Positions 1 to 42,964 of a DNA stretch of 42,964 nucleotides are shown here, one piece after another (the stretch's first letter is position 1; every line of letters begins with the position of its first letter). This DNA is from Basidiobolus meristosporus CBS 931.73 (Eukaryota; Fungi; Basidiobolomycota): contig MCFE01000709.1 of NCBI GenBank assembly GCA_002104905.1, positions 1-42,964 of the forward strand, written 5' to 3'. A program made the position numbers and the translations under genes. The notes beneath the pieces are model-generated. The model was not told the DNA's origin and did not search any database. It worked only from the letters and a program-made list of their open reading frames with translations.

Positions 1-1149
1 TCGGAGTTTAGCCATGATGTCACCAAGGTTCTTGGATATGGCGCATTAGTTTACCAGCGAGCCAGTCCACCATTCCGGCGCTCTGTAGCTCCTTGGATCT
101 CATCCGGCCCCGGCAAGTTCCCTACTTCGGAGGGCGATAACGCTGGCTGTGATTCTGGTCAGCCCCTGAACTTGATGCTTGTAGCCCCTTGAAACAGTAT
201 CTCCACTGAACAAATACGCAGCAATCCCTCCAGATCATGGACCCTAGGTGGTTGCCATAGAGCGCTGGCCGAGTGATCATCAGGAAGAACCCGCCTTCCA
301 AAGAGGCTATCAAATGGAATGCCCTCCCTATTATTAGTGCATCATATTGATGGCATTCGGATTTCTGTTGAGATCTTAGGCCGATATTACCGACGAATTA
401 ATATAAATCACTGTCACTGAATGGCGATATTCAGATGGGCTTTCATACGCCAGCCTCCAACCATCAACCCAAATCAGTTTAGTTAATACCCAATTAATCT
501 AGTTTGTGCACCATCTCAACAATAAAGAACACAACTCGGCCCAATTTGGAAGTGGGTGAGAAACCTGCTGCTCGCAGCGACACGCCTCGTAGATTAGTCG
601 TGATTTAGGGAACATACAGAGCCCGCTACTCGCTGATATTCTGTATTCCCCGATTTATAAAGCCCGCAGAAATTCCTATCTTTTTCGGTTAAATGTTTCT
701 TCCCTATTTCCCACCCGAGGGAGCCCATGCCACGATGACGATTGAAACTGGACCCACGATCGATGGTAGCCCGCCTCGACAATGTTCTCAGAATCCTATG
801 TGAAGCAATCCATGGTAGAGCATGCGCGAGTGCCGGCAATACATTCGGGTGCCTGCTGACTCCACTCTCGAGTGGACATATTTGTTCAAATGAGACCATA
901 TGAAGCTGATTCGCATTTACCCCTCTGGGCGGAGCGCTTAATGCTCGTCATAGTGCTTCCATGGAATGGGCTAGACTCTTACGAGCTTAGGCCCACTACA
1001 GGGTCGGAGCATCGCGGTGGATTGTGCAGGTGACAAGGGCAATGCGATGATCTAATTGTCTAGATGTGGACCACGGCTACGCCTATAACACACTTTCTCA
1101 GTCCTCATGGATTTTTCCGAGGGCAGGGAGCATAGCCGCCATTGTTGGC

Positions 1150-1176
1150 GGTGATGGTGATGGTGATGGTGATGGT
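1150..1176. repeat. (GGTGAT)4.5 hexamer microsatellite
   Basis: ggtgatggtgatggtgatggtgatggt read directly. No supportable gene around it. Confidence 0.9.
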
Positions 1177-1999
1177 CGCAGCAGCTTCAAGCCTTTGATT
1201 TCTCCTCCGGGGCCAATTACATCCACACTTCCATGAAGCCTAGACTCTATCGTGCTGATCAAAGCCCATACCAGTTTCCAGTGAACTTCAACGCATCATA
1301 TGCACGTTCGAAACCTCAGCAAAAGGGTGAATCCCATCTTGACTTTGATTTGAACCAACAAGGTCAGATGAATGAATTAGTTACACTGGATTTTAATCTG
1401 CTTGATTAGTCAGCGTGTAACGAGCCACATTCCTGTGATGCTAGAGCTTAGTTGATGAATTGCGGGGACGAGAAAACCTCGAGATCTTCCGGAATCTTCG
1501 ATAGTTTCCACGAAGACCAACTTTAAGTAGTGGATCAATGCGACAACAATTCCTCCCCAATCTCCCTCGATACTTAGTAACGTTGACTCCTAGATGGTGT
1601 CTGCTGATGGGTATATATGGTATAGGATAGTATATATATTGCTCTGCGGCTACCTCACGGTAACACAATACCACACGAACCGGCTTCACTGCTGTTTATG
1701 AATTGGCATGCACCTTGTATGGGCCCACAGTGTGTCTCATGCATGTGATGCAGTCCTACGAATATTCGCTAGGCCTGTGGGTAAACACAAAGATTCCCTC
1801 GACTAAGGCAAGCTTGTCGCGGCGGCTTTGACAGGACCCTACCGAATCAACTACAATGGCGAAGATGTTGGGAAGGCTCTCCCAGGACGAATTCTCGTCA
1901 CCCTATCTAGGATTGTACTATCTGATATCTACTCCATATTCCCCGGTATGGCATGATGTGAATATGAAATCCTTGGAAATCTTGTTACACTGGTTGGGC

Positions 2000-2011
2000 T
2001 TAGGGTTAGGG
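2000..2011 (+). repeat. Two telomere-type hexamers (TTAGGG)2
   Basis: ttagggttaggg read directly. Confidence 0.6.
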
Positions 2012-5000
2012 GTTGCACGTATGATCTCATATCGGCTGTTCACTTTAATCTGCAATCATGATGTCCTTGGTCGAAAGGGCTGCATCATGTCTCACTCGTG
2101 TCTGGTGAAAACGATTCAACACTGATTGCCACTCAAGTCACAGACATCATGGGATTCCCGACTATTTCTTAAAAAAGAAGATGAGGTGTCGTTGCACATC
2201 CAGCCTCACATTCTAATGAGACGACGCCGGGTGGCAAAAGGCTATGCCTCTACACATCGGTACTGCTAAAAGGATGCCGCATTTCAACCACATATCCATA
2301 AGCCAGCCCACTCTCTGCACCGAAAATACCCACTACAGGCCCTGTGATCCCCTGAACACTCATCGAATCAGGGTTGGGATGTGATTTGGCCTCTGCAGTC
2401 TGAGAGGTATGGATGATATAGCCTGTACGTAAGCTGCCATCCATTCAGAAGAGCCTGCCTCTTCCCCACAATGCCAAAAGTGGCCCGAGGAATCAGAATG
2501 TTTCAGAGGTGCAAATGACACACCTGCTTGTGGCCTTGCAGCCAGCCATTGGTTTGTGTAGAGACCAAGTTTGCCCGCACCCAAGTCAAGTCTGATCTAC
2601 GTGAGACGCAGACGTTCGTACACGGCCTTAATCAAGTTGGCTAAATGAAGTGATTTAAATAGGTGAGGGGGAGGTGGAAGCGGCGCTGGTGCTAGTGCTG
2701 GTATTGGTGCCAGTTCTGTTGACGGCGAATTCAGACCGAATTCAATCCCATGCATACTACCTAGCCGCTCGACACCAGCACTGTGAATATTTTACTAGGC
2801 TGGCCAGCGATTCGCAGAGAGCCTGATGGGCGATACAGGACCTGCAATCTGTGAACTAATTGGATGCACAGATGATGATATGCTTTTCTCTATAAGCTTA
2901 GTCCCTACCACTGTGCCACGATCCAAAGTTATACAGATCTTGTTCGAGTGACAGGGACTCATAGCCAGGTGGATTGCTAGAGTAGAGATGCATTTAACTA
3001 TCAGGCCGATGCCACAATGTATATGCTATGCGGAGACCCACCAATGAGATGCCTGCTGATGCTGCTCATGAATATTCATGTACCAACCGATACAGATCCT
3101 AGTGAATGTGGATTTGCCGAGAAAATCAGCGAGTGGCCTATGGGAGAGCCCCTGGAAGAGAGCCAGGATCATGATTCTCTTGAGGAGGCAATTGGCCACG
3201 CGTTTCTTCTCAGGATCTACCTGGTCTTGTATAACACTTCTATATGCGGCAACATTACTGCACTGCCCCAATACTCTCCATGCTCTCCATTGGATCTTCG
3301 CGAAGGGAGAGAAACGAGTTTTCCACGCGCGATTGCATCAAGATTTTCGACCATAGGTTGTATGCTTTATTTCTCCCCAGCCATTGCTCCCACTGCTACA
3401 GGTTGATGCACCACACAGGTTAATGCACCACATATTAGGCTTAGAGGCTGGCTTCCGAATCAGAATCCCACAAGCGACTGCAGGGGGTGGCGTCTGGCAG
3501 GGCCCAATAGACTCCCGACAATTGCCAAGATCCGTTTTGGAGGTAGAACCGCCGTGAGCTGGCAAGGTAATCGAGGCTAGGATTGACTCACTTCCATGCC
3601 TACTAGTCTTGGAGCCATGGCGGCTTGATTCGAGTGCGGATGATGCCATTCCACGAGGAGCGACAGGAGTGGGCAAGTGGGATTTATTTTCGAATACGAT
3701 TAGTGTTGATCAGGATGGATCTCATCTTGATATGTGTTCTTTCGGCACCGCTCCCTGTAGTGATGTTCTAATACAGCGCAATGTGGCTAGTCAAGGTTTG
3801 TACATCTAGATCGGATCTTGAATCTTTGTTGACAGGCTTTCCAGCAGGGATGCTTGCCAATGGCGGGGAGGAGCTAGAGACTAGAGCCCTGACTAGTAGT
3901 TGAGCCTCGGATATGGGATAGCATGCAACACTTCACACATCCTTGCTGCCAAGCTCTGGAACGAGGTATCCACCTACGTCGCCACTTCCCAGGAGTCGCC
4001 ATTGGCACATGAGCCGATTCCAGAGACGACGCATTAATCAGAAACCACCAGACATCACATATTTGTCAGCTACAATGCACGTATTCGACCCTCGATTAAT
4101 ATGGATCCAATTAGCTCATAGCTCATCAACGGTATCTTCTCATTTTTGAGGACCAAATGGAGCCGTCTTCCTGCTGACCACGGCCGATGGGGGACTATGG
4201 TGCGTTGATGCAGTGTTGACCGTATGAATTGCATTGGGGACGGGGGACAGCCGGTTCCTGAAGATTTCATTGGGCCCGCACATTCCAAGAAGCATGTTCC
4301 GAGCCAAGGTGGTGGCTGGATCCTTTCTTGGGTGTGTGCTAGGTGGGTATTGATCCCTACATCGAGTGAAGCCATTTCGAGAGCAGGCTAGTCCATAAGT
4401 ATGGCCCTGCGCCGCCAACGAGTATTTCTGAGACATCCTGACGGTGTGGCGAAATTGACTGCGAGCATCGAAGGGGTTTAGGAGGTGGGATGAGCCAGTG
4501 ATTACACCAGTCTCCAGATGCAGCGCACCTTTGTGTTGGGCGGAACTGTGAAGAGGCCAAATGAGGACTCACCGGGGGCAAATCCCCTTGTTCGAATTGG
4601 CAAGTACCAAGCGCCTTAACCGTGTGGGAATCGCCCATTCCAGTGCCCGATTACACAGCCATTCGTACCGGAATGGAATTTCCTCTGGAATGTCCAGTGG
4701 AAATGGAAGGCTTGGCGAATCGGCATTTCCTGGACGGAACGAGGGATTACAACATGGTGATGTATTGGGCATGATTCGATGGAGCTTGGGTATACCTGGA
4801 TCTAACGGGCACGCAGAGGATGAACAACTTCAGGGTGGCCCCCCCAGTGGGTCTGTGCTTGTCCCCAACCTTAGGAGCATTTGGAAACAAAACAAATCCA
4901 TTTCTAGTGGGGTGCATGCTGAGACGGATATTCCCGCGAAACTGGTGGCGAACTGGATTCATGGAGATGCCAACCACATCCGCCCTTCCCAGAATCAAGA

Positions 5001-5929
5001 AATCCGTCATGTCCCATTCCATTGATGGATTCAAAGGTAGGCAGCATGGGATAGTCATGGGCGAGCCAGGGAGCAGTAGCCCAGGATCACCCACATAGTG
5101 CTGCTGTACGTCGTCTACCCACATCATCCCATTGTCGAGATGTTGCTGGTCACCTGACTACCCAACCATCTCCGGAACTAGAAATCACTTGGTAGTTGGG
5201 GGCCATTTTGGTTGCGAGTCTTTCCTCTGCGGGGATGGATTCATACTACCCTTTACTGAGGGCCAACCTCGTCTCCACCGACTAGCTGAAGAGAGACAGT
5301 CGGAGAATTGTCCTTTCCCGAGGTCGAATCCTCTGGATTCGAATTATGTCTGGATCCATCTACATGGTAGACCGATAGAGCGGGAAGGGGTCTTGTGTTC
5401 ATTTGGTTTCCCTACCTGATTGTTCATGGGTCGGGAATGTATCCGTCGGGTACCCGAGGTTAGGGAGATCCTTTTCCCAACATTTCCGGGATGCCTTCTG
5501 GAAATGGTGAAGTTGCCGTCAAGCCCGCCCATCAGCCCCTAAAGCTGGGCCCGATGTGCAGTGGAAAGGCGATCCACACTTTCATTCGGCTCTCGAGGTT
5601 GACCATATTACGAGCTCCAAAAATAGGTCAGGTATCGGTTGTGCCGTGAATACCATGTTATGGGAACCTGAGGGGAGGGGAGGGGGAGGTTCTGGACTGT
5701 CTTTACTGTCTTTACTTCAGCCATCATGGCCGAGTCCTATATTCTACCCAGGAATTCCAAATTGGTACCCCCCCATAAGAAATACCGTCCCCCTCAAAAT
5801 TGGTGCTCTATGGTCGATCGTACTTCTTTCATCTAGCAGCGCTATTAGTCTGTTGCTGTTTGGAGAACCCTCTTGTTCGCCTAGATTCTTGCTTGTTTTG
5901 TAAGCGCCCCTCTTGCCAACATAAGTTTG

Positions 5930-6420
5930 GAAATTCCCAAAAAAAATAAATCACCACCACAATCCTGCCATAAGATTATGAAGTGGGTCAAGAATTCCAA
6001 GCTGCTGGCTTTATTACAGCCTCATTATGGGACCCTCAGGGCTGATCTGGATCTGATCCACCCACAGGATCAAGTTACTTTTCATTGGATGGGCCACACT
6101 CCACTGAGAGGGATGAGTTTGCAGAGAAGAGCACTTTGTCTACTAGAGCATCCACATCCTTCATTGCAGACAGAATGGAGATCTCACTGACGAGCAAATT
6201 AAAAATATCAGGAAATCAAAGTATTTTAAATAAGTACCATTAATACTTATTGCAATGACTAGTAGTTGAAGTGCTAGACCATGTAATGCTGGTGGAAGTC
6301 CCAAATATATAGGAACCAGTGAGCAAACAATGGCACAAAGCTGCAGGGCCCTTGCCAAAGGCACAGGCTAAGGATCTTAAGGCAGAAATACTATTGGATG
6401 GGTGGATTTTAATGGAGTGC
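5930..6420 (+). mobile_element. Decayed fragment of the CACTA-associated 3' region plus the multi-copy unknown module, truncated by a foldback element
   Basis: gctgatctggatctgatccacccacaggatcaa resembles 14935-14970 and the reverse complement of 9000-9030. gcagaaatactattggatgggtggattttaatggag resembles 16361-16400 and the reverse complement of ~12880-12920. Confidence 0.6.
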
Positions 6421-7110
6421 CACACTAAGCTATGGGTGCCAAATAGTGCCATAGTGTGTCAGAGAGGCATCACAAACATATACTTTGCTACAGACAGTGG
6501 TATACAGCTCTAATTCTTGATGCAAAGTGGCCTCTGTATTTAACCTGTTGCATTGAAGTAAATCCATGTTTGACCCCTTTTTGGGATCATCATAATTCAT
6601 GATGTGCAGAATCATACAGAGGGTGAAGTCATGCATTTGATACTCAATACCCATGGCACTCCAGGCTCTGCTGCCAGGTTTTGTAGCATATCACAGAATT
6701 CCAAGCCATGATCCTGGTCCACAAGTGCAATCTGACACTTTAGGCCCTTTGTGTAGTGTGTACTTTAAGGCTGAAACTTAAATCAGGTCCTAGACAGTGT
6801 ATGTGAGACAAGATGGTGCCATACACTTTTGAAACATGTTACAGATGCCTGCTGCAACATTTAGAGTGCCATGGGTATTGAGTACCATATTCATGACTTC
6901 ATCCTATCTGCACTTTCATACATATTGCATTGTATTGATTCTAAAAAAAGGTCAAAGAATGAATTTGCTTCAATACAGTAAGCAAATACAGGTCTACTTT
7001 GCATTATGATGTAGTGCTTTGTTTCACTGCCTGTGGCAAAGTATGGGACTGTCATGCCTCTCTGGCACACTATGGCACTATTTGGCACTCATACAGTAAT
7101 TCAGCACTAT
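6414..7110. mobile_element. Degenerate foldback/MITE-like element, same family as 39721-40452
   Basis: Left arm gtgccaaatagtgccatagtgtgtcagagaggcat mirrors right arm atgcctctctggcacactatggcactatttggcac. Inner motif tactcaatacccatggcactc mirrors gagtgccatgggtattgagta. Same motifs as the 39.7-kb copy. Ends approximate. Confidence 0.8.
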
Positions 7111-7329
7111 ACTACCTAAACGTCTAGCAAGTAAGGGGTATGAACCAGAGGCAATAGCCAAAAAATGCACACAGGTGTAGGAGGTTGTGGAGTGGCCAGG
7201 ATTTTAAAGTGTGCACAATGGCAGAGAAGCAATCAATAGCAAATTAGGACTGTTCAAATAAAAAAAATATTGACCCATACTTTGGTAAATCCCAGATGGT
7301 TATTCTAGTGCTCCCTGTAAAGAATAATT

Positions 7330-8975
7330 ATATCCCACAAGTGGATATAATCCAGATTAGCCACCAAAGTGCTGGCAGCTTGGAATTGTTGACCCACTTT
7401 ACAGTCTTATGATGGGATGGTGATGGCATTTTGCTGATTCTACGCTAAATAGGTAAGTAAATCTGATCATGTTTAGAAGGTCCATTGCCAAGATTTGAAT
7501 GTCAATCTGATGGTCTTATTTCAGCCCACAATTATTTCAGTAGCCCCAACCAGCCAGTGCATGCAAATGCCATATGTTGAAAAAACCTTATCAGTATGCT
7601 GACAGCTGTGATGCATACATCTGCTAGCTTTATAATGGCAGTATGACGGACTAAAGGTAGTACTGTAATATGCTACTGTACCAATATTCCAAATGCCATT
7701 TTTCTTTGCTACCACCCCTTGTGCAACTGATATATTTCATTATCATGTCACCCCAATTTATTTGCTCACCCACCTCTGCCATGGGTACTCCACATATAGT
7801 TTGTATTAAAAAAGACTATGACACCCTCCTTACTAATCTTAACATACATGCACAGCTGCTGTAATTGATACACTACTATAACCTCAACTTTATGGCTTTA
7901 TGGTGTGATAGTTGCAAGGTTGCCATATAGCTTGTATTGCTGGTAATATATATATTTTGCAAATCTTTGCTTAGTTGCTGCCACTTCTGCCGTTAGTACC
8001 TCTTGAATATCTGCAAAACACTTCTTGGGACTTGGCTAATATATTCCTTCTCCCTGCTGGATTCTTGTCTCCCTTATAGGTACCCACTGTTTCTTGTTTG
8101 TATGAACTCTGCATGAAATGGCAAAGAAAATGGCTTGTACCTAAGAGATGCCCAGCACACTTTTGTAAAGTTGTACTAATAAGACTTAGTTGCTTGTTGC
8201 ATCCAACCCAACCTTGCATTACTTAACTGATTACCTACACACTGGGGCTGCTTAGCATCTTGATGCCCAAATCCATGCACACATCTGTCCTCAATACTTT
8301 CTAACTTCTCCTGGCTGTCCTTCATGTGCCTGCTCATCAAATCCATGACAGACTTGAAGGTACTATTCCTCATGAGATTGGGATATTGTTATACTTGCAA
8401 CTTGACTTGACCTCCAATCTCCTCACACATCAGCTCCATAGGATACTGCCAAAAGGTGAAGAAAGGTCCAATATTCCCAACACACCAAGTTGTTTAAAAT
8501 AGAGACTGGATGCAGTAGCAGGAGAGATCTACATGCTCAGCCTTATGCTTGTAGTCTAGCCACTCAAATCCTGTGACAAACCACTTGCATAAAAGCTGCA
8601 GATGCATCAAGTTGGTATTGATGATCTGCTTGAGAATAAATATTCCTACAATGTTCACATGTGACTCCCAGTGCTTGCAATGCACTCTGGGTAGCATTTG
8701 CCATAGTAGACCACTTGAATACAAACACATCCAGTTCATCCAGTCCTTGCATTGGTGTTGATGCCTATGCATATGAGTATTTATTGGAGCTCATCAGAAA
8801 TACTTTGGGTTGTGAACACCCTGTAATATCTTGCCAATTCATTCAGATTTCCCCAATATCTCAAAGGGCCCATTTAGCTTGAAATGCCCATGTGCAACTT
8901 GGTCATTAATATAGGATACTGATGAAGAGCAAATGCATTGCTCCCAGTGGTAAGCTCTTGCACCAACAGATTCTC
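7330..8975 (-). mobile_element. CACTA/EnSpm transposon relic, copy B (C-terminal transposase half plus 3' region), pseudogenised
   Basis: Translates to CKDWMNWMCLYSSGLLWQMLPRVHCKHWESHVNIVGI...LHLQLLCKWFVTGFEWLDYKHKAEHVDLSCYCIQSL and KSVMDLMSRHMKDSQEKL, paralogous to copy A. Many stops. Ends approximate. Confidence 0.85.
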
Positions 8976-11950
8976 CCTATCTCTACAAAAAATAATTTGG
9001 TCCTGTGGGTGGATCCAATCCAGATCAGCCATCAGGATCCTGTTAAGAAACTGGCATAATACCAGCAGCTTGGAATTAGTGACCCTCTTAACAATCTTAT
9101 AACAGGATCACAATGGCATTTTGCTAATTCACTACCAAATATAGTGATATAACTTGACAGGGTTTGATAGGTGCTGTGATGATAATTGCATGGAATTGTT
9201 GCAGTCTTATTGCGCTCTACAACTATTTTAAATGGATCCAACTAGCCAGAACATCTGATTGCCTTATGTGGCAAGAAACTTGACAGTATTTCAACAAGCT
9301 CACTGCAAGACTCTGATGGCATTATATTGGCAGTATGGTGGCCTACAGCTGGTTCTGTATAATGCTACTATACCAGTTTACCAAATGGTATTTCCTTTTT
9401 CTACCTACCCTTGTGTAACTCATATATTTCACTGTAGAATCACCCCTCTTTATTTGCTTACCCACTAATACCTTGGGTATTCCGCATATAGTTTGAATAA
9501 AAAAAAACTATGGCCTCCTGCTTACTAACTTCTATAAATACACACACCTGCAGCATTTGACATACTTCTATCACCTCAACTTTATGACTTTTTAGTATGA
9601 TAAATGCAAAGTTGTGATATACCTTGTGCTGCTGGTAACATATACATTTTGCAAACATATGCTTGGTTGTTGCCACTTCTGCAATGAATACCTCCTAAAT
9701 ATCTGCAAAGAACTTCTTGATATTTAGCAAATATATTTCTTCTCCCTGTTGGATTCTATTCCCCCTTATAGGTGTGCTCTGGCTCTTGTTTGTGTGAATT
9801 TTATATTGAATGGTGTAGAAGTTGGCTTGTGACCATGAGAAATCTAGCATACCTTGGTAGAGTTTTCCTAATAAAAATTAGTTGCTTACTTCACCCAGCC
9901 CAACTTTGCATTACTCAGCTGTTTACCCATGCATTGGTACTACATAGCTTCTTAATGCCATAGGCATAGGTGTCACCATGTGCACATTTGTCCTCAGTAT
10001 TTTCAACTCTTCCTGGCTGTCCTCCATGTGCCAACTCATCACATCCATGACAGACTTGAAGGTAATATTCTTGATGAGATTGGGATATGGCAGTACCTGC
10101 ATCTTGACTAGTCTTCCTATCACCCCACACATCTGCTCCATAGGAAACTCCCAAAAGGTGAAGCAAGGTACAATATTCCCCACGCACCAAGCAAGGTGGA
10201 GTAGAGAATGAATACAGTAGCAGCAGAGATCTATGTGTTCAGATCTATGTTTGTAGTATAGCTGCTCAAGTCCCATTACAAACTCCTTGCACAACAGCTG
10301 TAGATGTGTCAAGTTGGCATTGGTGATCCACTTCTGGATAAGTATTCCTACAATGTCCACATACAACTCCCAATGCTTCCAATGTACTCTTGGCAGGAAT
10401 GACTTCAGAACACCACTTGAATAAATACATATCCAGCTCATCCAGTCTTTGCATTTGTCTTGTTGCATATGTGTAGGAATATTGACTGGAGCCTGTGAGA
10501 GGTGCTTAGGGTAGCAGATACTCTGGAATATCTGGCCAATTCTTTCAAATTTTTTGGTATCTCAATGGGCACATTTAGCTTGAAATGCCCCATGTACAAC
10601 TTGGTCATCAGTATAGGGATTTTGTTGAAAAGTACATGCATTGCTCCCAGTGGAAAGCTTTTGCTCCCACAAATACCTTCTATCTTAAGTATCTTTGGCT
10701 TTCAATTGATTCTATATTCTGGCCAATGGCCTATAGCTTGCCTACTTTGCTGCAATTGCATGCTGATGTCTGTATGTTCTCTCTATGGAAAGATGATGTT
10801 CTTAGTGCTGGTGTTTGGGTAATAATAATGTGTGTGAGTTATGGAGTAAATCCCCTGCATCTCACACATTTGACAGCAGCACTGTCCATTGTGCCCAGAA
10901 AAACCTGCTATCTTGCCGATGGCTGGGGTATCTCCAATGCAGATAATAATATGCACTTTTACATGATGGTCATATACTGTTTTCCTGCTGGAAAGCATAC
11001 AAAACTCATGCAGCAATGGATACAGATAGCTATTTAGGTTGTGCAGTGATTTAGGCCCAGATTACAGTGAGACTACCATCAGATTTTAGCTCTGATACTG
11101 TAAGATGGGCAGCAGATTCAGATTAATGAGAATCAGTGACCAGCAGGATTTGCTGGTAGAGTACTTGTTTAATGAGAATTCATCAAGTACCAAGGCAAAG
11201 GCAAGGTCATACATACCTTCAAAGTAGCCCTTGCTTTGCAGCTGTTTGTAATGTTTGCCATCAAGTATATTGGATATGTTTGCACTCAATTGATACCAAG
11301 TATGGTACTGTATAGCTTTGCAATATCTGTTGGACTGCATCAGCTTCCTCAGATGGGGTATTATTGGAATATATCTGGAGTGTCAACAATGTTATCCCTC
11401 AATGGTGATGGATTCCTGACAATTTGAACTCATTGCAATGGTAGCATTTTTGGATGTGAATGCCATGCAACTGTTAACACATGCTAGAATCAAGACAGTC
11501 TCTGGATCATATGTTGCCAGCCAGATGTCAGTTGTCCACTTGTACCATGCACATAGTAAGTTGCATCCTGGAATGATTTTGGCAAGCAGTAATAATATAT
11601 CCTCAAAGCCCCCATTACTGATATTAGTGGAAATGTGCCACTTCTCTGATCACAACATTACATCATTCACCAGTAGATGGATTACTGGGCTCACTTTGTT
11701 CCATTAAGTATCCTTGGCATTTGTTTCAATGCTTGTTTTTCATTGTATATTGGGATTTGATCAGGCTCATATGTGGTACTGTTGTTAGGGGAGATAGGCT
11801 CAAAATCCATCAGTGAACCTTCTTTGTCCAAACTATCACTCTGCATGCCATATTCAGAAGGCAGAGGTGAGCATAAAGGTGTCACAAACTCACCTGATTC
11901 AGTTTTTGCAAGGTGACAAAGATGGCAAGGTGCCAATATAGAAGTATCAA
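8975..11950 (-). mobile_element. CACTA/EnSpm (Transposase_21-type) transposon relic, copy A, with a near full-length pseudogenised transposase at ~9450-11950
   Basis: Motifs occur in the expected order: CVNSCMAFT; ILDGKHY...GYF...DLAFALVLDEF...WSLILINLNL; SGPKSLHNLNSYLYPL; IGDTPAIGKIAGFSGHNGQCCCQMC; CIHSLLHLAWCVGNIVPCFTFWEFPMEQMCG...PYPNL. Many in-frame stops and at least two frame changes. Confidence 0.9.
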
Positions 11951-12324
11951 ATGGCTGGTAAGATAATGTTGGTACAGTAGTGACTGATGAATGGTCAAAT
12001 ATGACTTGTGTGGCATAACACTGGCCGTGATCCTTGTAATACTTCCTATGCTGTCTGCATGCTTCATGGCTGAGAGGCTTGCCACAATAGCCACATGGTC
12101 TTGTTTCTCTTCCCTTTTGGCGTTAAGTCAAAGTAGTCTTGTCCTTGGGCAAACAGTTTGACCTTCAACAACAAAACGCTATTATATCACTTTTTGGTCA
12201 ATACTCATGTGAATTTAAGACAGTCTTGTACTTGAGACATTGCACCTACATGAATGTAAGATTCAATGATGACCTGCCATAGTAAGCATTATAATAAAGT
12301 TGTGGTACCACATACACACGTATA

Positions 12325-12445
12325 TATACCAATCTAAATCTGCCACCTATCTTGCAGTATCAGGGCAGAAATCAGATGGTAGTCTCACAGGTATCTGGGC
12401 CTAAATCACTGTCCAACCAAAATTGCTACCTGTATCCATTCCCTA
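12325..12445 (+). mobile_element. Short CACTA transposase fragment, an inverted copy of ~11020-11125
   Basis: Translates to NLNLPPILQYQGRNQMVVSQVSGPKSLSNQNCYLYP. Nucleotides match the reverse complement of 11020-11125. Confidence 0.8.
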
Positions 12446-12499
12446 TGAGAAATTATTGTGATGATCCCATCAAATGGATGTCACAGATTTAAAGCCCCA

Positions 12500-13370
12500 T
12501 GACTAAGTGGCACTGATCCTATCAGGGCAAGGTGCAAAGACTGCTGAAAAATAAATTCACCCCAGATTTCACAAAAGACTTAGTCAAAATATTTCATCAC
12601 AACAGTGTACAGATGGCTTTTGATTGGTTCCCTGCTAATTTGCTTATTTCCTGATCCCAGACACTCAATCACCTCCTATGCTTGTGTATATTGACTTGCT
12701 ACTGCCACTTTTTCACTCTTCTTACTTCCCAACTCAACTCTTTCTCCTACTTTTTGAGCATACAAGTTGATTTATTTATGTCAAAACTTCAGTTGTACCT
12801 CAATTGCCAACTGTATTGACCTATACAAGTCCTAATACACTACGCTAAAATTAAGCCCAACCCCACACTCAACAAGTAACTCCATTAAAATCCACCACAC
12901 ATTGAGTATATCTGCTGTAATGCTCTGTGTCCATGACTTTGGCAGGAACTGTGAGGCTGTATACCACTATTCATTCACTGGTTCCCATGCATCCTGGTCT
13001 TCAGCCAGCACTGCAAGGTCTGGCACCTCATCTGCCAGTCTTTGCAATAAATCCCTTCAATATTCAAGTGCTGTTTCTTGAGCACTGCTCTTGAACAAAT
13101 GTGCAACCTCTTGGTGTGCCTATTAATGTTCCAAAATTCCCCTGAAGGCATTGTGATAACCTTTTGAGTTGTTGACATTGTTACTTTGTCTGTCATTGAG
13201 ATATCTACTCTGTCAACAATGGATGATGTGGAGGCAGTGGCAGACAAATTTCTTTCTTGGCAAACTGATCTACCTTACTGGGGTATAGCTCAACAGACTG
13301 TGCTTCTAGCTCTTGTGAAAACAGCTGCTTTCTTGTTGGTAACTCTTCTTGGCAATGAAGGGATTTAGCC
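12500..13370 (-). pseudogene. Decayed copy of the unknown transposon-associated module plus flanking repeat
   Basis: EFWNINRHTKRL...AVLAEDQDA...ITADILNVWWILMELLVECGVGLN...DLYRSIQLAIEVQLK aligns to 15974-16550. 12555-12700 resembles 42740-42900 and the reverse complement of 16930-17090. Confidence 0.65.
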
Positions 13371-13427
13371 TGTTCCAGACTTATGGCATTTGTCTTGTAC
13401 TTTGTTTTCTACATGATGAATGCTCAA

Positions 13428-14985
13428 CTAAAGAATTTGCAAGATAGTACAGAGTATCTGTTACCCTAGGTACCTCTCATGGGCTCCAATCAATATTCAT
13501 ATGCATATTCAACAATACAAAAGAAAAGACTAGATGAACTGGATATTTATTTATTCAAGTGGTGTTCTGAGCCATTCCTACCAAGTGTACATTGGAAGCA
13601 TTGGGAGCCATATGTGGACATTGTAGGAATACCTATCCAGAAGCGGATTGCTAATGCCAACTTGATGCATCTACAGCTGTTGTGCAAAGAGTTTGCAACA
13701 GTATTAAGTCACTATACCATAAACATAAAGCTGAACATGTAGATCTCTGCCACTACTGTATCCATTCTTTACTCCACCTTGCCTGGTGTGTGGAGAATAT
13801 TGTACCTTGCTTCACCTTTTGGGAGTCTTCTATGGAGTGAATATGTGGGGAGATGAGAAAACAAGCCAAGTTGCATGTACTGCCATCTCCCAATCTCTTG
13901 AAGAATATTACCTTCAAGTCCATCATGGATATGATGAGTTGGCACATGTATTACAGCCAGGAAGAGTTGCAAAATATTGAGGGCAGCAGTGTGCATGGAG
14001 ACACCTATGCCTATAGCATTAAAAAGCTAAGTTGCCCCAATGCATGTGTAATCAGTTAAGTAATGCAAAGTTGGGTTGGGTGCAACAAGCAACTAATTTT
14101 TATCAGGAAAACTCTACCAAGGCATGCCAAATTCCTCTGGGTCACAAGCCAATTTCTACACCATTCAATACAGAGCTCTCATATACAAGAGCCAGAGTGC
14201 ACCTATAAGGGGAAATAGAATCCAGCAAGGAGAAGGAATATATTGGCTAAATACCAAAAAGTTCTTTGTGGATATTCAGGAGGTATTCATGGCAGAAGTG
14301 GTGGCAACCAAGCATATGTTTGCAAAATGTATATGTTACCAGCAATACAAGGTATGTGGCAACTTTGCAAGTATCACACTAAAAAGCCATAATGCTGAGG
14401 TGATAGAAGTATGTCAATTTCAGTAGGTATGCATGTTTGAAGAAGTTAGTAAGCAGGAGGCCATAGTAGTTTTTTGACTCAAGCTATATGTGGAATACCC
14501 TAGATAGTAGCAGGTAAGCAAATAAAGAGGGGTGATTCTACAGTGGAATATATGTATTATGCAAGGGGAGGTAGAAAAAGGAAAACCCATTTGGCAAATT
14601 GGTATGGTAGTATTATACATAACTAGCTGTAAACCACCATACTGTTGTGGTAATGCCATTAGAGGCTTGCAATGAGGCTGTCAAAACACTGGCAAGTTTT
14701 TTGTCATATTAGGCAATTGGATGTACTAGCAGGTTAGATCCACTCAAATAGTTGGAGAGCGCACTAAGACTGCAACAATACCTTGCCACCCTTGGTAAAA
14801 CACTGTTATGTTTTTTAACTTTATTTGGCAGTCAAATTAGCCATACACCATTGTGATTCCATTACAAGATTGTGTAGAGTGTCATTAATTCAAACTTGCT
14901 GGTATTACAATGGTCTTCTGATGGGATTCTGATGGCTGATCTGGATTGGATCCACTCATGGGACCAAATTATTTTTCATAGGGGA
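13428..14985 (+). mobile_element. CACTA transposon relic, copy C (C-terminal half plus 3' region), inverted relative to copies A and B
   Basis: Base-by-base similarity to the reverse complement of ~8990-10540. Example: gactagatgaactggatatttatttattcaagtggtgttctga vs gactggatgagctggatatgtatttattcaagtggtgttctga. Translates FLPSVHWKHWEPYVDIVGI and LPSPNLLKNITFKSIMDMMSWHM. Confidence 0.85.
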
Positions 14986-15973
14986 ATAGGGCTGGTAAAA
15001 GACAAGCAGGCTAAAACAGATGCATCAGTGCAGCATTCATCAAGTAAAAAGCATATGTCAATACATGAAGCTCTAAGTCAAAGTAGCTGTGAAGGGCAAC
15101 AGCTTTCCCAAAAGCCTGTCACCAGCAGTGCTGAAAGCTCAAAACAAGTGGCAAAGAAGTGTCAGGCTGCCAGGAGAGTGCCAGAAAGGGACAAGCAGGT
15201 AGAATCAAATGCACAGGTGCAGCATTTAACAAGCAGAAAATGCAGCACAATACAAGAAGCACTCATTTAAAGTAGCAGTGAAAAGCTTGGCAGTTATAAA
15301 GGTTAGGGTGAAGAGAAAAAAGTCTACTCAAGATGGAGGCAGGGAAGCATCAGAAAAAAGTGGCAGCTCTTGTTATGAATAGACACAAGGCAGGAGAGTA
15401 GAGCTAGACAAGGCAGGGCCAGGTAAGGACTTAGGTGTGGATCAACAGGGCAAGGTGGATTCCAAGGCAGGCTGTTTATTCAAGACCTGTGTTTATCAGA
15501 CTAAGGAATACATAAGGGGGGATAGAACTATATATACTTCTTGGCAATATGGATGCCAAGAGATAATGGCTAATACTGATGGGATTCTAGGGTGAGGCAA
15601 AGTAAATGTATTAAGATAGAAATATACTAAAGAACAGACTAGCACATCACATGGGGATATGCCAAGGGTCAGCTGATCATGTGACATGCAATTACCATAT
15701 ATGCTACTCAGCTACATAAATTCAAAGGGAAGCTTCCATATAATAATCTGTAGTATAATGTTGACTTGGAGCTTTCAAGAAGTTGCTAGAATGTAAAGCT
15801 TTCTATAAGGAACTGGGATTTCTTCACCAACTTGATTTGACCAGATCATGAAACGTCAAGGATGTCATATGATCATGACAGCTGTCACCAATCAACACTG
15901 TCAGCCTAAGACAGGCTGAATCCCACAGTAGCCAAGAAGAATTGCCAATAAGACAACAGCTATTTTGTAAAAG

Positions 15974-16550
15974 TTGGAAGTGCAGCCAGTTCAGCTACAC
16001 TCAAGTGAGGTAGATGAGTTTGCAGAGAAAGGCAATTTGTCTACCACAGCCTCAATTGTTCACAGAGTGGAGATACCACTGACAGATAAAGTATCAACAT
16101 CAAGAACTGGTAAAAGTATTGCAACACCTACAGTGGAATTTTGGAACATCAATAGGCACACCAGGAGGTTGCAGCACTTCTTCAAGAGCAATGCTCACAA
16201 AAACACACTTAAATATTGTAAGGATTTATTGCAAAGATTGGCATACAAGGCCCTAGATGTTGCAGTGCTGGCTGAAGACTAGGACACATGATGCCCAGTG
16301 AATGAATAATATCACAAAGCCATAGGATTCCCACTGAAGTTATGGAAAAAGGGCATTACAGCAGAAATACTTATTGAATGATGAACTTTGGTGGAGCTAC
16401 TAATTGAGTGTGGGGATGGGCTTAATGCTAGTGCTAGGTATAGGGACTTGTATAGGTCAGTACAGTTGGCAAATGAGTTAGAACTGAAGTTGGATGGAAA
16501 TAAACCAATTTGTTGTTGTAAAAATTTGTATTCCACCTAAATATTCACCT
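15974..16550 (+). pseudogene. Unknown multi-copy coding module, one frame with five internal stops
   Basis: ...EFWNINRHTRRLQHFFKSNAHKNTLKYCKDLLQRLAYKALDVAVLAED*DT*CPVNE*YHKAIGFPLKLWKKGITAEILIE**TLVELLIECGDGLNASARYRDLYRSVQLANELELKLDGNKP. Paralogues at ~6100-6420, ~12760-13330 and ~41830-42010. Confidence 0.65.
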
Positions 16551-18604
16551 AGCTTAGTCACTTAGATCATTACCTTCAAATCCAAGAGAATACTGACCAA
16601 ATTCCTTGTTGGGACTTACTTAGAATTTTTTCACCAAAATATCAGGTACCCAGAACATGAAAATTCTCAAAGTTGTCCAAACATCCCCAAACTTTGCACA
16701 CATGTTCTTGGGACCTTTTGTAGCCTATTCTGCATGATTGTAATGCCAAGATCATGTAAAAGTATAAATATTACTTTCACATTCAATTAATCATAAAGTG
16801 AAACCACATATTCTACTTGCCCTCCTAATCACTTCCAATATCTCCAAGACTCTTACAACATTTGTATGCATGAAAAGTAAGAGCATTGGTTGAGTCAGGG
16901 AGTATAGAGTGTGAATAGAGGCAACTAAAAATTAATGTACACAAATGTAAGAGGTAATTGAGTGTCCAGGATCAGAAAGAGAGAGAATTGGCAGAGAACC
17001 AATTAAAAGCAACTTATGAATTGTTGTGATGAAAACTTTGACCAAGTTTTTTGTGAAATCTGGGGTGCAATTTTTTTTACAGTCTTTGCATAGTGTCCTA
17101 ATGGGATCAATACCACCCAGTCATGGGATTTTAATTTTGTGACAGCTTTTTGACAGGATGATTGCAATTATTTTTCATAGGGGGCTTTTGCATGGTGTGC
17201 TGACAGCATCAATATCTCTTGGTCATATGATATAAATTTTGTTACAGCCTCTTGACAGGATCATTGCAACTCTCTTTCATGGGGCTAACATATGTCATTT
17301 GCTGTCACATGTTTGTGGTTGATCTCTAGCTGTAGTAATAAGCTGACACAAGACTAATTTATCACCTTTGATATATTGAAAATTACATAATTTGTTTGCT
17401 GTTACAAATAATACTGGTATGTCTACCTGAATCAGCAGTACAAGAATGCCAAGCAGTTATTCTGCATATGCCTGCATTTCTAGATCAATATTGGGCTGGA
17501 TATTGGTAAGCTTGCATTGGTATAAGCATGTGTCTGACTTTCAGTTGCCTCTATTTTGAGCAAATATGACCTATTCTGGTTAGCACAAGACTGTGCACTA
17601 AGTGATTGATCTAGAGTTTGACACCTATCTATAGCCAACTATTTCTCAGTGATCTCTGTACTGTAAACCTCTAAGGGTGACAATTTAGTGTATTCAGCTT
17701 GAAGTTCAAGACTGGAGCAGGTTGGGACAACTTGTTGGGAATTTTTTGAAGCATTAGATATAGAAGTGGTATCTATACCCTACCAGTTCATGGCAAGATA
17801 AGCATACAGAGTACATAAAGAGTCCCTAAGAGAAAAAACATGACCAAAGGCCTGCAGAATACCATGAGAATATTTGCTAAAATTTCCAGTGAGAGGCGTT
17901 GTACAACACGGATGCCGAGCATTGGAAGCCACCCACCAGAGACCCATCCGAATTTCAGACCGAGTAATGCGGGGGTATGGATGGTCCTGGCAGTCCGTCT
18001 TCGCAGATGCTGACGACGACCAAGACCTTGGCCAGGTTTGGTCCAGAAACAGCTTGTCATGGGGTTCGGTAGGGAGGGCACTATTGGAGAGATTTCGGGA
18101 GTGCCGGTGGGGGATATGGGAGAGCAGATGAAGTCTCGGACACTTTGTCGGAGGCTGATTGCCTCACCCTTGCCGAGTCAGCGATTAGGTTGCGCAATGG
18201 AGGCATCGGGGGATAGTTCGAGTATGTTGAGTACCACTGGCCTACGGCCCAATTCGAAGAAAGTGGCCGAAATCACGCATGAGACGTGATTGGGTGAGTC
18301 AGGTGGCGTTGATTGGAATGGTGGTGCCATCTCAACTGCCAATAGCCTTATCGGCAAGTTGGGTGATGGTGGATGGTTTCGGAGGTTGTGACAGCTTCCA
18401 AGTGGACTTCACTATGGTGACGGTCGGGGCCAGATTTGGAGAGATGATGGAACTTCAACTCGGAAGTGGTCCGTATGCTTACCTCTAGCGGTTGGAGAGG
18501 CCGATTGGTATGTAAAGAGATGTGGTATGCTGGTCACGCAGCCAAGCATATGTATCGAGCGTGTCCTCATCTGTGAGATGGATTTGGATGGGTTACTTGC
18601 TTCC

Positions 18605-18628
18605 CTAGGGTTAGGGTTAGGGTTAGGG
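18605..18628 (+). repeat. Interstitial telomere-type array CTAGGG(TTAGGG)3
   Basis: ctagggttagggttagggttaggg read directly. Confidence 0.85.
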
Positions 18629-18887
18629 ATATTGTTTACATAAATTTTACTTATTAGAGTTTGCGCTCAGCAAACTACTCTGTTGCTGGTACACAATTGA
18701 CTCAATCAGCCTACAAACTAATGGGAAAATTTGACCTAATAACATACAAGTATTGAAGGTAATAAAATCATTTGAAATGTATAAGACGCCACTCTGCTAA
18801 GGAATTGTGAGATATGGAACTAACAACTACATGGGATGTCGGTAGGTAAATGATGGGAACTAATGAAGCGAGAAGTGGTTTTGGAAT

Positions 18888-21800
18888 CTAGAATGAAGGA
18901 GGAGGTACAACTAGTACAGTTTCCTTCGTGGTCTGGACCTTTTCTGGATTTTGTTTGGCATTAGCGCCAGTGTCTTTGTTCGGTTGCTCGTTTAGTATGT
19001 TTCCACGAGCTTCGGAAGCAAGCTTTCGAATGTGGTCTCTGGCCTCTTCGAACTTCTTCTGGACATCCTCTGAGATGGCCGAGTGTTTGCTGTCGCTAAC
19101 CACTGAGGCGCTTGGGGCAGCGGCAGTGGTGGGCTTATTGTTAAGGCTTTGGACTCTCGAGTATAAGCTATTACCGGCCTCCTTAATGCTCTCCCAACTG
19201 CCACTGCTGACAGGCTGTGAAGCCGACAATACAACACTTCCTACCGATTGGGCCTTTTGGTTCAACTTTTGGTATTCCATGTTTGCGTTGTCGGATGCAC
19301 TTTGGGCTATCGACACAACAGACGATTTGCCCTGCTGGTAAGCACTTCCGGCTCCATGATATACAGAAGATCCATAGCCTGAAGCCGCTGTGGCAACACT
19401 TGAGATGACGCTGGACGCTTGGTTGTATGCGCTACCAGCTTGGTTTGAGGCAGATGAAGCTACACTCTGAGCAGCGGACTTTCCTTGATACACGGCATCT
19501 CCTAACTTCACAGATCCGGAAGATACGATGCTAGACAGTTTGGCAGTTCCCTGGTGATACGCAGCCGAAGTGACGCTGGCAGCGCCGGCAGCAGCGGTCT
19601 TGATACTTGCGCTAGCTTGGTTTACCATGACGGAACCTTTATTAGCACCCTGGGCAACAACTGAGGTAGCAGCAGTATATATACTTTGTGCCGCCTGGCT
19701 AGCACTGTTCAATTGCTCATTTCCAAGGCTTCCAACGGAGGCAGCAGCGGATGTTACGACTGATTGCGCGTTGCTGTAAGCATTCTGACCTGCTTGTTTG
19801 CCAGCTTGATAGTACTCACCAGCCTGCTTTTGGGCTTGAGATGCTTGTGAAGCAATAACTGAAGCGGCTGATTGAGCCACAGATTGAACGTTACTATAAG
19901 CACTTTGGCCGGCTTGACCACCTGCTTCATAGTACTTGTTAGCCTGTTGGCGGACTTCGGTTGCTTGTGATACAATGGCGGAGGTGGCTGCCTGGGCAGC
20001 GGTTTGCGCGTTGCTATATACACTTTGACCCGCTTGTTTGCCAGCCTTGTAATATTCACCAGCTTGCTGTTGGATATTTGTTGCTTGCGAAGCAATCACT
20101 GAGGTGGCTGCTTGAGCAGCAGTTTGGACATTGCTATATACACTCTGACCCGCTTGCTTGCCAGCCTCGTAATATTCACCAGCTTGCTTTTGAGCATTGG
20201 AGGCTTGAGAAGCCACGGCTGAGGTGATTGCTTGAGCGGCAGTTTGGGCATTGCTATAGATGCTCTGGCCTGCCTGTCTGCCAGCTTGATAATACTGACT
20301 AGCTTGCTTCTGCGCCACAGAAGCAGCAGATTGACCAGCGGTTTGAGCCCGACCATAGGCTTCTTGACCATAGGACTGGGCAATAGATGCATAGTCGCCT
20401 GCTTGGTCTTGTACAACGGAGGCGGCATATTGGGCTTGCGAAAAAACGATTTGTCCACCCTGTCTAGCAGCATCATATGCTTGATCGACAATACTCTGAA
20501 CGGGGGTAGCATAGGCTTTAGAGGCAGCTGACGCAGCAGAGTTCACATAAGAAAAGGCGATTTGACCACCCTCTTTAACAGCTTCGTTGACCCTACCAGC
20601 AGCGCTCTGAACAACTGGTGCTCCATAACCGTAGGCGTCATTAGCATAGCTGTAGACAGTAGGAGCAACCGATTGAGCATATTGATACGCATCTTGGCCG
20701 GCCTGTCTGGCAGCATCATAAGCTTGGCTGGCAGCGCTTTGAGCGTGAGGAGCTGCTTGGGAAGCAACAGAGGTGGCATATTGGTAGGCATTCTGGCCGG
20801 CCTGCTTGACATCAGGGGCGATTGAAGTAGCATAATTGTACACGTTGGAAGCGGCACCCTTAATGGCTTCTTTAACGGAAGCCTCTGCAGCATAAGAGGT
20901 AGCAGATTTGATGGCCTCACCAACTGGTTCGATGACCACTTTCTGCACCTTCCCTGGGACATCTTCAGGTATCATATTCGAAATCTTGGCAACAATCGGT
21001 GCAATGTGCTCATTGTAATGAGGAGCAACATAGGTTTGATAGTAAGGCGAGACGTATTTGCTGTAGCAATGATCGACCGCAGGTTTCAAGTTCTTGTTGT
21101 AGAGTTCGACGGCCTGATTCCATGCGTTGAGTACGGTTGGCTCGATGTTCTTGCGGTAGATGATTTGTGACTTTTCCCATCCTTCTTTGGCCGCGGGAAC
21201 AACTTTGGTGTGGTATACCTCCTTGCCTTTAGTCAATCCATCTTGGGTGAGTGGTACTATCTGGGTGTGGAACACCTCGATGCCTTTGACGTAACCTCTT
21301 TTGGCGAGTGGCACTACATGGTTGTTGTAGATTTCGACACCTTGGGTGAATCCTCTCTTACTTAGTGGAACGACATGGGTTTTGAATACCTCAGAACCTT
21401 TGACGAGGCCCTGCTTTGCCAATGGTACGGCATGTTGATGGTACACTTTGACTGCGCCATTCCATGCAGATTCAGCGTGAGGGGCAATAGCCTTATGGGC
21501 GGGCGAGTAGTAGTCTTTTAGGAACACCTTCCACTTGGGCTCGACGTAGGTACGGTAAGACTCATCAACTTGGGCTTGGGCTTTGAGAACATGTGGGTGT
21601 AAATATGCGTAGTACGATTGAGTTGCATGTTCGCCCAACTTCCGAACATGAGGCTTAGCGTGAGTGTGGTAGGTTACAACGCCTCTGTCCAACAGACTCA
21701 GCATAAATGGATGACCATGCTTAGTATACACCTCACGTGTCTGTTTAACGACAGGTTGGGCATATGAAGTATAGTAGTCATTGGCTTGGTCAACATAGGG

Positions 21801-22391
21801 GGCGAGCTTTTCTTGATAGTGTTCGTTGGCCTGTGCAACGTATGGCTTAGCATACTCCTCGTAGTTCTCCACAACAACAGGATGGATGTTCGAGTCATAG
21901 TATTCATAGGCATTATCCACGACAGGCTTTACATGAGGATGTAGAGTATCGTATAGCTGCAAAGCTTGTTTACAGAATGGCCCGGGGTTGGAACGATCTT
22001 CGGGGCAAATGGCGATGGCAGCATAAACAGCATAGACAAGAATTCCGTAGAAAACGGTCTTGATGATGGTGAACAGTCCGCTTCTCTTGGCTTTCTTACT
22101 ATGATGGACCTGTTTTGTTCCCTGCCGGTAACCAGGTTAGTATTACTGGATCGGAAAAAAATCGAAGAATCGGCATACTTTTTCGGCTAGGAGCGGCTCC
22201 GTGAGCACCTCCTCGCCAAGTTTTTCGTGAGCCAGGGCAAACGACGGAGGTGGCATCTCGTTTGTGGGAGAAGAGGTGGAGCCGTTAGGCTTATCTTTGG
22301 TGAAAGAAGAGCGTCAGTGCCTGTTGGTCGAAGGAAGGTCGGAAAAGGGTGGCTTACTTTTCTTGTGACTACTCTTGGTTTTCTTCGCCAT
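18888..22391 (-). CDS. ~1127-aa single-pass membrane/secretory-pathway repeat protein with SHE10-like architecture. Exons 22391-22358, 22294-22179, 22121-18888.
   Basis: ATG at 22391. Introns GTAAGC..CACTGAC..AAG (22357-22295, 63 nt) and GTATGC..TACTAAC..CAG (22178-22122, 57 nt) join in frame to the long ORF. Product: basic N-terminus MAKKTKSSHKK, hydrophobic LFTIIKTVFYGILVYAVYAAIAI, CPEDRSNPGPFC, Pro-punctuated Tyr/His helices, then an A/Q/S/Y-rich repeat region. The SHE10 likeness is from architecture only. Confidence 0.85.
19735..20312 (-). repeat. Five tandem 120-nt (40-aa) coding repeats, consensus QKQAGEYYxAGKQAGQSxYSNAQTAAQAATSxIASQAxxx
   Basis: Unit starts at 20312, 20192, 20072, 19952 and 19832. 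The last unit is partial. Confidence 0.9.
21084..21482 (-). repeat. Seven tandem 57-nt (19-aa) Pro-punctuated coding repeats
   Basis: PHAESAWNGAVKVYHQHAV / PLAKQGLVKGSEVFKTHVV / PLSKRGFTQGVEIYNNHVV / PLAKRGYVKGIEVFHTQIV / PLTQDGLTKGKEVYHTKVV / PAAKEGWEKSQIIYRKNIE / PTVLNAWNQAVELYNKNLK. Confidence 0.85.
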
Positions 22392-23857
22392 AGCAATATG
22401 TTAAGTCACCGGGTGTGTTCCTAAAGACTGAAGAGAGAGGAAGGTCAGAAATGGCGAGAAGCAAGCTGAGCTCAAAGAGGGAAGACATACTTGAGTGGGA
22501 GGGACGGGCCGTTAATAAACAAAGAAAAAATGAACAAGAAAACAATAAAGGTAGAAAGCAAGGAAATGTGCAGAAAAGATAAGAGCAGTGTTCGAGTTTA
22601 TAGTTGTCAGAGCCAGAGTGTGAACATCAATTTTAGGGAATGATGTAACACCTAACTCAGGGATGCAAATGGACTTTTTTTTCATATGTGATATGATATC
22701 GAGTGACTAGTTTTATGGCATTGGGAAATTGTATCGTGTTTCGTAGGCTTTGTTATCGGCAGTATTATTGTCATAAAATGAGCCAGATTCGTACACAACA
22801 CGTTGGGAAATACATAGTGAATCCAGAATCTGGCATGTTCATGATGATCGGATTTGGCATTGAATTTGTGGCAACGTCACTTCAATTTATGCTAGCGCTT
22901 GCTAAGATCGCATTGTCTATTGAATTGATGGAATACACTATATGAATATTTAAGTCTAGAATGAGGCACGATTTTAGCAGATAAATAGCGGCGATGACGT
23001 GGGGCATTGGAGAATCCTGCTATTGGTACCAATGATTTTGTGTAAGGGATCTAATGGTGTCAGTGATACAAATCATGAGGTTGTCAAAAATGGTATTTTT
23101 GCGATCATTAATCAACGAGTGCGAAGCAGCTCTCCTTGACCTCACGATGACGCCCCGCCTGAACCGCACCCATACCGAGGCAAGAAAGGCGAGGACTTTA
23201 CTGAGCACCAGGGCGAGCTCCGAGTAGTGGTTCGGCCATCGTTAGCCGCCAGAGCAGCCGGCCACACGTTGGGCGCTAGCCCACTTCTGATATCCACGCT
23301 TCCGCAAAATACCCCAATTAAGGGCGCAGAACGAAGTAGAGTGAATAACCGGATGCTATATGAATATTCTAGCTGACGCAATAGATGAGATAATATTATT
23401 TCTGGATTCGGGCTGTGTGTTGTCTGTCACTCGAAACCTACGCACTAACTGGATACGTCATCCGATATTGCTATTTTGGATACACACCAGGGATAGCCCC
23501 GTTCAACTTGCTCCGCTCATTAGGGATAGGCGGAGAGAATATGATAGCGTTCAAAGGATGTGTAAGCACCGTGGTTAGGGTGCAGTGCCACCAGCGCTGC
23601 GATGAGCCAATTCAACCTGACTTGTGCGCGAGGCCCCAGCAATCCATCCAATTTCAATTAGCCTCTGTAAAGTGCTGTCAGTCACCCTGATGCACTGTGA
23701 CTGGTCTGTTCATAATTTAGGGTTGGCCCAACACGTAATCTGTATCACAGGAGTTCTAAAACTGATGTAGATTAGTGCGGGAGCATATGAATGAATATTA
23801 AGCTTCTGACGCTACCTCGAGCTATTTTAGACAACAAACTAATCACCCGTTGCCACA

Positions 23858-23898
23858 ACCCTAACAGGCTTAACTTTTAACCCTAACCCTAGCCCTAG
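23858..23898 (+). promoter_or_regulatory. CCCTAA-type (telomere-like) motif cluster ~320 bp upstream of the phosphatase start codon
   Basis: aaccctaac...ttttaaccctaaccctagccctag. The regulatory role is inferred from position only. Confidence 0.4.
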
Positions 23899-24219
23899 TT
23901 TAGTTCTACATCGTGGTTTAAAGTTGCTTAAGCTCTATCTAATATTGGATATACTATTCCCAGACTGTGTTTGACTTCTTGAATATTGATCTGCCAATGG
24001 TATGGGCACGGGTTGGTGCTTGGCTTTTTGAATTCGCAGATGATCATCCCGAATCCATGATGGACCCAATCCGTAGACGCTCCACCACCTCCCTTTCGGT
24101 ACATATTTGCTGATTGGTTAGTATGGTAAACAGCGGGCTAAAGAGCGTCAAAGATGCGCTGCTACCAGAAGTGTATAAAACCAGTACCTGGTCCGTTGCC
24201 CGCCTGGCGAGTCGCATTA

Positions 24220-25912
24220 ATGCTTTTTCAGATACTCGTCGCTTCATACATTGCAGGTTTAGCTCTAGTTGGTGGCCTTAGTGCCAAGCCTTACTTCGAT
24301 CTACTCGACCACCTGTCCACAAAGTCACCATACAAGATACCTAGGAGTGCTGAGCAGGGAACATCTGTTGCCAGCACATGCAATCTAACTCAGTTGCATT
24401 TGGTAGAGTATATGATGCAGAGTCCGTTCAGATGGTATTCAGTATATTAAGCATTTTCCCAAAAGATCTCGCGGCATGGTAAGAACAACGAGCGGGTGGC
24501 CCTTCCAAAACATAGAGTGAAGTAGTTGAGTATTCTAGGCACGAGATATCCAAGTGCGAGAGACGCCCTCGAGTTTGCTAGACTCGGCAAGCTGTTCTCG
24601 AAGGCAATCAAGCATGATGGTCGATATTCCTGGATGAGCTCTTGGGTATGTACTGCGCATCTACCTGGCTGAGCCTTGGCGTTATTTATCTCGTGGAAAC
24701 CCAGGAAAGCCCCTATCTGGTCAGTCAGGAATATCAGCTGGCGCCATCGGGGGCCCTGGATTTATATAGGTTGTCGAAAAGATGCCGAAGCCGATACCAT
24801 GATTTTTTTCGTGGTCAAGGCTATGATCCGAGGCTCTACTCGTTCTTGAGTTCACAAAAGGATAGGTGATGTCGGATTCTGCCCTTTCTGATTATCGACT
24901 GTGCTTACTCTGATGATAGGTCTGGAGAATCTGGCTCCGCCTTTGGGATTGGCCTATTTGAGGGCACCGGGCCGCTTGGTGAAACACGCATTCAGCCTGT
25001 CTACATCTATACCATTCCATTGGTAAGAAAGAGACTGATTGGTTCCATCTCCATGGTGTTAACCTTATTGCTAGGGGCTGGATCAAGAGCTAGCAATCAA
25101 GTATGCATGCGAAAAATGGCTGGCCCAGTCACGTGACAACGTCCGCCTTGGTGCCGTCAAACGACATTTCTCCAAGCACTACATCAAAAAGACTGCCAAT
25201 CGCATTTCCGAGGAATTCGCCCTCAACGTTACCACACTTGATGTCAAATACATCTACAAATTATGTGGGTTTGAAGCCTCGATCCACCAGCGCCGCTCCA
25301 CATGGTGCGATCTGTTGAGGGATGACGAGATACTGGAGCTAGAGCTTTTGGGGGATTTTGAGAGCTATTACAAGTACTCTTATGGCTCAGCAATGAATTC
25401 GAAGATGGCGTGCGCCTTGGTCACCAAACTAGTGACTCAGGTGGAAGATCATCTTCGAGGCGCTTCTTCTACAAGGGCCTACTTCAAATTTGGTCATGCC
25501 GAGACCCTTTTGTTTCTTAGCACACTTCTGGTACAGTGATTTGGAGGCCTACTTCCGATCCACCGTATTAATGAACCCCCTATAGAACCTGCGAAAAGAC
25601 CCCGCTCAATGGACTATTTCGAACATCCCGAAGTTACTCCAGGAGCGCGATTTCCGGACAAGCGAGCTGACCCCGTTCAGTGCCAACGTTTTTTTCGAAA
25701 TTTACCAATGCGCCCAAGGAGGAGGCACAAGAGTGCGACTACTGGTAAACGAACGGCCAACGCAAATACCTGGATGCCGCGAGTTACTATGCTCCTGGGA
25801 GGAGGCGAAGGGCCTCTTGAAGGATTCAATTGGCTGCACCATGGCATCTTTCTGTAGCGTTTCGAAGCAAGAAGTGCTTAGGGTTCAGCGAAGAAACAAC
25901 AGGATGGAATAG
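24220..25912 (+). CDS. MINPP1: Secreted/ER multiple inositol polyphosphate phosphatase-like histidine acid phosphatase, 449 aa. Exons 24220-24402, 24466-24478, 24539-24645, 24705-24865, 24920-25022, 25075-25530, 25586-25912.
   Basis: Signal-peptide-like MLFQILVASYIAGLALVGGLSA; HLSTKSPY; C-x-L-x-Q-L-H-L; spliced catalytic RHGTRYP; YYKYSYGS; proton-donor motif FGHAET; FRTSELTPFSANVFFEIYQC; VRLLVNE. Six GT-AG introns keep the frame, and exon lengths sum to 1350 nt. Confidence 0.9.
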
Positions 25913-25938
25913 CCGGGTTTTATTTTACTGTGGTAGCT

Positions 25939-26781
25939 TCATTTCGAATAAAGAATGCTGTGAAAGCGATCTAATTCTGCATGGCATCTATCCGGGGCGC
26001 AGTTGGCAAAGTGGACCAAGAAGTCGCCATCATGATAATTGTACTGATTCTCCGCTTTGTTATCCAGGTCGCACTTATGGTTGAGGGCGGCGCATGCCTT
26101 CCTCAGTGGAATGAAATTGAAGTGATCCACCACCTCCTGGCCAGAGTGGAAAAGGCCCTGCATTTTTCGCTGCTCTCCATACTTATGGGGGTCATCCCAT
26201 GACTGCTCCAGCATATCTTCGAGGAATTTCCTCGACCAATCCGAGTTTCGCATGAAGATGCTTCCAGTGTTCAGGCCGTTACAGTCCCACGACATCACGA
26301 TGTCCTTTTCAAAATGCCGATTCTGGGAAACGTGGCTCAACACATGATCCTCAATGGTGTACCGCTGCTCCATTATGAGTGAATCCACATCAATCCACCA
26401 GAACCAGCGTTTGCTCGGGTGATCCAGCATTGCTTGATGGAGGTGAATTATTTTCGACCAACTCTATATGGGAAACATTAGCTTAGCGCTCGCTACACCA
26501 AAACTAGGGAAACCTACAGATGCTCGGCCATCGTCAGTCGCATTGTTTATGAGCAATTCGTAGCCATGCCTTTTGGCATAATCATGCTTGTCTTGCAAGG
26601 TTCGAGGGACCCAGTGCTCCTCCATCTTCTGATCCCAAGCCATCACCATGGCGATATCTTCGGGATAAATTGGGTCTTGAAGCAGTTGCTCGGTGGGATA
26701 TGCATCAAGGGAGGTAATGATGATCAATGGAAATGTGCACAGCAAACCAAGTAAGCTGGTTAATATTGAGCGAGGAGCCAT
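25939..26781 (-). CDS. GT34 glycosyltransferase (galactosyl transferase GMA12/MNN10 family), 262 aa. Exons 26781-26518, 26463-25939.
   Basis: Hydrophobic N-terminus MAPRSILTSLLGLLCTFPLIIITSL; DKHDYAKRHGYEL; intron GTAGGT..GCTAAT..TAG (54 nt); SWSKII; WFWWIDVDSLIM (DxD motif); DIVMSWDCNGLNTGSIFMRNSDWSRKFL; EQ; YHDGDFLVHFA. An upstream in-frame ATG at 26847 is an alternative start. Confidence 0.88.
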
Positions 26782-29460
26782 GGCTGAATAATGGGATCGA
26801 GGGCCATGAGTGTCACCTTTATATCCGATGCCTATTGATCTACGCATTCTCTCCGGCGGCTATTTTTCTGCACACAGGAGATACCATTCGGCCCAAGGAT
26901 TGGCTGTTTGCATGTTGACTTACTGGCCAAGAGATCCGAGAGCATGACTTCAACACTTGACGGGTCTTCGAATATTATTGGTGAAGCTACCAACGTAGGT
27001 TATCTTTAGTGCAGCTTACAGCTCAAAGCAAATAATAAGAGCGATCATCCCACCGAACTACAAGCCTTAGCTGGGCTCGGTGTGTAAAATTAGCACTCTT
27101 TCTTAAGCGACAACAACTCGGCCAATCGGAGGTAAACCATGTGATCCCACTTCTCGTTGAGTTTCAAACCAGAGAAGTCATTACTATCGGAGGTCGTGAT
27201 TGGTAGGAGAGCCCATATGTGGAATGAATGCCACTTGAATGGCCAGGGAAACAGGGACCAACTGGATAACTCCCATGCATACTGATTCGAATAGGCACCA
27301 GTCGATGTGGCAAACATGTTTTCGTGAAGCGAAGTCGGAAGCAATCCAATTGTCCACGCTTTCGACCAAAAATACTCCCTTAAGACTGATTCACTAGATT
27401 CCCCAAAAACGGAGAGTGCCGCACCATTAAGCTGGCCATTGCATTCGCCACTCTAACTTACAGAAAGCACTCTAGGCATGCCAAACTAACCCCCTTATAA
27501 TACAAGAGGCATTTGCCGATTCATCGATGGGTTGGTGTGACCTTGGTATACGAGATAAATTAACAGGGATTATCGGCCAACTCCAGATGATAAAATGGAG
27601 ACATTAACGTGGTGCATATATTACATGATGCATGGTACTGCGAATTTTAACAGTAAAATTGCCGAATCGATGGCCAAAAATAAGAAATCTACCAGCTGGG
27701 AGCCGGTTTGACTTTAAGCCACATTTGGCGTTTAATGTGAGAAGCCAGTATATATTGAGCATTCGAAACAGCTGGTCAAACTTGTTTGAAGCGGTAGGAA
27801 TTCGTAAAATGCATGATGGAATACATACAACTGCCACACTTTTAATACTTGCAATAATTCCAATCCAGATATAACGAGTGGACTCAGACATTAGCTCGCA
27901 ATGTGGCTATTCTGGGTTGCAGTTGGCGGCCGATGCGAGCACAGTATATTTCATAAATGTTGCCTTTTGCATAAAGTGCTATTTGTTTCCCTGTAGTGTG
28001 GGCGAATGAAAGCTGTAGCATTGGATCCTAGACTATTTATCAATGTATCCTAGGCAGAAACCAATGTGCCTACATTCGTTTGACTAAGATTGTTCCTGTT
28101 CTAGTGAACATAATAACTAGAGGTATGGATTGACTGCTTGTCAAGATGCCAATCAGGTTTTGGCCTATGAATAGTAATCAAATGGTATTTGTTACTGGTT
28201 ACTGTACGGGGATATTTTGGTGGGAGTGGTAGGTGGATCTAATTAGTTTTGATTCACTGTATCTGGATCGTGGACCCGATGCTAATGAGAAAGGATCTGA
28301 AGATAATGTGGTATTCAGTGTCTATTTTATTAATAGAATAATGTTATATAAGGTCCGCAAGCGCTCAACCTCACCAACATTCTCTAGACTTCTAATTTTT
28401 AACTGTAAAACTTTCTTCCGTTGAACATGCTTGTCGTGCAATCTCTTCCTTCTTTTCCTTCTGCCCCTTCAATCCCTGTTTCTCTCTCTAACAATAACCA
28501 TGTCGATTGCCGGATCAATCTACACCCTTCACTCCGTTCGACTTTCGCGTCCACGCCATTCCCGAAAGTGCTGGGCACTCAGAGCACCCTTCTTCTTGAC
28601 CGAGAGATTCCTGTTTACGCTTTCAGAAGAAGAAACGCCGTTGTAGAGGCGAATTTTAGAGAGCCTTTCGAGAACCTGCCCCGAAACTGATTCACTTGAT
28701 CATGACAGACAACGATGTACACCCCATTCTAGAGTAAAACACCATTCAAACTTTGATTCTTCGCCAATCTCTGGCCAAGCCGTACACAATTCTCTGTTAC
28801 GCATCCACTATATTTCCAAGCCTAAAACTGAATGTTCACTTCCGTTGAACTTCCTCGTAACCTTTTGGAAGATCCCTTTGAAAGGTGCTCTCTATAGTAG
28901 TAATACCCCCAATGTTTCTTGCTGGTTTTAATTGTGCTTCTCAACACATGACTATTTTATACATAACCTATAGACATATATTACTAGCTGCGTTAGTGTT
29001 GTCTTAGAAATAAATTACCTGTTCTGGAAGTTCACGTTCCTGGTTTTTATTCTTCAATATCATCGGTCCACTACTGGACAACATTGGCAAATACCGAAGA
29101 TGCATGTTGAAGAGCGTCATCGACCTGATGAGGATTTGGCTAGCTCACGTGGAGAAAGTTGGAGGATCCCGATCGCTCAAAGTTCAGAGATGAAGGGCCC
29201 ATGGTATTCAGTAGGTACCAAATCTTCCGCTAAAAGGAATGCTCCTGACAATATGCATAGGTCCTCAATTGAACCAGCTTGTGAAAATTACTTGGTTTAT
29301 TGAGTATTTACTACACTAGTGAGAGCAGATTATTACTGGAATCCTAAATCCAGTCCGAAAAAGAATGATGCTATGCAAAAGATTTGCTCTGTGTACGTCC
29401 CAGATTACAAAGTTAAATGGGTGAAGGGATGCAAAAGAGGGGACTATACAGTCACACTTT

Positions 29461-32316
29461 TTAGTGGGATTTTTCGGATGCATGAGGCTTGTCTGAAGTC
29501 AATGGTTGGTATTGATGCTTGTAAGAGACTCTGGCAAGCTGAAGCATGAAGTCCTCCAGATTCCTGTTCTTCCTTGACTTCGGTGACTTGCCATGCACAA
29601 GTCGATCAAATCCAATAGAGTTCGACAGCAACATGTACACCAGCGCCATGACACAGAACACCCCGAATGAGAACAGCCAGATACGCACCACCGTGACAAT
29701 ATCCGTGCGTGTCCCAGTGAACCATCCGAAGATGGCAAACAGCGACGCAAGAATGTCCACGACAAATACCGCTCCGGCCAGCTGCCATGATGGGAGACTG
29801 CCAAAGAATGAGGTGCTCAGTCGAGTGATGAAGATCAGCCAGTTCTCGGTAAGCACCACTTCCAGGAACATCACCTCTTGCGAGCCACCAAAGTTCTGGA
29901 TGACCCCTTGTCCTTGGACTAGAGTGGTGGTGAAGATGATCCAGGTCCCGGCAGCAAGGATCACTGCCATGACAAGAGAGAGGCCCCAGAGCTTCGGGAT
30001 GTTCCACTTGACCGGGGAGAGAGAGTAGGGCGCATTGTCGTAGGCCACCATGAGTGTGGCGATATCCGCGAAAATAGCGATGAACACCACCAGCTCCACG
30101 TTGATTGTCTGATCCAAGATCACCATGGTGCTGGTGAGGAAGATCTCCAGATGAAGTGACAAGGCGATGCGATAGATGATGTACGCGTGCATCCGGTGGA
30201 AGATCTGTCGAGAGGTCTTGATCGCATCAATAATCACCCCCAGCCCCGGTGCAAGGAAGACGATATCAGCGGCACTTCGAGCAGCGTCGCTCGATCCCTC
30301 CACCGCAATCCCCGTGTCGGCCTTCTTGAGCGACGGAGCATCGTTGACACCATCCCCAGTCATGGCAACCAAGTAGCCACGCTTCTGCAGAATGTCCACC
30401 GCGTGGTACTTGTGCTCGGGGAACACTTCGGCAAATCCGTCCGCAGCCTCCACAAAGTCGTACAACTCCGAGCCAGTCATCTCGCCGGAGCCTGAGGCTC
30501 CACCCTGAGTCATGCCCAGCTTGTCCGCAATGTAGATGTTCGTTCCCATTCTGAGCTGACGCGCAGTCTCCTTAGCAATGCCTACCGCATCGCCCGTGAG
30601 CATCTTCACCTTCAGTCCGAGCTCCTGGGCCTCAGCAATGGTCTTTGCCGTATCGTAACGTGGCGGGTCAAAGAGTGGCAGGATGCCGAGGATCTGCCAT
30701 CCGTTCGCGGGGGTGTACCAGGCAACGCCCAAGCTTCTGAAACCACGATCGGCAAACTCAGCAACCACCTCCTCGTACTGGTGTGCAATCGCGGGATCCA
30801 GCTTGCTCTCCTCCTGGACCATTCGCAGGACAAACGGTGGTGCTCCCTTGACCGCGATGCACTGGTTGCCCTCGGGATCGATCACCTTGGCCAGGACCTT
30901 CTTCGAGACCGGGTCGAACGGCTGGAACTCCTGGATTCTGTACTCGCGCATGTTTCGCCGTGCCTGTGGATACTTTCCCAGCGCCTTGATCACCGCCTTG
31001 TCAATCGCGTCCATTCCCTTCTTCTTGCGTGAGGCCGCGAGCGCCGAGACAAAGATCAGCATCTCATCGTCCACTCCCTCCACACAGAATGGCTCATGCA
31101 GGGTGAGTTTGTTCTGCGTTAGGGTGCCGGTCTTATCCGAGCACAGAATCTCCACCCCTGCTAGCGACTCGATCGCTGTCAACTTTTGCACGATCGCCTT
31201 CTTCTTCGCCAGGAACGCTGCCCCGACCGCCATGGTGGTTGTCACTACTGCCGGCAGTCCCACCGGGACTCCAATCACCGTGATCACCAAGGTGTACTCC
31301 AGCAAGCGGACGATCCCAGTCGACCGGTAGAATCCCGAGATCCAGATGATGAGTAGCCAGATGATGACCAGAACCAGGAGAACCATTCCAATCCCGTTGA
31401 TCACCTCAGTAAAGTGGCCCACTCCGTTGGACTTGCCAGCCAGTGTTGCCGCTCTTCCCACGAATGTCTTCTCGCCGATAGCCGTCACCACCGCATATGC
31501 TCTTCCACGCTTGATGCAAGAGCTGCTGTATAGACTGTCACCAGGGCCTTTGCTCGCCGCCAATGACTCGCCTGTCAGCGCCGACTGATCCACTTGTAGC
31601 CTGGCATCCTCCCCCAGGACACGCGCGTCAGCCGGGACAATGCTACCGTCCTCCACCAATATGATGTCCCCTGGAACAAGTGTATTCGCCTCAATCTCCC
31701 GCTCCTGTCCATCTCGTACTGCCACTGCCGATAGGGCCAGCGTTTGCTTCAGTTGGTCGATGATGTTTCCTGCTTGGTACTCCTGGACGAATCCGACGAA
31801 CGCATTGAGCAGGAGCAGCCCAATGATCACCCCAAGATCAACCCAATCTTGAAGGCCACCCGCCAGACATGCCGCTATCCACATCACGTACTGGATGGGG
31901 CCACAGAAGAACATGAAGAACTTGATGATCTTGTTCTCTTTCTCGTGCGAGAGCTGGTTGAGCCCGTACTTCTTTCTTCGCACCTCCACCTCTTCCGAGG
32001 TCAGCCCCTTTCGCACATCTGTCTGGAGCAGCTCCTCGGGTATCACCACCTCCCTGGGGCCATCCTCACTCTCCTCTTCATCGTCCGGAATATCCTCCTC
32101 GTCACTCCAGTCGTAGTCACTCATCACGGAGATGGCTGCTGCTGACTGTTGAGTATCTTTTTTGGTCAAGGGTGCTGCAGGCAACAACTGGTTTAACTGG
32201 CCTTTTTCATTTTCGGCACCAGAAGTGCTCTCGTGATTGCCGCTGCGCCCGGGGGCATCCTTAAACTGAACTGAGGGTTTGTTCGATAAGGTATTGGGGG
32301 CTGGGCTTTCTGGCAT
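29461..32316 (-). CDS. PMA1: Plasma-membrane H+-ATPase (P3A-type), copy A, 951 aa, intronless
   Basis: [13 protein letters not shown] (phosphorylated Asp), [33 protein letters not shown] and the C-terminal LEDF..RVS motif. Confidence 0.98.
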
Positions 32317-32441
32317 TGTTTCCTCCGCAAACAGAGTTGGTCAATCGCTTGATAAAACCCGGAAGTAAAGTTTGATTGGAGAAAAATGGAATAGCCGAAT
32401 AGATATTAGTTGATATGGCTACCGGAGGTGGAGATGAAGGA

Positions 32442-32449
32442 TTTATATA
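32442..32449 (-). promoter_or_regulatory. Candidate TATA box (TATATAAA) of PMA copy A
   Basis: Plus-strand tttatata, ~125 bp upstream of the ATG at 32316. Confidence 0.5.
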
Positions 32450-35205
32450 TCCGCTTGATTAGGGGTGTCTTGCAAACGTAGGCATAAACGTAGACCGAAG
32501 TTTATTGTGCTGATCTATTGTGCCGGATATGTGTATTGCAATGCTGAATAACCATCGAATCGTACCAACAACTCATGAAATGTCTCCCTCTCGGATCCAT
32601 TCAACCATTCAAGACCACATGTTGCTACAATGATAGCTATATGGTGATCAGTTTATCTCCACCACCGACCTACAATAGTAAATGAAATATTCCTCTATTG
32701 ATCCATCAGTCGCTCCACCAACCAGGTCTCATCTGGAAATTCTGCATATGATATGATGCCCATCGATTCGCACCCAATCAGCGTTGCATCTTCGTTTAGT
32801 ACGGATGATGGCGCTTCATTGGGTATTCTGCGTCATTACCACTTCTTTAAATAGAACTCATCCTGATATGAAACTCGAGCCAACCCTGATGTGATTTGGG
32901 CCAACATGACCTGTTTTTCCTTTTTAGGAAGAGCTGCTTTATTGTGCATTGGCAATTTTGCATGAATCAAGTCGCTCTAGGTTAAACCTAAATGTCGGGA
33001 GAAGTGCCCGCAAATTCCGAACCGCATCGATAATGGGCACTACACAACAATCGTTATAGATGGAGGTGATTCAGATACCCTGGTCGTATTATTGCTTGAA
33101 CTGAATCCCAATACAATACTGGCAGTCGCTACATTGGCGCCCTTCCCGCCTTGAATCTCGGGTTTCCTCCTGAAGATACGAATTCGGTGAAGGAAATCAG
33201 TGTAAGGGCTATTAAACCAAGCCAATGGTCATCTTAGGTGGCGTTTGATAAAACCCCACCACGAAGGCTACTGGTGTTATGTAGTGGGTATGCAATGCTG
33301 GGCCATTTTAAATATGGCTCATTCTTTTGGGGGACATTCCAATGACACGATCATGTCAACGGCCAGGACCATTCACCCACCGCTATTTAGACCCTGCCAT
33401 AGCGAGAAAATCATCGTCGCCAATATGTAGGTAGAAAACCCACTTTGCTAGTTCGAGTAATTGTATTACCCATCAAACAGGGGGATTTCACGGCTTGAAA
33501 TGGCCGAAAGCAGAGGTGGTTCAACCAAGACACGATCTCTGGTTCGGTTGTGATGGGAATGTTTGCTTAATTCTGACTCCGATGACACATCACTTGTATG
33601 GCTACATGGTTGTATCTGCTTTATCCAAACCGCCAAGCAGCAAATTTGCTTGCGAGTCTGCATTCCGAATGACCCTCGAGCATGCAATATCTTGATTGAT
33701 CAATCTTCAAATATTGAAGTGTATAGAGTACGCAGCTCACATGTTTGCATTCTGATATCGGCCAAGCTCATATACGCTGGTTCGCAATACGAATGAATCA
33801 TTTCTAAATATAGGCGGAGTAGTTGGGTGTGGCCAATCAGCGGTCAACAACCCTGTATCCAAATGTAGCGGGCAGTAGATTTCTTGTCTAAGATGGAGGG
33901 GAAGAAGCCCCAGAGACAGAAACAGTATTTCGGACTGAATTAGAGAACATCGACATCCGATATGAAAAAGATATCTTCTCAGCTGAGGCAGCTACTGGTA
34001 GCCAGCAACCGCGCAAAAAGACTGGCCTACTGGTTATCGCCTTTCCTGCGTCCACATGTTGGCATTCGCTTGTACATCTGGAAGACGCACTCAACCACAA
34101 TGGCATCTGAGACTGCTTCAGCGGATGGCAAATGCCAGAGCACCAGGCGAAGATCCTGGTCTTTGCATGGTTTCAGGGTTCGTTGTGTATATCCAGAAAA
34201 CGCCATGATTTCTAGATGAAGGAAATAATGTGTAGGGGCTGCAGCAGAATGTTGGAGTACATATCCAGCGGTAGTCGTGAATCGCCCAATCATCGTTGGC
34301 CTCCATATATCACCATCAGATTTGCCAACAATACGAAACCATCCGGAGCCGCGTCTATCGTTTGTCCTCTGGACGACAACACTATTGTCCGTGTTCGATC
34401 TACTACTCCTGAGTTGGGTTGGATTCAATATGCTACAAACAGCCAGTAAGCAAAGCTGCATTTGCTTACTGACAGAAATCGCTATCCCAAGTGTACAATT
34501 CAGCAGTCTGATCACATGTGACCCATCCTTCAGTCTACAATGTAGCCATCGTATCGATTCATTCATCGAGTTGTTGGCCGCAAATAATTGCAGTCCGACA
34601 CCGGTGAGACATTGAGATACTGCCCAGCACCCAGAGATGGCTGGATACTGAAAGCGGATAAAGCATAGTGCCATATGATGTGTCAGCATTCCTCACATAT
34701 TATTCGATTGTGCGGGAGGGGAAGCACCGAAAACAAAAGATAGGCATCCACAAGATGGCTAAATGATATTTCCATGCTTGATGGACAGCAATAAGATACG
34801 GGGTGACTGGGCAGGAAAGAATCGAGAAACAAATAAGGGGGCGTTCGGCCATAGGCTGGAAAAAGAATTTAAGCTTTAAACAATGACGGAATGCAATCCG
34901 AAAGCAGCCCACGCATAATCATGTTGTAGACCGAGTTGGCAAATGTTGGTTTATTGTACAACCCGCATTCTCTCCACATTCCCTAAACCAACTTTAGTTA
35001 GGTATGAACAAATGCCATGTACGAGAAGCTCTCGTAGCATACGAAACCGATTGGCCCCCAGGTGGTTTTGATTGGGATTCCCAGCGATTACCACCTCAGG
35101 TAGTGCACTCGCCATGCCAGAAGGTTACGTGATCTTATTGAGGACGTATTATTGTTGGCTCTGAGCATTTGAACTGAGATCTGATTCTCAGGGCGATCCC
35201 TAGGC

Positions 35206-35213
35206 TATATAAA
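35206..35213 (+). promoter_or_regulatory. Candidate TATA box (TATATAAA) of PMA copy B
   Basis: tatataaa, ~92 bp upstream of the ATG at 35305, followed by a CT-rich leader. Confidence 0.5.
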
Positions 35214-35304
35214 CCCGCCAACCTCGAGATTCACCCATCACCACATCTACTCACATTTCTGTTTACACCCTTCACTTGAACAGAGCCAGTGTAAAGAAAA
35301 AAGG

Positions 35305-38151
35305 ATGTCCAAGAAAGAGGCTCTCAACCAACCGATAAAAAATAGCCCGTCGGTGCAATTCCGCTCAGAGCGGGAGGTACCCGATCGAGATGAAGGCGGG
35401 GATTTGGGCGAGCGAAATTTTCACCCTACCGCACCTTTGGCCAAAAAGGATACTCAACAGTCAGGAGCAGCCATCTCCGTGATGAGTGACTACGACTGGA
35501 GTGACGAGGAGGATATTCCGGACGATGAAGAGGAGAGTGAGGATGGCCCCAGGGAGGTGGTGATACCCGAGGAGCTGCTCCAGACAGATGTGCGAAAGGG
35601 GCTGACCTCGGAAGAGGTGGAGGTGCGAAGAAAGAAGTACGGGCTCAACCAGCTCTCGCACGAGAAAGAGAACAAGATCATCAAGTTCTTCATGTTCTTC
35701 TGTGGCCCCATCCAGTACGTGATGTGGATAGCGGCATGTCTGGCGGGTGGCCTTCAAGATTGGGTTGATCTTGGGGTGATCATTGGGCTGCTCCTGCTCA
35801 ATGCGTTCGTCGGATTCGTCCAGGAGTACCAAGCAGGAAACATCATTGACCAACTGAAGCAAACGCTGGCCCTATCGGCAGTGGCAGTACGAGATGGACA
35901 GGAGCGGGAGATTGAGGCGAATACACTTGTTCCAGGGGACATCATATTGGTGGAGGACGGTAGCATTGTCCCTGCTGACGCGCGTGTCCTGGGGGAGGAT
36001 GCCAGGCTACAAGTGGATCAGTCGGCGCTGACAGGCGAGTCATTGGCGGCGAGCAAAGGCCCTGGTGACAGTCTATACAGCAGCTCTTGCATCAAGCGTG
36101 GAAGAGCATATGCGGTGGTGACGGCTATCGGCGAGAAGACATTCGTGGGAAGAGCGGCAACACTGGCTGGCAAGTCCAACGGAGTGGGCCACTTTACTGA
36201 GGTGATCAACGGGATTGGAATGGTTCTCCTGGTTCTGGTCATCATCTGGCTACTCATCATCTGGATTTCGGGATTCTACCGGTCGACTGGGATCGTCCGC
36301 TTGCTGGAGTACACCTTGGTGATCACGGTGATTGGAGTCCCGGTGGGACTGCCGGCAGTAGTGACAACCACCATGGCGGTCGGGGCAGCGTTCCTGGCGA
36401 AGAAGAAGGCGATCGTGCAAAAGTTGACAGCGATCGAGTCGCTAGCAGGGGTGGAGATTCTGTGCTCGGATAAGACCGGCACCCTAACGCAGAACAAACT
36501 CACCCTGCATGAGCCATTCTGTGTGGAGGGAGTGGACGATGAGATGCTGATCTTTGTCTCGGCGCTCGCGGCCTCACGCAAGAAGAAGGGAATGGACGCG
36601 ATTGACAAGGCGGTGATCAAGGCGCTGGGCAAGTATCCACAGGCACGGCGAAACATGCGCGAGTACAGAATCCAGGAGTTCCAGCCGTTCGACCCGGTCT
36701 CGAAGAAGGTCCTGGCCAAGGTGATCGATCCCGAGGGCAACCAGTGCATCGCGGTCAAGGGAGCACCACCGTTTGTCCTGCGAATGGTCCAGGAGGAGAG
36801 CAAGCTGGATCCCGCGATTGCACACAAGTACGAGGAGGTGGTTGCTGAGTTTGCCGATCGTGGGTTCAGAAGCTTGGGTGTTGCCTGGTACACCCCCGCG
36901 AACGGATGGCAGATCCTCGGCATCCTGCCACTCTTTGACCCGCCACGTTACGATACGGCAAAGACCATTGCTGAGGCCCAGGAGCTCGGACTGAAGGTGA
37001 AGATGCTCACGGGCGATGCGGTAGGCATCGCTAAGGAGACTGCGCGTCAGCTCAGAATGGGAACGAACATCTACATTGCGGACAAGCTGGGCATGACTCA
37101 GGGTGGAGCTTCAGGCTCTGGCGAGATGACTGGCTCGGAGTTGTACGACTTTGTGGAGGCTGCGGACGGATTTGCCGAAGTGTTCCCCGAGCACAAGTAC
37201 CACGCGGTGGACATTCTGCAGAAGCGTGGCTACTTGGTCGCCATGACTGGGGATGGTGTCAACGATGCTCCGTCGCTCAAGAAGGCCGACACGGGGATTG
37301 CGGTGGAGGGATCGAGCGACGCTGCTCGAAGCGCCGCTGATATCGTCTTCCTTGCACCGGGGCTGGGGGTGATCATTGATGCGATCAAGACCTCTCGACA
37401 GATCTTCCACCGGATGCACGCGTACATCATCTATCGCATCGCCTTGTCACTTCATCTGGAGATCTTCCTCACCAGCACCATGGTGATCTTGGATCAGACA
37501 ATCAACGTGGAGCTGGTGGTGTTCATCGCTATTTTCGCGGATATCGCCACACTCATGGTGGCCTACGACAATGCGCCCTACTCTCTCTCCCCGGTCAAGT
37601 GGAACATCCCGAAGCTCTGGGGCCTCTCTCTTGTCATGGCAGTGATCCTTGCTGCCGGGACCTGGATCATCTTCACCACCACTCTAGTCCAAGGACAAGG
37701 GGTCATCCAGAACTTTGGTGGCTCGCAAGAGGTGATGTTCCTGGAAGTGGTGCTTACCGAGAACTGGCTGATCTTCATCACTCGACTGAGCACCTCATTC
37801 TTTGGCAGTCTCCCATCATGGCAGCTGGCCGGAGCGGTATTTGTCGTGGACATTCTTGCGTCGCTGTTTGCCATCTTCGGATGGTTCACTGGGACACGCA
37901 CGGATATTGTCACGGTGGTGCGCATCTGGCTGTTCTCATTCGGGGTGTTCTGTGTCATGGCGCTGGTGTACATGTTGCTGTCGAACTCTATTGGATTTGA
38001 TCGACTTGTGCATGGCAAGTCACCGAAGTCAAGGAAGAACAGGAATCTGGAGGACTTCATGCTTCAGCTTGCCAGGGTCTCTTACAAGCATCAATATCAA
38101 CCGGTGCCACTACACCAACCTGGTCCGCCGTCCGAGAAGTCTGCCCAGTAG
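35305..38151 (+). CDS. PMA1: Plasma-membrane H+-ATPase (P3A-type), copy B, 948 aa, intronless
   Basis: Same P-type motifs as copy A. Core identical except Q/K in AIAH[Q/K]YEE. Different termini. Confidence 0.98.
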
Positions 38152-38769
38152 TCAACTTCTTCGGCCAGAAAATACCTATCCGCATACCTGCTGTAGTTGC
38201 TATAAGCCTGAATTCAGTGGTCTATCTCCCCTCTAACAAATTGTTTTGTATCATTAGTGTATGCCTACCTTGATGAACTCCGATATTCCACATTTTGTAT
38301 ACCTTTAATCAATAAAATTTTCAGATGATTCTGCGAAAGTACATGGTGCATTTGCCGAGGGTATGAATAATTTACCCATTTGCTTCCTGAGTAATTCGAT
38401 GGTTGGTGAGCGACAGTGAGTTTCATGGTGTTTAATGACGCGAAGTATGGTCGATCTGTATCAGTGATTAACAGGTAACCCATGCTACCCAGCTGGATTC
38501 ATCATTAGGTCAATTCTTCATACGCGGCCACATATTAAAAGCTGTTGAGAATTTCATCAAGAAGAACCTAGAAACCAGCGCGCAAATCCGGATCGGAGAG
38601 ATGAGAATATAATCCCAATTATGTTTCAAGTATAAATTGAGGAATACATTTGGCTGTCAAAAAGCGAATCTATAATGATGCATCAAGTTATCACATGTAA
38701 GAGAATTTACATACCCTTGAATTTCATACAACTAACTTCACCAGATCTAAGAAAGATTCTGTCAACGTA

Positions 38770-39720
38770 AGGAATCCTTTGTTCAACTCTTAGAGGTACT
38801 GTGCTTTAGAAATTATGTCCTTAAAAGCAGTCTTCATGCTGGCTCTTTCAGCTCCAATGGTCAGTAAATATATTTATATCTGCTAATATATGAAATGCAA
38901 TGATGAAGCACCCAGAGATCTTTGGCCATTAACCTCCTTGAGACCTTAAAGGATGCATAAGTGTTTATGAGTACTTACTCTTTATAAGCTTGACAAACAT
39001 CCAGCTGGCAGATGGAAAGCCTGGATTAGGTTGATATACTGGTGTCCCTGTGAAAAGTAATTTTCATAAATCCATTATTAGACCATCACAAGATTAAGAT
39101 TCAATGACTGAGAGGTTTTAATGGTGTCAGGACACCTTAAAAACACAGCAAGAATTGAACACCACCCTGAATGCTAGCAAAAACTTAGACAACACTTTCT
39201 AATCCAGCTGAATAGCTTCACACCAAGTACAAACATTGCCCAGGTATTAGTGCACAAACCATATCACAATCTGATGTTGAGTGATTCCCATTTTGGTTGA
39301 CTGGTTGTCCAGCTTCTCTTAGACTGACCAATCACCAAACCTCAATGTGTACTTGGGCTTGTTGTCATTTGCTACCTAATTAGTCATTTCACATATCATA
39401 ATGTATAACTTCACCAATCTATTACACTTAAAGCTCATTGACCAACACATGTTGGAAAACCAGACTTAACTCATTCCAGTTTGTAATAATTGCAAGAGTC
39501 TTGGAGATATTGGGAATGATTTGGGGCAATAGGGATTATCAAGTAGATTATGCAATTCTCACTTAGTGATTTATTGAATATCAAAGTAGTGCTTATAAAT
39601 CTACCTGATTGTGTCAAGATCATAGTGTGGAATACAATTAAGTATGTCCTAAGAGCATGGGCATAAAGTAAGGAGCTATAGAGTCCATTTTGAAAAACTT
39701 CATGCACATGGCATATAATA
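38770..39720. repeat. Unidentified CpG-depleted repeat relic
   Basis: Almost no CG. 39490-39550 resembles the reverse complement of 16810-16860 (ccaatatctccaagactctt). No domain recognised. Confidence 0.45.
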
Positions 39721-40452
39721 GACTTGTTCCATTGGATAGTGCCACATTGAGCCATGAGTGCCAAATGATGCCATAGTGTGCCAGAGAGGTCAAGTAAGCC
39801 TATACTTGGCCACAGAGTGTGAAACATAGCTCTGCATCTTCATGCAAAGCAGCCCCTGTGTTTCACCCATTGCGCAGAAGAAAATCCATTTTTTGACCTT
39901 TTTTTGTGGATCAATGTAGCTCAGGATGTGTAAGAGCACAGGAGAACTGAAGATATGCATCTGGTACTCAATACTCATGGCACTCTGAATCTAACTCCTG
40001 TAGCTTGTATCATGTCACAAAAATGAATGGCACTATCTTGGTCCACTGATACTATCTGGCACTATAAGTGCTTTGTATAGATCTTACTTCAGGGCTAATA
40101 TTTAAATATAGTGCCAGATAGTACCAGTGGACCAAGATAGTGCCATTCATTTTTGTGACATGATACAAGCTACAGGAGCTAGTTTCAGAGTGCCATGGGT
40201 ATTGAGTACCAGATGCATTTCTTCAATCTGCTTGTGCACTAACACATCCTGCACAACATTGATCCAAAAAAAAAGGTCAAAAAATGGATTTTCTCCAACA
40301 CAATGGGTGAAACACAGGGGCTGCTTTGCATGAAGATGCGGAGCTATGTTTCACACTCTGTGGCCAGGTAGAGGCTCACTTGGCCTCTCTGGCACACTAT
40401 GGCATCATTTGGCACTCATGGCTCAATGTGGCACTATCCAATGGAACAAGTC
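39721..40452. mobile_element. 732-bp foldback/MITE-like element: 346-bp inverted arms, 40-bp spacer, flanked by TA on both sides
   Basis: TA|GACTTGTTCCATTGGATAGTGCC...CTGGCACTATA (39721-40066); spacer 40067-40106; TATAGTGCCAG...GGCACTATCCAATGGAACAAGTC|TA (40107-40452). Confidence 0.92.
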
Positions 40453-40649
40453 TAATGTTTTAGAGAAAATCCTCCAAGTGAATTCCAGCAAGAAATTTGG
40501 TTCAAATACTCTAAGATTTGTAAGTAAAGATTTAGGTGACTGAGTTATGTGAGTACTCTGGTATAAATACAAAGCTCACACATTCCCACTTAGCTAAACA
40601 GTGTATTAATTGGGCCTAATCACAATATGAAATACCCACATTTGGCTCT

Positions 40650-41600
40650 AACTAGTGATTTGATAAATATGGCTGCAGTCATTTCACTTGTAGAACGGTG
40701 AGCTAGGCCACCTATGTTATTCTCTATAGCTTCCCATACAAAAGGATGCTTACTATCTATGTGCCTAGTCCTAGCATATTCAGTTGGATGTATAACTTAC
40801 TTGATAACTTCCTTATTGTGTGTACATAATGTAGTAGGAGGTTTTTGACATATAGTTAAGTCTGTAAAAGCTTTCTTGACCACATTGCTTCATTTGTAGC
40901 TTTACAGGCTGCAATATACTCTGCCACTGTGGTGGAGAGTGCTACATTTGGTTGCTTCTGTGCATACCATTTAATTGCTCCTTAACAGTTAAGAAAGGTT
41001 TATCCTGTGGTGGATCTTCTTTTATCTATAATTCATACCCAGTCAGCATTAAAGTGTCCCAAAAGCATCTTTTCTGAATCCTCATAAGTGCACCTTAAGC
41101 AGATACCAGCAGTTCATCTTATGTGTCTAAAAATCCACTTATATAATGCAAAATGACCTGATCCATAGTTTGGCTTGTGTGGGCTGACAACTCCAACTGG
41201 ATATGAGATATCTGGACATGTTCCAAACATGATATACATCAGGATACCAACTGTAGACTGGTAAAGGAAGTCTTGGATCTCATATTCCACTGTGCACTCT
41301 TGATTTGATTGGGGTTTGAAGAATTTTGTGTTTGCTACATTTGTGGTAGCTGCCAGTTTTTAATCTTCCATTTAGTGCATCTCAAGTACATCTTGAATAT
41401 ACTCTGACTAGCATATAGTAGTGGTCTTGGTGCCTTTGTCTGTGGGCAACTATATCCCTAAGTAGTAACTGCGCTCTTCTATATTGGACATTGGGGCACC
41501 CTAAGTAGGCTGGATAGAGTCTGTTCCAAGGTTTTTTGGCCATTTGTGGCTATAATACCTGTGAAATATTTGTGCTGATCTCAGCAAAAGGCCATTATAA
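40650..41600 (-). mobile_element. Ty1/copia retrotransposon relic (reverse transcriptase C-terminal half plus RNase H), pseudogenised
   Basis: YLGI*LPTD...SEYIQDVLE; YQSTVGILMYIMFGTCPDISYPVGVVS; LGHFNADWV..DKRRSTTG; GAIKWYAQKQPNVALSTTVAEYIAACKATNEAMW; TRHIDSKHPFVWE...TSEMTAAIFIKSL. All are canonical copia motifs, with stops and frameshifts. No LTR found. Confidence 0.92.
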
Positions 41601-41649
41601 AATTTAAATTTTGTGCCTAAGAGGCATTATGCAATTGGTACACTTCACA

Positions 41650-42964
41650 GAACTATTGGAAAACAATGGTATCTATAATTTCACCAAAAACCTAGTCAAA
41701 ATGTTTTGTCACAACAACTCCCATCTTACTCTTTGTTGGTTGTCTGTCACTTCTGTTGCATTGTGATTGCAACACTCAAATCTTACCCTTGTCTATATTA
41801 ATTGGCTGTTGCCTCTTTTTCCCACTCCTTACTGTCTGACTCAACTGATGTTCAGACTTTTCAAGTATACAAATAGGTATAATTCAGATAAATCTTTATT
41901 TGTAGCTCAGTTGCCAGTTGTACTGACCTATACAAGTCCCTATACCCAACACTTATGGTAGGCCTAACATCACACCAAATATGTAGCTCCATTAAAATCC
42001 TCCATTCATTAGGTGTTTCTACCATATCACTCTTTAAATAGACCTTCCCTATTAAGAATAACCTGGTCTTATGGGTAGATGCAATACAGATCTGCTGTTA
42101 GGATCCTGCAATGGGGCTGTCAAAAGGCTGGCAGCTTGAAGCTATTAACCCTCCTCACAGTCTTATGATGGTATTGTGATGGTGTTTTGCAGACTTTACT
42201 GCCAAATATGGTAATAAACCTGACAGTGCTCTAATAGTCCTTTGGCAGAATCTGTAGGCCATTTTAATGATTTAATGTGATCTAAATTTATTTGAGTAGA
42301 CCCAATCAGTCAACAAATGCAAGTACCACATAAGGAAAGAAAGTCAACTGTGTCTTGACAGCCTTGATGTGGACATCTGCGAGTATTATAATGGCAGTAC
42401 CATAGCCTACAGCTAGTGCTCTAAGATGTTATTGTATCAACTTACTAAATGATATTTCATTTTTCTACCTTACTTGCACTATTGATATATTCTATACCAG
42501 AATCTTCCCTATTTATTTGCTTACCTATCACTACCTTGGGTATTCCACATAAGGCTCAAGTAATAAAAACTATTGTTTCCAGCTTACTAGCCTTTACATA
42601 GACTTACACCCACTGCAATTGAAGCACTTCCCCTATGAAAATTATTCTGATGATCCTGTCAAAAGGCCATCACAGATTCTGAGTCCCTTAACTAAGAGGT
42701 ATTGATCCCATCAGGACACCATGCAAAGACCATCAAAAAATGATTGCACCCCAGATATCACCAAAACCTTGGTCAAAATTTTTCATCACAACATTACCAA
42801 AGTGGCCTTTGATTGGTACTCTGCCAATTTTCTCACTTTCTGATCCCAGACACTCTATCACCTCCTATGTTTGTGTACATTGATTGGCAATTGCCTCTTA
42901 TTCATACTCCTTACTAATGATAACCTTTGAGTTCTTGATGTTGTTACCATGTCTGTCAGTGCAA
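41650..42964 (-). mobile_element. Decayed CACTA 3'-region and unknown-module relic, running off the window end
   Basis: 42500-42600 resembles the reverse complement of 14460-14540 (tatgtggaatacccaaggtagtgataggtaagcaaata). 41900-42000 resembles 12800-12900. 42740-42900 resembles 12555-12700. Confidence 0.7.

Follow-up and report, generated by a model that had tools for sequence, protein, structure and literature searches.

The DNA analyzed here (the window) is a stretch of 42,964 nt from Basidiobolus meristosporus CBS 931.73 (GCA_002104905.1, contig MCFE01000709.1, positions 1 to 42,964, forward strand). An ORF search identified two genes, A and B, that lie head to head, with start facing start across a 2988-bp spacer; the structure of the pair, read from one assembly, is as follows:

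29461..32316, minus strand: gene A, intact intronless P3A plasma-membrane H+-ATPase, 951 aa
35305..38151, plus strand: gene B, intact intronless P3A plasma-membrane H+-ATPase, 948 aa
29510..32139, minus strand: homogenized core, A arm, 2630 bp, 15 mismatches against the B arm and no indel
35467..38096, plus strand: homogenized core, B arm, 2630 bp, in which A position p pairs with 67606 − p
32140..32187, minus strand: 5′ transition zone of A, codons 44–59, partner B 35419–35466, intermediate divergence
32188..32316, minus strand: distal N-terminus of A, codons 1–43, counterpart B 35305–35418, saturated and old, with indels
29503–29541, minus strand: 3′ transition zone of A, partner B 38065–38103
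29461–29502, minus strand: diverged C-terminal tail and stop codon of A, partner B 38104–38151
32317..35304, no strand: unique spacer, 2988 bp, containing both promoters, its halves without similarity

The public model of gene B (P0121) begins at the internal Met60; because the SVQF and PL-KKDTQQS motifs, common to the whole PMA family, sit upstream of this residue, we favor 35305 as the start. The only long ORF in the spacer (34027–34689, minus strand) resembles random sequence, and no Pfam domain was found in it. Inverted similarity between the two halves of the spacer nowhere exceeds 16 nt, in agreement with an earlier reading made from the sequence alone (the sequence-only reading), which had seen no similarity between the promoters. 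When the spacer was scanned for sigma-70 promoters and terminators no excess appeared, and the scan was set aside, as the model is inapplicable to a fungus. In a neighboring gene, the L003 copy contains introns.

Both A and B contain the Pfam domains Cation_ATPase_N (PF00690), E1-E2_ATPase (PF00122) and Hydrolase (PF00702), and gene A aligns over residues 21–935 to the Neurospora Pma1 structure (1mhs) and over residues 77–936 to the yeast Pma1 structure (7vh5), in each case with E = 0. The three catalytic motifs TGES, DKTGT (containing the phospho-aspartate) and GDGVNDAP are all aligned in A, and B matches A across this part of the protein except for a Q/K difference at A residue 513. A and B are fungal Pma1-type P3A H+-ATPases, and ATP-driven proton export is their predicted activity. 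Residues 918–936 of A ([19 protein letters not shown]) align to residues 898–916 of yeast Pma1, the C-terminal autoinhibitory R domain, and are predicted to function as an R domain of the yeast type, a domain that has been reported in the B. meristosporus pump ORX81303 (PMC9708826). We considered horizontal transfer from ascomycetes as the source of this type of PMA, which is unnecessary because the same TM4 motif type is listed for the chytrid Spizellomyces (PMC9708826).

One inverted repeat was detected (29485–32181 / 35425–38121), and the A/B pairing is ungapped, with p + q = 67606 throughout, confirming the proposal that 32139 pairs with 35467 and 29510 with 38096 without an indel. Over the 2630 bp of 29510–32139 the arms differ at 15 sites (99.43% identity), comprising 14 synonymous changes and one Q/K replacement (CAG at A residue 513, AAG at B residue 508). 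The sequence-only reading had the replacement right and had counted 14 substitutions, 13 of them synonymous, while allowing for a few more. Across the 876 codons of the tract the two pumps thus differ by this one residue, with a dS of 0.022 and a dN of 0.0005. When identity is measured per 50-nt bin, it stays at 0.92–1.00 inside 29500–32150 and lies at the chance level of 0.24–0.40 outside. Each core difference is private to A or to B, and both copies bear changes derived since the event that made them alike.

The ends of the two genes are very different. The terminal motifs quoted in the sequence-only reading are present in A and B ([36 protein letters not shown]), and the C-terminal tails, unequal in length, end in SEKSH and SEKSAQ, respectively. 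In the distal N-terminus, where the DNA of A and B is practically unalignable, 10 of the 12 conserved codons carry synonymous changes, vs 13 of 829 in the core (Fisher p = 1.6e-15), which bears out the description of the termini as heavily diverged. Values of pS between A and B reach 0.70 in the N-terminus and 0.77 in the C-terminus, and three of the five conserved codons of the C-terminal tail are synonymously changed. The transition zones are intermediate: on the 5′ side, 2 of 11 conserved codons show synonymous changes (p = 0.015 vs core), with five amino-acid differences, and on the 3′ side synonymous changes affect 3 of 13 codons (p = 0.0014 vs core). Alignment of the A and B 3′ flanks gave no match. 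Outside the tract, protein differences are confined to the unconserved first ~58 and last 13–15 residues.

Between A or B and the Basidiobolus ranarum orthologue, core pS is 0.81, which is saturated and therefore rules out codon constraint as the cause of the A/B identity. The B. ranarum contig aligns to the window solely inside the coding core, at 77%, while its flanks do not align, and no head-to-head partner was found within 3.4 kb upstream of the B. ranarum gene. A tree of the whole protein, with ~92% of its columns taken from the core and one copy representing B. ranarum, recovered ((A,B),B. ranarum) with support of 97/98; the termini of that one copy mix A-like with B-like states and group with neither. 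As a control, two loci of the same genome (P0002) are 98.6% identical over 9.2 kb including their flanks, which shows what to expect of a simple young duplicate or a haplotig in this genome.

The same pattern extends across the PMA family, which has at least 13 copies in the genome. In a nine-gene tandem PMA array, pairwise similarity of 79–97% is restricted to the 2.6–2.8 kb gene bodies, with no alignable spacers, and a further paralogue pair (T943/T937) combines a core dS of 0.12 with saturated termini. The stretch of A and B that can be aligned with distant paralogues, 29505–32172, is nearly the same as the converted tract, which fits with tract ends that are set by homology.

The contrast in divergence between core and ends, the sharp boundaries, the synonymous sites that are free to change and the repetition of the pattern across the family are together best explained, we conclude with considerable confidence, by ectopic gene conversion in a pair of old inverted paralogues, over a tract that runs as far as their homology does. 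Specifically, A and B would be old inverted paralogues of the plasma-membrane H+-ATPase, and homologous-recombination repair would have drawn on one copy to restore the other in an ectopic, non-reciprocal conversion that overwrote ~2.6 kb at a time equal to a dS of ~0.02. At both ends the tract would have halted where the paralogues were already too diverged for heteroduplex extension, positions that on the protein are those where conservation across all fungal Pma1 proteins starts and stops. The outcome would be near-identical pumps under unrelated promoters, distinct at their first ~58 and last 13–15 residues. An older duplication with a recently homogenized core, as the sequence-only reading had proposed, is supported by the core dS of 0.022 next to saturated termini and unalignable flanks. 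Its further suggestion of a catalytic core set against regulatory ends that are kept distinct was overstated, because the tract takes in the whole conserved protein, including the membrane domain, and the canonical C-terminal R domain falls inside it. Tract ends fixed by loss of homology would account for the boundaries, with no need of selection for distinct ends.

That reading had also held the core to be repeatedly homogenized. Clustering of the 15 core differences is not significant (scan statistic P = 0.04 at a single width of the three used, 0.22–0.25 at the others; largest gap P = 0.44), so a single conversion event is enough for the core data. The two intermediate boundary zones and the recurrence across the family hint at conversion more than once and lend modest support to this part of the claim.

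Taken by itself the core resembles a young duplicate, and we therefore considered whether the whole gene was duplicated recently in inverted orientation, its termini and flanks having since either diverged very fast or been replaced from other paralogues, for which the PMA copies in this genome offer potential donors. This is very improbable, as fast protein evolution cannot saturate the conserved codons of the termini, the promoters and 3′ flanks have nothing in common, and none of the eleven other PMA copies examined has termini near those of A or B; moreover, swapping both ends of a young copy would in itself amount to two conversion events. A word search of 5.8 billion proteins with the N-terminal 62 residues of B, a query too short for such a search, found no match for B-type termini or a donor. 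We give as little credence to an assembly or polishing artefact, in which reads of two more divergent paralogues were mixed so that their consensus cores look alike. PacBio reads, from which the CBS 931.73 assembly was built (PMC7466969), usually span a 2.6-kb repeat, 15 differences were kept, each private to one copy, and the sharp boundaries fall within reading frames that remain intact. Polishing is also unable to turn saturated sites into a divergence of 0.02, and array pairs with 3–12% core divergence, too distant to collapse, show the same contrast between core and flank.

The arrangement could also be functional in its own right, if crossing-over within the inverted cores reversibly inverted the 5′ halves together with the spacer. 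Each promoter would then exchange its C-terminal tail and 3′ UTR for those of the other gene, in the manner of a regulated or bet-hedging switch. The inverted repeats, 2.6 kb long, 99.4% identical and separated by 3.3 kb, are well suited to inversion, and both genes would stay intact after it. Such a switch nevertheless seems most unlikely: the single assembly contains only one orientation, no recombinase was found in the spacer, whose sole long ORF has no Pfam domain, and the tails to be swapped are 13–15 unconserved residues past the canonical R domain. Occasional inversion would be an expected by-product of the same recombination and would not count as evidence of function.

Gene conversion of this kind is a known and ordinary process, of which the A/B pair is a new instance. 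Arm-to-arm gene conversion occurs in large palindromes, those on the human Y chromosome among them, and like them the A/B pair consists of inverted repeats that flank a unique spacer, with near-identity that intrachromosomal conversion would maintain; Y palindrome arms, however, measure tens to hundreds of kb and include intergenic DNA, whereas the A and B arms are one gene body bordered by old divergent sequence. Within the same gene family, ectopic conversion between Saccharomyces cerevisiae PMA1 and PMA2 (Harris et al. 1993, as tabulated in PMC3924818) is likewise a non-reciprocal transfer between H+-ATPase paralogues with differing N-termini. The yeast genes sit on separate chromosomes with about 85% identity, and their conversion was measured experimentally at about 5e-9, whereas A and B form an inverted pair only 3 kb apart with 99.4% identity in the tract, and their conversion is deduced from sequence. 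Duplicated ribosomal-protein genes of fungi undergo concerted evolution that recurs in early-diverging fungi (PMC6993855); as in the PMA pair, these are highly expressed genes with homogenized coding sequences and diverged promoters and flanks, but the PMA tract ends within coding sequence. In the ribosomal-protein genes, contrasts between introns and exons indicated cDNA donors (PMC6993855); for the PMA conversion the kind of donor cannot be told because the genes are intronless.

The A/B pair alone opens no new mechanism, and its value lies in offering a textbook-clean case of interlocus gene conversion from an early-diverging fungus in which the process has hardly been described, each end of the tract being located with a precision of about 15 codons. 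It leaves two nearly identical proton pumps under unrelated promoters, distinct solely in their unconserved tails. Trees of Basidiobolus PMA genes will date the last conversion and not the duplication, which is probably true of other families in this genome. More tentatively, and on balance we doubt it, A and B may be one symptom of unusually high ectopic conversion throughout the genome, pushing synonymous sites toward GC. Many paralogue families would then keep conserved cores near-identical while their ends and flanks drift, and crossing-over in inverted cores would also yield inversion isomers that swap pump tails. In favor of this are the pattern across the 13-copy PMA family, a GC3 of 0.71 in the A/B core vs 0.52 in the N-termini of the same genes, and the direction of the polarizable recent changes in A and B, seven of eight of which run from AT to GC.

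Two long ORFs in the window face each other start to start:

29461-32316, minus strand: gene A, long ORF of 951 aa
35305-38151, plus strand: gene B, long ORF of 948 aa

Cation_ATPase_N, E1-E2_ATPase and Hydrolase domains were found in both, and the gene A product can be aligned from end to end with the plasma-membrane H+-ATPase structures solved for Neurospora (1mhs) and yeast (7vh5), with the TGES, DKTGT and GDGVNDAP motifs all conserved. Both genes are predicted to be intact, intronless P3A proton pumps. The closest relatives of the gene A product (74-87% identity) all come from B. meristosporus CBS 931.73, a strain reported to have been sequenced with PacBio (PMC7466969). For gene B, the public model P0121 (889 aa) begins at internal Met60, leaving 35305-35481 upstream; because the ORF in that part contains the SVQF and PL-KKDTQQS motifs shared across the family, translation probably starts at 35305.

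We detected one inverted repeat, 29485-32181 against 35425-38121, in which position p of one arm pairs with 67606-p of the other throughout, without an indel. Its core (29510-32139 in gene A, 35467-38096 in gene B) has 15 mismatches over 2630 bp (99.43% identity), 14 of them synonymous and one a Q/K exchange; the sequence-only reading, which counted 14 and allowed for a few more, was thus one short. Identity per 50-nt bin is about 0.96-1.00 within the core and drops to chance level (0.24-0.40) over no more than two bins on either side, confirming the near-identical core with diverged ends described in that reading, and the terminal motifs it quoted are present in both genes. No inverted similarity longer than 16 nt was found in the 2988-bp spacer between A and B, and the 3′ flanks of the two genes do not align with each other.

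By the Nei-Gojobori method, the A and B cores (876 codons) differ by a dS of 0.022 and a dN of 0.0005, whereas pS is saturated in the N-terminal (0.70) and C-terminal (0.77) parts. To guard against alignment artefacts, codon counts were limited to codons with the same residue in A and B: synonymous change affects 13/829 of these in the core, against 10/12 in the distal N-terminus (Fisher p = 1.6e-15) and 3/5 in the distal C-terminus (Fisher p = 5.7e-5), and all six conserved codons of the N-PSVQF motif differ. Codon constraint does not protect the core, as comparing it with P0122 (locus L006), the relative from Basidiobolus ranarum, gives a pS of 0.81 at 77% DNA identity. Since core synonymous sites are free to diverge, a recent whole-gene duplication would have left as much similarity in the ends and flanks as in the core, and this origin was rejected because the ends are saturated and the flanks unalignable; the earlier proposal of an old duplication with a homogenised middle is therefore right. 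As a control within the genome, the two loci encoding P0002, another PMA protein of this species, stay alike along 9.2 kb that include 3 kb of flanking sequence on either side:

L001 6747-15975 and L002 4799-13987: near-identical P0002 loci, 98.6% identity

Their 2868-bp coding sequences show six differences, all synonymous, and the loci represent haplotigs or else a very recent segmental duplication, one copy lying on a 14-kb contig.

At both edges of the core, divergence is intermediate:

Gene A 32140-32187: 5′ zone of 16 codons, 2/11 conserved codons changed (p = 0.015 above core)
Gene A 29503-29541: 3′ zone of 13 codons, 3/13 codons changed (p = 0.0014 above core)

These zones may be leftovers of older, slightly longer tracts, and past them the DNA of A and B is not alignable. 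Distant paralogues (L001-L003, 74-77%) align to 29505-32172 of A/B, which nearly coincides with the putative converted tract, and on the protein this tract is the part alignable with yeast and Neurospora Pma1. A tract matching the span of remaining homology is expected if heteroduplex is unable to extend into already diverged sequence, so that selection for distinct ends is not needed. The earlier statement that the regulatory ends stay distinct goes too far, because the yeast-type C-terminal R domain (A 918-936, aligned with yeast 898-916) lies inside the homogenised tract and is identical in A and B. This stretch covers the yeast positions Ser899 and Ser911/Thr912. The proteins differ in their first ~58 residues, a stretch that lacks conservation across fungi, and in a 13-15-residue extension past the yeast C-terminus.

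B. meristosporus has at least 13 genes of the A/B type. Ten carry consecutive accessions (ORX92659-92668) on MCFE01000265.1, nine of them forming a tandem array and one encoding P0002; A, B and a second P0002 copy on MCFE01001184.1 are the further three.

L003, L004, L005 (MCFE01000265.1, about 11-66 kb) and L001: run of PMA-type genes

All pairwise DNA matches in the array (79-97% identity) are restricted to the 2.6-2.8 kb gene bodies, and the 1.3-2.3 kb spacers show no alignment to one another; in the neighbouring array genes T943 and T937, core dS is 0.12 and the termini are saturated. The A/B pattern is on these grounds the rule for the PMA family, and the array sequences suggest array-wide gene conversion on MCFE01000265.1. 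Several public array models are shortened (853-866 aa).

The A/B pattern very probably reflects ectopic gene conversion between old inverted paralogues with homology-limited tract ends, whereby one core would have been converted from the other and the tract would halt where homology between the paralogues gives out. As the genes have no introns, genomic DNA and cDNA donors are not distinguishable; cDNA donors have been proposed for fungal ribosomal-protein gene conversion, and fungi offer well-documented examples of concerted evolution in coding cores (PMC6993855). Ectopic conversion also occurs in this gene family in yeast, where PMA1/PMA2 is a classic assay, as tabulated in PMC3924818. The mechanism is thus of an ordinary, already known kind, and this instance is new: full-text literature searches on gene conversion or PMA1 in Basidiobolus found no account of it. 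A young duplicate whose ends diverged fast or were swapped is most improbable given their synonymous saturation and the absence of a terminus donor among the eleven other copies. We give equally little credence to an assembly artefact having made the cores alike, because A and B retain private differences and array pairs show the contrast between core and flank too, at a core divergence (3-12%) that an assembler could not collapse. The inverted geometry of the cores would suit a purposeful flip-flop of the spacer region, but nothing else observed at the locus speaks for it and it is very unlikely; crossing-over in the core, which would invert the spacer and swap the tails, may well occur occasionally.

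Under ectopic conversion, the 15 core sites record what followed. Polarised against seven other family members, the derived allele lies in A at some sites and in B at others, which would fit independent mutation after one event, and with these outgroups the sites show no sign of a third donor. Seven of the eight polarisable sites (at least 5/7 outgroups agreeing) changed from AT to GC. GC3 is 0.71 in the core, 0.51-0.53 in the A/B N-termini, 0.51-0.59 in other paralogues and 0.43 in B. ranarum. Two processes would each account for the high core value: GC-biased conversion, and selection favouring codons that end in C, acting on a highly expressed gene.

In a maximum-likelihood whole-protein tree, in which the core supplies most columns, B. 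ranarum P0122 is sister to (A,B) with support 97/98, P0002 falls outside this group and the tandem array forms a separate clade, so that the duplication splitting P0002 from the A/B lineage predates the B. ranarum split. The P0122 termini combine A-like states (AENE, LLP, PLTKK, final H) with B-like ones (MS-KK, VPDR, PTAPL), and its 10,965-bp contig holds no partner gene within the 3.4 kb upstream of it or the 4.7 kb downstream. A published catalogue of B. meristosporus P3A pumps has nine entries, ORX81304 among them, and names ORX81303 as the sole non-ascomycete match to the yeast R domain (PMC9708826); being consecutive and absent from the other eleven family accessions, these two are probably A and B. 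Among the best 120 matches to A/B, the non-Basidiobolus ones (60-68% identity) are ascomycete or metagenome sequences, with no zygomycete- or basidiomycete-named proteins. The A/B TM4 motif is of yeast type (IGVPVGLP); three more B. meristosporus pumps have the usual zygomycete type (AAIPVCLP), and one chytrid has both types together (PMC9708826). An ancient retained paralogue is a more likely origin of the A/B pump than ascomycete transfer.

Two neighbouring elements recur at other PMA loci:

18888-21962, minus strand: 1024-aa ORF without a Pfam domain, on the strand of gene A and downstream of it
39719-40454: hairpin element, 1.6 kb downstream of gene B
L001 15731-16386 and L002 13765-14236: hairpin copies (81-88% identity), each ~3 kb downstream of its P0002 gene

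The ORF product is histidine/proline/tyrosine-rich with a helical-repeat appearance, and a 52% identical, intron-containing paralogue lies downstream of T943 in matching relative orientation (L003 17025-18155), which points to an old segmental duplication linking the A/B and array loci. The hairpin has 348-nt arms (93% complementary) and a 40-nt loop, and represents a MITE-like transposon or else a relic of common ancestry of the 3′ regions. Large transposon-like blocks at 7350-14983 of the window are 78-87% identical to L002 515-4237, upstream of the second P0002 copy.
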